A DNA stretch of 60,754 nt from assembly GCA_028286945.1 (NCBI GenBank), contig JAQBQR010000005.1:1-60754 (forward strand), given 5' to 3'. The stretch is from Parcubacteria group bacterium. Its GTDB lineage: Bacteria; Patescibacteriota; Minisyncoccia; Phycocordibacterales; Phycocordibacteraceae. Position 1 is the first letter of the stretch; the number at the start of each line of letters is the position of its first letter. The notes beneath the pieces were generated by a model. The model was given only the letters and a program-made list of their open reading frames with translations, did no database searches and was not told the DNA's origin. The position numbers and the translations under genes were made by a program. Below, piece by piece: positions 1 through 60,754 of this stretch.

Positions 1-203
1 GGATAAGTACATTCTTGACGTATTCAGCGGACCCAGGTACTTTTATAAGTAACGTCAACGCTCTTTTAAATGTTTGCCCGGCCACAAGGACGGGAGGACG
101 GCTAAAAGGCGTTGCGCGGGTATTTCCGTCCAACGCCTTTTGCCATTAGGGGAAAGCGCTCGCGGGCACATTTATTCTTATATACAAGTAACTTACTAAA
201 CGT

Positions 204-1409
204 ATGGCAGCAGAAGCATTCGACCGCAGTAAGCCACATATGAACGTAGGTACCATCGGTCACGTTGACCATGGTAAGACTACGCTCACGGCTGCTATCC
301 TCAATGTTCTCAACCTCAACAAGGACAAGGGCTACAAGGCCCGCGCAGAGAACGTTGAAAACATCGACAACGCGCCTGAAGAAAAGGCTCGTGGTATTAC
401 AATTTCTCTTCACCACTCAGAGTACGAGAGTCCTAACCGACACTATGCTCACATTGATGCACCAGGCCACGCCGACTACATCAAAAACATGATCACCGGT
501 GCTGCCCAGATGGACGGCGCAGTGCTCGTGGTTGCTGCAACTGACGGCGCAATGCCTCAGACGCGTGAACACATCCTTCTTGCAAAGCAGGTTGGTGTGC
601 CAAAAATGATCGTCTTCCTCAACAAGGTTGATATGGTTGATGATCAGGACATGGTTGACCTCGTTGAAGAGGAAATCCGTGACCTCATGACGGCTCAGGG
701 ATTCGATGGGGCAACAACGCCTGTCATCAAGGGTTCTGGTCTCAAGGCGCTTCAGGCAACTGATGCAAATGACGAATACGCTCTCAAGGTTAAGGAGCTC
801 GTGGACACTATGGACACGTACTTCGAGCAGCCAGCTCGTGACCTCGACAAGCCATTCCTTATGCCTATCGAAGACATCTTCTCAATCGAAGGACGCGGTA
901 CCGTTATTACGGGACGTATCGAGCGCGGAATCATCAAAGTTGGTGAGGAAGTAGAGATCGTTGGTCTTCAACCTACAGCTAAGACAACCGTTACTGGTAT
1001 TGAAATGTTCAACAAGCAGCTTCAGGAAGGACAGGCAGGTGATAACGCAGGTATCCTCCTTCGTGGTACGAAGAAGGACGATGTACATCGCGGCCAGGTT
1101 CTTGCAAAGACCGGTTCTGTGACTCCACACACCGAGTTCGAAGCAGAGGTCTACATTCTTTCTAAGGAAGAAGGTGGCCGCCATACTCCATTCTTCTCAG
1201 GATACAAGCCTCAGTTCTACGTTCGTACTACGGACGTTACCGGTGAGGTGACTCTTCCAGAAGGAAAGGAAATGGTTATGCCAGGTGACACCGTAACCTT
1301 CAAGGTTAAGCTCACTGCGCCTATCGCTCTTGAGGACAATACTCGCTTCTCAGTTCGTGAAGGTGGTCGCACCGTGGGTGCCGGCGTTGTAACGAAGATC
1401 GTCGCCTAA
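204..1409 (+). CDS. tuf: Elongation factor Tu
   Basis: 401 aa. GTPase motifs [15 protein letters not shown] and NKVD are present. Full-length EF-Tu architecture, ending ...[13 protein letters not shown]. Confidence 0.97.
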
Positions 1410-1431
1410 TACCCGCGATTATATAACTCGT

Positions 1432-1806
1432 ATGGCTACCACTCCCACAAAAAAGGCGCCGTCTAAGTCTCCTGCAAAGAAGACGGCAGCGGAGGCTGCA
1501 GAGCCAAAGCTTCGCATTCGCGTGCGTGCCTACGAGCACAAGATCCTTGACCTTTCGGTCAAGCAGATCATGGATACGGCTAACCGCTTCGACGCGAAAA
1601 TCGTTGGACCGGTGCCGCTCCCAACTGAGATCAAGCGCTGGACCGTTAACCGCTCAACCTTCGTCCACAAGGACGCTCGTGAGCAGTTCGAAATGCGTAT
1701 TCATAAGCGTCTTATCGACATCCTTTCGCCAAACCCGAAAGTTATCGAAGCGCTTACGAATCTCAACCTTCCGTCTGGTGTTACCATCGATGTGAAGATG
1801 GTGTAA
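1432..1806 (+). CDS. rpsJ: 30S ribosomal protein S10 with Ala/Lys/Pro-rich N-terminal extension
   Basis: The core LRIRVRAYEHKILD...RSTFVHKDAREQFEMRIHKRLIDI is S10-like. The gene follows tuf directly. The first ~20 aa are low-complexity. Confidence 0.93.
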   Translation: MATTPTKKAPSKSPAKKTAAEAAEPKLRIRVRAYEHKILDLSVKQIMDTANRFDAKIVGPVPLPTEIKRWTVNRSTFVHKDAREQFEMRIHKRLIDILSPNPKVIEALTNLNLPSGVTIDVKMV

Positions 1807-1830
1807 GCGAACGTTCCAAAAGCACACTAA

Positions 1831-1864
1831 GCAAAACCGCCCAGTACTGGGCGGTTTTGCTTTT
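1831..1864 (+). terminator. Intrinsic terminator after rpsJ
   Basis: Perfect hairpin gcaaaaccgccc-agtact-gggcggttttgc followed by TTTT. Confidence 0.7.
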
Positions 1865-1915
1865 ATATATTTCGTGTGACATGGTGCTTACAGAGCTGCA
1901 AAGGAGGGCTCACCA

Positions 1916-2401
1916 ATGACAGACTGGCTCGAACTAATAGATGTTCCCATGGATGCCGTTATCAACGGTTTCGAGGTACTGCTCGGCGGCTACCCGGAAC
2001 TGTGCGATACGTTGCGCAGCGAAGGAAAACTTGGGGGCTACGCGTGCGTCGCTCAGCAGGATGGTCTGCCGATATTGATCATGGCGCTGGGCGAACCGAA
2101 CGAGGCGAAATCGGCAACGCGACTCGAGTTTTGTCAGGAGAAGGTTCGTCGCCTTGCTGCGAACACCGCGCACTCGCTGAGTTTCGAGAGTCGAGATCCC
2201 GATAACAATAAATGGGGCGGCGCGGCGCGCGGTAAGCGCTACATCGTTTCGTTCTCGGGGATGCCCGAACGCCTCGACGAGTATTTTGCTCTCGCGGTCC
2301 TATACCATCTGCAGGACTTGTCGGAGCAAGAAATTCTTCGTCTGCTGCTGGCACACGACAATCCCTATCGCAGCGAGCTCCACCTCGAGAACTTCGGCTA
2401 A
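1916..2401 (+). CDS. Hypothetical protein (G+C-rich insertion between rpsJ and rplC)
   Basis: 161-aa ORF preceded by aaaggaggg 7 nt upstream of the ATG. Followed by the hairpin gtgcgccccggcttgctggggcgcac. I recognise no family. Confidence 0.5.
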   Translation: MTDWLELIDVPMDAVINGFEVLLGGYPELCDTLRSEGKLGGYACVAQQDGLPILIMALGEPNEAKSATRLEFCQEKVRRLAANTAHSLSFESRDPDNNKWGGAARGKRYIVSFSGMPERLDEYFALAVLYHLQDLSEQEILRLLLAHDNPYRSELHLENFG

Positions 2402-2674
2402 GACAGCCATTTGGTCGGTAGACCTCACTGTTTTGCAGAATTTGTGCGCCCCGGCTTGCTGGGGCGCACTTTTCATACATTCTTTAAACTCATTCTGTAT
2501 TATACAAACAACCTCTTGGAGACAATCCTCCACCAACGAGGGCCATGGACCTACGTCCTGAGCCGGTAAGAGGTAGCAGACCGCCCCAAGATACTGATCG
2601 GGCGGTTTCTGCTTATAGTTTTTGTATAAAAAACTGGCCCGGCGCGTGAAGCGCCAGGCCGAGTTGATGCGAGC

Positions 2675-3349
2675 TCAGCTCGCAAAGTGGTTGAGGAACG
2701 GGTCACCCGTGTCCCATGCCGCGATGCGAACGATCTGGCGAGAGAGACCGCGTCCGCGCACGACGGCGAGGAACGGGTCTTCCTCCAGACGTTCGATCTG
2801 CACACGCGCGTTCGGCACAAGTTTCGCCTGCGCGGCTTTCTCGCGCACCTGCATGGGAACGTAATTAGCCCCCGCGAACGTATCGAAGTCGGCCAGTTCC
2901 CAGTGCGCATTGATTGCGGTGTGCAGCTTCGCGCTGAATGTGGCCATCATCACCAGCATAATGACGATCGACACGAACGGCGTGAAGCAAATCGCACCAG
3001 CGAGCACGAAGTTCCCGCCGAGGAAGGTTCCCCCCATAATTGCGCTGAGCAATATGCACACAAACATGATCCGATCCGCCGTCCTTTCCGAGACCTTCTC
3101 CGCGGCCATGTTGAGGAAGATCTCGAGACTGGTCACGTGGAGCGCCAGCGTAAGCAAGCGAAGCACCGGCGCCCAGTACTTCAGCGCGCCAGGCCGACGT
3201 GCGGCGATCACCGCGCTCTTGTGCTGTTCGACCCGTCCGTCCGGGATAACCCGAAACCCCATTTGTTCGAGGTCCCGCGCGAGCGATGCTCGCGCGGGCT
3301 TTCGCGCACCCGCTGCAGCGGGCAACGCTGCGGAAGCATTGGTAGTCAT
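2675..3349 (-). CDS. Hypothetical membrane protein
   Basis: 224 aa with three to four hydrophobic helices (e.g. IMFVCILLSAIMGGTFLGGNFVLAGAICFTPFVSIVIMLVMMATF). GGAGG lies 7 nt upstream of the ATG. The competing frames translate to Arg/His-rich junk. Confidence 0.5.
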   Translation of the reverse strand: MTTNASAALPAAAGARKPARASLARDLEQMGFRVIPDGRVEQHKSAVIAARRPGALKYWAPVLRLLTLALHVTSLEIFLNMAAEKVSERTADRIMFVCILLSAIMGGTFLGGNFVLAGAICFTPFVSIVIMLVMMATFSAKLHTAINAHWELADFDTFAGANYVPMQVREKAAQAKLVPNARVQIERLEEDPFLAVVRGRGLSRQIVRIAAWDTGDPFLNHFAS

Positions 3350-3563
3350 GGACTATTCCTCCGATGACATGTGGCAACATCGCCCCATGGACACCCGGGT
3401 TGACTATAGTATTGATGGCGGATTAGTCAACGAATTTGCATTTTCTGGTAGCGTTCTGTATAGTGCTTGAAACGCTACGAACGTTGCCCTTGAACGGTCC
3501 TATGGCCCGAAACACCCGAAAGGGTGCTCCGCGCTATAGATGCGCGTTTTCTTTTTGTAAAAC

Positions 3564-4196
3564 ATGAAATTCCTTCTTGCTACCAAGTCTCACATGACTC
3601 AGATCTTCGATGATCAGGGCCGTGTTTGGGCTGGAACGGTACTCAAGACCTCTCCTATCACCGTTACGCAGGTTAAGACCGCGGAAGGTAAGGATGGATA
3701 TAACGCTGTTCAGGTTGGATACGGTACTCAGAAGCCTGAGCGCGTATCTAAGCCAGTTCTTGGTCACCTTAAGGCGGCTGGAGACAAGGTATTTAGGACT
3801 ATTCGCGAGTTCCACACCGATACTCCTACTGACTTCGAAGTTGGAAAGGAGATCGGTCTCGACACATTCGCCGTTGGCGACGGTGTTGAAGTAGCAGGCA
3901 CATCAAAGGGACACGGTTTCGCTGGTGTGGTTAAGCGCCATGGTTTCCATGGAGGACGCCGTTCACATGGTCAGAAGCACTCTGAGCGCGAGCCAGGTTC
4001 CATTGGTGGAGGTGGCCGTGCCGGAGGTCGTGTGGCTAAAGGCATGAAGATGGGTGGTCGAATGGGAAATGACCGCGTTACGGTGAAGAACCTAAAGGTT
4101 CTTCACATCGACGCTGACAAGGGAGAAATCATCATCTCAGGTGCAATTCCTGGTGCACGCGGCACGTTGGTAGAAATCATGTCAACAACCGCATAA
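3564..4196 (+). CDS. rplC: 50S ribosomal protein L3
   Basis: Motifs GYNAVQVGYG and GHGFAGVVKRHGFHGG are L3-like. Position is upstream of rplD. Confidence 0.95.
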   Translation: MKFLLATKSHMTQIFDDQGRVWAGTVLKTSPITVTQVKTAEGKDGYNAVQVGYGTQKPERVSKPVLGHLKAAGDKVFRTIREFHTDTPTDFEVGKEIGLDTFAVGDGVEVAGTSKGHGFAGVVKRHGFHGGRRSHGQKHSEREPGSIGGGGRAGGRVAKGMKMGGRMGNDRVTVKNLKVLHIDADKGEIIISGAIPGARGTLVEIMSTTA

Positions 4197-4207
4197 TTTT
4201 AGTACGT

Positions 4208-5029
4208 ATGGCTACTTCACCCGAAAAGAAAACAACAGCTCCAAAGGCACCAGCAAAAGCGGTGGCTAAGAAAGCTGCTGCACCTAAAGCTGCTCCAAAG
4301 GCCGCTGCGTCAGCTCCTGCAGTTTCAGTAGAAAAGGCACCAGTAGCTAAGAAGGTAATCAACCTTGAGGCAAAGATTTACACGATGGCTGGAAAGGAGA
4401 ATGGCACCATTGCTCTTCCTGAAGATATCTTCGGAGCTAAGTGGAATGCTGACCTCGTTCACCAGGTTGTTGTGGGTATGCAGGCAAACGCTCGTCAGAG
4501 CATCGCGCACACCAAGTTCCGCAGCGAAGTATCAGGAGGTGGAAAGAAGCCATGGAAGCAAAAAGGAACAGGACGCGCTCGTCATGGTTCTAACCGTTCT
4601 CCAATCTGGAAGGGTGGAGGTGTGACCCACGGTCCTCGCGCTGAGAAAGATTACTCAGTGAAGATCAACCGCAAGATGCGTCTTGCCGCTCTCCGCGTTG
4701 TACTCTCACGCAAGTGGAAGGATAACGAAATCATCTTCGTCGACACGATGAATTTTGCTGAGCCAAAGACTAAGGATGCAAAGCTCGCACTCGTAGCTAT
4801 CGCAAAGGGAACAGGAATGAACACGCTTGCAACAAAGCGTAAGAACGCAGCTATCATCGCTTTCTCAACAAAGGATTCAGTAGCTGAGAAGTCACTCCGC
4901 AACATCGGTAGCATCATGACCGAAGAGATGCGTAACCTTAACCCCGTTGATCTTCTTAACAAGAAGTACCTCGTGGTTGCTAACCCCGCTGAAGCACTTC
5001 AGGTTCTCTCTAACCGCTTTGGCGCATAA
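4208..5029 (+). CDS. rplD: 50S ribosomal protein L4 with ~50-aa Ala/Lys/Pro-rich N-terminal extension
   Basis: KPWKQKGTGRARHGS motif and operon position. The N-terminus is ATSPEKKTTAPKAPAKAVAKKAAAPKAAPKAAASAPA. Confidence 0.93.
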   Translation: MATSPEKKTTAPKAPAKAVAKKAAAPKAAPKAAASAPAVSVEKAPVAKKVINLEAKIYTMAGKENGTIALPEDIFGAKWNADLVHQVVVGMQANARQSIAHTKFRSEVSGGGKKPWKQKGTGRARHGSNRSPIWKGGGVTHGPRAEKDYSVKINRKMRLAALRVVLSRKWKDNEIIFVDTMNFAEPKTKDAKLALVAIAKGTGMNTLATKRKNAAIIAFSTKDSVAEKSLRNIGSIMTEEMRNLNPVDLLNKKYLVVANPAEALQVLSNRFGA

Positions 5030-5040
5030 CCCTCAAACGT

Positions 5041-5424
5041 ATGGCACTTTTCTCAACCGACACGAAGAAGACACCAAAGACGAAGAAGGCACATGTGGCC
5101 GGAGCTAATCCCGCACGCACAAAGGCACTTGCTCGTGAAGACGGACGCCTTTCAATGGTTCTTAAGGCACCTCACTTCTCAGAGAAGGCACTCATTGCAA
5201 CTGAAAAGGGCGTATACGTCTTCAAGGTTCCTGCTGATGCTAACAAGCACGAAGTAGCTGCTGCTATCGAGAAGTTCTACAACGTTGTTCCTGCAAAGGT
5301 TCGCATGGTGAACCTCCCTGCAAAGTCGAAGGCGCTTCGTACTCGTCGCGGAGTAGGAACGGCAGCACGTCGCCACAAAGCGTACGTCTACCTTGCAAAG
5401 GGTGACACCCTCAACCTCGTATAG
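5041..5424 (+). CDS. rplW: 50S ribosomal protein L23
   Basis: Lies between rplD and rplB. Core VYVFKVPADANKHEVAAAIEKFYNVVPAKV is L23-like. Confidence 0.9.
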   Translation: MALFSTDTKKTPKTKKAHVAGANPARTKALAREDGRLSMVLKAPHFSEKALIATEKGVYVFKVPADANKHEVAAAIEKFYNVVPAKVRMVNLPAKSKALRTRRGVGTAARRHKAYVYLAKGDTLNLV

Positions 5425-5441
5425 TGCTAAGTATTTAGATT

Positions 5442-6284
5442 ATGAAAACCTACAAGCCAACCAGTCCAAGCCGTCGCAACATGACAACGCTGCCCTACAA
5501 GCAGCTCCTGTCAGGCGATAAGCCACACAAAGCCCTTATCAAGGGACGCAAAGACAACGCTGGACGCGGAAACAATGGCCGCATCTCAGTACGTCACCAG
5601 GGAGGAGGTCACAAGCGTCGCTTCCGCGATATCGATTTCACGTACAACAAGCATGATATTCCTGCTCGTGTTGAAACGATTGAATACGATCCGTATCGTT
5701 CTGGCTTCATCTCACTCGTAGTATTCGCCGATGGAGAGCGCCGTTACGTTCTTGCTCCTAAGAACACGAAAGTGGGTGACATATTCATCGTTGGTGAGAA
5801 CGCACCTATCAAGCCAGGAAACCGCATGCCGCTCGGCAAAGTTCCTTCAGGAACATTTGTGTACAACATTGAGCTTAAGCTCAATGCAGGCGCACGTCTC
5901 GTACGCTCAGCTGGTAACTACGCTGAAGTCATCGCACATGACGCAGGCTACGCACAGGTGAAGCTTCCTTCAAGCGAAGTTCGCCGTGTGTCAGACCTCT
6001 GCTACGCAACGGTTGGTAGCGTAAGCAACGAAGAGTCACGTCTCGTTAAGTACGGAAAGGCTGGACGCTCACGCTGGAAAGGTATTCGTCCTACGGTTCG
6101 TGGTAACGCCATGAACCCTGTCGACCACCCACACGGAGGTGGTGAAGGTAAGCAGGGACGCGGACTCCGACGTGCAAAGAGCATGTGGGGACGCCCAACC
6201 GGAAAGGGTCAGAAGACTCGTACTCCAAAGAAGTACTCAAACGTCTTCATTGTTTCTCGCCGAAAGGTTGGAAAGAAGCGTTAA
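5442..6284 (+). CDS. rplB: 50S ribosomal protein L2
   Basis: Motifs HQGGGHKRRFR and MNPVDHPHGGGEG. Confidence 0.97.
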   Translation: MKTYKPTSPSRRNMTTLPYKQLLSGDKPHKALIKGRKDNAGRGNNGRISVRHQGGGHKRRFRDIDFTYNKHDIPARVETIEYDPYRSGFISLVVFADGERRYVLAPKNTKVGDIFIVGENAPIKPGNRMPLGKVPSGTFVYNIELKLNAGARLVRSAGNYAEVIAHDAGYAQVKLPSSEVRRVSDLCYATVGSVSNEESRLVKYGKAGRSRWKGIRPTVRGNAMNPVDHPHGGGEGKQGRGLRRAKSMWGRPTGKGQKTRTPKKYSNVFIVSRRKVGKKR

Positions 6285-6290
6285 GAGAAA

Positions 6291-6322
6291 GCAAAAGCCC
6301 CGCGGAGCGGGGCTTTTGCTTT
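6291..6322 (+). terminator. Intrinsic terminator after rplB
   Basis: Hairpin gcaaaagccccg-cgga-gcggggcttttgc followed by TTT. Confidence 0.7.
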
Positions 6323-6360
6323 GTCCTGAGCCGCACAATGACAGATGATAGAATTTACTC

Positions 6361-7107
6361 ATGACCTACCGATACAGTCCAGTCCAGCGCACAGCAAAAG
6401 CTGTATATAGGACCTTCTTTCCGGTGCCTCGATCTCCGTGGACGGCAGGACCCGTTGAAGATATTTGTGCGGTGAACCTTGTGCCACCCGAAACACTGGT
6501 TACTTTCTTTACGAATTGTGTAGAAAAGCTGCGAGCTCTTAAGGGGGAAGACATTGGAGATTATTTGGAGTTCGGTATCTTCAACGGCAATTCTATTGGC
6601 AGCATGTATCTTGCTCGACAAACGACTAGCGCTAAATCAATGCGTCTCTTCGGCTTCGATTCTTTCGAAGGACTCCCTGCAGGAGCAGAGAATGAGGATG
6701 ATGGAGTTTGGAAAAAAGGTTTTTATACCTGCTCGTTTGAACAGATGAAAATGTGTCTCAAAGGAAGGGATGTAAATCCTGATGAGATTACTTGGATAAA
6801 TGGATGGTATGACCAGTCGCTTACGGCAGAAATGGCTAATGAGCACGGACTCGGTAATTTCGGCATTGTATTTATTGATTGCGATACGTACAGTTCTTCA
6901 AAAACTGTTCTCGATTTTCTTGCGTCTCGCATCAAGGCCCCCGTTATCGTATGTTTCGATGATTGGAAATTAAATGATCTCGATATTAAGGGAATGGGTG
7001 AGTACAAATCATTTAATGAATTCCTGGAGAGTAATACTCATCTAGTAGCAACTCCAATGCCGTCATACAACCGAAAGTCGAGAACATTTCTTATTCAACC
7101 GAAGTAA
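6361..7107 (+). CDS. TylF/MycF-like class I SAM-dependent methyltransferase (putative)
   Basis: Motifs LEFGIFNGNS, RLFGFDSFEGLP and FIDCDTYSSS...VCFDDW resemble the macrocin-O-methyltransferase family layout. Confidence 0.6.
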   Translation: MTYRYSPVQRTAKAVYRTFFPVPRSPWTAGPVEDICAVNLVPPETLVTFFTNCVEKLRALKGEDIGDYLEFGIFNGNSIGSMYLARQTTSAKSMRLFGFDSFEGLPAGAENEDDGVWKKGFYTCSFEQMKMCLKGRDVNPDEITWINGWYDQSLTAEMANEHGLGNFGIVFIDCDTYSSSKTVLDFLASRIKAPVIVCFDDWKLNDLDIKGMGEYKSFNEFLESNTHLVATPMPSYNRKSRTFLIQPK

Positions 7108-7118
7108 CAGTAATCCAT

Positions 7119-7529
7119 ATGAATCTTCAAGTAGGAGTTAAGGTTTTCTTAAGAAATGAGGAGAATAAAATATTGTTACTCAAGCGTTCACTTGAAAAAT
7201 ATGGGAAGACACAAGGTAGCTGGGATATCGTCGGTGGGCGTATTGATCCGGGGTCACCGCTAATGGAAAACCTTCAACGAGAAGTGAGAGAGGAAACGGG
7301 ACTTGAGATTACTTCCATTCCCATACTTATTGCGGCGCAGGATATTATCCCAAATGCCGAACGTCACGTAGTGCGTCTAACATACACTGCACATACTCAA
7401 GGCGAACCCGCACTCGATCTCTCTGAGAATACGGAATATAAATGGGTGACTCTTAAGGAGCTACAAGAAGAAACAGACCTCGATGTTTACGCTAAAGGCG
7501 TCGCAGATCAAGGACTATTTTCTTTATAA
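7119..7529 (+). CDS. NUDIX hydrolase
   Basis: Nudix box GGRIDPGSPLMENLQREVREETGLEI (GX5EX7REUXEEXGU). Confidence 0.8.
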   Translation: MNLQVGVKVFLRNEENKILLLKRSLEKYGKTQGSWDIVGGRIDPGSPLMENLQREVREETGLEITSIPILIAAQDIIPNAERHVVRLTYTAHTQGEPALDLSENTEYKWVTLKELQEETDLDVYAKGVADQGLFSL

Positions 7530-7539
7530 GAAAATATGA

Positions 7540-7772
7540 TAGAGTGCCGGTGTTGTGGCAGGTGGGAACTTGGAACACCTCGTTTGTGACTATAGACCGG
7601 CACGACCCATCCCCCATGGGATGTTGATATGGGTTTACGTGCTTGAGGGAGTGCGATTCGCTCCTGTGCGTCCGATAATCCGAACTGGCCTCGCGGAGGC
7701 TTCAGGGCTCTGGATCAATAGGGTCAGCTACAACAGGCCGTCTGCGTTTCGTGCGCAGGCGGCCTTCTCTTT
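7540..7772 (+). ncRNA. Candidate structured RNA or structured 3' UTR of unknown class
   Basis: Convergent intergenic region, G+C-richer than its flanks. Nested helices: gtgccggt/accggcac, aggtg/cacct, catccc/gggatg, ggagtg/cgctcc, gcctc/gaggc. Ends in the terminator hairpin ggccgtctgcg...cgcaggcggcc plus a T-rich tail. Confidence 0.25.
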
Positions 7773-7776
7773 ATAA

Positions 7777-8607
7777 TTAGCGATACTCAGCCTTAAGCGA
7801 ATCAGCGAGCTGCGCGAGCGGAATAGGATCTTCAACGGTGCCAAGTGCATACGGACCTACCTGATATGGCGGGAAGACAATGACCAGATTCTTTCCACTG
7901 ATGTAGAACGTGCTGAAATTATCTTTTGTTGGGGCGGTACCCATCTTGATTGAATCGGTGTCAGTAAACGTTCCACCGCTCATTTTGCCAATAATTCCTG
8001 GCAAGTCAGTACGAGCGCGGTTGCTCACGCGTTCAAGGTAGGGAATTGAAGGAAGGAAGATATCTCCGAGTGAAAGCTGCGCACCGGTCTTTGTGTCAAA
8101 GGTGAAGGTTTGGAAGAAGCCATTCGGATGTGCACCAAGGGTGTCTTCGTAAATAAGGAAGGAGTACGAAACCGTACGTGCTCCAATATATGTCTTATAT
8201 TCAGATGAAAGAGCCTCTTTTCGCTGGTCCAGACCCATCATCTGCACGTCATTGGGCGTGAGGGTCGCAAAACCGCCGTCTTTCTTAAACTGGTCCACTA
8301 CCTGCTGCATGGCAGCTTTCATCGTGGCCACTGCCTGAGCATTTGCCGCAGCACTTACGGCTACCAACGGCGTGGCAGAGGGATATTCCATATCCACGTC
8401 GTAATACGCGGCGTGTTCGGTTATGTGGAGGGCTGGAGCGGGCACAGAAGCAGTGGTGGTAGCTGTTACTGGGGTGCTGGACGCTGTTTCACCGCCTGGA
8501 GCAAGGGCTTTGTGGCTTCCGAACACGTACCAGGCCAATAAAACCCCAAAAGCGCCAATAAGTACCCCGATCGCTATTACCGCCCAATGCTTATGTTTTA
8601 GGTCCAT
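7777..8607 (-). CDS. Membrane-anchored DUF3298/RsiV-PdaC C-terminal-like domain protein
   Basis: N-terminal TM helix WAVIAIGVLIGAFGVLLAWYVF. Motifs GAHPNGFFQTFTFDTKTGAQLSLGDIF and VIVFPPYQVGPYALG are typical of DUF3298. Confidence 0.6.
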   Translation of the reverse strand: MDLKHKHWAVIAIGVLIGAFGVLLAWYVFGSHKALAPGGETASSTPVTATTTASVPAPALHITEHAAYYDVDMEYPSATPLVAVSAAANAQAVATMKAAMQQVVDQFKKDGGFATLTPNDVQMMGLDQRKEALSSEYKTYIGARTVSYSFLIYEDTLGAHPNGFFQTFTFDTKTGAQLSLGDIFLPSIPYLERVSNRARTDLPGIIGKMSGGTFTDTDSIKMGTAPTKDNFSTFYISGKNLVIVFPPYQVGPYALGTVEDPIPLAQLADSLKAEYR

Positions 8608-8662
8608 ATCCTCCTATGATACACCCGCGCCGAAGTTCCTCAGCGCAAAAGCCTGTGTAAGT

Positions 8663-8691
8663 TTGACAGTGTGAGTAGTTTCCTATAGATT
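8663..8691 (+). promoter_or_regulatory. Sigma70-like promoter restarting the operon at rpsS
   Basis: TTGACA, 17-nt spacer, TAGATT, located ~40 nt upstream of the rpsS ATG. Confidence 0.45.
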
Positions 8692-8730
8692 ATAGCTATC
8701 TCGCGCCTAGCGCGGGCTTTTAATTACGAC

Positions 8731-9078
8731 ATGTCTCGATCACTCAAAAAGGGCCCCTACGTGGACCAGAAGCTCCTCAAAAAGCTTACTGACAAGAAGC
8801 CGGCAACTGCCGGGGTGATTAAGACGTGGGCGCGCGCAAGCCAGATTGCTCCTGAATTCCTAGGTTTCACCTTTGGCGTTCATAACGGAAAGCAGCACGT
8901 GGATGTTCTCGTTACTGAGGACATGGTTGGACATCGCCTCGGCGAGTTCTCACCAACGAAGAAATTCGTTCGTCACGGAGGAAAGATGCAGAAGGAACTT
9001 GAGCAGAAGCGCAAGGATTCTGAGATCGCTGCTGCAAAAGCTGCTAAGGCCGCACCTGCTGCACCAAAGAAGAAATAG
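8731..9078 (+). CDS. rpsS: 30S ribosomal protein S19 with Lys/Ala-rich C-terminal extension
   Basis: Motifs SLKKGPYVD and HNGKQHV. The tail is ...[18 protein letters not shown]. Confidence 0.95.
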
Positions 9079-9098
9079 TTAGATTTACGTAAAACATC

Positions 9099-9437
9099 AT
9101 GCAAGCTCACCTTACCAGCCATAACCAGCCACCCCGCAAAGTCCGCCTCGTTACAGAGATGGTTAAGGGTAAGTCGGTTGCTCAGGCTCTTAAGGAACTT
9201 TCATTCCTCCCAAAGCGTGCAGCAGCTCCTATCTACAAGCTCATTGCCTCAGCAGCAGCTAACGCAACGGTTAAGGGTTCTAAGATGGAAGATCTTAAGG
9301 TTGAGAACATTACCGTGGACTCAGCAGGTATGACGGTTAAGTTTATGCCTCGCGCTATGGGTCGCGCTGCTCCCGTACGCCGCCGCAAGAGTCAGGTTTC
9401 AGTATTCCTAAGCGACACCACCGCAACTAACGCGTAA
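9099..9437 (+). CDS. rplV: 50S ribosomal protein L22
   Basis: Operon position. PRKVRLVTEMVKGKSVAQAL is L22-like. Confidence 0.92.
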   Translation: MQAHLTSHNQPPRKVRLVTEMVKGKSVAQALKELSFLPKRAAAPIYKLIASAAANATVKGSKMEDLKVENITVDSAGMTVKFMPRAMGRAAPVRRRKSQVSVFLSDTTATNA

Positions 9438-9451
9438 GCGAATTTTTTACC

Positions 9452-10177
9452 ATGACACACACCGTACATCCTTACGCACACCGCCTCGGCATCATTCGTG
9501 ATTGGCGAAGCCGCTGGTTTGCTACAGATAAGAAAGCTTTCCGCGATAACATTGCGGTAGATAACGCCGTACGCACGTACCTCAAGAAGAAGCTTCGTGC
9601 CATGCACATTGCTGAGATTGAGATCGAGCGTTCACAGGCAGAACTTCGCGTTCTTCTTCACACGGCACGTCCTGGTCTCGTTATCGGACGCTCTGGCGAA
9701 AACGCTACGAAGATTCGTAAGGAACTTGCGTCTGTTGTTCAGAAAGTTGCTCCCGGACACGGTCGCGCTATCAAGCTCGACATCATGGAAATCCGTCAGC
9801 CAGAAACCTCAGCTGCGGTTGTGGGAATGATGGTTGTTGAAGGACTTGAGAAACGTATGCCATTCCGCCGTGTTCTTAAGGGTACGGTTGAAAAGGTAAT
9901 GACCTCACGTGATGTTATCGGAGTTCGTATCGTTGTCTCAGGCCGCCTTGGTGGTGCTGATATGGCTCGTACGGAAGCTATCAAGCGTGGACGTATTCCT
10001 CTTCAGACATTCCGTGCAAACATTGACTACGCACACCAGGAAGCACACCTCCCGTTCGGTGTTATCGGTATCAAAGTTTGGGTCTACCTCGGTGATCAGT
10101 TCACCATGGGTGCAGGTACAAATGATGCTGCAGCTCCAGCGAGCGCTCAGCGTGGTGGTAACGAACGTCGCGCGTAA
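9452..10177 (+). CDS. rpsC: 30S ribosomal protein S3
   Basis: HPYAHRLGIIRDWRSRWF N-terminus, KH-domain motif GLVIGRSGEN, and operon position. Confidence 0.95.
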   Translation: MTHTVHPYAHRLGIIRDWRSRWFATDKKAFRDNIAVDNAVRTYLKKKLRAMHIAEIEIERSQAELRVLLHTARPGLVIGRSGENATKIRKELASVVQKVAPGHGRAIKLDIMEIRQPETSAAVVGMMVVEGLEKRMPFRRVLKGTVEKVMTSRDVIGVRIVVSGRLGGADMARTEAIKRGRIPLQTFRANIDYAHQEAHLPFGVIGIKVWVYLGDQFTMGAGTNDAAAPASAQRGGNERRA

Positions 10178-10188
10178 TATACCTGCTT

Positions 10189-10617
10189 ATGTTATTCCCT
10201 AAAAAAGTAAAACATCGCAAGTGGCAGACCGGACGTAAGTCTCCGGAGAAGCTCGCACGTCCTGATACCCGTGGTATTACGCTTTCTTTTGGTTCTTACG
10301 GACTTAAGGCAACGACTCCACACCGTGTTACCTCAAACCAGATCGAAGCTGCTCGTAAGGTTCTTACTCGCGCTACCGGTAAGGGAGGAAAGATGTGGAT
10401 CCGTATTTTCCCTGATCGTCCGGTAACGCAGAAGCCAGCTGAAGTGGGCATGGGTAAGGGTAAGGGTGATCCAAAGCACTTCGTATTCGAAGTACGTCCA
10501 GGACGCATCATGTTTGAAGTTGATGGTGTGGATGACGCTAAGGCACGCGATGCACTTCGCCGCGCCGGATCAAAGCTTCCCGTAAAGACGGTCATCATAA
10601 CCCGCTCACAGGCATAA
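10189..10617 (+). CDS. rplP: 50S ribosomal protein L16
   Basis: MLFPKKVKHRK start and the motif RMGKGKG-like (GMGKGKGDP). Confidence 0.95.
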   Translation: MLFPKKVKHRKWQTGRKSPEKLARPDTRGITLSFGSYGLKATTPHRVTSNQIEAARKVLTRATGKGGKMWIRIFPDRPVTQKPAEVGMGKGKGDPKHFVFEVRPGRIMFEVDGVDDAKARDALRRAGSKLPVKTVIITRSQA

Positions 10618-10621
10618 ACGT

Positions 10622-10816
10622 ATGAAAAAGATTTCACTAAAAGAAAAGACCGTAGAAGACATGACAAAGATGCTCGCTGAAAAGCGTGAGGAGCTTCGCG
10701 GACTTCGTTTCTCAGGCCTTAGCGGACGCGTCAAAGATTCACACGCTCCTAAGAAGCTTCGCGCAGAGATCGCTCGTGTCATGACGGAGATCGGAGCACG
10801 TAACAGCGCTGCATAA
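10622..10816 (+). CDS. rpmC: 50S ribosomal protein L29
   Basis: 64 aa, with L29-like ELRGLRF and operon position. Confidence 0.9.
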   Translation: MKKISLKEKTVEDMTKMLAEKREELRGLRFSGLSGRVKDSHAPKKLRAEIARVMTEIGARNSAA

Positions 10817-10826
10817 TTTTACTACC

Positions 10827-11102
10827 ATGGAAAACACCACTTCAAAGCCCCAGACATTCCGCGGAACCGTTGTTAAGACGGCCATGACTGACACGGCTAC
10901 CGTTGCCGTATCACGTTACGTCATGCACCCTAAGTACAAGAAGTACCAGAACCGTACGAAGAAGTACCAGGTACACGATGTAGGGAACACGGCTAAGGTT
11001 GGCGACCAGGTCACCATCGTTGGTGTTGCACCTGTTTCAAAGCTCAAGCGTTTCGCGCTTAAGTCCGTCGACGTTAAGTACGTAGCCCCCGAAGAGGCAT
11101 AA
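10827..11102 (+). CDS. rpsQ: 30S ribosomal protein S17
   Basis: FRGTVVKTAMTDTATVAVSRYVMHPKYKKY is S17-like. Operon position fits. Confidence 0.92.
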   Translation: MENTTSKPQTFRGTVVKTAMTDTATVAVSRYVMHPKYKKYQNRTKKYQVHDVGNTAKVGDQVTIVGVAPVSKLKRFALKSVDVKYVAPEEA

Positions 11103-11129
11103 CTCATCTAATTACTAACCTACAACTGT

Positions 11130-11507
11130 ATGCTTCAGACCCAATCAATCGTCACCGTCGCAGATAACTCAGGCGCAAAAGTTGCGCGTATCTTCAAGGT
11201 GCTTGGTGGATCAAAGCGCCGCTACGCTCAGATTGGAGATGTGGTTGTGGTTTCTATCCAGACAGCAGAGCCTCGCAAGACCGTTAAGAAGAAAGACATT
11301 TTCAAGGCCGTGGTTGTTCGCCAGAACAAGACGTTCCGCCGTGCAAACGGTTCGTACGTACGCTTCGACGACAACGCCGTTGTCCTCATTGAGAAGCAGG
11401 GTAAGGAAATGGGTCCTAAGGGTAACCGCGTATTCGGACCAGTGCCTCGCGACCTTATCGAAAAGGGTTGGCAGAACATTGCGTCTATCGCACCTGAAGT
11501 CGTATAA
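11130..11507 (+). CDS. rplN: 50S ribosomal protein L14
   Basis: MLQTQSIVTVADNSGAK N-terminus. Confidence 0.96.
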   Translation: MLQTQSIVTVADNSGAKVARIFKVLGGSKRRYAQIGDVVVVSIQTAEPRKTVKKKDIFKAVVVRQNKTFRRANGSYVRFDDNAVVLIEKQGKEMGPKGNRVFGPVPRDLIEKGWQNIASIAPEVV

Positions 11508-11518
11508 CTTTTTTACTT

Positions 11519-11830
11519 ATGAAAATGAAACTCAAAAAAGGCGACAACGTAATGGTTATCTCAGGAAAGGATAAGGGTAAGACCGGTGTTATTGCGCACG
11601 CATACCCAGAGACCGGAAAGGTGATGATCGAAGGTGTTGCTATCTACAAGCGTTCACTTCGTGCACGTCAGGGAGTAGCAGGTGCCATCGTTGAGAAGCC
11701 TCGTCCTATCGACGCTTCAAACGTTATGTTCATGGACCCTAAGGAAAAGAAGCCAACGCGTATTGGTCGCCGTGTTGAAGACGGAAAGCTCGTACGCTTC
11801 GCAAAGAAGAGTAGCTCAACGCTCTCGTAA
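11519..11830 (+). CDS. rplX: 50S ribosomal protein L24
   Basis: KOW motif KKGDNVMVISGKDKGKTG. Confidence 0.93.
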   Translation: MKMKLKKGDNVMVISGKDKGKTGVIAHAYPETGKVMIEGVAIYKRSLRARQGVAGAIVEKPRPIDASNVMFMDPKEKKPTRIGRRVEDGKLVRFAKKSSSTLS

Positions 11831-11850
11831 TCTCGCTAACTTATTTACGT

Positions 11851-12384
11851 ATGATGATCACCGAACAAAAGAATAAGAGCGCCTACGAGACCCTCAAGGG
11901 AACGTTCAACTACCCAAACGTCATGGCTTCAGCGAAGCTCACGAAGATCGTTGTCTCAAGTGGTGTTGGAAAGGCGAAGGATAAGAACCGTAACAAGCTC
12001 GTTCAGGAAAAGCTTGCACGTATTACCGGACAGAAGCCAGCTCAGCGCGTAGCTAAGAAGTCTATTGCAGCCTTCAAGTCTCGTGAAGGTGATGTTGTTG
12101 GTTTCCAGGTAACACTCCGTGGTCAGCGCATGTACGAGTTTCTTGATAAGCTCATCCACATCGCTCTCCCCCGTACGCGTGACTTCCGTGGTCTTACAAA
12201 GACCGCCATCGATGAAATGGGTAACTACACCATCGGTATCCGCGAGAACTCAATCTTCCCTGAGACTTCAGAAGAAGATCTTAAGGACGTCTTCGGCCTT
12301 GCAATCACCCTCGTGACCACCGCAAAGACCAAAGAAGAGGCAGAAGCGTTCCTCCGCCACCTCGAGCTTCCAATGAAGCCATAA
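11851..12384 (+). CDS. rplE: 50S ribosomal protein L5
   Basis: LPRTRDFRGL and GNYTIGIRENSIFPE are L5-like. Operon position fits. Confidence 0.95.
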   Translation: MMITEQKNKSAYETLKGTFNYPNVMASAKLTKIVVSSGVGKAKDKNRNKLVQEKLARITGQKPAQRVAKKSIAAFKSREGDVVGFQVTLRGQRMYEFLDKLIHIALPRTRDFRGLTKTAIDEMGNYTIGIRENSIFPETSEEDLKDVFGLAITLVTTAKTKEEAEAFLRHLELPMKP

Positions 12385-12401
12385 CACAGGAAAAGAAGTC
12401 A

Positions 12402-12441
12402 GAAAGAGGCCCTCCGCGAAAGCCGGAGGGCCTCTTTCCTT
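12402..12441 (+). terminator. Intrinsic terminator after rplE
   Basis: 15-bp stem gaaagaggccctccg / cggagggcctctttc followed by a T-rich tail. Confidence 0.7.
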
Positions 12442-12516
12442 GTCCACAATATAAAAGCGCTTTTCAAATAAAAAAGCTAGTATTAGCGAATAGCCAGTGC
12501 ATATAACAAATAACCT

Positions 12517-13188
12517 ATGGGAATTGAAAGTGGAAATAAAAACGTAAATGGAGCCGATACTACCGAGCGCACATATGCGGACTTATACGATGATGAATTG
12601 CATGCTCCATCAATTGCTGCTGCAGAGCAAGCTCTCGAACCCTCCGCAGAAACGGTTGATACAAGTTTTGCTGACCTCGCAGGCAGTGTAGAAATTTCTC
12701 CTGCTGCTCCACTAAGTCCCGAGCGTAGAGAGGAAGTACTAGAGCAAATTGAACATGAGGAAGGTCGTCTAGGTACTAATCTTCAAACGCATGCAGAAGT
12801 AGTATCTGCTGCAGAAGCACGCCTAGACGCTTCCGCGCCCGAAGCGAGTGCTTCTAAGAAACTACTTACCTATGCGCAGGTTGGTGAGCTATACAAAAAA
12901 GCTAATGACCGCGTAAATAAGATGTTCTATGGGGGAATGATCGGAGCAGGAGCTCTCATGGCCACAGGTGCGGCGATAGGAGCGTTCGAAGGCGGACCCC
13001 AAGACCCATTCATGGGCCCAGATGCTGCTCAAAAAGCTCAACACATTCTGGAAATTGGAAAGCATGCGCTGGAGAGCGGATCTTTAGTCCTGGTCGGAAC
13101 AGTCGCAGCAATCGCCATCGCTAAGACTATGAACTGGCTCAGGAAGCGTTCTGGGGAAAAGGCATCTTTTAATCCACGAACTGCGTAA
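12517..13188 (+). CDS. Hypothetical protein with acidic N-terminal half and C-terminal TM segments
   Basis: 223-aa ORF with hydrophobic stretches MFYGGMIGAGALMATGAAIGAF and LVLVGTVAAIAIA. I recognise no family. Confidence 0.5.
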   Translation: MGIESGNKNVNGADTTERTYADLYDDELHAPSIAAAEQALEPSAETVDTSFADLAGSVEISPAAPLSPERREEVLEQIEHEEGRLGTNLQTHAEVVSAAEARLDASAPEASASKKLLTYAQVGELYKKANDRVNKMFYGGMIGAGALMATGAAIGAFEGGPQDPFMGPDAAQKAQHILEIGKHALESGSLVLVGTVAAIAIAKTMNWLRKRSGEKASFNPRTA

Positions 13189-13193
13189 TTGCT

Positions 13194-13385
13194 ATGGAAC
13201 TCCAACAACTCATCAATAAGGCAAATACTGAGGAACTTACTCAAGAAGAACAAGAAGAGTTATTTACAAAGATTAACGAAGAACTCTCGGCGCTAAAGGA
13301 AAAGGATCCTGAAAAGTATCTAGAACTCCTGAAGCAGCTCAATTCAATGATCGAGGACCTCAATACTGATATTGAAAGTCTGTAA
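13194..13385 (+). CDS. Small acidic coiled-coil-like hypothetical protein
   Basis: 63 aa, Glu/Leu/Lys-rich. Starts 5 nt after the preceding stop. Followed by a terminator. Confidence 0.4.
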   Translation: MELQQLINKANTEELTQEEQEELFTKINEELSALKEKDPEKYLELLKQLNSMIEDLNTDIESL

Positions 13386-13412
13386 GATTCAGAAAGAGAC
13401 GCTAAAACAAAA

Positions 13413-13444
13413 ATCCTTGACCCTTGTCAGGGATTTTGTTTTAC
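13413..13444 (+). terminator. Intrinsic terminator
   Basis: 9-bp stem atccttgac / gtcagggat followed by TTTGTTTT. Confidence 0.6.
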
Positions 13445-13476
13445 TTGGCGCAGTACAGCACGAAGGGAACAGTGGC

Positions 13477-13800
13477 ATGAACATGAACGATGGGGGCCGC
13501 GGAAGCGCCATATGGGCCTCGAAGCAAACGGCGGAAGCACGTGCTGGGGGTCCGTGGAAGTCGACTGAAGCTTGGCCAATCTGCATGGCGCAGGTTACTG
13601 GCCAAATCGATTTTGCGTCGAGCCAGGGTGCGAGCGAGGTGTTGTTCTACACCTATTTCGATAGGAACGATTTGGTTGCGACCGCCCAGATCCAGGCCGG
13701 GCTTGAAAGTCTGGGGTATGTCGCCAACTCGGCAGGCTTCAATCGCGGCGGTGGAGTTTGGGGCCTGTCTTTCAGGATTTCCTGGCCCGCCAAGAAATAA
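13477..13800 (+). CDS. Hypothetical small protein (G+C-rich island)
   Basis: 107 aa from ATG 13477, preceded by gaaggga. Three overlapping long ORFs occur here, and this frame is the least Arg-biased. Followed by the hairpin gcggctccac...gtggagccgc. Confidence 0.45.
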   Translation: MNMNDGGRGSAIWASKQTAEARAGGPWKSTEAWPICMAQVTGQIDFASSQGASEVLFYTYFDRNDLVATAQIQAGLESLGYVANSAGFNRGGGVWGLSFRISWPAKK

Positions 13801-13932
13801 GCGGCAGATGCGCGGCTCCACTCATTTAGAGGGTGGAGCCGCTTAACGCTATTAGAATGCTCTTTATTTTATCTGAAATCTGACGCACCCTCGGTACGTT
13901 TTGTTTGGTACTAATCTAAGGAGGAGTTAGAC

Positions 13933-14355
13933 ATGAGCCACTTACAAACAGCCCTTTCGAGGGCAGCTAAGCATGCACAAAGGGTCGCAAAGGGACGTAC
14001 CGCCTTTGAAACGCACGACATGCAAGGCTTCCCGATGGAATACGCGCATTTCCATGAAGTATTCCATTCGGCGTGGTACGAACTGATTATGGCCGCAGCC
14101 GCAAAGGGAATGACCGGATGCTCGCTCCCACTTAGCTATCCGAACCCGCGCAAGAATGAGCTTGCACTTATGAAGCAGCTAATCAAGGTGTACGCGCATT
14201 CCTTTTTCAGTGAGAGCGGCTTTCGAATCGTTGGATTCGGGCAGTGGGAGACGATTCGGGAATTTGAGGTAGGGAGTACCTCTGAAACCGAATCAGCAAC
14301 TATCGCATCGATACAAACGACAATTATGATCTCGTGGAGACAGCCCAAGAAGTGA
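13933..14355 (+). CDS. Hypothetical small protein (G+C-rich island)
   Basis: 140 aa. Strong SD taaggagg 8 nt upstream of the ATG. Followed by the terminator gacccgcgc-tagcaa-cgcgggcc plus TTTTT. Confidence 0.55.
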   Translation: MSHLQTALSRAAKHAQRVAKGRTAFETHDMQGFPMEYAHFHEVFHSAWYELIMAAAAKGMTGCSLPLSYPNPRKNELALMKQLIKVYAHSFFSESGFRIVGFGQWETIREFEVGSTSETESATIASIQTTIMISWRQPKK

Positions 14356-14500
14356 AGCAAATGGACCCGCGCTAGCAACGCGGGCCGTTTTTATAGCTTA
14401 ATTTACAAAATGGGGGGCGAAACGGGTGCCTTCCGGAGACGCGCGGAAGCGTGCAGGCCTCGAGATGAGCACGTCGAAGGAAGGCACCCGTGCAGCCTGT

Positions 14501-14529
14501 TTGACAGCCTATTCCCTTACTGATACATT
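14501..14529 (+). promoter_or_regulatory. Sigma70-like promoter restarting the operon at rpsN
   Basis: TTGACA, 17-nt spacer, TACATT, located ~30 nt upstream of the rpsN ATG. Confidence 0.45.
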
Positions 14530-14559
14530 GTTTAAACGCTCCCCGGAGCTATTTTTCGT

Positions 14560-14829
14560 ATGGCAAAAGCCTCACAAATCGCCCGCAACCAAAAGAAGGT
14601 TACAACCGTCGCTAAGTACGCTGCAAAGCGTGCGGAGCTTCTTGCTGCAGGTGATTACATTGGCCTCCAGGCACTTCCGAAGAACGCATCTCCTGTCCGC
14701 ATCAAAAGCCGTTGTGCCATTACTGGCCGCAGCCGTGGATATATGCGTGATTTCGGCCTTTCTCGTATTATGTTCCGCGAACTTGCCCGTGAAGGTAAGA
14801 TTCCCGGTGTAAAAAAAGCATCATGGTAA
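14560..14829 (+). CDS. rpsN: 30S ribosomal protein S14 (long, non-zinc type)
   Basis: 89 aa. [26 protein letters not shown] is S14-like. Only one Cys, so no CxxC pairs. Confidence 0.93.
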
Positions 14830-15215
14830 CAGACCGCGTTGGAGATTTCATAATTCGCCTTAAGAATGCCGGTGCTATCGGCAACACTACGGCCACAGCT
14901 CCACACTCAAAGCATATTGAAGACATCGCGAACAAGCTTAAGGAGCTTGGATTCGTTGAGCGCGTTGAAGTTACCAAAGACATGCCTCGCATGATCGAAG
15001 TAACGCTCGCCTACGATTCTGGTGGAAAGCACAAGATTCATGACGTGAAGCGCGTGTCTAAGCCAGGTCGTCGTCTCTACGTTGCAAGCCGTGACGCACA
15101 CAGTGTGAAGAATGGTCTTGGCGCAGCGATCATCTCAACGCCCAAGGGTATCCTCGCAGATAAGGAAGCTCGTAAGATTCACCAGGGTGGTGAAGCACTC
15201 TTCGAGATCTGGTAA
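14823..15215 (+). CDS. rpsH: 30S ribosomal protein S8
   Basis: [14 protein letters not shown]-terminus and [10 protein letters not shown]-terminus. Overlaps rpsN by 7 nt. Confidence 0.95.
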
Positions 15216-15233
15216 TCGTTATATTTTCGTACT

Positions 15234-15767
15234 ATGTCCCGCCTAGCAAAGAAACCTATTCAAGTATCATCTAAAGTCAGCATTGAAAGTGCTGGTGGGA
15301 TGCTTACCGTAAAAGGTCCAAAGGAGACTCTTACAAAGAGCATTCACTCTTCAATCTCTATTGCCGTAACGCCAGAAGGAGTAATGGTTACGCAGGCTGA
15401 TAACTCACGCCTCGGACGCGCTCTTGTGGGAACATACGCAGCGCACGTTCGCGCTATGCTCGCAGGCGTTGAAACACCCTGGAAGAAAGTGCTTCAGCTT
15501 AACGGAGTTGGATACAAGGTTGAAGTTCGCGGTACGGACATCGTTCTTAACGTTGGATTCTCACACCAGGTAGTACTCGCGATTCCTGAAGGACTCACCG
15601 TTACCGTTCTTAAGAACACCATCACCATCGAAGGAGCTGATAAGCAGCGCGTTGGACAGTTCGCTGCAGAAGTTCGCGACGTGAAGCGTCCTGAACCATA
15701 CCTTGGAAAGGGTATTAAGTATGACGACGAAGTTATCCGTCGTAAGCAGGGTAAGAAGGCCGTATAG
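15234..15767 (+). CDS. rplF: 50S ribosomal protein L6
   Basis: MSRLAKKPI start and PEPYLGKGIKY motif. Confidence 0.95.
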   Translation: MSRLAKKPIQVSSKVSIESAGGMLTVKGPKETLTKSIHSSISIAVTPEGVMVTQADNSRLGRALVGTYAAHVRAMLAGVETPWKKVLQLNGVGYKVEVRGTDIVLNVGFSHQVVLAIPEGLTVTVLKNTITIEGADKQRVGQFAAEVRDVKRPEPYLGKGIKYDDEVIRRKQGKKAV

Positions 15768-15784
15768 GTCTTACGTAAAATACT

Positions 15785-16135
15785 ATGACTAAAATTGCAC
15801 CATCAAAGAATGACAAGCGCCTAACTCGCCACAAGCGTATTCGTTCAACGATCATTGGTACAGCCGCACGTCCTCGTCTCGCGGTATACCGTTCAAACCG
15901 TTTCGTATCCGCTCAGCTTATTGATGACGACAAGGGTCACACAATCGCTTCCGCACACGGCCGTGAATTCAAGGGTGCTCAGTCTGCACAGGCTGCTGCT
16001 GTTGGAAAGGTAATTGCAGAGCGCGCAAAGGCAGCAGGTGTTACCACCGTTGTGTTTGACCGTGGCGGCTACTCATACGCTGCGCAGATTCGCGGCCTTG
16101 CTGACGCTGCACGCGCAGGCGGACTCGCATTTTAA
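15785..16135 (+). CDS. rplR: 50S ribosomal protein L18
   Basis: RPRLAVYRSNRFVSAQLIDD and FDRGGYSY motifs. Confidence 0.95.
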   Translation: MTKIAPSKNDKRLTRHKRIRSTIIGTAARPRLAVYRSNRFVSAQLIDDDKGHTIASAHGREFKGAQSAQAAAVGKVIAERAKAAGVTTVVFDRGGYSYAAQIRGLADAARAGGLAF

Positions 16136-16149
16136 TACCTTACTTATTT

Positions 16150-16821
16150 ATGACTGACACCGTAATCACTCCCGAGACCGAAGTTGAAGCAGTTGCTGCC
16201 GTTGAAACGGTGGAGGCACCTGTTGAAGCGCCTGCGGTTGAAGAGACTGCTCCCGTAGCAGAGGCTACTCCTGCACCTGCTGAAACAGCGGCAGCACCTA
16301 CGCGTGACTCTCGTGGTGGCGCACGTGGTGATGGTCGTCGTCCCGGTGGACGTCCTCAGCGTTCTCGTGAACGTGCTCCTCGCGAGCGCAGCGAGTTCGA
16401 CCAGGTAACCCTCGACGTACGTCGTGTGGCCCGCGTTATGGGTGGTGGTCGCCGTTTCTCATTCAGCGTTACGGTTGTTATCGGTGATAAGAAGGGTCGC
16501 GTAGGTGTTGGTCTTGGAAAGGGGGCTGATACCGCACTTGCTATCGACAAGGCTGTTCGCGCCGCAAAGAAGAATCTCATCACCGTGCCTCTTACGAGCA
16601 ACCGCTCAATCGAGCACAATGTTTCTGCAAAGTACTCATCTTCAACGATCGAGATCATTCCTTCACCAGGTCGCGGACTCGTTGCTGGTTCAGCAATGCG
16701 TACGGTTCTTGAGTACGCCGGTGTTACTGACATCATCGCAAAGATCCAGACTCGTTCAAAGAACAAACTCACTATCGCCCGCGCTACGGTTGAGGCTCTT
16801 AAGTCACTCCAAACTCGTTAA
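16150..16821 (+). CDS. rpsE: 30S ribosomal protein S5 with ~80-aa acidic then Arg/Gly-rich N-terminal extension
   Basis: Core VRRVARVMGGGRRFSFSVTVVIGDKKGRVGVGLGKG. The extension reads TPETEVEAVAAVETVEAPVEAPAVEE...RGGARGDGRRPGGRPQRSRER. Confidence 0.94.
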   Translation: MTDTVITPETEVEAVAAVETVEAPVEAPAVEETAPVAEATPAPAETAAAPTRDSRGGARGDGRRPGGRPQRSRERAPRERSEFDQVTLDVRRVARVMGGGRRFSFSVTVVIGDKKGRVGVGLGKGADTALAIDKAVRAAKKNLITVPLTSNRSIEHNVSAKYSSSTIEIIPSPGRGLVAGSAMRTVLEYAGVTDIIAKIQTRSKNKLTIARATVEALKSLQTR

Positions 16822-16832
16822 GCTACACTTTT

Positions 16833-17291
16833 ATGCAAATCAACACTCTTAAAGCCGCTACATCTCGCATCACCAGCGTACGCGTCGGACGCGGAAGTAC
16901 TCGCGGTAAGAACTCTGGCCGCGGTAACAAGGGTCAGAATTCTCGTGCTGGTCACAAGAACCGCCCAGAGATGCGCGATCTTCTTAAGAAGATTCCAAAG
17001 CGTCGTGGTTTTGGTAAGAACCGTTCACGTACGGTAAAGCCACAGATTATCTACACTCCCGTAAACCTTACGAAGCTTGAGGCAACATTTGCAGCAGGGG
17101 ACATTGTAAACCCAGTAGCACTTATGCTTAACGGACTTGTTCGCTCACGCGGTGGCTACATCATTCCGGTAAAGATCCTTGGAACAGGTACCATCACCAA
17201 GGCACTCACCATCGTGGATTGTGAATTCTCACAAACCGCCAAGGCAGCCGTTGAAGCTGCAGGAGGTTCATTCGGTACCAGTAAAAAATAA
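16833..17291 (+). CDS. rplO: 50S ribosomal protein L15
   Basis: RVGRGSTRGKNSGRGNKGQNSRAG motif. Follows rpsE directly with no rpmD between them. Confidence 0.94.
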   Translation: MQINTLKAATSRITSVRVGRGSTRGKNSGRGNKGQNSRAGHKNRPEMRDLLKKIPKRRGFGKNRSRTVKPQIIYTPVNLTKLEATFAAGDIVNPVALMLNGLVRSRGGYIIPVKILGTGTITKALTIVDCEFSQTAKAAVEAAGGSFGTSKK

Positions 17292-17294
17292 ACC

Positions 17295-18563
17295 ATGTTT
17301 GAAAACTTCTTTCACAAAGTCGGGATCATACTAAGCGATCGCGCTTTGCGAAAGCGAATTCTCTTTATCGTCCTCGCTATCGCGATCTTCCGTTTCGCGT
17401 CAGCTATCCCTGTACCTGGGGTAAACCACGCTGCGCTCGCACAGTTCTTCGGCGCTAACGCGTACCTTGGTCTTCTCTCTGTCTTCTCAGGAGGCGGTCT
17501 CAACACGATCTCGATTGTGCTTCTTGGTGTTACTCCGTACATCACGGCTTCAATCATTATGCAGCTCTCAACGGTTCTTTTCCCAAACCTCAAAGAGATG
17601 TACCAGGAGGAAGGGGAAGTGGGACGCGCACGTTTCATCGCTATTTCTCGCTACATCACGGTACCCATCGCTATTCTTCAGGCCGTTGCCTTCCTCTCAC
17701 TTCTCCAGCGTGAAGGTATTCTTCTTCCACTTTCACACCTCCAGCTCGTAACTGACGTGCTTGTGGTGGCCGCAGGTTCAATCTTCCTTATGTGGATTGG
17801 TGAACTCATCACTGAGTTCGGTATCGGAAACGGTGTATCGCTCATCATCTTCGCTGGTATCGTTGCGCGTATTCCTTCAGGCATCGCACAGTCACTCTTT
17901 ACTGCCTCAAGCGCAAACATTCCTGCATACATTGGCTTCGTAGCACTCGCTATTGCGGTGGTATATGCCGTGGTTGTGGTGGCTGACGCAGAACGCTCTA
18001 TTCCTATTGCATACGCTCGTCAGGTGCGTGGTGGTTCCGCTGGAGCCCCAACATACCTTCCAATCCGCCTTCTTCAGGCTGGAGTTATTCCAATTATCTT
18101 CGCGCTTTCGCTTCTTCTCTTGCCACAGCTTTTGATTAGCGGACTTTCAGCACTTCATGTATCTGCTGCAGCAGGATGGCTCGTGGGGTACCAGTCATTT
18201 TCAAACAACACCTGGTTCTACAGCGCCGCGTACTTCATCCTTGTGGTGATGTTCACCTTCTTCTATACCGCTATCACCTTCGAACCACATCGCATCGCTG
18301 ACAACCTTCAGAAGTCAGGTGCCTTTGTGCCAGGAGTACGTCCAGGGCGCGAGACAGAAGGGTACATCGGTAAGGTAGTGAACCGCGTTACACTTCCCGC
18401 CGCTCTCTTCCTTGGTATCGTTGCGGTCATTCCGTTCATCATAAAGGCACTTACGGGCGTCTCAGCTATCCTCGTCGGCGGTACGGCACTTCTCATTGCC
18501 GTGCAGGTTCTTCTGGACGTTATCCGAAAGGTGGATGCGCAGGTTTCACTTCGCGAGTATTAA
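17295..18563 (+). CDS. secY: Preprotein translocase subunit SecY
   Basis: 422 aa with 10 hydrophobic helices. SVFSGGGLNTISIVLLGVTPYITASIIMQL is SecY-like. Position after rplO. Confidence 0.95.
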   Translation: MFENFFHKVGIILSDRALRKRILFIVLAIAIFRFASAIPVPGVNHAALAQFFGANAYLGLLSVFSGGGLNTISIVLLGVTPYITASIIMQLSTVLFPNLKEMYQEEGEVGRARFIAISRYITVPIAILQAVAFLSLLQREGILLPLSHLQLVTDVLVVAAGSIFLMWIGELITEFGIGNGVSLIIFAGIVARIPSGIAQSLFTASSANIPAYIGFVALAIAVVYAVVVVADAERSIPIAYARQVRGGSAGAPTYLPIRLLQAGVIPIIFALSLLLLPQLLISGLSALHVSAAAGWLVGYQSFSNNTWFYSAAYFILVVMFTFFYTAITFEPHRIADNLQKSGAFVPGVRPGRETEGYIGKVVNRVTLPAALFLGIVAVIPFIIKALTGVSAILVGGTALLIAVQVLLDVIRKVDAQVSLREY

Positions 18564-18620
18564 AAGTTAGAAAGTTTTCAAACAATTAGTGTACTGGGCT
18601 ATGCCTGGTACACTTTTTGC

Positions 18621-27525: not shown

Positions 27526-29286
27526 ATGGACTACACACTCAAAGAAAAAACAGACAATAAGCAGAGCGCCTTCAAAGGTGCGTGGGAAAGCCTGGGCCCG
27601 CTTCTTACCGATGAAAAGAAGAATCTCAGCATTGCTTTCATTGCCGTCATCATAAGCTCCGGAGCGAGCCTGCTTTCGCCGTTTATCATCGCGCATGTTA
27701 TTGATACCGCCATCCGAACGCATGACTTTGGAGCGGTGTTGCGTGAAAGTGCGATTCTTGCGGTCGTATACGTGGCAGGTCTCATAGCAGGATACATTCA
27801 AACCATTCGCATGGGTGGGGTTGGTCGTGGAGTACTCTTCAAGCTCCGCAACGCGCTTTTCATACGACTCTCTGAGCTTCCTGTGGCGTTCTTCAATCAG
27901 AACCGTACCGGTGATCTTATCTCCCGCATCAACAACGATACGGACAAGCTCAACCAATTCTTTGGACAGGCACTCATGCAGTTCATTGGTAACTTCTTCG
28001 TTATTGTTGGCGCAGGTATTATGCTCCTCTCGCTTAACTGGCGTTTAGGTCTTGCCGCACTTGTCCCGGCTATTACGGTCTTCATCATTACGCAGTTCAT
28101 CTCTGACTGGGTGAAGCGTAAAAGCCGTGCAGGACTTCAGAGCCTAGGAGCTATGAGCGGGGAAGTGGAAGAAAGTCTTGCGAACTTTAAGGTCATTGTT
28201 GCCTTTAATCGCGTAGATTATTTCCGCACAAAATTTGATGGAGCGAATCAGGATAACTATCGCGCATCAGTGAAGTCCGGCATTGCGTCAAACATTTTCA
28301 CACCGCTCTACACATTAGCTTCGAATGCTGCGCAGTTAATTGTGCTTGGATACGGCCTGGTACTTATCTCAACGGGACATCTAACCATCGGTCTTTTGGT
28401 CGGATATCTCCTCTACGTAAACAACTTCTATAATCCGCTTCGCATGATTGCGAGTATCTGGTCTAATCTCCAGCTTGCTCTGGCTGCTCTCGACCGTATT
28501 CAAGAGGTTCTGTTCATGAACACGAATCTTACGACTCTTGAGGATGCAGGCTCTTCAAAGAGCGATGCGCTTCTCTCCTTTAATGATGTTTCGTTCTCGT
28601 ATAAGGACACGGCTCCCCCTGTGCTCCACGACGTATCATTTACTCTTGAGAAAGGGAAGACCTATGCGCTCGTGGGCCCAACAGGCGGTGGTAAAACCAC
28701 AACAGCCTCACTCATGGCACGCCTCTTTGATCCTAAGGAAGGAAGCATCATGCTGGACGGAAAAGATATCCGCGCATACACACCTGAAGAGCGAACCAAG
28801 AAGATTGGATTCATTCTCCAGGAACCATTCCTATTCAGTGGAACGGTACGCGACAATATTGTGTATGGAAACGAAGAGTTGAGTTCAATGAGCGAAGAAG
28901 AGCTCCTGGCACTTCTCACGGAGAAAGACCTCGGTTCATTGCTGGAACGCTTCAGTGAAGGGTTGGGAACAAATGTTACGCAGGGTGGCAGCAGTATTTC
29001 TCTTGGACAGAAACAGCTCATTGCCTTTATGCGCGCGGTGCTTCGAACTCCTGAACTTCTCATCTTGGACGAGGCTACGGCAAACATTGATACCGTTACC
29101 GAGCAGCTCCTCGAAGATCTTCTCGAGAAACTTCCAGAAAGCACCACGAAAGTTATCATCGCGCACCGCCTAAATACTATTCAGAACGCAGACAGCATTT
29201 TCTTCGTGAACGGCGGGACCGTCACGGAAGCTGGTTCGATGGATCATGCGGTTGAGATGCTCTTGCACGGTACGCGTACGAGCTAA
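27526..29286 (+). CDS. ABC exporter, fused permease/ATPase (subunit 2)
   Basis: Start MDYTLKEK. Walker A GPTGGGKTT, degenerate signature ISLGQKQL and Walker B LILDEAT. Likely forms a heterodimer with the upstream gene. Confidence 0.9.
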   Translation: MDYTLKEKTDNKQSAFKGAWESLGPLLTDEKKNLSIAFIAVIISSGASLLSPFIIAHVIDTAIRTHDFGAVLRESAILAVVYVAGLIAGYIQTIRMGGVGRGVLFKLRNALFIRLSELPVAFFNQNRTGDLISRINNDTDKLNQFFGQALMQFIGNFFVIVGAGIMLLSLNWRLGLAALVPAITVFIITQFISDWVKRKSRAGLQSLGAMSGEVEESLANFKVIVAFNRVDYFRTKFDGANQDNYRASVKSGIASNIFTPLYTLASNAAQLIVLGYGLVLISTGHLTIGLLVGYLLYVNNFYNPLRMIASIWSNLQLALAALDRIQEVLFMNTNLTTLEDAGSSKSDALLSFNDVSFSYKDTAPPVLHDVSFTLEKGKTYALVGPTGGGKTTTASLMARLFDPKEGSIMLDGKDIRAYTPEERTKKIGFILQEPFLFSGTVRDNIVYGNEELSSMSEEELLALLTEKDLGSLLERFSEGLGTNVTQGGSSISLGQKQLIAFMRAVLRTPELLILDEATANIDTVTEQLLEDLLEKLPESTTKVIIAHRLNTIQNADSIFFVNGGTVTEAGSMDHAVEMLLHGTRTS

Positions 29287-29308
29287 ATAAAGGGTTGAAT
29301 TAGCGAAC

Positions 29309-30424
29309 TTATATTTCTGCTTCAACAAAGTGACGTAATACTTGTATAAAGTAGCGTGCCGGCACGACGGTAATTATTTTATTGCGTACATATCCAAGGA
29401 GACCATGTGCCATTGTCCATCGGTCCATTTGATTCACTATTCTGCGGAAACGGCGAATGCGCTTCTCTCTTCTTGTCGCGAAACTCGACAACGCCTTCGC
29501 AATAGTCTCGCCACGCTTAAGTTCTTGAACCAATACCCACGCATCCTCCATGGCCATTGAAGCCCCCATCCCTGTAGTGGGAGACACCGCATGTTGAGAA
29601 TCTCCTATAAGAACTACGTTCCCTTTATGCCATAGAGGCATTTCTACGTAGGCAATATCATCGTGATACATCTCCTTGACTGAAGGCATTGTAGTAATAA
29701 GATTTTGCACTTCACTACAGAAATCTTTGAAAAGAACAGCTGGTTGCTGGTCTTTTTCGTTACTCCTTTTTAATGGAACTTTGGCAAATAGTATAGCGAC
29801 CGAGGTATCAAAAAAGGGAAGTATCCCGCAAATTTTGCCGCTTCCGTAATAACTGGTAACGCTATTTGAAGATTCGTGCTCACGAGGTAGCCACCACATC
29901 CACACTCTCCAACCATACCGACGTAAGAAGTTTTTTCCGAATATCATCTCTCGCACCGAGGAATGTACGCCATCAGCACCGATAACCAAATCAAAGACCT
30001 CCTTTGTGCCATTACTAAACTCAACTTCTGCTTTTTCTTCATTTTGTTTGATAGAAACACATGCCGTATTAAATCGGACGGAAGTCTTGTCGAGTAGATT
30101 GAACAGACTTTGGTGCAAATCATTGCGTCTAATGCTGACCGTGCCTAAGGTATTAAATTCTTCGCCAGGAACAAGCTTCAGTAATTTACCGTTCCTATCA
30201 AAAACTATATCTGAATCGTACTCACATGAGTTTTTCTCAATTTGCATATCGATCCCAAGCTCTTTCAAGACCTTTCTTCCTGTATTCCAAATTCCCATTA
30301 AATAGCCGATGTTTCTAAACTCAGGGGCTTTATCGATAAGAGTTACGTCAGTAAATCCCTCTTTTTGTAAAAGGGCGGCGCAGGCGCAACCTGCAATTCC
30401 GCCGCCTACTATGAGTATTTTCAT
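29309..30424 (-). CDS. FAD-dependent monooxygenase
   Basis: N-terminal Rossmann motif MKILIVGGGIAGCACAALL, DLVIGADGVHS, and GDSQHAVSPTTGMGASMAMEDA. Confidence 0.8.
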   Translation of the reverse strand: MKILIVGGGIAGCACAALLQKEGFTDVTLIDKAPEFRNIGYLMGIWNTGRKVLKELGIDMQIEKNSCEYDSDIVFDRNGKLLKLVPGEEFNTLGTVSIRRNDLHQSLFNLLDKTSVRFNTACVSIKQNEEKAEVEFSNGTKEVFDLVIGADGVHSSVREMIFGKNFLRRYGWRVWMWWLPREHESSNSVTSYYGSGKICGILPFFDTSVAILFAKVPLKRSNEKDQQPAVLFKDFCSEVQNLITTMPSVKEMYHDDIAYVEMPLWHKGNVVLIGDSQHAVSPTTGMGASMAMEDAWVLVQELKRGETIAKALSSFATRREKRIRRFRRIVNQMDRWTMAHGLLGYVRNKIITVVPARYFIQVLRHFVEAEI

Positions 30425-30518
30425 TCTTCAAAGTATATCTCTAAAATCGGGTACTATCACCGTTGAATCAAAGCCAATCAAGGCGACTTAGCTGAAAAGT
30501 TCCCGATACCGTTATAAT

Positions 30519-30881
30519 ATGGGCAATATGACTGAACAAAGAACAGGAGGATGCCATTGCGGCACCGTGCGATATGAGGTTGAGATTGATCTTACAAAGC
30601 CGGTGATTGAATGTAACTGCTCGCATTGTCAGGCAAAAGGATTGCTTTTGTCAGCGGTACCTTCAGAAAACCTCGTTATTTCGGAAGGTGAAGGTAATCT
30701 CACGGAATATAACTTCAATACTGAAAAGATTCGACATTTCTTCTGCAAAACATGCGGCGTACAGCCATTTGCTCGCGGAAAGGGTGACGCCGCAGCAGGG
30801 AGCATGATAAACGTTCGAACTATTGATGACATTGATCTGGACTCGCTCACACGCCTGCCATTTGATGGTAAAAGCAGATAG
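30519..30881 (+). CDS. GFA/CENP-V family protein (Cys-rich zinc domain)
   Basis: GGCHCGTVRYEV, CNCSHCQAKG and FCKTCGVQPF. Confidence 0.75.
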   Translation: MGNMTEQRTGGCHCGTVRYEVEIDLTKPVIECNCSHCQAKGLLLSAVPSENLVISEGEGNLTEYNFNTEKIRHFFCKTCGVQPFARGKGDAAAGSMINVRTIDDIDLDSLTRLPFDGKSR

Positions 30882-30916
30882 GTCACCACAAGGGCACTTC
30901 TTATTTGCTAAGCCGG

Positions 30917-30945
30917 TTACGGCTAACCAAATAATGTCGTATACT
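30917..30945 (+). promoter_or_regulatory. Sigma70-like promoter for the candidate RNA
   Basis: TTACGG, 17-nt spacer, TATACT. Confidence 0.4.
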
Positions 30946-30951
30946 CTCCCA

Positions 30952-31121
30952 GGACCATCCCGAAATGCGACTTGCTAATATCTCGGGAGCTTTATATCCC
31001 GCGAATCTCGTGAAGACTTCGGTCTTCTAAGGACGCGCGATGCGAGCACCCACGTGGCACCAAAAGTTGCCACACAGGGATGGTTCAACGAAGAAAGCCG
31101 GCCAGAGGCCGGCTTTCTTCG
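30952..31121 (+). ncRNA. Candidate ~170-nt structured RNA (unknown class) or cis-leader of the 31160 gene
   Basis: Closing helix gaccatccc (30953-61) / gggatggtt (31077-85). It encloses hairpins cccga...tcggg, gaagac-TTCG-gtcttc and gtggca...tgccac. Ends in the terminator gaagaaagccggcc-agag-gccggctttcttc. Confidence 0.35.
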
Positions 31122-31159
31122 TTCCTGAGCGACCCATTTCATATGCTACCCTTTAGGTA

Positions 31160-31504
31160 ATGAATCGGAAGCCGCTCTACACCGCGCTTATACTCACGGC
31201 CCTTCTCCTGGCACTTCATTTGTACGCGCTCAGCACCTATTTCTACTGGCATCATCGTTGGTTTGATATCCCCATGCACATCTTAGGTGGTGCAGCTATC
31301 GGAGCCTTCCTGCTGGCTTTTTTCAGTGTTCGACGTGCCGCGCTCTACTTTGGTTCAATTCTGGCAGTGACCGTCGCATGGGAAATCTTCGAAAACATAA
31401 ATCACATCTCAACCGGCCAGCCCGACTACTGGTTCGATACCATCAAAGACATTATCGACGGGCTTATTGGTTCAGGCATTACGTATTACATAGCTAAAAA
31501 ATAG
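31160..31504 (+). CDS. Small polytopic membrane protein (hypothetical)
   Basis: 114 aa with four hydrophobic segments. Confidence 0.5.
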   Translation: MNRKPLYTALILTALLLALHLYALSTYFYWHHRWFDIPMHILGGAAIGAFLLAFFSVRRAALYFGSILAVTVAWEIFENINHISTGQPDYWFDTIKDIIDGLIGSGITYYIAKK

Positions 31505-31506
31505 AC

Positions 31507-32910
31507 ATGGCATTGAAACTTACCTTCTTCGGTGGTGCAGAGACAGTAACCGGTTCAAACTTTCTCGTTGAAGGTACAAAAGGAAAACTTCTCGTGGACT
31601 GCGGTATTGAGCAGGGAAGAGACTTTTGTCAGGCCGACATGTACGCTCCGTTTGCGTATGACGTGCCAAGCCTCGATGCGCTCGTAGTGACGCACGCACA
31701 CCTTGATCACGTAGGACGCATTCCAAAACTGTTAAAAGAAGGTTTCAAAGGAAGAATTTACATGACGGCACCCACGAAAGATTTAGCGCAGCTCATCATG
31801 GAAGACTCAGCCCGCATCATGGCCGCAGATGCGCGTGATAAGGGACTGCCGCTTTTGTACGAAGAGCGTGATGTAGCTGCAGCGATGTCGCACATTGACG
31901 TAATTGAGTTCCATAAAGAATGGGAAGCTGCTCCGGGTCTTTCGTGCTACCTCCGCAACACGGGCCATATTCTCGGCTCTGCGAGTGTTCGCATTCGTGA
32001 TATGGGAGATGGGAGTGACGGCGTAACGCTCGCACTTACCGGTGACATCGGTAATACCCCTTCTCCGTACCTGCCAGATCCTGAAGCCATAGATGATGCA
32101 GATGTGATGGTTATGGAAAGTGTGTACGGTGACCGTTTGCACACGCATGTAGACGAACGCGTCGACGAACTTCAGAAAGCACTTATGGAAGCAATCAAGC
32201 GCGGCGGAACCATTTTGATTCCTGCATTCTCGCTTGAACGCACGCAGCTCATGCTCTATGAGATCAGTAATCTTATGGACGCAGGAAAGCTCCCAAAGAT
32301 TCCCGTCTTCCTCGATTCACCGCTCGCCATTAAAGCCACGGATGTATATTCGAAATGGGGAAGCGAGTTCTTTAAAAAAGATGTTCAGGCTGAACTGAAG
32401 CACGAACATGATATCTTCCGTTTCCCCATGCTTACGCAGACTCTCACACGCGAGGAATCAGAAAAGATTCTCGAAGCCCCTGAGGTAAAGATCATTATGG
32501 CAGGAGCTGGCATGTCGCATGGCGGACGCATTGGCAGATGGGAGCAGAAATACCTCCCAGACCCCAAAACAACCCTCTTTATGGTGGGATACCAGGCGCC
32601 AGGCTCTCCTGGACGTATTCTTCAGGACGGAGGCTCTCAGGTGCGTTTAGGGGGCAATATGGTCACCGTGCGCGGCCACATACAGTCATTCTCAGGCTGG
32701 TCTGCCCACGCTGACCGTGACGGGCTTATTGCCTTCGCCGAAATGACCCAGCCCCGCACAAAGACCATCTTCTGCGCTCTAGGTGAGCCATCCTCTGCCC
32801 GCTTCTTAGCGCAACGTTTGCACGGCTTCCTTGGCGTGAATGCCATTGTGCCGGTGCTAAAGCAACAGTGGGAGATTACCAAACAGGGAGTGAAAGAAAT
32901 AACCCATTAA
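31507..32910 (+). CDS. MBL-fold beta-CASP family hydrolase (putative RNA-metabolising nuclease)
   Basis: THAHLDHVGRIPKL (HxHxDH), followed by a beta-CASP-sized insertion and C-terminal GWSAHADRDGL. Confidence 0.8.
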   Translation: MALKLTFFGGAETVTGSNFLVEGTKGKLLVDCGIEQGRDFCQADMYAPFAYDVPSLDALVVTHAHLDHVGRIPKLLKEGFKGRIYMTAPTKDLAQLIMEDSARIMAADARDKGLPLLYEERDVAAAMSHIDVIEFHKEWEAAPGLSCYLRNTGHILGSASVRIRDMGDGSDGVTLALTGDIGNTPSPYLPDPEAIDDADVMVMESVYGDRLHTHVDERVDELQKALMEAIKRGGTILIPAFSLERTQLMLYEISNLMDAGKLPKIPVFLDSPLAIKATDVYSKWGSEFFKKDVQAELKHEHDIFRFPMLTQTLTREESEKILEAPEVKIIMAGAGMSHGGRIGRWEQKYLPDPKTTLFMVGYQAPGSPGRILQDGGSQVRLGGNMVTVRGHIQSFSGWSAHADRDGLIAFAEMTQPRTKTIFCALGEPSSARFLAQRLHGFLGVNAIVPVLKQQWEITKQGVKEITH

Positions 32911-32920
32911 TTCATTACGT

Positions 32921-33817
32921 ATGTACGAACTCAGCATTGTATTTGTGCTCCTCACGCTCATCGTTCCGAGTATATTCTTTGGAGCACTTATGCTCTTCTG
33001 CATTGGAAGGGTACTTCACGTCCCGGATCTCTCTTTGCAAAGAAGCTTAAAGTTCAGTGGGTTCATAGGTTCGTGCGTACTTATTTTGGGAATCATTCAA
33101 CTTTTTGTCTCCGAGTATGTAATTAGTTCGGACTACCTCACTATCTATGAATCGTGCATTCCGTATTTTAACGTAATGCTCGTGTTCCTCGGCACGTTAT
33201 TTGTGTTGCACGAACGTCTCCCGGTAAATCGTTGGAAAATACTTGTCCTTACCTTCGCCTCCCTCATTATTGGTGTTGGGGCGGGATACGTATCGCTGTT
33301 CGGTGCTGAACCATATATTCATATGGATGCACCCACGGTATCTCATACATCCACGCAGGCAGTATCTGGAGAAATGACTCCTGACTCAAATAAAATTGCT
33401 ATGGAGTACCACGAGCTTTTCAAAAGCAGTACCTATTCCATAGAATGTTATTGGGCCGTCACCGTAGGCGATTCCAACGCGTGTAATCTATACGCAAAAG
33501 ATGCGCAGGGTGTTCAACACAATCTGAATCTATTTGCAGATAGCCTCACCGGCTCACTGTTCACGGCTCCCGATAAAAAGCATTTTGTAGTAATTACCGA
33601 AGCGAGTGCTGTGCTCGTTGATACAAATACGCTTGAGAAAAAGGAAATCCTCCATGCTTCGAAAGGTACGTGGCTTGGCTACAACACCAACCTCCCATCA
33701 TTCAAAGCAAAGGCCGTCTGGCTTGATTCAAGCACAATTCAAATTCCTCTATACTCTGAAGGAACACAGACTGATACCGAACCTAAACCAATCACTACTA
33801 AAACAATCACTATCTAA
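32921..33817 (+). CDS. Hypothetical membrane protein with extracytoplasmic C-terminal domain
   Basis: 298 aa. Four or five N-terminal TM helices, then a soluble domain. Confidence 0.5.
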
Positions 33818-33818
33818 T

Positions 33819-34148
33819 ATGGCACTTGAACATTCACGCGTTACGACAGGCAATGAGCTCGAAGGACGCCGCATTACAAAGAACCTGGGGCTTGTCCGCG
33901 GTATCACGGTGCGCTCCCGTTCGATTGTAGGGGCCATCGGAGCTGGTTTCCAAACACTCCTTGGAGGAAACATTACGCTGTATGAGACGCTTTGCGAAAA
34001 GGCACGAGAGCAAGCATTTGATCGCATGATTGAACATGCTGAAACTATGGGAGCAAACGCAGTCATCGGCATGCGTTACGATGCCACCGACATAGGGCAG
34101 GGGGTTACTGAGGTTTTGGCGTACGGAACTGCGGTCATCGTTGAGTAG
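33819..34148 (+). CDS. YbjQ/UPF0145 family protein
   Basis: [34 protein letters not shown]...[10 protein letters not shown] is characteristic. Confidence 0.8.
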
Positions 34149-34157
34149 AGCGTATCA

Positions 34158-35456
34158 ATGTTGCGCGCGTCTTCGTTTACCTTTGGCACCTATAAGGTTA
34201 ATGCTGCTCGTTCAGTCATATCTTTTACGTACCGTGTTGAATTTAAATACGGAATAACAAAGACATTCACTGACCGCCTTCTTTTTAAAGATGTTGCTCC
34301 GGAATTATGGAAGGGTGTTCCAAACGAAGTACTTGAGCCAACGCTCCAGGCGCTCCTACTCATGGTCGGCATTAATTACTGGTGCGTATTCCCAACGAGT
34401 AATATTCGAATTGAAGGATTTGCGCTCACTCGAGAGCAAGCGCAATTCTGGGACGCCCTGTATTTAAATGGCCTGGGAGAGTTTTTCTATGAGATGCAAA
34501 TGGATTTCCGAAATCTCATTGCATTTCCGTATGATGATTCTGCTATTGCGCCCACTCCAGCACGTTTTGAGCGCCCGTTGCGAGCGCTTCTTTTGAACGG
34601 GGCAGGGAAGGATTCTATCCTCTCCGCTGAAATGCTAAAAGCATCTAATACACCGTTCGATTTCTTTGCATTTGCTCCCACCCCGGCCCATGTGCGCATC
34701 GGTAAGCTCGTAGGTGCGAAAACCGTCACGGTTACTCGTCGTCACGACAGATATCTGGACATGATAATGAACTGGTCTAACGTGTCCGGTGCCTATCCGT
34801 CTGTCTCCACGTTCACCTTCATTGCTACGCTCCTTGCTGAGCTTCTGGGCTACAACTCAATCATTTTCTCTAACGAACGCAGTGCTGATTTTGGAAACCT
34901 GACGTACCTTGGCTTGGAGGTAAACCACCAGTGGTGCAAATCATCCGAAGCGGAGAAACTGGTAAACGATTACATTCGCTCCTTCATTACTCCTGACATT
35001 TCGACGACCTCACTCTTACGGGGATTCAGCGAGCTTGAGATTGTACGACGCTTTGTTCAGTACCCGAAGTACCTCCGCTACGTCACCAGCTGTAACAACT
35101 ATTTCTGGCAGTCACGTCACCGACAACTTCTGACACGAAAATCATATTGGTGTAAGAACTGTCCGAAGTGCGTGTTCCTCTTTGCCTGCTTTTCAGCATT
35201 TCTCTCGAAGGACGAATTGATCACTATGTTCGGGGGCGATCTGTATGCACGCCCACATCTCCTCCCACTCTTTAAGCGCATACTTGGCGTTGAGGGATTT
35301 AAACCGCTGGATTGCGTCGGCGAACCTGAAGAAATGATTCTTGCGATGCACTATGCGGAAATGCGTAAAGAATATGAGGGAGAACCTGCGATAAAACTCT
35401 TTCAAGAATATTTTCCAGCGGGATATGATTTTGAGGAGTTGGAAGGGAGGATGTAA
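34158..35456 (+). CDS. Hypothetical protein with PP-loop-like motif and Cys cluster (possible adenine-nucleotide alpha-hydrolase fold)
   Basis: LLLNGAGKDSILS resembles SGGxDS. WCKNCPKCVFLFACF is a Cys motif. 432 aa. Confidence 0.4.
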   Translation: MLRASSFTFGTYKVNAARSVISFTYRVEFKYGITKTFTDRLLFKDVAPELWKGVPNEVLEPTLQALLLMVGINYWCVFPTSNIRIEGFALTREQAQFWDALYLNGLGEFFYEMQMDFRNLIAFPYDDSAIAPTPARFERPLRALLLNGAGKDSILSAEMLKASNTPFDFFAFAPTPAHVRIGKLVGAKTVTVTRRHDRYLDMIMNWSNVSGAYPSVSTFTFIATLLAELLGYNSIIFSNERSADFGNLTYLGLEVNHQWCKSSEAEKLVNDYIRSFITPDISTTSLLRGFSELEIVRRFVQYPKYLRYVTSCNNYFWQSRHRQLLTRKSYWCKNCPKCVFLFACFSAFLSKDELITMFGGDLYARPHLLPLFKRILGVEGFKPLDCVGEPEEMILAMHYAEMRKEYEGEPAIKLFQEYFPAGYDFEELEGRM

Positions 35457-35457
35457 A

Positions 35458-35487
35458 GAAAAACCGCTCGGCATGCCGAGCGGTTTT
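35458..35487. terminator. Bidirectional terminator between convergent genes
   Basis: Hairpin aaaaaccgctcggc-at-gccgagcggttttt, flanked by A and T tracts. Confidence 0.7.
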
Positions 35488-35500
35488 TCTTTATCTTCGC

Positions 35501-35860
35501 TTACGCGCGAATGGCGTCTACCTGCTTTGCAATGCGTGAGAACGTTTCAGGGTGATTCTGAGCGAACTCAGAAAGTACCTTACGATCAAGTCCGAAGCCT
35601 TTGAGCTTAAGCGCATTGATGAACGTGCTGTATGACTTGAAACCTTCTTCACGGATAGCGGCGTTCAAACGAACGATCCAAAGCTGGCGCATAACGGTCT
35701 TCTTATCACGACGGTGATTGAAGGCGTTCTTTCCGGCATGCACGAGTGACTCCTTAGCAAGACGCTCCTTGGTTCCGCGACCATGGCGAAAACCCTTCGC
35801 ACGTGACAAGACGTTGCGACGGCGTTTTGCTGAGATTACTCCTCCTTTGACTCGTGTCAT
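35501..35860 (-). CDS. rplT: 50S ribosomal protein L20
   Basis: MTRVKGGVISAKRRRNVL N-terminus. Confidence 0.95.
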   Translation of the reverse strand: MTRVKGGVISAKRRRNVLSRAKGFRHGRGTKERLAKESLVHAGKNAFNHRRDKKTVMRQLWIVRLNAAIREEGFKSYSTFINALKLKGFGLDRKVLSEFAQNHPETFSRIAKQVDAIRA

Positions 35861-35887
35861 ACCTAATTACGTAAAATTTATTAAAGA

Positions 35888-36079
35888 CTATTTGCTGATC
35901 TTCGAAAGGAAACTGCGGCGAATACGATTTGAAACCGTAAGTGACTGCTGACGCTTCTTTCCCATACGGACAGAACCGCTTTCCTGCGCGTTGTAGTGAT
36001 CCTGGCCTGCCTTACGGACAACCAGTTTTCCTGTCTTGGTAACGCGGATGCGCTTGGTGTATGACTTGTTAGTTTTCAT
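35888..36079 (-). CDS. rpmI: 50S ribosomal protein L35
   Basis: 63 aa, MKTNKSYTKRIRVTKTGKL. Lies between infC and rplT. Confidence 0.92.
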   Translation of the reverse strand: MKTNKSYTKRIRVTKTGKLVVRKAGQDHYNAQESGSVRMGKKRQQSLTVSNRIRRSFLSKISK

Positions 36080-36662
36080 GTGTTTGGGTTTCTGGTTCTA
36101 CTGGCACTGCCGTTTCCGTTGGGGATTTTGCGGTCACTCCTGCTTTTGGATCCCGTTCGATGATGGTTGCGAAGCCTTTTGGGGCGCGGGTAACCGGGTC
36201 AGCGATGCGATATGCGTACGGAATCAAGAGCAAGAACTTTTCAAGGCGGGTTTTGAGGAAAGCCTCTTCCATACCTTTGTAGCGTCCTTTGAGGAAGAGT
36301 TCTGCGCGAACGCGATGCCCTTCGGCGAGCCATTCAGCTGCCTTACGGGCTTTTAGTCGCATATCGTTCTCGCCGGTACCGACTTTTATCTGTACTTCCT
36401 TGGTCTCAGAGACCTTGGCTTTGGCGCGCGCAGCACTATCTCGTTTCTTCTGCTCGTACTGAAATTTACCATAATCCATGATTTTCGCAACGGGTGGCTG
36501 GGCGTTTGGCGATATCTCGATGAGGTCCAAACCGGCTGCCACGGCGAGTTTCAAGGCCTCTACAGACGTAATAACACCGAGGTTTTCACCCTCAGCGCCA
36601 ATAACGCGCAACTCTGGCGCGCTAATTTCGCGGTTTATACGTACTTTCTCGACGGCAGCCAT
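36069..36662 (-). CDS. infC: Translation initiation factor IF-3 with C-terminal extension
   Basis: RINREISAPELRVIGAEGENLGV and PPVAKIMDYGKFQYEQKK. ATG start. Overlaps rpmI by 11 nt. Confidence 0.93.
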   Translation of the reverse strand: MAAVEKVRINREISAPELRVIGAEGENLGVITSVEALKLAVAAGLDLIEISPNAQPPVAKIMDYGKFQYEQKKRDSAARAKAKVSETKEVQIKVGTGENDMRLKARKAAEWLAEGHRVRAELFLKGRYKGMEEAFLKTRLEKFLLLIPYAYRIADPVTRAPKGFATIIERDPKAGVTAKSPTETAVPVEPETQTHEN

Positions 36663-36748
36663 TTGTAGGCTCAGTATACAACGATTACAGCCAAACTACA
36701 ACGTTTTTTAACGATAGGAGCCCCGTGGGAGCGGGTACTCCTACGGGG

Positions 36749-36994
36749 CTATGCGGCCACGCTTGGCTTATCGAAAATATCCTCTCCAAAATAGGACTTT
36801 ATGTTCTTTTCCCAGCTTTTGGGATCAAAAAATGGCCCACAACCAAGAAGGTACATCATCCTGCGAATACTACTCCAGGGGGCGTTTGCAGGCAGGAAGA
36901 CTAGTGCCGCCTGCAATTGGCGTTCGGTCTCCTCATCGAGCGGAAGAAACCGAAGCGTCCGTGGGTCGGCGTTCACTGCTGCATTGTCGTTCAT
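36749..36994 (-). CDS. Hypothetical small protein (G+C-rich)
   Basis: 81 aa with gagggag 6 nt upstream of the ATG. Followed by the hairpin agccccgt...acggggct. Confidence 0.4.
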   Translation of the reverse strand: MNDNAAVNADPRTLRFLPLDEETERQLQAALVFLPANAPWSSIRRMMYLLGCGPFFDPKSWEKNIKSYFGEDIFDKPSVAA

Positions 36995-37121
36995 GGACAG
37001 CTCCCTCGTGTTTTCGAAATTGGTCCCTGAGTAGCGTACTACATCTGCGGTATTTGAAGCAATTGGATAGCTTTGCAGGCCATGTAGTATGCTTATTTTA
37101 TTACCTCTGAATATTCAATTT

Positions 37122-37523
37122 ATGCTTTCTGGATTTAAAACATTCTTACTTCGTGGCAACGTCGTCGATTTGGCGGTCGGTGTGGTCATTGGAGCAGCGT
37201 TCACCGGCATTGTTACGGCACTGGTAGCCGACCTCATGACGCCGCTCATTGGAGCCATAGTTCAGGCACCAGACTTCAGCAATCTTTTCTTCACCATACA
37301 CGGAAGTAAGTTTATGTTCGGTGATTTCATTAACAAACTTATTTCTTTCGTCCTGGTTGCTGCGTCGGTATATTTCTTTGTCGTGGTTCCTATGAATGCT
37401 CTCATTGCTCGAACAAAATCAAAGGAACCAGAAGATCCAACAACGAAAAGATGCCCTGAATGTAAGAGTGAAATAAACATCGAGGCTCGCAAATGCGCAT
37501 TCTGCGCCTCAGTCGTTGCGTAA
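37122..37523 (+). CDS. mscL: Large-conductance mechanosensitive channel with C-terminal zinc-ribbon-like tail
   Basis: MLSGFKTFLLRGNVVDLAVGVVIGAAF is canonical. The tail is RCPECKSEINIEARKCAFC. Confidence 0.9.
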   Translation: MLSGFKTFLLRGNVVDLAVGVVIGAAFTGIVTALVADLMTPLIGAIVQAPDFSNLFFTIHGSKFMFGDFINKLISFVLVAASVYFFVVVPMNALIARTKSKEPEDPTTKRCPECKSEINIEARKCAFCASVVA

Positions 37524-37569
37524 GGGAGAGTATAGTAAGTAGTACTAGATATAACCGTCTACCATATAT

Positions 37570-38496
37570 ATGAAGACCTCCGTACGTGTAGTAGTAAGTA
37601 TTGTCGTGCTGATTGGCGTTTTGGTTGCTGGGTTTTTCTTGATTGGGAAGTACCGTCCAGAAGGTGCTGAGGCTTCAGTTCGCACCACGGTTACCGCATT
37701 TGGAACTCAATTACAAAAAGTATCTTTGCTTGCGCCGAATGCCACTTCAACAATCGCAGACACGTATGGTCGCTATGTCGCGGCACCACTGCTCACTACT
37801 TGGGAGAGCGATCCCTCAAAAGCGCCGGGACGCAGCACTTCTAGCCCGTACCCAGATCATATTGATATTCAAAGTGTCACCGAAGGTGGAGACGAGTCGT
37901 ACATTGTTTCAGGCTCTATCATTCTCATGACGAGTAATGAGGTTGAACACGGAGGAAATGCAGGAATTATTCCCGTAACCCTAACGCTGCAGAAGCAGGA
38001 CGGTGCATGGAAAATTGTTTCCTACTCAGAAGGTGCGCCGCAAGCTGGCACTCCCGCTCCTGCAGCAAACACCGCAACTTCGTCACCGGTCACTCCAGCC
38101 CCCGGACCCGTTTCAGGCGGCACACACCCAAAGCCACCGGTTCCAGCACCTACACCCACGCCCTCACATCTTTCGATAAGTTCCATTAGTCCCTCATCAG
38201 GTCCCACAGGAACATACGTCACACTCCACGGAACAGGATTTACCTCCGGCAGTCAGGTTGTCGTTGAAAACGGGCGCGGTGCTATTTCAAACGTACAGGT
38301 GAATGCTTCAGGTACCGTTCTTACGTTCAGCATGCCAAGCAGCGTTGGTGCGTACTGTAAGCCTGGTCAGGCCTGTCCAATGTATGCACTTCTCCTAAAG
38401 TCTGGAGTGCACAGCCTTTCAGTACGTAACCTCGATGACACCACAAGCAATTCCGTACAGTTTACCCTTACGTCTTCAGAATCAGATATTTATTAA
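37570..38496 (+). CDS. Secreted or anchored protein with Pro-rich linker and IPT/TIG-like C-terminal domain
   Basis: N-terminal TM helix. Pro/Thr/Ala-rich linker, then ISSISPSSGPTGTYVTLHGTGF. Confidence 0.5.
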   Translation: MKTSVRVVVSIVVLIGVLVAGFFLIGKYRPEGAEASVRTTVTAFGTQLQKVSLLAPNATSTIADTYGRYVAAPLLTTWESDPSKAPGRSTSSPYPDHIDIQSVTEGGDESYIVSGSIILMTSNEVEHGGNAGIIPVTLTLQKQDGAWKIVSYSEGAPQAGTPAPAANTATSSPVTPAPGPVSGGTHPKPPVPAPTPTPSHLSISSISPSSGPTGTYVTLHGTGFTSGSQVVVENGRGAISNVQVNASGTVLTFSMPSSVGAYCKPGQACPMYALLLKSGVHSLSVRNLDDTTSNSVQFTLTSSESDIY

Positions 38497-38512
38497 CTTA
38501 GGGTATAAGTCC

Positions 38513-39373
38513 TTAGTTGTTATCGTGTGCGACGATGAATGCCGCAATCTGATCAGCAACGCGGTGCCAAAGTGCCCATGCTGCGTCCATGAAATCGTGG
38601 AGGACCGCTACGTGATGATACCCAAGCCATAGGAGGAAGCTAAGAATAACTATCGACCAAAGTCCACCCATAGGACTGTGACGGTATCGTTTTTGCTGGC
38701 GCCATTCATTGCGTTTCCATGCCTTATGCTGGCGGGACTGGTGCTTCATTTCTTTTCGCCAATCCTTTAATTGCTTCCTCCAAACGGTGCCCCGCGCACC
38801 TAAATTTGCATACTCAGCTTTTGCACGAGCGATGACCTCTTCAGCATTGAAGGGAGTGCCACCTGCAGCAGCTTGTTCTTCTTGCGTACGAGCGGGCGGA
38901 ATGATCATCCAAGCGATGACATATACCCCTACGAAAGCGCCGGAGGTAAGAACGGCGAGCGCAACGAAAACAATGCGGACAATGGTAACGTCGATATCAA
39001 AATAAGTTGCAACTCCGTTCGCCACACCGCCGATATATTCACCTTTTTCAACACGATATAGACGCTTTGGTCCTTGTGCTGATTGTTTGTGCGCAGAGTC
39101 TGAAGAGTCAGACGTTGAATCACCACTCACCGGACCCATCTCGCGGATGATCGTTTGAACTTCTTCTTCACTAACCACCGACTTATGCGCAGAGAGGTAG
39201 CGGCTTATCTTGTCCGCAATGGCCTGCTCGAGGTCTGCAATGATTTCGGCCTGGTCTGGATTATCTGCCAGTCCTTCTTTGGCCTCAGCGAGGTATGCAG
39301 AAAGAGCGATGAATCCTGGTTCTTCAACCTGGTATGCATTTCCGTTGAGATTTATGCCGATTACTTTGTTCAT
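38513..39373 (-). CDS. PspC domain-containing membrane protein
   Basis: LYRVEKGEYIGGVANGVATYFDIDVTIVRIVFVALAV. Downstream of a PadR regulator. Confidence 0.8.
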   Translation of the reverse strand: MNKVIGINLNGNAYQVEEPGFIALSAYLAEAKEGLADNPDQAEIIADLEQAIADKISRYLSAHKSVVSEEEVQTIIREMGPVSGDSTSDSSDSAHKQSAQGPKRLYRVEKGEYIGGVANGVATYFDIDVTIVRIVFVALAVLTSGAFVGVYVIAWMIIPPARTQEEQAAAGGTPFNAEEVIARAKAEYANLGARGTVWRKQLKDWRKEMKHQSRQHKAWKRNEWRQQKRYRHSPMGGLWSIVILSFLLWLGYHHVAVLHDFMDAAWALWHRVADQIAAFIVAHDNN

Positions 39374-39385
39374 AGGTGCGGTGGG

Positions 39386-39715
39386 TTAGCGCGAAGCGCC
39401 GAGTGATTTGATGGTAGTAATGAGTTTCTTCCAATACGCCTCGGTCTCTTTAAGTTCCTGAGTTCCTTTTGCCGTGAGGCGGTAGTACTTTCGAGGTGGA
39501 CCGTTTTCTGATTCGCGCCATTCATACTCAAGCATTCCTTCGCGACGGAGTTTCGAGAGAAGGGGATAGAGGGTCCCTTCTTGAGTTTGAAAGTCGGTGG
39601 CAGAAAGACGCCCAAGAATATCTGCGGCATACGCTTCTTCAGCGCTAATAACATTCAACACCGCGAACTCGAGGAGTCCTTTGCGGAGTGAAGCGAATCG
39701 TTCGGTTGTTTCCAT
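39386..39715 (-). CDS. PadR-family transcriptional regulator
   Basis: LLEFAVLNVI...YAADILGRL...EGTLYPLLSKLRREGMLEYEWRESENGPPRKYYRLT. I chose the start at METTERF. Confidence 0.85.
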   Translation of the reverse strand: METTERFASLRKGLLEFAVLNVISAEEAYAADILGRLSATDFQTQEGTLYPLLSKLRREGMLEYEWRESENGPPRKYYRLTAKGTQELKETEAYWKKLITTIKSLGASR

Positions 39716-39819
39716 AATTAGAGACGCAAGGACATTGGAAGGTACCTTGCTCAGTAAAGGTACCATGGAGAATATAGGAGTGCAAGCCTCTGTGCATACG
39801 TGTGGATAGCGGGGGAGGG

Positions 39820-40569
39820 CTATTTTTGATCAATCGGACACCAATAACTCCAGCGCTCACGCTTTCCGGTCTTTGCGCGAATAATCTTGTTCCCGCAATG
39901 GGGACAGACGCCTTTTTGATAAATGGCGTAGTGCTTACGAAGTACGAACTTACGCTTCCAGGCGAGAAACTGTTTTGAATACGTTCGAGTCCTGGCCACA
40001 AGGGAGGTGAGTTGTTTGTCCGAGAGGTCTTTTATCAAATGCTGCGGGGCAATGCGTTCTAGCGAAAGTACTTCATTCTTAATAATGTTTCCCACACCAG
40101 CGAAGATCTCTTGGTCAAGTAGGGCATCATCAACCTCTTCGTTCGGCTGCTGTTTCAGAAGTTCCTTAACACGGGCCCCGTCCCACTTCGGCGACATAAT
40201 ATCTATGGAATAGTCATAGTCCCGTTTTGCATGCGCGGTCTCAAGTATTTTCACTGAACAGCTATACATGTTCACCACGCCGTTCTCGAACGTAAATGCA
40301 AGACGCGGCTCGCGGCTGCGGCGGTAGTCACCCGTAACCCACTCGCCCTCAACCTGAGCTTCATACGTTCCGAAGAGCATGAAATGGATGCGTACTGCGA
40401 ATGTATCGAATTGGAATACCAGGTGTTTGCCCCACGAAAAAATATCCTTTACTTCCTTCCCAACAAACTGATCCGTACCGAGCTTAGTGTTGCCGGCTGC
40501 AGACAGAATCTGTTTCTTTTTAAATGGTTTGAGATGTTCCTGAGCTAAGAAGAGGGAGGGGCCTTCCAT
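39820..40569 (-). CDS. Fpg/Nei-family DNA glycosylase (endonuclease VIII-like) lacking the canonical Pro2
   Basis: N-terminus is MEGPSLFL (canonical is MPEGPE or MPELPE). H2TH region present. C-terminal zinc finger CPHCGNKII...WSYWCP. Confidence 0.75.
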   Translation of the reverse strand: MEGPSLFLAQEHLKPFKKKQILSAAGNTKLGTDQFVGKEVKDIFSWGKHLVFQFDTFAVRIHFMLFGTYEAQVEGEWVTGDYRRSREPRLAFTFENGVVNMYSCSVKILETAHAKRDYDYSIDIMSPKWDGARVKELLKQQPNEEVDDALLDQEIFAGVGNIIKNEVLSLERIAPQHLIKDLSDKQLTSLVARTRTYSKQFLAWKRKFVLRKHYAIYQKGVCPHCGNKIIRAKTGKRERWSYWCPIDQK

Positions 40570-40679
40570 ATGCGTATCTAATACCTCTATGAATGAAGAC
40601 CAGCTGAAGCTTGAGTACAGGATGCCGCACTTGCACATCTGGAGAAGTCGATGAAGAAATAATACTTTATACTTCTCAC

Positions 40680-41165
40680 ATGAAATCAATCATAAACATC
40701 TCAGATATTGAGCAACAGGCTAGTCCTAGTCCCGTGCCAGACAATTTAAAAGATAAATACGAGGGAGCAACGATGGGATTCATCGGCTCACAGATTGGCG
40801 CGCAGAAGCTTGGATACAACATAACCGTGGTACCTTCCGGAAAGCGAGCATTTCCATTTCATAATCATTACGCGAATGAAGAAATGTTCTTCATCCTTGA
40901 AGGAGAGGGTGAGGTGCGCATGGGTACAGAACAGCACCCCATAAAGAAAGGAGACTTCATTGCTTCGCCAGCTGGGACAGGCGTTGAACATGCGCACCAG
41001 ATAATTAATACATCGGATGCAGAGCTAAAATATTTGGCGGTGTCCACAAAGATCTCTCCAGAATTGGCTGAATACCCTGACAGCGGTAAGTTTGGCGTCC
41101 TTGCTGAGAATTTCCGCTTCGTCGGCAACGCGAAAGATTCCTTGGACTATTGGGAAGGGAATTAA
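40680..41165 (+). CDS. Cupin domain protein
   Basis: FPFHNHYANEEMFFILEGEGEVRMG ... H at GVEHAHQIIN (cupin motifs 1 and 2). Confidence 0.75.
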   Translation: MKSIINISDIEQQASPSPVPDNLKDKYEGATMGFIGSQIGAQKLGYNITVVPSGKRAFPFHNHYANEEMFFILEGEGEVRMGTEQHPIKKGDFIASPAGTGVEHAHQIINTSDAELKYLAVSTKISPELAEYPDSGKFGVLAENFRFVGNAKDSLDYWEGN

Positions 41166-41243
41166 TGTAATGCGCAAAAAAGTATAAAAGGAGGGCCCGG
41201 CTGCGCATGCGCAACCGGGCCCCAGCCTTTCCTCACGCACGCC

Positions 41244-42647
41244 TCACGGCGTTTGCTTGGAAAGGAAATATTCGACGAACAGGGAGACGCCCGCTCCCAT
41301 CGAGCCCGGCGCCAGGTGCTCGTCGGGGAACACCTGCACCATACGCGGTGCGATGTCCAGGTGTGCGTAGTTCTCAGCGAACCCAGCCTTCTCCGCAAAG
41401 CGATGAAGGAACCAGGCCGCTGAACTGGCTCCGCCGCTTTTGCCGGACATACAGGCATTGGCGATGTCGGCCTGCGTGCTCCTCAGATAGTGAGCGTAGC
41501 GAGGGCCGAGAGGAAGTTCCCAGAGCGGGTCGAACCCAGCCTCGCCGGCCGTGATCAGATCACGAAGAAGGGTCTTGTTCGTGCTGAACACGCCGCTGTA
41601 CGCATCACCGAGCGCAATGTGCGCCGCGCCGGTCAGCGTGGCGATGTCGATCACCGTGTCCGGGCAATAACGCTTGGCGTACCAAAGCGCATCCGCCAAG
41701 ATGAGCCGGCCTTCAGCGTCGGTGTTGGTCACCTCGACCGAAATGCCTGCCGCCGTTTCGATGATGTCGTCGGGGCGGTAGGAATCGCCGTCCACGCTAT
41801 TTTCGACCGCAGGTATCAAGCCAACGACGTTCACTCGTGCCTTCAGCTGGGAAAGCGCCTGGATGGTCTTGAGGACCGTCACGCCTCCGGATTTGTCCCG
41901 GTGCATGCCAGGCATGTTATCCGACGACTTCATGCTGTTGCCACCGGTGTCGTAGCAGACACCCTTGCCGATGATGACATCCTGTATATCGTTGTCAGGC
42001 TTGCCACTGTATTCGATCACGATGAGTCGAGGCCCGTGCGTACCCCTGGCACCCCGGCCGACGGCGCGGATGAGATTGAGATCTTCACGTTTCAGGCCTT
42101 GATCCTCAAGAACGCGCACGGTGATATTCGCTTCGGACGCTGCCATCTTGTGCGCACACCGTGCGAGCTCTGCCGGCGTTGCAATGTTTGCCGGTGTGTT
42201 CGAAAGCGTCCGCGCCTCGTTGACGCACTGCCCGATGACCGTCCCTTCCTGGACGCCAGCGAGAAACGCTTCATCATCGCCGATGAGATTGATACGCATC
42301 GGCGCCTGACCATTCGTCAGATAGTCGTCGAAGACATAGGCGCCCATCAACGCCCCGCGCGCCATCATCTTGCCAAGCGAACGCTCGCTAAACAGCGTAC
42401 GGTCGAGCATTATAAAGTCGGCGGAATTGAGCTGAATCGCGGGGAGTTTGAAACTCACCGCGGCGCGCACTGCTTGGCGCACCACACGCTCTACCTCCCA
42501 TGGTCCAGCGCCGATATTGACTTGCAGTTCACTGACGGCGATGCCATCAGTGCGAACCAGCGAAGCCGGCAGTTCGCTCCCCATGGTGAGGGAAACGACT
42601 GCCACGCCCTCTGCCGGAGCAGCAGACGTGTTGATCTCGATTTGCAT
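41244..42647 (-). CDS. pepA: Leucyl aminopeptidase (M17 family)
   Basis: NTDAEGRLILADAL signature and VCYDTGG. Strongly G+C-rich third codon positions compared with neighbouring genes. Confidence 0.88.
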   Translation of the reverse strand: MQIEINTSAAPAEGVAVVSLTMGSELPASLVRTDGIAVSELQVNIGAGPWEVERVVRQAVRAAVSFKLPAIQLNSADFIMLDRTLFSERSLGKMMARGALMGAYVFDDYLTNGQAPMRINLIGDDEAFLAGVQEGTVIGQCVNEARTLSNTPANIATPAELARCAHKMAASEANITVRVLEDQGLKREDLNLIRAVGRGARGTHGPRLIVIEYSGKPDNDIQDVIIGKGVCYDTGGNSMKSSDNMPGMHRDKSGGVTVLKTIQALSQLKARVNVVGLIPAVENSVDGDSYRPDDIIETAAGISVEVTNTDAEGRLILADALWYAKRYCPDTVIDIATLTGAAHIALGDAYSGVFSTNKTLLRDLITAGEAGFDPLWELPLGPRYAHYLRSTQADIANACMSGKSGGASSAAWFLHRFAEKAGFAENYAHLDIAPRMVQVFPDEHLAPGSMGAGVSLFVEYFLSKQTP

Positions 42648-42755
42648 GATCTGTACCTTTCTGACGTTAAACGTCAATGAGCATGATTCGGAATGTTCCG
42701 AACCTTCAAACCCTAGTGCGGACTGTACCTTCTTTATGAAGAAGCGTCAAAATAG

Positions 42756-43553
42756 CTATTTCTCCGCAGTCATAAGTTCTCGAAGTATCTGGTTTCCGTC
42801 GATAACGCGCGAATTATCCTGCACATAGTGAATGAGTGAGAGAAGCATTTTCTGTATATGAGAATGTTTAATTTCGATAACCAGTGCTTCTTCCATACAA
42901 ATTAGATATACACTGTCCTTAAAGACGACCATCTCACCTTTGTTCTGGAAGTATGATTCATCAATTTCGTTGACTCGAGTGGTTCGACCCTCAAAGTGCT
43001 TTGCCCACTCCACACCCATCGTGGGTACAACACGCTGAAAGTGATCTTGAGGAACGATCACCTGCATTATCATGCGATGCTTTTTAATACTCTTGTTAAG
43101 CTCGTGGATCGTTTCGAGACCAATCAAATCACGCCACCCGTCGTATACATTTGCGCCTTGAATGCCGATACACGTTTCTCCCACATGTTCTTGATAAATG
43201 AATCGCATTAACTCGATGATAGTTTTCTTACCTCGGTATACTTTCACCTCAATATTTTTCTCTTCATAGAGAAGCTCTTTTTCTTCTTTTGATCCAAGGA
43301 GTGCCGAACGTGCCGTCTCGAAGACTCTATTGATTTGAGAAGGGTTTGCGATGTGCCAGAAACGCTTACCTTTCAGTGTTCCGGAAGTGATAAGACCTTG
43401 TTCTTCTAATTGATTGAGAATCGCATAAATTGCGGGGCGAGAAATTCCTGTTTCATTAGATATCGCTACAGGAGTGGGCAGCCCATCCTTAACGGCAGAG
43501 AGGACCTTTGAAGCAGAAGGGGAGAGCCCAAAAAGGGCAAAAGGATGTTTCAT
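42756..43553 (-). CDS. TrmB-family (winged-helix) transcriptional regulator
   Basis: wHTH LSPSASKVLSAVKDGLPTPVAISNETGISRPAIYAILNQLEEQGL. Divergent from the radical-SAM gene. Confidence 0.7.
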   Translation of the reverse strand: MKHPFALFGLSPSASKVLSAVKDGLPTPVAISNETGISRPAIYAILNQLEEQGLITSGTLKGKRFWHIANPSQINRVFETARSALLGSKEEKELLYEEKNIEVKVYRGKKTIIELMRFIYQEHVGETCIGIQGANVYDGWRDLIGLETIHELNKSIKKHRMIMQVIVPQDHFQRVVPTMGVEWAKHFEGRTTRVNEIDESYFQNKGEMVVFKDSVYLICMEEALVIEIKHSHIQKMLLSLIHYVQDNSRVIDGNQILRELMTAEK

Positions 43554-43714
43554 TTTTTGAATCTACCCTTTTTAACAAAAAGTGTAAAGTTTTCTCTACA
43601 TAGGAAATGGCGTTTTAGAAGACTTTTGTGCGCACTTTTTACAATCTTTGTTTTGCGTGGTCTAAAAAAATACTCTGTATATGGAGTAACTGAAATTTGA
43701 AATGGGAGGCAGAA

Positions 43715-44689
43715 ATGCGGAAACTAGATGAACTCTATGCAACGTTCGTGCTTCCGGCATTGGACTGCAACTTGAACTGCGCGTACTGCGTAATCAAACA
43801 ACGCAATGAGGCGAGTACATCCGAACTAACTGCCGAAGACTACATTCGATTCTTCAAGGAGATTCTTATTGACCTTAAAATCCGGCGGTTCAGCATCCAA
43901 GGGTACGAACCTCTTCTACCGGAGACGTGGCCGCTTACGAAGGAACTCCTTCAAATCGCAGGAGCATTCTTCTGCGAGTCGTCAGTCATTACGAACGGCA
44001 CATATCTGGCCGAGCATGCACAGGAGCTCGGCAGTTTTCCTGGCCTGGTGGATTCGCTCACGGTTTCCCTTGATGGCGACCGTGCGGAGGTTCACGACAA
44101 GCTGCGCAGAACGACGGGATGCTTTGACGCAGCGCTGGGTGGTCTACGCGCTGTCTCGAGGGAATTCAGAGGAATACTTATGGTGAACTCTGTGCTCTTT
44201 CCTGGAAAGACTGACTATCTGGCACGTATGCCGGAACTTCTTAGTCAGGTGGGGGTACGCGAATGGGCTATCTCTCCGTATATACACGTGGGCAAGAAAA
44301 CTAAAGTACCGAACCAAGTACAGATGCGGGAAGATCTTCTATACCTGACAGGGAAAGCCAGCATTTACGGAATCAAGGTCTATCTTTCCGACGAGCTTCG
44401 TCGCATGGATGGTACTGATCTCTACAAAGACTTCTATGTGCGAGGGCTCGGCGTGGACGAAGGAATCTTCCGGCTTTCACCTGACGGTTCCTGTTCGCGA
44501 GGCCAGGAGATACTGACCACTTCGAAGACTTCGCCAATGTGGGATCGCACAGAAGCCCCCGCAGCATTCTTGAGGCGTATCTTCGCAGAAAAGGATTGGG
44601 ATATGCAGCGGCGAAATGTATTTGCCCGAACGATCCGCCGATGGCACGCTCACTCGCAGTTTCGTCAATATTGGAAAGGAGGTGATTAG
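43715..44689 (+). CDS. Radical SAM enzyme (PqqE/AlbA/anSME-like core, no Cys-rich SPASM tail)
   Basis: CNLNCAYC (CxxxCxxC), IQGYEPLL and VSLDGDRAEVHDKLRRTTGCFDAALGGLRAV. gggagg lies 5 nt upstream of ATG 43715. Only one Cys in the last ~150 aa. Confidence 0.8.
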   Translation: MRKLDELYATFVLPALDCNLNCAYCVIKQRNEASTSELTAEDYIRFFKEILIDLKIRRFSIQGYEPLLPETWPLTKELLQIAGAFFCESSVITNGTYLAEHAQELGSFPGLVDSLTVSLDGDRAEVHDKLRRTTGCFDAALGGLRAVSREFRGILMVNSVLFPGKTDYLARMPELLSQVGVREWAISPYIHVGKKTKVPNQVQMREDLLYLTGKASIYGIKVYLSDELRRMDGTDLYKDFYVRGLGVDEGIFRLSPDGSCSRGQEILTTSKTSPMWDRTEAPAAFLRRIFAEKDWDMQRRNVFARTIRRWHAHSQFRQYWKGGD

Positions 44690-44690
44690 T

Positions 44691-44780
44691 ATGGGTGCGC
44701 TCTATGCCGGAGGTCTCGCACGCAAGAGAAGCTGGAAACAGTTTTTGCGTCGAGCCTTTCGGTTCTTCAAGGCGCAATAG
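44691..44780 (+). CDS. Small cationic peptide 1 (putative rSAM substrate/precursor), 29 aa
   Basis: MGALYAGGLARKRSWKQFLRRAFRFFKAQ. aaaggagg lies 8 nt upstream. The ATG starts 1 nt after the rSAM stop. Absent from the supplied ORF track, which lists nothing shorter than 60 aa. Confidence 0.6.
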   Translation: MGALYAGGLARKRSWKQFLRRAFRFFKAQ

Positions 44781-44813
44781 TATTCACACTTGGCATTAGA
44801 AAGGAGTATCAAC

Positions 44814-44903
44814 GTGGTTGCAGGATACTCAGGACGGCTGAAAAGTCGCCCGAGCCTGGGTTCGTTCGTCCGCAGAGTCTTCCGGTTCTTTCGGGAGCTC
44901 TAG
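44814..44903 (+). CDS. Small cationic peptide 2 (paralogue), 29 aa, GTG start
   Basis: MVAGYSGRLKSRPSLGSFVRRVFRFFREL. aaaggag lies 7 nt upstream. Same length as peptide 1 and shares the AxYxGxL...F[LV]RRxFRFF motif. Confidence 0.55.
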   Translation: MVAGYSGRLKSRPSLGSFVRRVFRFFREL

Positions 44904-44933
44904 GCGAATCATTCAAGAGAGGAGGTGGTCTCA

Positions 44934-45011
44934 ATTAGTGCGATCTACAGCGGTGAACTGGTGAGCCGGTCGACCTTTGTTCGATCCTTCGCCGGTTCGC
45001 CCGCCTTATGA
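44934..45011 (+). CDS. Third, divergent copy of the peptide gene (ATT or upstream GTG start; possibly decaying)
   Basis: (I)SAIYSGELVSRSTFVRSFAGSPAL. gaggagg lies 8 nt upstream of ATT 44934, and an in-frame GTG is at 44925. Indels relative to copies 1 and 2 disrupt the FRFF tail. Confidence 0.35.
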   Translation: MSAIYSGELVSRSTFVRSFAGSPAL

Positions 45012-45084
45012 GGTCGTTATAACTAACGACTAACATGATGACTGTGTCATCCGGGCCTGGTGCAGCCTGGGAACAGAATGCACC

Positions 45085-45113
45085 AACGCCCTCCTAGGAG
45101 GGCGTTTTTATTT
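45085..45113 (+). terminator. Intrinsic terminator closing the rSAM-peptide unit
   Basis: Hairpin aacgccctcc-tagg-agggcgtt followed by TTTTATTT. Confidence 0.7.
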
Positions 45114-45196
45114 GTTTCAAACGCACTCTCATGAATTCATCATCTAGTGACTGATATATTTTCAACATACAAGCTAATAAAAATTACCTTCAATTT

Positions 45197-45448
45197 ATGT
45201 CAATTATTCTCTGGATCGTGCTCGGCGCTATTGCAGGCTGGATTGCCTCGATGATTATGCACACCAATAATCAGCAGGGGCTTCTACTCGACATCGTGGT
45301 GGGTATCGTAGGGGCGTTGATCGGAGGCTTCGTTATGAATGCTCTCGGCCAGGGAGGCGTAAGTGGCTTTAATCTCTACAGTTTGGTTGTGGCGATTCTA
45401 GGTGCGGTAATATTGCTCGCGATTGTGAAGCTCGCACGTCGCGCGTAG
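45197..45448 (+). CDS. GlsB/YeaQ/YmgE (transglycosylase-associated) family membrane protein
   Basis: 83 aa. ILWIVLGAIAGWIASMIM...LDIVVGIVGALIGGFV is characteristic. Confidence 0.8.
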   Translation: MSIILWIVLGAIAGWIASMIMHTNNQQGLLLDIVVGIVGALIGGFVMNALGQGGVSGFNLYSLVVAILGAVILLAIVKLARRA

Positions 45449-45457
45449 ATAGGGTTC

Positions 45458-46279
45458 TTGCTAGCATCACGCATAATTGACTTACCGGTCAGTAAGCGTA
45501 TAAAGATTTTGGAGCACTTCGTCGCAGCAGAAAGGGATTCCGCCTTTTCTGCTGCGACGAAGTCATATGACGGTGTCTTAAATGCCATACCGGCTGCAGC
45601 AATTATATGGGGATGCCTCACCATGGCTGACTCTTCTGAAATGCGTGCATTGGGAATCGCGGCACACTTTGCTAATGTTTTTGCTAAAGAAGGAGGGACC
45701 CTGGACATGTTGAACTGGGTTGCTCACGAACCTGCGAGAATGCAGCAGATTGTGCAGATTGCCGATACCTGGCTTCTGGTACGTGGGAGCTCGGTCAGGA
45801 TCAAGATCGCTTATTGTGGGACGTATAACCCGCGAGAATTCTTCACGATCGGAGAACATAACGGCGTACGAATCGTTCGTGTCATTGGAAACGTGGAGAT
45901 GTTCGCTCCTGATGAAACGAGACCGATCCAAAGCATTTCCCTCGTACCCTATACGGCGCGTAAGTCGACAAATCTCTCCGCAGTATTCAATGAGGTCAAT
46001 CGACTCAAAGAGGCTGAGGTGACGTCGGTCGACCATGTGCGAGCAGCGCTCGTGTTATCAGCGCAATCGCGCGAAAATCCTATCCTCGCGATGGACGGGA
46101 ACGTGAATCAGTTTTACGTCCCTCACAAGGTTCGAATTGGAGTGGTGCATTTCCCTGTGCGGCTCACCTACATACTGGATGAACGTGGCTGGGAACTCGA
46201 TGTTCCCATGAGTATGGGGACTGGCGATATTGTTCGTCAGGGCACCCGCATCATCCTCGATGGAGACAAGAGCCAATAG
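45458..46279 (+). CDS. Hypothetical protein (start uncertain)
   Basis: 273-aa ORF opening on TTG, with several internal ATGs as alternative starts. Followed by the hairpin gggggccgcg-tga-ccgcggcccc. I recognise no family. Confidence 0.4.
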   Translation: MLASRIIDLPVSKRIKILEHFVAAERDSAFSAATKSYDGVLNAIPAAAIIWGCLTMADSSEMRALGIAAHFANVFAKEGGTLDMLNWVAHEPARMQQIVQIADTWLLVRGSSVRIKIAYCGTYNPREFFTIGEHNGVRIVRVIGNVEMFAPDETRPIQSISLVPYTARKSTNLSAVFNEVNRLKEAEVTSVDHVRAALVLSAQSRENPILAMDGNVNQFYVPHKVRIGVVHFPVRLTYILDERGWELDVPMSMGTGDIVRQGTRIILDGDKSQ

Positions 46280-46377
46280 TTTGAACATGGATGGGGGCCG
46301 CGTGACCGCGGCCCCTTTTTGATTTGTATAGGAATAATCAAAGCCTTTTAATCCTGAATACTTGCTATAGTTTTTAC

Positions 46378-46992
46378 ATGGAACTCACTCTGGCTATTGC
46401 TGTTGGCGTAAGTATGGAATTACTTGTTATCGGTGGGGCTCTCGCCGCTTATACCGACCGGTTCTTCTTCGTTTCTCAGATGAAAGAACGCGGAATTGCT
46501 CAGGGATTTCCGTTTGTGATACACGGAGGCATGTGGAGCGATTTCTTTATAATTTCTCCGCTTGCTGCATTTCTTATCTATTCATACGCAACTCAATGGA
46601 CTGTAGCGGAATGGATAACTGCGGGAGTTGTGGGAGTAATCGTTAGTCTTTTACTTCATTTCTTGGTCTATATAAAAGGAGAGTTGCCTGGGTCTCACGG
46701 ATACGATGGTAAAACTACGGTGGCAGGGTGGTTGCATATCATCTATACCGCTGTTGCTCTTGCAGTCTTAGCTCTCTTTTATTTTTCTACCGCCGGTATA
46801 CGTCATAACGTGCTGGGCATTGTTTCTGTAATTCTTGCATTGCATCCATCTATACCTCTGATAGGCCAGGCGCTCGCGAACAAGTACGGGCCTGACTGGT
46901 TTCCAGAAAATCCTTTCAAGATTCCTGGTATATGGCTAGCACTCGTTGTGATTTGGCTGTTCATTGTCTGGAGATGTCTTGCTCTTTGGTAA
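46378..46992 (+). CDS. Hypothetical polytopic membrane protein
   Basis: Start MELTLAIAVGV. Five or six hydrophobic helices. Confidence 0.5.
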   Translation: MELTLAIAVGVSMELLVIGGALAAYTDRFFFVSQMKERGIAQGFPFVIHGGMWSDFFIISPLAAFLIYSYATQWTVAEWITAGVVGVIVSLLLHFLVYIKGELPGSHGYDGKTTVAGWLHIIYTAVALAVLALFYFSTAGIRHNVLGIVSVILALHPSIPLIGQALANKYGPDWFPENPFKIPGIWLALVVIWLFIVWRCLALW

Positions 46993-47042
46993 AAATATCT
47001 ACAATACAAATTTATCTAAAGCTAGAAAATAAATTAGAACCA

Positions 47043-47912
47043 CTAAAGATCTTTCTCAATTCCGTTACGCAAAGTCGTGAATCGACGTTGAAGAGTCTCA
47101 GTATCCTTTTTGAAATTCTTATTCTGCTCCCACCATTCCGGGTTTGATGCAGTAGCCATTATGATGTGCTCAAGAGTATCTAAATCTTCCGAGGATAGCG
47201 CGTGCATCTCGCTCCATAACTCAACGTCCTTATCATCGTAGTCGCGCATATACCAAAGTTTAAAAAGCAGATGTCGAGCAGGATGAGAGAGTGTTAGCGG
47301 AGTGTCGTCTATACTCGTACTTGACCCTTCTAACCATTCTTTCGGATACGACAATCCTCGCTCGGTAGGATTACCATCAGTGTCCGTATCGATAACAGAG
47401 ACTTGCATGCGTACCAAATCAGTATCGGTGCGAATATTTCCTTGCTCGTCTATTGCAGCTATGTAGGGAATCTCGCGCACATCATTCAGAGTCCTGCGCG
47501 AGAATGTGGCATTTCCTATTCTGCGGAATGTACGCGCTTCGCCATTCTTACTTTGTAGAAAAAGAGCATACCCTTGTTCCTTGAGGTAAGTTTCAAGAGC
47601 GGGTAGTTCATCTCGCAATACAGATATATCAATATCGGAATGGGCGCCTATATAATCACCACCTACTTCTTTTTGACGTAATGAAAGGGGCAGCGATCCA
47701 TCAAGTTGCCACCATAGATGAGAATCGTTCATTAGCTTCCCGAGAGCAGTTAGCCTTGCCTCAGTTTGCTCTCTTTCGATATCGGTAATTGCTGGTCGTT
47801 CGGGCCCGTCAGGCTGGAACGTCTTGCCCAGTTCCGACTTTGATTTTTCCTGAATAACCGGTTCTGTAGTGCCTTTAGGCCATTCATTACTCATGTGTTT
47901 ATTGTACTTCAA
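47043..47912 (-). CDS. Hypothetical protein, possible nucleotidyltransferase fold
   Basis: WWQLDGSLPLSLRQ...GAHSDIDISV loosely resembles the GS-x(n)-DxD NTase motif. This is weak evidence. Confidence 0.3.
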   Translation of the reverse strand: MKYNKHMSNEWPKGTTEPVIQEKSKSELGKTFQPDGPERPAITDIEREQTEARLTALGKLMNDSHLWWQLDGSLPLSLRQKEVGGDYIGAHSDIDISVLRDELPALETYLKEQGYALFLQSKNGEARTFRRIGNATFSRRTLNDVREIPYIAAIDEQGNIRTDTDLVRMQVSVIDTDTDGNPTERGLSYPKEWLEGSSTSIDDTPLTLSHPARHLLFKLWYMRDYDDKDVELWSEMHALSSEDLDTLEHIIMATASNPEWWEQNKNFKKDTETLQRRFTTLRNGIEKDL

Positions 47913-47986
47913 TTAATAGACAGGATAGGTAGCCACATTTAAAGCAGAAAACCGCTCAAAAAGCGGTTTTCTTTTCTTCTATATCG

Positions 47987-48416
47987 GTGGAGGTGGGGAG
48001 AATTGAACCCCCGTCCGTATCTGCTCTTGAGAACGAGTCTACGACGCGTAGCTCATATTAAGGGTTCGGCAGAAGAATAAGAACATGAGCGAAAACGCTT
48101 CTGCTAAAGCCCGTTGTTTAAACGAATCTGTTGGGCACCAGAACGTCGATCCTGTAGAAGATTCCGCCCTCTCTATTCGCTACAGAAACCGAATTGGGAA
48201 GACGTCGCTAAGCGAGGCGAGCCCGAAGGCTCAAGCCTTACGCAGTAACGAACGCAAAGTTGAAGTCACTCATCGCGAACGGTGAGAGGACACTCTTCTT
48301 TACGCTTGCAACAGTTTTGTTTGCAAGTATTGGTTGATGCGTTGGTATGGCGAGTCAGCATCTTCTCCCGCGTCGCACGTTTCTCAAGGTGCAAACCGTC
48401 AAAGCCGGTCACCCCC
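47987..48416 (-). ncRNA. ssrA: tmRNA (transfer-messenger RNA)
   Basis: On the minus strand the 5' end is GGGGGUGACCGGCUUUGACGG and the 3' end is GGACGGGGGUUCAAUUCUCCCCACCUCCACC. The acceptor stem carries a G3:U pair. Lies immediately downstream of smpB. A full CCA is not encoded. Confidence 0.88.
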
Positions 48417-48469
48417 AGGCTCCATTCATACAGGAGTATGAATGGAGCCTGCGAGCGGCCCGCACTGCA

Positions 48470-48916
48470 CTATTTTTTAGCGCGCATCGCCCTATCCATT
48501 TCGCGTTGTGCATCTTTACGCTTGAGTGACTCGCGCTTATCAGATGCATTCTTTCCGCGAACAATGGCGATACGTACCTTCAAATACCTGCCTGCATTAT
48601 ACACTTCTAAAGGCACTATTGTCAATCCCTTCTTTGCCTCGTTTTCGCCTAGCTGCATGAGCTCGCTCTTCTTTAGGAGCAATCGACGGTTACGTTCTGG
48701 GTCATATCCTGCGGGCGTGTTTGCCTGCTGGTATGCAGGGAGCGACATGCCCACGATGAACGCTTCACCTCCACGTACCACCACGCGGGAACCTTCAAGA
48801 GAGCCCTGCTTATTTCGCAGAACCTTCACCTCCGGACCGCTAAGCTCAAGGCCTGCCGTGAACGTTTCTAAGACCTCGTACTTAAGGCCTGCCTTTTTGT
48901 ATTGGATGAGCGCCAT
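48470..48916 (-). CDS. smpB: SsrA-binding protein SmpB
   Basis: YEVLETFTAGLELSGPEVKVLR, KKGLTIVPLEVY and RGKNASDKRE. Confidence 0.93.
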   Translation of the reverse strand: MALIQYKKAGLKYEVLETFTAGLELSGPEVKVLRNKQGSLEGSRVVVRGGEAFIVGMSLPAYQQANTPAGYDPERNRRLLLKKSELMQLGENEAKKGLTIVPLEVYNAGRYLKVRIAIVRGKNASDKRESLKRKDAQREMDRAMRAKK

Positions 48917-48956
48917 GGTTTCAGAATCGCATTAATCGGCGTATAATCAAGCGACT

Positions 48957-50930
48957 ATGGCACCAAAAGCACCAACCGAGAAAACTCAAAACAAGAACGA
49001 AAAGAAAGATAGTAAGAAAGGAAAGAAGGATTCAAAGAATCCGCTTGCTTCACTTATGCCGGGAGGACCAGGTTTCTTCACGAATTTAGTGACCACCGTG
49101 GTGGTGTTCTTGCTCCTTATGAGTGCGTACTCCGTGATTCAGTCGCATATGAAATCGGTTTCGACCATTTCGCTTACCCAGGTAGCGAATGATGTGCGTG
49201 CAGGGAAGGTAGAGAATATTTCTATTGAAGGAGATAACGTTACCCTTGCGTACGCAGACGGTTCACACAAGAAAGCAATGAAGGACCCAAGCCAGGGTCT
49301 TACTGAAACACTTGCCGCATACGGCACGACACCTGACCAGCTTTCTGGAGTAAACATCACCATCGCGAGCGAATCAGGTTTCCGTTTCTGGTTCTCAGCG
49401 CTTGCACCGATTCTTCTGCCAATCCTTTTGCTCGGCATTCTGTTCTTCTTCTTGATGCGACAGGTGCGCGGTGCCGGGATGCAGGCATTCACGTTCGGTC
49501 AAAGCAAAGCACGTCTTACGGATCCTGCTGATCTTAATACCCGCGTAACGTTTGCAGACGTTGCTGGTGCGAAGGAAGCAAAAGAAGAACTCATGGAGAT
49601 CGTGGACTTCTTGAAGAATCCTAAAAAGTTCCTGGACATTGGCGCACGTATTCCTAAAGGCATCATGCTTATGGGTGCTCCGGGTACCGGAAAGACGCTG
49701 CTCGCGCGCGCTGTGGCTGGTGAAGCCGGCGTTCCATTCCTTTCAATATCCGGTTCTGAATTCGTTGAAATGTTCGTGGGAGTGGGTGCATCACGCGTAC
49801 GTGATCTTTTCCAGCTCGCAAAGCGCTCAAGTCCTGCGATCATTTTCGTTGATGAGATCGACGCCGTGGGACGTGTTCGCGGTTCAGGTGTGGGAGGAGG
49901 GAATGACGAACGTGAGCAGACACTTAACCAAATCCTCGTGGAGATGGATGGGTTCGAGCCCACTGAAAAAGTGATTGTTATGGCTGCAACAAACCGCCCT
50001 GACGTTCTAGATCCCGCACTTCTTCGTCCAGGACGCTTTGATCGCCGCGTAACCATCGACCTTCCAGATCGAAAAGATCGTCTTGAAATTCTCAAAGTGC
50101 ATGCACGAAAGAAGCCACTTGGCGCTGATGTGGTACTTGAGGTCATTGCTGAACGCACTTCAGGCTTCTCAGGCGCTGAACTCTATTCACTTATGAATGA
50201 AGGCGCAATCCTCGCTGCTCGCGAGAATCGTAAAGAAATCACGCAGTATGATCTTATTCGTTCGATTGAAAAAGTAATGCTCGGTCCGGAACGAAAGTCT
50301 CATCTGCTTGGCAAAAAACAGAAGCGTCTTACCGCATACCACGAGGCAGGTCATGCCTTGGTATCAAGCGTGCTTCCGAACTCAGATCCTGTGCACAAAA
50401 TATCTATCATCAGCCGTGGACGGGCGGCAGGATACACCATCAAGCTTCCATTTGAAGACAGTAAACTGCAGTCAAAGAAAGAATTTCTTGATGATATTGC
50501 AACGATGCTCGGCGGATTCGTGGCAGAAGAGATGGTCTTTGGGGACGTTACAACGGGGCCATCAAATGATTTGGCCGTTGCCACCGCACTTGCTCGTGAC
50601 ATGGTGTCTCGATACGGTATGAGCGACAAGGTGGGTCCTGTAGCGTTTGCGACGGATCAGAACTATCGCAGCGAAACGTATTCTCAGGAAATTGCTGCAA
50701 CGATGGACAGCGAGGTACGACGTATCATCGAAGAGGCTAAGGAGAAGGCGCGTGAAGTTCTTACCACGCACCGTGCCGCTCTGGACTCTATCTCAGAGGA
50801 ACTGGTAAAGATCGAGACGATGGAGCGTGAGCAATTTGAACAACTCCTTATCCTTAACGGCATTGCGCCAAAGAAAAAGGAAGAGGAAGAAACACTTCCT
50901 GCCCTTAATGCGGATGCGACTGCTGCGTAA
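48957..50930 (+). CDS. ftsH: ATP-dependent zinc metalloprotease FtsH
   Basis: Two TM helices, Walker A GAPGTGKT, Walker [12 protein letters not shown] region and zinc site HEAGHAL. Confidence 0.96.
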
Positions 50931-50994
50931 TTGCGGTTGTGAATGGAAGAAAGCGGCGCACAAAGTGCGCCGCAGGTAGGGGACAGGGTAGTTT

Positions 50995-51050
50995 AAAAGC
51001 CAACATCGTATATTTGCAATTTAGTTGCGTTTATACGATGTTGGCTTTTT
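50995..51050 (+). terminator. Long-stem terminator after ftsH
   Basis: aaaagccaacatcgtata ... tatacgatgttggctttt followed by T residues. Confidence 0.6.
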
Positions 51051-51109
51051 CGGCACCCTCAAACTCTATATAGAAGACAAAGGGACTTCGAGCAAGTGTT
51101 AACTCAGCT

Positions 51110-51138
51110 TTTACGCAAATTCATACAAAAGGTATAGT
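51110..51138 (+). promoter_or_regulatory. Sigma70-like promoter for the tRNA
   Basis: TTTACG, 17-nt spacer, TATAGT. The -10 box ends 6 nt before the first tRNA base. Confidence 0.4.
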
Positions 51139-51144
51139 GAATGG

Positions 51145-51218
51145 GCGCCCTTAGCTCAGTTGGTTAGAGCACGGAGCTTATACCTCCGCGGTCCTTGGTT
51201 CGAGTCCAAGAGGGCGCA
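51145..51218 (+). tRNA. tRNA-Ile, anticodon UAU
   Basis: Manual cloverleaf: acceptor GCGCCCU/AGGGCGC, D arm GCUC-AGUUGGUUA-GAGC, anticodon arm CGGAG-CUUAUAC-CUCCG, variable loop CGGUC, T arm CUUGG-UUCGAGU-CCAAG, discriminator A. No encoded CCA. Confidence 0.8.
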
Positions 51219-51222
51219 CATT

Positions 51223-52152
51223 ATGGAATTGCCGATTGAATTCACTGAATTGTATCGGCATTGGTCAGGGCACGTTGCCAGGCCCGCACGCACCACTGCC
51301 ACAGAGGTATTCGAAGACATTGCCCTTTTTGATGCGATTTCTGCGTTCATTCGCCTGCGTATTTCAATATGGGATAAGAAATACCGAGGCGAAAAGGCAC
51401 CCTACACGGATGACCCGATTCTGAGGAAGTACCGCTTCTGCAATATGTTCCGCGAGTTTGATCGCCAGACTATTGAATTCCATACGCTTTTAAATCCCAT
51501 AAGAAATGATTTTCCGCTTTGGCTACTCAACATGTTTTATTTCCGTATGGTTGCGCGTACCCAGACAGTGCAAGACGTAGGATTACTTTCGTTTGATGTA
51601 GATGAAAATGAAGCATTACAGAAAAGATTTTTAGCATCACCGCGCCCGCGATATGGCACGCCGTATGTTTTCCCAGTCAGTACAATCATGCGTAGCGCTA
51701 CGCCTACAAGAGAAACATTTATAACGGAATATCTGCCAAGCATCATGCAGACGGTGGCAAAGGAAATCATTAGCTGGAAAAAGCTTTCGGTAGCGGAAGG
51801 AGTACAAAAGATACTTCCACTATTTGGATTCAATCTGCATTTCCTTTGGACCGAGGTACTTATTGATGTGGCATATCAATTTCCCGAATATCTAGACTTA
51901 TTTAAAACATTCCCTGTGGGTCCAGGTTCACTGCCGACGATGCGTCGGATTAATTCCGCAACAGAGCCGTCAGAGCTTGCGGTTCGGCTCGGAGAACTCT
52001 CCTTTGATTCAGGCATATGCATCAATGGCGCACCGATTGTACTTTCAGCTGAGAACTGGGAAGGCGTCGGCTGCGAATTTCGCAAATACACCAACCTTAG
52101 TGAGGGGAAGGGTAGAAAGCGTTTATATAAGCAGTCCACCATATCGATTTAA
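51223..52152 (+). CDS. aGPT-pyrophosphorylase-like protein (putative DNA base hypermodification family)
   Basis: I chose ATG 51223 because the tracked ORF start overlaps the tRNA. RLRISIWDKKYRGEKAPYTDDPILRKYRFCNMFREFDRQTIEF matches my recollection of the family N-terminal pattern (W..R..G...PWTDDPIL...FTNVFR.LD). No search was run. Confidence 0.45.
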   Translation: MELPIEFTELYRHWSGHVARPARTTATEVFEDIALFDAISAFIRLRISIWDKKYRGEKAPYTDDPILRKYRFCNMFREFDRQTIEFHTLLNPIRNDFPLWLLNMFYFRMVARTQTVQDVGLLSFDVDENEALQKRFLASPRPRYGTPYVFPVSTIMRSATPTRETFITEYLPSIMQTVAKEIISWKKLSVAEGVQKILPLFGFNLHFLWTEVLIDVAYQFPEYLDLFKTFPVGPGSLPTMRRINSATEPSELAVRLGELSFDSGICINGAPIVLSAENWEGVGCEFRKYTNLSEGKGRKRLYKQSTISI

Positions 52153-52230
52153 ATCCTGACAGGACGTGATAGCGTATAGGGAAGGTTCCTGTCCTCACGT
52201 AAATCGTTACCCACATAATCCCTCGTTTCT

Positions 52231-54177
52231 ATGAAGTCTGAATCCTTTCACCCTGCAGGCACTCCGTCTGAAAAAGGTCCTGAACCAGTAATGCCAGGCG
52301 TTAACCCTGACCGCGTAAAGTTTGATGATTCTCAAAAGGTAGAAACAGTGATTGAGCCTGCGCGAACGGAACAGGAGGTATACAACCATCGCTTTGTTGA
52401 GCATGGAGGAGAATTACGTGTAGAAAAAGTAGGAGGGATGCGCGCCGGTGCATTTGTTCGCCGCATGCTTCCTGCCTTTGCACTCCTCGGCGTTGCAACA
52501 AATGCGGGCGTTGAATACTCAAGAGGGGAGACAGCGGATACTGCTCGAACGGAACGAGTAATGAATGCGCTTGATACGGTAGATGTGGAGACTATTGCTC
52601 GCCAGGCTCAGGACGAAGTCTGTAACGTTGTCGACGCTCAATTTATGCAGCGATTCACCACACTCGATGAAAATGGGAAAGAAGTAGTAAATCCAGGTGC
52701 AGTCGTCATTCCATTTGCGGTTGCGGTAAACAGCGAATGTAAAACAAAAGTGGATGTACAGGTACGAGTGCCCTATCACTTCGCGCGTACCTTCCGGGAG
52801 ATTTCAGCCGCGCATCCAGAGAGGCGTGCAGAAATGGCAGAGAAGCTCGCTGGTTTTATAAAACAAGAAATCAAAAATCAGCTGGTGGTGCACGGCATTG
52901 CCGGGGTAACGGGTTCAAAACTCGTATATGACCGTGAGAATGGCAGTGTTACCCGAGAGGCAGACATTGATCTGGGCAAGTTTGAGGTTTCTGATATTTC
53001 AGCGACAGGATTCGCTTCGGCCGAAGCGGAAGCGAGCAGCAGTGATGCCGGTCCCGCAAGCCTCACCCATCCAAACGAAGAAAATGCGCAGCTCGCTGGT
53101 AAACGTCTTAACGATATGATGCCACTCCTCAAGGACGCGTTCACACGTTCGGGAGTAAACGCAGAAACTATCTCTTCGATCAGAGAGATAAGCTACGAAC
53201 GTAACTTAGTAGATGGTGAGGTTGCTTCGCTTGCTGCTATTTCTCATGATGTGCTGGGAGAAACAGTGACGAATGACGATGAGCATTCCGCCTATGAATT
53301 GGTGCAAGAGATTAATGATGGGAATCCGATAGTACTCGAAGCAATCAGTGCTAATCCAGAGTATGCAGAAACGGTAAAGAAGCTCATTACCGATAACCGC
53401 GGCGTCGTACTTAGTCTTACGGCAGAGACAGATCAGAAAAAGACGGAAGTGTATAACCTGCCAATACCATGGCCACTTTTCTTACTCCTTCTTCCAGGAA
53501 TTCGAGTGAGCCGGGGCGCACGCACCAGCGAGTGGAAGCCGCAGTACCGCAATGTTCACACTGATGCAATAATCCGTAACGATCCTAAGGCCGTTGCCCG
53601 ACGTTTATTCTCAGAAAGCACACCGGAGACTTTGGCAGAGAAGCGTGATTTCAATGAAATCTACGATAGTGTTGGATTGTCAGAACGTCCGATGGATACC
53701 CGACTTCTGCTCGAACATCTTCTGCTTGAAGAAGTGAAACCAAGTCTTGATGAGGCAACGAAAGAACCGATGATTGACTACGAAGAGGCGGTAAATAGTG
53801 TTCGCGAATATCTTATGTCTGATGCCCGTCGCGGGGAAGTCAGCAAAGGTTCCTATGACACTGCGCCAGAAGCAGAACGCAAACTTACCGAAACACTTCT
53901 TAGCATGTGGGAGCGTCACGATGAGGCCACCTATCCAATGCAGGGCATAGATATTAAAACGGTACTTAATTATCGTCATACGCCCTATGTGGTGTATTGG
54001 GCAAAGACGCTTGCTGACCGTTTGGTACCGCTTGCCGAAGAGACAACGACTCGTGAGCAATTCCGTGAACGTTTGCAGGAAGTGATAGCCACATCAGAAG
54101 CAACCCGCGATCTTGAGGGAGGTACGGATCGAAATGTCTTTGTGCGTAGCGACCTTCCGCTACAGGGTAGAAGTTAA
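52231..54177 (+). CDS. Large hypothetical protein (648 aa)
   Basis: Long uninterrupted ORF with hydrophobic segments MLPAFALLGVATNAGV and LPIPWPLFLLLLPGI. I recognise no family. Confidence 0.5.
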   Translation: MKSESFHPAGTPSEKGPEPVMPGVNPDRVKFDDSQKVETVIEPARTEQEVYNHRFVEHGGELRVEKVGGMRAGAFVRRMLPAFALLGVATNAGVEYSRGETADTARTERVMNALDTVDVETIARQAQDEVCNVVDAQFMQRFTTLDENGKEVVNPGAVVIPFAVAVNSECKTKVDVQVRVPYHFARTFREISAAHPERRAEMAEKLAGFIKQEIKNQLVVHGIAGVTGSKLVYDRENGSVTREADIDLGKFEVSDISATGFASAEAEASSSDAGPASLTHPNEENAQLAGKRLNDMMPLLKDAFTRSGVNAETISSIREISYERNLVDGEVASLAAISHDVLGETVTNDDEHSAYELVQEINDGNPIVLEAISANPEYAETVKKLITDNRGVVLSLTAETDQKKTEVYNLPIPWPLFLLLLPGIRVSRGARTSEWKPQYRNVHTDAIIRNDPKAVARRLFSESTPETLAEKRDFNEIYDSVGLSERPMDTRLLLEHLLLEEVKPSLDEATKEPMIDYEEAVNSVREYLMSDARRGEVSKGSYDTAPEAERKLTETLLSMWERHDEATYPMQGIDIKTVLNYRHTPYVVYWAKTLADRLVPLAEETTTREQFRERLQEVIATSEATRDLEGGTDRNVFVRSDLPLQGRS

Positions 54178-55019
54178 CGGGGCAGGATATCCGCAAGCAG
54201 CTCTGAGTTGTAGAACTCTGCGGCAAGAGCGCCGAATGAACGGGTACCGTCTGAAAGGGTGATAGCTGCGCCGCCAATCTGCGGATTAGCGTTTGGTACG
54301 GAGTGTGCGAAGCCGATGTTGTAGAGCGTGGAAATGACGGCAGGTTTGCCCTCGATAGGGAATCCGGCCTTTGCCCACTGTGCCTCAACTTCTTTTATAT
54401 ACAGTCCCGCGTAGAGGTAACTATAGTAATGATCGTGCTGATCAGTCATGCGCGTGAAGCGTACAGCATTAATGTCTGCTGTACCGGCAGGAAAATCCAA
54501 AAGGTGTTCGTACTGTGCTCCTGGATAATATGGTGACGAAGGGTCTTTAAGGTTTGCCTCAACTTGTACGGCAGTTGCTTCCTTCATGCCCATAACGCCC
54601 CATGAGAACTGAGACTGCGGTCCAAGGATCTTGAGAGGATAGAAGAACTTTTTATAGTCTTCGCGGTCAGTAAAGAAAAGGCGGAGCTGTTCCGAAATGA
54701 GGTTCGCAGCAATGATACGAGCGGGAACACCGGAATCGTTTGCAGCGCGATCAATAGTGGCGGTGTCACGACGAATTGCTGCCTCCATGATTGTCCACTC
54801 TTCAGACTGCTGCCACGGGCCGTGATATGCAGCAACGGCCGCCGCGCTCTGTGTGGCAGCGGGTGCTCCAAAGAATGCTTCGCGCTGCACATCAATAATT
54901 CCTTTCTCATTCGTAATACCGAAGCGAATCGCGAAGTATCCGACCGTGAGGAAGAAGCCAATTGCGGCAAAAATATAGACGATTATGAAAAAGATCTGAG
55001 TAAGGATTGAACGTGTCAT
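54174..55019 (-). CDS. Membrane-anchored hypothetical protein
   Basis: N-terminal TM helix ILTQIFFIIVYIFAAIGFFLTVGYFAI followed by a soluble domain. Its stop overlaps the stop of the convergent gene in a TTAA. Confidence 0.5.
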   Translation of the reverse strand: MTRSILTQIFFIIVYIFAAIGFFLTVGYFAIRFGITNEKGIIDVQREAFFGAPAATQSAAAVAAYHGPWQQSEEWTIMEAAIRRDTATIDRAANDSGVPARIIAANLISEQLRLFFTDREDYKKFFYPLKILGPQSQFSWGVMGMKEATAVQVEANLKDPSSPYYPGAQYEHLLDFPAGTADINAVRFTRMTDQHDHYYSYLYAGLYIKEVEAQWAKAGFPIEGKPAVISTLYNIGFAHSVPNANPQIGGAAITLSDGTRSFGALAAEFYNSELLADILPR

Positions 55020-55053
55020 TTCGCCTCAGTGTACGTGAGGCGGGAGGCACCGT

Positions 55054-57225
55054 CTACTCCATGTAGAGTTTCTGGAGTTTCTCACGAACAATGGGCGCCA
55101 GAGTAGGGTAGCTAGTGAGTTCGGGATCAGTTTCAATAACTTTGGCGGCCTCGGTACGGGCTGCTTCAACGAGTCTCAGGTTCTTAATGGCTTCCATGGC
55201 AATGTCCGAAACACCCCATTGGCGGTTTCCAGCTAGCTCCCCAGCACCACGGAGCGCAAGGTCATACTCAGCCAGCTCGAAGCCATCCTTTGCAGTGGTG
55301 AGTGCTTTCAGGCGGTCTTTTGTAGAAGGGCCGTACGACTCAGGTAGTACAAAGCAATACGCCTGGTTATTTGAACGAATGACGCGGCCACGGAGCTGAT
55401 GAAGCTGTGCGAGTCCGAAGCGTTCAGCACCTTCAATAAGAATCACGGTGGCATTCGGAACATTCACGCCCACTTCCACCACCGAGGTGGCGCAAAGAAT
55501 ATTTGTCGTGCCTTTTTCAAATGCCTGCATGCTTTTCTCTTTTTCAGCCGGTGTCATCTTACTGTGAAGAATGCCAATGGTGGCATCCGGGAATACTTCT
55601 TTCTTCAAGCGTTCTGCTTCTGCTTTAACTGAGCGTGCTTGAACCGCCAATTCCTTATTTGGATCTGGTTCATCAATACGCGGGCAGATGACATACGCCT
55701 GGCGTCCTGCAGCTAACTCCTTTCGCACGCGGTCATACCCTTCGTCACGTTTTTCTGGGCCAAGTACTTCAGTAATGATCGGCTTTCGTCCTGATGGCAT
55801 TTGATCAAGAACTGAGAGATCCAAGTCACCGTATAAGGTGAGGGCTAGGGTGCGGGGAATAGGCGTTGCCGTCATTGAAAGAAGGTGCGGTGAAATAGCG
55901 TGCTTCTTCGTGAGCTTCTGGCGGTGTGCTTTTCCAAAGCGATGCTGCTCGTCGATGATGGCGTATGCCAAGTTCTGGAACTCAAGTGATTTATATACGA
56001 GTGCATGCGTACCGATGACGATGGGTATTTCACCGCTTGCTACCCACTTCGCAAACTGCGCGCGCGATACTTTTGCCGATTCTTCGTACGGGACTTTGCT
56101 GGGGAACTTACGGCATTCGCTACCGGTAATAAGGCCAATAGGGATTGGATGGTCTTTAAAGTATGAAACAAAGGTAGAGAAGTGCTGCTTCGCGAGGATT
56201 TCTGTTGGACACATGTAGGCCACCTGAAGAGTTCCTGATTTCCGTCCGGGTGGTTTGCTGGTGGCCACAAGGTAGGCGGTCGCGGCAGCGACCGCCGTCT
56301 TTCCACTGCCCACGTCACCTTCAAGGAGGCGACGCATTGGATGTGCTTTCTCAAAGTCAGCGACAATAGTCTCGATGGACCGAAGCTGCGCTTCGGTCGC
56401 CGGAAACGGAAACGTTGAAACAAAGTCCTTTAAATCTTTTCGGTCAACATTCACTGGCAATGATTTTTCCTTCACGGCTTCCGCGCGCTCCTTCTGAAGC
56501 GCTAGCTGCAACGTAAATATTTCTTCAAAGGCAAAGCGTTTTCGTGCCGCGTCTGCGTCCGACTGTTTGCGTGGCGCATGCATCCACACAAGTGCGGTGG
56601 AGAGTGACGGCAGGTTATATCGCTCAAGGATGTCTGCAGGAAGAGGGTCTACAATCTCCTCGTGCACGTGTGCCTCAAATACTTTCTTTAGCGCGTGTAA
56701 AAACCAGAGTGAAGAAATACCCCGGCTCTCTGGATAAATAGCATATAAGGTGTCGTCGATGATGGCAGTGGCTTCATTTGTGGTGAAAAGTGACTCGTGC
56801 ACTTCATCAGGACGTACTGGTGACTTATCAATCTCAGGATTCGCCAAGTATATTTTCGTACCCGTTCCCGCAATCTTTCCCGATGCTTTTACCACCATCC
56901 CGTCAGCAACCATCTTCGCCATGTACGGCTGCGAAAACCACATAAGCTTAATGCGGCCGGACGCGTCTTCAAGCCATGCCTCTGCCATTGGTCGCTTACT
57001 CTTCCACGCTTTGCGCGTTTCAGGTTTGCGAATGGTACCGAACAGAGTTACTTCGCTACCGGGAGTGACGCTGGCTACGGTGCCGGTGGGTCCTGACGCC
57101 TCATAACGCGCAGGGAAGTGGTACATGAGGTCACGAATAGTCCGAATACCAAGGCGGGTAAGCGCGGTCTTTTGATCAGCACGCAGACGTGAAAAATGTT
57201 CAATAACGAGATCACCTTCCTTCAT
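55054..57225 (-). CDS. recG: ATP-dependent DNA helicase RecG
   Basis: Wedge-domain region, GDVGSGKT (motif I), IIDEQHRFG (DEQH), LSMTATPIPRT and QLHQLRGRV. I chose the start at MKEGDLVIEHF. Confidence 0.92.
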   Translation of the reverse strand: MKEGDLVIEHFSRLRADQKTALTRLGIRTIRDLMYHFPARYEASGPTGTVASVTPGSEVTLFGTIRKPETRKAWKSKRPMAEAWLEDASGRIKLMWFSQPYMAKMVADGMVVKASGKIAGTGTKIYLANPEIDKSPVRPDEVHESLFTTNEATAIIDDTLYAIYPESRGISSLWFLHALKKVFEAHVHEEIVDPLPADILERYNLPSLSTALVWMHAPRKQSDADAARKRFAFEEIFTLQLALQKERAEAVKEKSLPVNVDRKDLKDFVSTFPFPATEAQLRSIETIVADFEKAHPMRRLLEGDVGSGKTAVAAATAYLVATSKPPGRKSGTLQVAYMCPTEILAKQHFSTFVSYFKDHPIPIGLITGSECRKFPSKVPYEESAKVSRAQFAKWVASGEIPIVIGTHALVYKSLEFQNLAYAIIDEQHRFGKAHRQKLTKKHAISPHLLSMTATPIPRTLALTLYGDLDLSVLDQMPSGRKPIITEVLGPEKRDEGYDRVRKELAAGRQAYVICPRIDEPDPNKELAVQARSVKAEAERLKKEVFPDATIGILHSKMTPAEKEKSMQAFEKGTTNILCATSVVEVGVNVPNATVILIEGAERFGLAQLHQLRGRVIRSNNQAYCFVLPESYGPSTKDRLKALTTAKDGFELAEYDLALRGAGELAGNRQWGVSDIAMEAIKNLRLVEAARTEAAKVIETDPELTSYPTLAPIVREKLQKLYME

Positions 57226-57292
57226 ATACTGAGTATACGCTTTTCGATTTAAGACGCCTCCTCTCGTTCTCAACACCCGCATACACTCGCAT

Positions 57293-58837
57293 ATGTCGTA
57301 TAGTGGAGGTATGAAAAGCTCTTTAATCACTACGCTTGTCCTCCTTTTAGTACTTGGCATTGCCATACCGACCACCTTTGCGCTTACGGGCACACAGCAG
57401 GCAACAGATAGAAAAACCGCAACGCTACCCGAGCTCATGCAGAAGTATTCGTCGGCTAATTCTGGAAAAAAGGTCCGCATCCTTATAATGCCTGGTCACG
57501 AACCGGGCTTTGGAGGCGCCGAGTATCAAAACACCTACGAACGAGAGATTACCGTTGAGATCGCAGATGAACTCGCGAATTACTTGAAGAACAACCCACG
57601 CTTTGAAGTGATCGTTGCTCGTTCTAATACGAGCTGGACTCAAGACCTGGCTAACTACTTCCAGACAAATGGATCTTCAATACAAAGTTTCGTTACCGAC
57701 CATAAGAACGCGTTTGCGAAATTGCTCGGGGAAGGACAAATAACGCAGCGTGCTGAATCAGACCAGGTAGTGCATGCAGCAGCGCTCGATGACGTGGCCA
57801 TGCGCCTATACGGCATAAACAAGTGGGCGAATGAGAACAACATTGATCTGGTACTGCATATTCATTTAAATGATTCGCCTGATCATGGACCAGACACTCC
57901 AAGCCAAGCATCAGGTTTTGCCGTATACATTCCTGATGCGCAGTACGGAAATGCAGCAACGTCTCGGCCATTCGGAGAAGCGGTCGCTGCCCGACTCTCA
58001 ACACTCGTTGCAACCTCAACACTTCCAATCGAAAACAAAGGGGTGGTGGAAGATCAGCAACTCATTGCGCTGGGTGCGTACAACACGCTCTCCGTCCCGA
58101 GCGCACTAGTGGAATATTCATACATCACCGAACCACAGTTAGTACATCCTGAAATTCGCCAATTAGTAGCGAAGGACTATGCGTACGAAACGTATTTAGG
58201 TATTCAAGACTTTTTCAAAGATTCTGTCTTCTCGAAATATCCCTCAGCCTCACTCCCATTTACGTTTGCCACTGATTCGTTAGGTACAGGAAGTTCAAGC
58301 CCCGCTGCATACACGCTCCAAGCAGCACTTCACACCCTTAACTTCTATCCAGCGTTCGCTTCAACCACGCCAGCAAATGTGCGTCTGATGGCCCCTACAC
58401 TTACCACGTGTCCTATTAACGGAATGTTAGGTGCGTGTACCACGAATGCAATTGAAGCGTTCCAGATTGCAAAAGGTATTCCTGTTACAGGTACGCTAAG
58501 TACCACGACGGTTAACGCCTTAAATACGCTCTTCAGTAATGTGCCGGTACCAATACAAACTCTTACAACGGGAGCGTGTCCTTTGTCTACAAAAGCAATT
58601 ACCCTCGGTGCGAAAGATAAGGGAACTAATGACGCCGTTGCGCGGCTTCAGACTGTTCTCTCGTCTGATGCAGTTTTTTATCCTGGCAGACAAGTAACGG
58701 GTACCTTTGGACCTGCAACACTTACTGCCGTTAAGAGCTTCCAGATAGCGCATGGACTCGCTAAGAAGGGAGGTCCGGGATATGGAATCGTCGGACCGAA
58801 GACACGCGCGGCGCTTGAGACTGTTTACTGCTCGTAA
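57293..58837 (+). CDS. N-acetylmuramoyl-L-alanine amidase (Amidase_3) with two PG_binding_1-like C-terminal repeats
   Basis: Signal/TM segment, then ILIMPGHEPGFGGAEY...EREITVEIADEL and HIHLND. C-terminal repeats are AIEAFQIAKGIPVTGTL and AVKSFQIAHGLAKKG...GIVGPKTRAAL. An alternative start is ATG 57311. Confidence 0.8.
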   Translation: MSYSGGMKSSLITTLVLLLVLGIAIPTTFALTGTQQATDRKTATLPELMQKYSSANSGKKVRILIMPGHEPGFGGAEYQNTYEREITVEIADELANYLKNNPRFEVIVARSNTSWTQDLANYFQTNGSSIQSFVTDHKNAFAKLLGEGQITQRAESDQVVHAAALDDVAMRLYGINKWANENNIDLVLHIHLNDSPDHGPDTPSQASGFAVYIPDAQYGNAATSRPFGEAVAARLSTLVATSTLPIENKGVVEDQQLIALGAYNTLSVPSALVEYSYITEPQLVHPEIRQLVAKDYAYETYLGIQDFFKDSVFSKYPSASLPFTFATDSLGTGSSSPAAYTLQAALHTLNFYPAFASTTPANVRLMAPTLTTCPINGMLGACTTNAIEAFQIAKGIPVTGTLSTTTVNALNTLFSNVPVPIQTLTTGACPLSTKAITLGAKDKGTNDAVARLQTVLSSDAVFYPGRQVTGTFGPATLTAVKSFQIAHGLAKKGGPGYGIVGPKTRAALETVYCS

Positions 58838-58878
58838 GTTCGATCCCTGCTCTGTCCGCAAGGTGATATGCTTAGAAA

Positions 58879-59235
58879 ATGCTAGGAAATATTTACATTC
58901 TTGCAGTCTTTATAGTTATTGTCGGGGCCGTCCTGAAAGGGCTCCTTGGCATTAGTATATTTGGAGCGGGTCTTGCAGGAATTATAGCTGGAGTTTTATA
59001 TGCGAAGTTTCAAAAAGGCGTGATTCCCCTTAAGAAGGCTTTAGTTATCGCTGTGCCTTATACGTTGCTCTCACTGACTTCGACTTTACTTTTTGGGGAG
59101 GCGCCAAGCCAATACTCACGCGGAACGAATATCGGGATTAGTGTGCTCTTCTTCATTATTGGGGTCCTAATTATATATGTCGGTCTTTTACTTGGCAGCT
59201 GGCTCTACGTAAAGACCACAGGACAGACGAAGTAG
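58879..59235 (+). CDS. Small polytopic membrane protein (hypothetical)
   Basis: 118 aa with four hydrophobic helices. Confidence 0.5.
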   Translation: MLGNIYILAVFIVIVGAVLKGLLGISIFGAGLAGIIAGVLYAKFQKGVIPLKKALVIAVPYTLLSLTSTLLFGEAPSQYSRGTNIGISVLFFIIGVLIIYVGLLLGSWLYVKTTGQTK

Positions 59236-59289
59236 GCAAAAAAGTTCTAATGTTGACCCGCTCTCCCTGAGAACTGTTAAAATGTGCTC

Positions 59290-59736
59290 ATGCAAGAATC
59301 TAAGAATATTTACGACTATCCTTTGCTTGATTATCGAACTCCTGAGGAAGGTTCTGAAGCACATACTGGGGACCTTAGATATTCTATTGATTGGGACTGC
59401 CCGGAGGGTACAGAAATATATGCTGCGTGTACTGGTACTGTAGTGTTCGTAAAGGATGACTCTAACGAGGGTGGTGAAAAAGACGAAAAGTACTGGTATT
59501 CAGGAAATCGTATTGTTATAGAACATGAGAACGGTGAATATAGCGCCTATGAGCATCTGCGCTACCGAGGCGTAGTCGTAAGGGTTGGTGAAAAGGTCGT
59601 ACAAGGTCAGCTCATCGGATACTCAGGTAATACTGGCTATGGTGATGGCCCACATCTCCACTTTGAAGTATTTATTGATCCATCAGAAGACAGAGCTGAA
59701 GGAAAGACAGTTCCAGTTCGGTTTATTGGCAGCTAA
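59290..59736 (+). CDS. M23-family peptidase domain protein (no signal peptide)
   Basis: VIEHENGEYSAYEHL and GYSGNTGYGDGPHLHFEV (HxH). Confidence 0.8.
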   Translation: MQESKNIYDYPLLDYRTPEEGSEAHTGDLRYSIDWDCPEGTEIYAACTGTVVFVKDDSNEGGEKDEKYWYSGNRIVIEHENGEYSAYEHLRYRGVVVRVGEKVVQGQLIGYSGNTGYGDGPHLHFEVFIDPSEDRAEGKTVPVRFIGS

Positions 59737-59819
59737 TTAAGTTCAACGTTGACACAGTCTGTCAGCAACATTTGATAAAAGTGATATGGTGGGTACAGCT
59801 CTTTGAAAGGAACCAAGCC

Positions 59820-60416
59820 ATGGGCGAAACGCCTGACTATCTGACGCTCGATGAGCTTATCGATCTCATCGATGAACCGAACCGCAGCGCCTGCATTCGC
59901 ATCCTGGACGAACACCGGCCTCTTTTCGAGATGGCGCGAGGCTCAACCCACAACCACCAAACGTGGGACGGCGGATACATCGATCACGTCACCGACGGCA
60001 TGAACTTCGGCCGTCACTTGTACCCGTTCATGATGTCCTTCGGTAGACCTCTGCCGTTTTCGCTCTCCGACGCGCTGTTGGTCTTCTTCTTGCACGACCT
60101 GGAAAAGCCCTGGCGCATTCTCGTGAACGAGGCGGGTGATGCTACCAACCGTGAAGGACTTTCCACCAAGGAAGAATTCAAAGCGTTCCGTGAGGCGAAG
60201 CTCGTCGAGTACGGCATCATGCTCACCTCCGAGCAACTCAACGGTCTGACCTACGTCGAGGGGGAGTACAAAGATTACAGCAGTTTGCATCGCGTCATGA
60301 ATGAGCTCGCCGCGTTCTGCCACATGTTGGACAACTGGTGCGCTCGCGGCTGGCACGACTATCCCAAAGCAGAAGGAGACGAATGGATCGACGCTGGTCG
60401 ATTCCGTACAACTTAG
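59820..60416 (+). CDS. Hypothetical protein, possible HD-domain phosphohydrolase (G+C-rich island)
   Basis: H...HD pattern (GYIDHVTDG ... FFLHDLEKPW). gaaagga lies 8 nt upstream of ATG 59820. A strong terminator follows. Confidence 0.4.
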   Translation: MGETPDYLTLDELIDLIDEPNRSACIRILDEHRPLFEMARGSTHNHQTWDGGYIDHVTDGMNFGRHLYPFMMSFGRPLPFSLSDALLVFFLHDLEKPWRILVNEAGDATNREGLSTKEEFKAFREAKLVEYGIMLTSEQLNGLTYVEGEYKDYSSLHRVMNELAAFCHMLDNWCARGWHDYPKAEGDEWIDAGRFRTT

Positions 60417-60421
60417 AAGAC

Positions 60422-60456
60422 GCCGCCCGGCTCAAACCGGGCGGCACTTTCTTTTT
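60422..60456 (+). terminator. Intrinsic terminator
   Basis: Hairpin gccgcccgg-ctcaaa-ccgggcggc followed by a T-rich tract. Confidence 0.7.
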
Positions 60457-60510
60457 ATAAATAGGTTCCAACATCTCCCTACGTTGTCAGCAATGCTGTA
60501 AACTTTGTAC

Positions 60511-60754
60511 ATGCCATACATAAAGCCTGCACAGCGTCCCCAAATAGATGAATTGATCAATCCGCTCATTGAGTACCTGAAATCTCTCCCAGTTGAGGAG
60601 CAAGATGGTTCTCTTAACTACGCTGTTACGAGAATCTTAAAGGGTCTTTATCCGATGAAGTATTTTCATCTTAATAGAGCGCTCGGTGTTCTTGCCGCAA
60701 TAACCCAAGAGTTTTATAGAGTAGTAATCGGGCCCTATGAAGATACAAAGATTA
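60511..60754 (+). CDS. Hypothetical protein, 5' partial (runs off the window)
   Basis: Open frame from ATG 60511 (MPYIKPAQRPQIDELINPLIEYLK...EFYRVVIGPYEDTKI) with no stop before the window end. Not in the ORF track. Confidence 0.45.
   Translation, partial: MPYIKPAQRPQIDELINPLIEYLKSLPVEEQDGSLNYAVTRILKGLYPMKYFHLNRALGVLAAITQEFYRVVIGPYEDTKI

Follow-up and report, generated by a model that had tools for sequence, protein, structure and literature searches.

Behind a radical-SAM (rSAM) gene of a Parcubacteria group bacterium lie three very short reading frames, and the locus raises the question of whether these frames are genes and, if so, whether their products are what the enzyme acts on. In a sequence-only reading of the whole stretch of DNA analysed here (60,754 nucleotides; the window), the locus had been proposed to be a RiPP-like cassette that fits none of the recognised classes. 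This proposal is supported by the co-occurrence of enzyme and peptide genes, by the placement of the enzyme family and by selection at the codon level. We consider it probable that the locus represents a new family of rSAM-modified (RiPP-like) peptides, encoded by a self-contained, regulator-controlled cassette that is specific to CPR/Patescibacteria. The cassette was previously unannotated, and a full-text literature search, whose coverage leaves out most subscription journals, found no description of it.

Table 1. Features of the cassette, in window coordinates.
Feature	Position	Strand	Remarks
TrmB-family transcription regulator, 265 aa	42756..43553	-	N-terminal winged HTH and TrmB-type C-terminal domain
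Conserved palindromic site 1, TGTAAAGTTTTyTnnACA	43583..43600	.	invariant columns in the divergent promoter region; candidate operator
Conserved palindromic site 2, TTTTACAAnnnTTTGT	43636..43651	.	overlaps -35-like TTTACA; candidate operator/promoter
Radical-SAM enzyme, 324 aa	43715..44689	+	ATG 43715; stop TAG 44687-44689
P1, peptide gene, 29 aa, MGALYAGGLARKRSWKQFLRRAFRFFKAQ	44691..44780	+	ATG 1 nt past the rSAM stop; GGAGG 8 nt upstream
P2, peptide gene, 29 aa, MVAGYSGRLKSRPSLGSFVRRVFRFFREL	44814..44903	+	GTG start; AAAGGAG 7 nt upstream
P3, third paralogue, 1-nt deletion	44934..45022	+	ATT start; GGAGG 8 nt upstream; ORF as it stands ends at 45011
Conserved RNA element	45051..45084	+	CCGGG, 3-4 nt, hairpin; stem 45059-45064 with 45079-45084; loop gCCUGGGAACAGAA
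Intrinsic terminator closing the operon	45085..45113	+	9-bp GC-rich stem 45085-45106, then T-tract

When the coordinates were re-checked on the sequence, the layout described earlier held throughout. A TrmB-type regulator gene is divergent from the rSAM gene, which is followed by three tandem mini-ORFs about 120 bp apart, each with its own SD 7-8 nt upstream (GGAG for P2, GGAGG for P1 and for the ATT start of P3), and a single terminator closes the unit (Table 1). The only ORF of at least 60 aa across the peptide region is an antisense one (44373-44777). The G+C-rich M17 peptidase gene noted beyond the regulator gene is also present (PF00883, E 3e-97; GC about 0.60 vs about 0.45-0.53 nearby), and its lack of conservation at other loci places it outside the cassette. 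Across 16 CPR loci the conserved genes are that of the rSAM enzyme (16/16) and, upstream of it, an orthologue of the TrmB-like regulator gene (15/16), and nothing else; the flanks vary. Domain and family profiles, together with neighbour conservation at these 16 loci, revealed no RRE, protease or exporter in the cassette, and no other biosynthetic gene pointing to a small-molecule pathway is conserved among them. Membership of a defence system was rejected: the pVip match in PADLOC (44 bits) reflects generic similarity of the rSAM core, and NF038283 scored 42.5 bits against a cut-off of 180. The viral contigs searched gave generic rSAM matches only (22-35% identity), with no family member among them.

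The short ORFs downstream of the rSAM gene are real genes. As had been stated, P1 and P2 are equal in length (29 aa), carry a net charge of +6 to +8 and contain no Cys; most of their relatives lack Cys too. P1 (net charge +8) matches the family HMM with an E value of 8e-14 and has an amphipathic tail (muH 0.68); the corresponding values for P2 (net charge +6) are 2e-13 and 0.85. Frames of 28-31 codons are open in more than 20 copies of the family, with synonymous sites near saturation. The codon-level check proposed for these ORFs reveals purifying selection, pS exceeding pN in 45/45 pairs (pS 0.38-0.99 vs pN 0.11-0.44). Comparison of P1 with its orthologues gives a pS of 0.52-0.84 and a pN of 0.26-0.44, and dN/dS for P2 is 0.2-0.3 against L001a, L001b and L024a, the pairs with unsaturated dS. 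Likely orthologous pairs at other loci have dN/dS values of 0.08 (L001c/L024a) and 0.23 (L001b/L024b). The exact sequences of P1 and P2 are absent from 15 billion predicted proteins and have therefore never been called as genes. No division into leader and core is obvious in the peptides.

P3 had been taken for a decaying copy with indels. It is indeed inactivated, but by one 1-nt deletion that shifts the frame rather than by several indels. The frame opened by ATT encodes ISAIYSGELVSR…, after which …VDLCSILRRFARLMRSL is read in the -1 frame up to a TAA at 45020-45022. The peptide HMM finds the N-terminal half in the ATT frame and the C-terminal half (…DLCSILRRFARLMRSL and …SILRRFARLMRSL, each ending at a stop) in the -1 frame. 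Alignment of the three repeat units at the DNA level contains a single 1-nt gap, located in unit 3, after which the stops align, and the repaired P3 assembled from its two halves has a length of exactly 29 aa. The deletion is not an assembler-specific error, since an independent Logan assembly matches the window with 100% identity across 44680-45120.

Same-clade homologous rSAM loci bear the same short ORFs, which answers the co-occurrence check put forward with the sequence-only reading. Nine CPR loci (the window, L001, L002, L024, L025, L026/27/60, L028, L090/91 and L096) carry one to three ORFs of the family directly downstream of the rSAM gene, and divergent peptide variants lie upstream at L084/85, L086, L097 and L003. 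The family was seen only beside this rSAM clade, the next-best match in about 650 kb having an E value of 0.36. Its members share an N-terminal M-x-x-x-[Y/V/F]-[A/S/G]-G pattern, an amphipathic Arg-rich tail (muH 0.6-1.0) and strong SDs (AAGGAGGT, 7-9 nt upstream of the starts), and M1, G7, R21 and R24 vary little or not at all. The A-x-Y motif reported earlier is present in the window peptides; it is not general, however, as Val, Phe or Ile replace Tyr in relatives whereas Gly7 is nearly invariant. Since Tyr5 is not conserved, the reaction common to the family cannot be the formation of an aromatic cross-link. A search of 5.8 billion proteins with a profile built from peptide pairs joined end to end gave 240 word candidates and none at E<=10, owing to the size of the database, so that the known breadth of the peptide family rests on the loci fetched.

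The enzyme encoded next to these peptides is a minimal one. It has a single CxxxCxxC cluster motif (CNLNCAYC; C18-x3-C22-x2-C25), matches PF04055 and PF13353 only in Pfam, and contains no SPASM or Fer4 auxiliary-cluster domain at E<=1, in agreement with the lack of SPASM/twitch noted before. The cluster motif starts at residue 18, which leaves no N-terminal domain or RRE before it. Three Cys lie outside the cluster (87, 136 and 260), and C260 alone is conserved, being kept in 28/32 sequences of alignment A1. The 4/32 without it include P0022, at whose locus a peptide is present although the rSAM lacks C260. The C-terminus consists of a conserved beta-hairpin containing this residue, RLSPDGSC(260)S, and then a basic helix spanning residues 302-321. 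This C-terminal helix is present in 9/9 loci with downstream '…RRxxRF' peptides, and the five tail-less rSAMs (P0022, P0029, P0030, L003 and L029) are without such peptides.

Against the NCBIfam HMMs the enzyme fell into no curated cofactor, tRNA or small-molecule family, the outcomes that would have spoken against a peptide substrate. BlsE came top with 59 bits against a cut-off of 400, and the best 25 matches are all of SPASM/MoaA/BlsE type. The AF2 model of the cassette enzyme (pLDDT 89) shows only generic rSAM similarity to PDB entries. We collected 70 homologues, and 180 clusters were found at E<=1e-30 among 1.84 billion representatives; the candidate enzymes range from 290 to 324 aa. Proteobacterial relatives, 33-40% identical, adjoin genes for Opp/Dpp-like ABC importers, and a search for small ORFs around these loci, which also covered a gap of 887 bp without genes in L093, found none resembling the peptide family. 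The wider rSAM family therefore need not be peptide-modifying.

A TrmB-family regulator belongs to the cassette. Pfam TrmB and MarR_2 both match its residues 8-57 (PF01978, 27.0 bits vs a cut-off of 25.6), and the best full-length folds for its AF2 model (pLDDT 87) are TrmBL2 and TrmB (Foldseek E 1e-10 to 6e-8), so that it possesses both the TrmB-type winged HTH and the TrmB C-terminal domain of the family. The protein is identical to NCBI protein JWL75_100 of Parcubacteria group bacterium. Because its full-length fold is that of TrmB/TrmBL2 and not PqqD-like, and because distant relatives occur without an rSAM, a role as a trans-acting RRE was rejected. An intergenic alignment of five loci (the window, L001, L024, L025 and L090) contains two conserved palindromic sites, which may act as operator or promoter elements, and a conserved TCTAAAAA at 43661-43668, downstream of site 2.

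At the other end of the cassette is a conserved RNA hairpin. Eight instances of it, with a conserved loop (CCUGGGAACAGAA), occur in 7 loci, always between or after peptide genes. Compensatory changes affect 4/5 pairs of the stem, and the covariation score was reached by 0/500 shuffles. The whole 3' UTR (45010-45120) folds with a z of -4.6. A covariance model detected no further copy over 191 kb, and Rfam offered no family for the hairpin, the best match being sau-6072 with 24.8 bits (gathering score 50) and a likeness in two-hairpin shape only. A pseudoknot between CCGGG and the CCUGG of the hairpin loop was considered and found unsupported because the two segments do not covary; they are almost invariant, and both variants break pairs. 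A sigma-54 promoter reading of TGGGAAC…GC was rejected by inspection, since the GG-to-GC spacing differs from one instance to another and the flanking bases show the covariation of a stem.

Among the known systems closest to the cassette are those of the epipeptide (YydF/EpeE, the latter also called YydG) and proteusin (PoyD/OspD type) epimerases, in which an rSAM enzyme acts on a short ribosomal peptide, as is putatively the case here. Proteusin epimerases have the rSAM cluster only, epimerases of both families are leader-independent and require a critical Cys, and the products perturb membranes (PMC8326336). The cassette likewise combines a single cluster and an extra conserved Cys, C260, a candidate catalytic donor of the H atom, with cationic, amphipathic peptides. 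In contrast, EpeE has an auxiliary cluster and proteusin epimerases a C-terminal RRE, both of which the cassette enzyme lacks; the cassette is also without an NHLP or 32-aa leader and without protease or ABC exporter genes, and its peptides are only 29 aa long. EpeE is a weak fold match (rank 49, TM 0.43), neither the EpeE/YydG nor the PoyD epimerase family is among the NCBIfam matches listed, and there is no significant sequence relationship.

The SPASM/twitch maturases (SkfB, CteB/AlbA, SuiB, PqqE and MftC) belong to the same broad rSAM branch, with NCBIfam scores of 30-55 bits to many of them and TM values of 0.52-0.61 to SkfB, SuiB and CteB, and they too are encoded beside short precursor genes. 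Unlike them, the cassette enzyme has no SPASM/twitch Cys motifs, auxiliary cluster or N-terminal RRE, and P1 and P2 lack Cys as well as any conserved Trp/Lys, Glu/Tyr or C-terminal GVY motif. Sactipeptide or ranthipeptide chemistry had been excluded earlier, and for the window this stands, as there is no Cys in P1 or P2 and no SPASM. The exclusion of a Tyr-Gly splicease stands as well, the peptides having Y-A-G and Y-S-G and not X-Tyr-Gly; a spliceotide system of PlpX type is further contradicted by Val in place of Tyr in L026, the lack of a SPASM domain and the lack of a conserved accessory gene. BlsE, the cytosylglucuronate decarboxylase of the blasticidin S pathway (TIGR04466), is the best match of the enzyme in both sequence (profile E 5.8e-22 over the core, positions 29-200) and structure (Foldseek E 3e-11, TM 0.57, 23% identity). 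This match is confined to the core barrel, with an unrelated C-terminal third and a score of 59.1 bits against the cut-off of 400, and no nucleoside-antibiotic genes occur at the rSAM loci. Leaderless multi-peptide class II bacteriocins such as aureocin A70 and enterocin L50 resemble the cassette in their tandem cationic amphipathic peptides of about 30 residues, without a leader and in variable copy number. Unlike the cassette, they have no rSAM partner; they are unmodified, and ABC exporters and immunity genes of their own accompany them.

From the linkage of enzyme and peptide genes we infer that the peptides are the substrate of the rSAM. In the mechanism that we propose, the TrmB-family protein would control the divergent promoter of an operon encoding a minimal single-[4Fe-4S] rSAM and one to three translationally coupled, paralogous, precursor-like peptides of 28-31 residues. 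The enzyme would most likely dock the peptides by their Arg-rich amphipathic C-terminal helix, and the 5'-deoxyadenosyl radical would take a hydrogen at the N-terminal [Y/V/F/I]-[A/S/G]-Gly motif. The two-part conservation of the peptides would fit such a division into a modification site and a recognition helix. As there is no auxiliary cluster but one conserved extra Cys, on a hairpin next to the barrel, a redox-neutral change, for example L-to-D epimerisation with C260 as H-donor, would be the most parsimonious outcome; alternatively, the Gly motif would undergo a new kind of backbone or cross-linking chemistry. The peptides produced would be small, cationic and amphipathic, and may be membrane-active or serve host interaction.

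We regard it as unlikely that the peptides, though genuine, stay unmodified as leaderless cationic peptides (bacteriocin- or toxin-like, or autoregulators that bind the hairpin) while a co-transcribed rSAM acts on a small molecule. The absence of a leader, RRE, protease and exporter would agree with this, as would the facts that the closest characterised enzyme, BlsE, is a small-molecule decarboxylase and that the proteobacterial relatives are without peptides. Moreover, the peptides are Arg-rich and amphipathic and a hairpin with a sequence-conserved loop adjoins their genes in 7 loci, which recalls pairs of an arginine-rich motif and a hairpin such as lambda N and boxB. However, neither an amphipathic nor an RNA-binding helix needs the strict N-terminal hydrophobic-small-Gly motif. 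The confinement of the peptide family to the neighbourhood of this rSAM clade, the tight translational coupling, the co-variation of the rSAM C-terminal helix with peptide type and the lack of another conserved biosynthetic gene for a small-molecule pathway argue against it as well.

Much less probable still is a glycyl-radical type of chemistry, in which the rSAM would take the C-alpha hydrogen of Gly7 and the resulting Gly radical would serve to cleave, amidate or cross-link, or would act as a radical 'spare part'. To our knowledge, a stable glycyl radical needs shielding that a peptide of 29 residues cannot provide. The rSAM does not belong to the activase family, no PFL-AE family is among its best 25 NCBIfam matches, none of the linked genes encodes a glycyl-radical enzyme, and the peptides have no Pfam Gly_radical (PF01228) match at E<=1, so that the resemblance is one of a short motif only. 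That motif consists of a nearly invariant Gly7 preceded by a small residue (-1) and, before that, by a beta-branched or aromatic one (-2), and its variants MTVVVSGTL… and MTISVSGTLKRRRGLSDVVQQIVRF… resemble PFL RVSGYAVRFNSLTKEQQQDV, a likeness that we treat as a lead only. In PFL and GrcA an RV[SCA]G[YF] loop precedes the C-terminus by about 25 residues, and in the peptides the [V/Y/F]-[S/A/G]-G motif does so by about 22; the enzyme also has a single cluster, as activases do. The frameshift in P3, the highly structured 3' region with its conserved hairpin and an ORF length below that usual for gene calling, P1 and P2 never having been annotated, might instead suggest that the short ORFs are untranslated and form a repeated non-coding 3' region or an sRNA array of the rSAM transcript. 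This we find scarcely credible, as open frames of constant length persist in more than 20 copies despite a pS of up to 0.99 (pN at most 0.44), strong, correctly spaced SDs precede all copies, and amino-acid conservation is periodic and amphipathic.

The preferred reading, a new family of rSAM-modified peptides, can be carried further to a new RiPP class, a proposal that we make tentatively and with the balance against it. Here, a minimal rSAM without RRE or auxiliary cluster would read a C-terminal Arg-rich 'follower' helix and introduce a novel modification at the N-terminal hydrophobic-small-Gly motif of leaderless 29-mers, and the hairpin (loop CCUGGGAACAGAA) would govern how the peptide genes are processed or expressed, perhaps with the Arg-rich peptides binding to it. 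If true, this class would be one of few specialised-metabolite-like systems native to CPR bacteria.

With 290-324 aa, one cluster and no RRE, the rSAM is an unusually minimal candidate peptide-modifying enzyme, and as its candidate substrates have about 29 residues, the small size of the entire system allows it to be synthesised directly and reconstituted. The hairpin represents a new candidate cis-regulatory motif. Standard annotation is blind to the peptide genes, and the case illustrates what is lost to length cut-offs for ORFs. CPR/Patescibacteria are for the most part episymbionts that have not been cultured; their genomes are tiny, and their specialised metabolism is considered poor. The presence in these bacteria of a conserved enzyme-peptide cassette under its own regulation would suggest that they interact with hosts or competitors by means of peptides.

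The window holds the arrangement that a sequence-only reading had described, namely a radical-SAM (rSAM) gene, three mini-ORFs each with a GGAGG-type Shine-Dalgarno (SD) sequence 7-8 nt 5' of its start, and a terminator. Its remark that the sole long ORF across the peptide region is antisense held as well. The exact P1 and P2 sequences had no match among 15 billion predicted proteins and have therefore never been called as genes by anyone.

We sampled 70 rSAM homologues and 83 genome or metagenome loci, adding contigs by exact protein look-up. Every close relative of the enzyme (50-61% identity; loci L001, L002, L024, L025, L026/27/60, L028, L090/91 and L096) was found to carry, immediately 3' of the rSAM gene, between one and three ORFs 28-31 codons long, such as MVAGYAGRLSRKERLGSFLRRALRFIRTL, MTVVVSGTLKPKGFRAVALRVLRFFRTL, MAAVFGGLFSRSGVKRSWRRIARFVREFV and MGALYAGEKSRYNPESFGSRVRRTMRLIFGR; where named, these relatives are all Patescibacteria or Paceibacterota. 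An HMM of the downstream ORFs recovered the same ORFs (E 1e-7 to 1e-15) and no other match better than E 0.36 in ~650 kb of window and loci, and an SD of AAGGAGGT type precedes every peptide copy at the right spacing. In all 45 pairwise comparisons of the ten gap-free copies of 29 codons, synonymous differences were proportionally more frequent (0.38-0.99, in many cases saturated) than non-synonymous ones (0.11-0.44), and dN/dS for likely orthologous pairs was 0.08 (L001c/L024a) and 0.23 (L001b/L024b). The peptides are under purifying selection. More distant rSAM relatives (44-53% identity; L084/85, L086, L097, L003) in the candidate-phyla radiation (CPR) carry instead, upstream of the enzyme gene, a small and divergent ORF, mostly with an SD; that of L084/85, MAFGITNAKKEEGTNLSFLRRIARFFRVLFR, was already called by a gene caller, and that of L086 is MAVVIAGLARGKRRLRRRARRAYKAR. 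Such peptides are absent from the relatives of 33-40% identity found in Alphaproteobacteria and Burkholderiales. The rSAM-peptide pairing characterises the CPR clade, not the whole rSAM family. The proteobacterial members are probably a distinct functional subfamily; their neighbours are SBP_bac_5/permease/ATPase genes of Opp/Dpp-type importers and large ORFs that vary and have no assigned function. At L004-L023 and L092-L095, SBP_bac_5, BPD_transp_1 and ABC_tran genes follow the rSAM gene, and the large ORFs, which are Pfam-free, precede it.

Coordinates of features in the window and at the fetched loci (L handles)
Feature	Position	Strand	Detail
M17 leucyl aminopeptidase gene	41244-42677	-	~0.60 G+C vs ~0.45-0.53 around
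Palindromic block 1	43583-43600		TGTAAAG…ACA; conserved in TrmB-like/rSAM intergenic region, five loci
Palindromic block 2	43636-43651		TTTTACAA…TTTGT; same region, five loci
rSAM gene	43715-44689	+	C18-x3-C22-x2-C25 cluster motif
P1	44691-44780	+	ATG start, 29 aa, begins 1 nt past rSAM stop
P2	44814-44903	+	GTG start, 29 aa
P3 (third unit)	44934-45022	+	ATT at start position
RNA hairpin element	45051-45084	+	conserved motif, immediately 5' of terminator
Intrinsic terminator	stem 45085-45106	+	operon end
GlsB/YeaQ/YmgE-type gene	45197-45448		83 aa, directly 3' of terminator
Identical 34-nt stretch, two copies	~19664, ~20232	-	tcggagcgggctgatatcccgcTTGGCAACAGAA, ~570 bp apart
RNA motif copies	L001 5346-5398; L024 5323-5375; L025 5016-5068; L026 3084-3134; L028 4977-5029, 5215-5267; L090 5339-5391		conserved motif
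Proteobacterial examples	L093 5001-10948; L095 5001-9115		importer genes beside rSAM
rSAM-free regulator relatives	L098 3501-4319; L100 3501-4313		38-39% identity; adjoin HU-family gene

P3 had been credited with indels; in an alignment of the three ~120-bp units, a single missing nucleotide in unit 3 is the only gap, and once it is allowed for, the stop codons coincide and the repaired product has 29 aa, as in P1 and P2. The peptide-family profile matched P3 in two frames, the ATT frame for its N-terminal half (ISAIYSGELVSR…) and the -1 frame for its C-terminal half (…DLCSILRRFARLMRSL, stop 45020-45022). Since the halves lie in two frames, the gap is single and an independent Logan assembly is identical across 44680-45120, P3 is a paralogue recently frameshifted by a 1-nt deletion. 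In the third copy of L024, too, ATT stands where the start codon is expected, and both copies may be decaying or weakly expressed.

Clustering all ORFs of 16 CPR loci left only two conserved families, the rSAM enzyme (16/16) and a divergently encoded winged-helix protein of ~265 aa (15/16); flanking genes vary. The window copy of the latter is identical to NCBI protein JWL75_100, passes the Pfam TrmB threshold, and its AF2 model (pLDDT 87) matches TrmBL2 and TrmB over the full length. Other CPR genomes encode more distant relatives (38-39% identity) with no rSAM alongside, so the regulator family is broader than the cassette. Given the threshold, the full-length fold and the rSAM-free relatives, we read the protein as a transcription regulator rather than a peptide-binding RiPP recognition element (RRE). 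The palindromic blocks are candidate operators overlapping a -35-like TTTACA. The M17 peptidase noted earlier is real and G+C-rich, and may have been acquired horizontally, but in the other loci it does not accompany the cassette. Nor is the 'transglycosylase-associated' small membrane protein gene (PF04226, E 2e-14) conserved alongside it. The 34-nt stretches surfaced as background matches in a motif scan.

Seven loci contain an RNA motif, always between or after peptide genes, consisting of CCGGG, 3-4 nt and a 4-6-bp stem around the loop (g/a)CCUGGGAACAGAA. Loop and CCGGG are invariant, and compensatory changes are seen in 4/5 stem pairs (GUGCA/UGCAC, UGCGC/GCGCA, AGCAC/GUGCU, ACGC/GCGU), a covariation score reached by 0/500 shuffles. 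A covariance model found no further copies in 191 kb. The motif is absent from the rest of the window, and Rfam has no similar family. The operon's 3' UTR as a whole is more structured than usual (z = -4.6). The loop is better conserved than the adjoining coding sequence, which implies a putative sequence-specific recognition of it.

The enzyme matched only the generic Radical_SAM domain and no curated family; BlsE, a cytosylglucuronate decarboxylase, ranked first at 59 bits (cut-off 400), ahead of MoaA and numerous maturases of SPASM type, which scored 30-55 bits. A PDB profile search matched the core barrel alone, in BlsE, SkfB, NifB and anSME, and the confident AF2 model (pLDDT 89) has no PDB neighbour above TM 0.62. 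There is no N-terminal RRE and, as read earlier, no SPASM/twitch cysteine set; besides the cluster ligands, the only conserved Cys is C260 (28/32), which lies in the conserved beta-hairpin RLSPDGSCS. The family is rare: at E<=1e-30, 1.84 billion representatives yielded 180 clusters.

The regulator-enzyme-peptide operon is conserved, enzyme and P1 are translationally coupled, and the rSAM protein is a one-cluster enzyme. We consider it fairly probable that the cassette is an enzyme-substrate pair, in which the peptides would be the rSAM substrates, their Arg-rich helix the recognition element and the hydrophobic-small-Gly motif the site of hydrogen abstraction. The enzyme lacks an auxiliary cluster that could accept an electron and has a single additional conserved Cys, so the most economical reaction would be redox-neutral, and epimerisation with the Cys as H-donor would fit best. 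Proteusin epimerases have the rSAM cluster only, and both known epimerase families feature a critical Cys and leader-independent action (PMC8326336). If the cassette is such a pair, epimerisation has a chance of roughly one in three, and new chemistry at the Gly motif is about as likely.

The N-terminus of the peptides is M-x-x-x-[Y/V/F/I]-[A/S/G]-G; of the Tyr motif first thought to be shared, the Gly stands (Gly7 is nearly invariant) and the Tyr does not, varying to V/F/I across loci. Glycyl-radical-like chemistry at Gly7 is quite improbable; the cassette does not share the defining features of glycyl-radical activases. The Arg-rich C-terminal helix, in which R21 and R24 vary little or not at all, is strongly amphipathic (hydrophobic moment 0.6-1.0; net charge +4 to +11). 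That the peptides stay unmodified, as leaderless cationic or RNA-binding molecules sharing no more than a transcript with the enzyme, is unlikely, though a more serious contender. An extra basic C-terminal enzyme helix (residues ~302-321) occurs in 9/9 loci with downstream '…RRxxRF' peptides, and 5/5 tail-less enzymes go without them; these loci, not phylogenetically independent, hint that the helix might dock the peptide. That the repeats are non-coding is very improbable.

In function, the cassette resembles rSAM-modified RiPP systems, but the defining features of sactipeptides and ranthipeptides, spliceotides, SPASM/twitch maturases, BlsE, pVips and the two epimerase families are not found in it. 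A full-text literature search returned no description of the cassette. New here are the enzyme family, the peptide family, the regulator partner and the RNA motif; the rSAM-peptide pairing itself is of a known kind, and the cassette sits in a lineage where rSAM-peptide systems are barely known.
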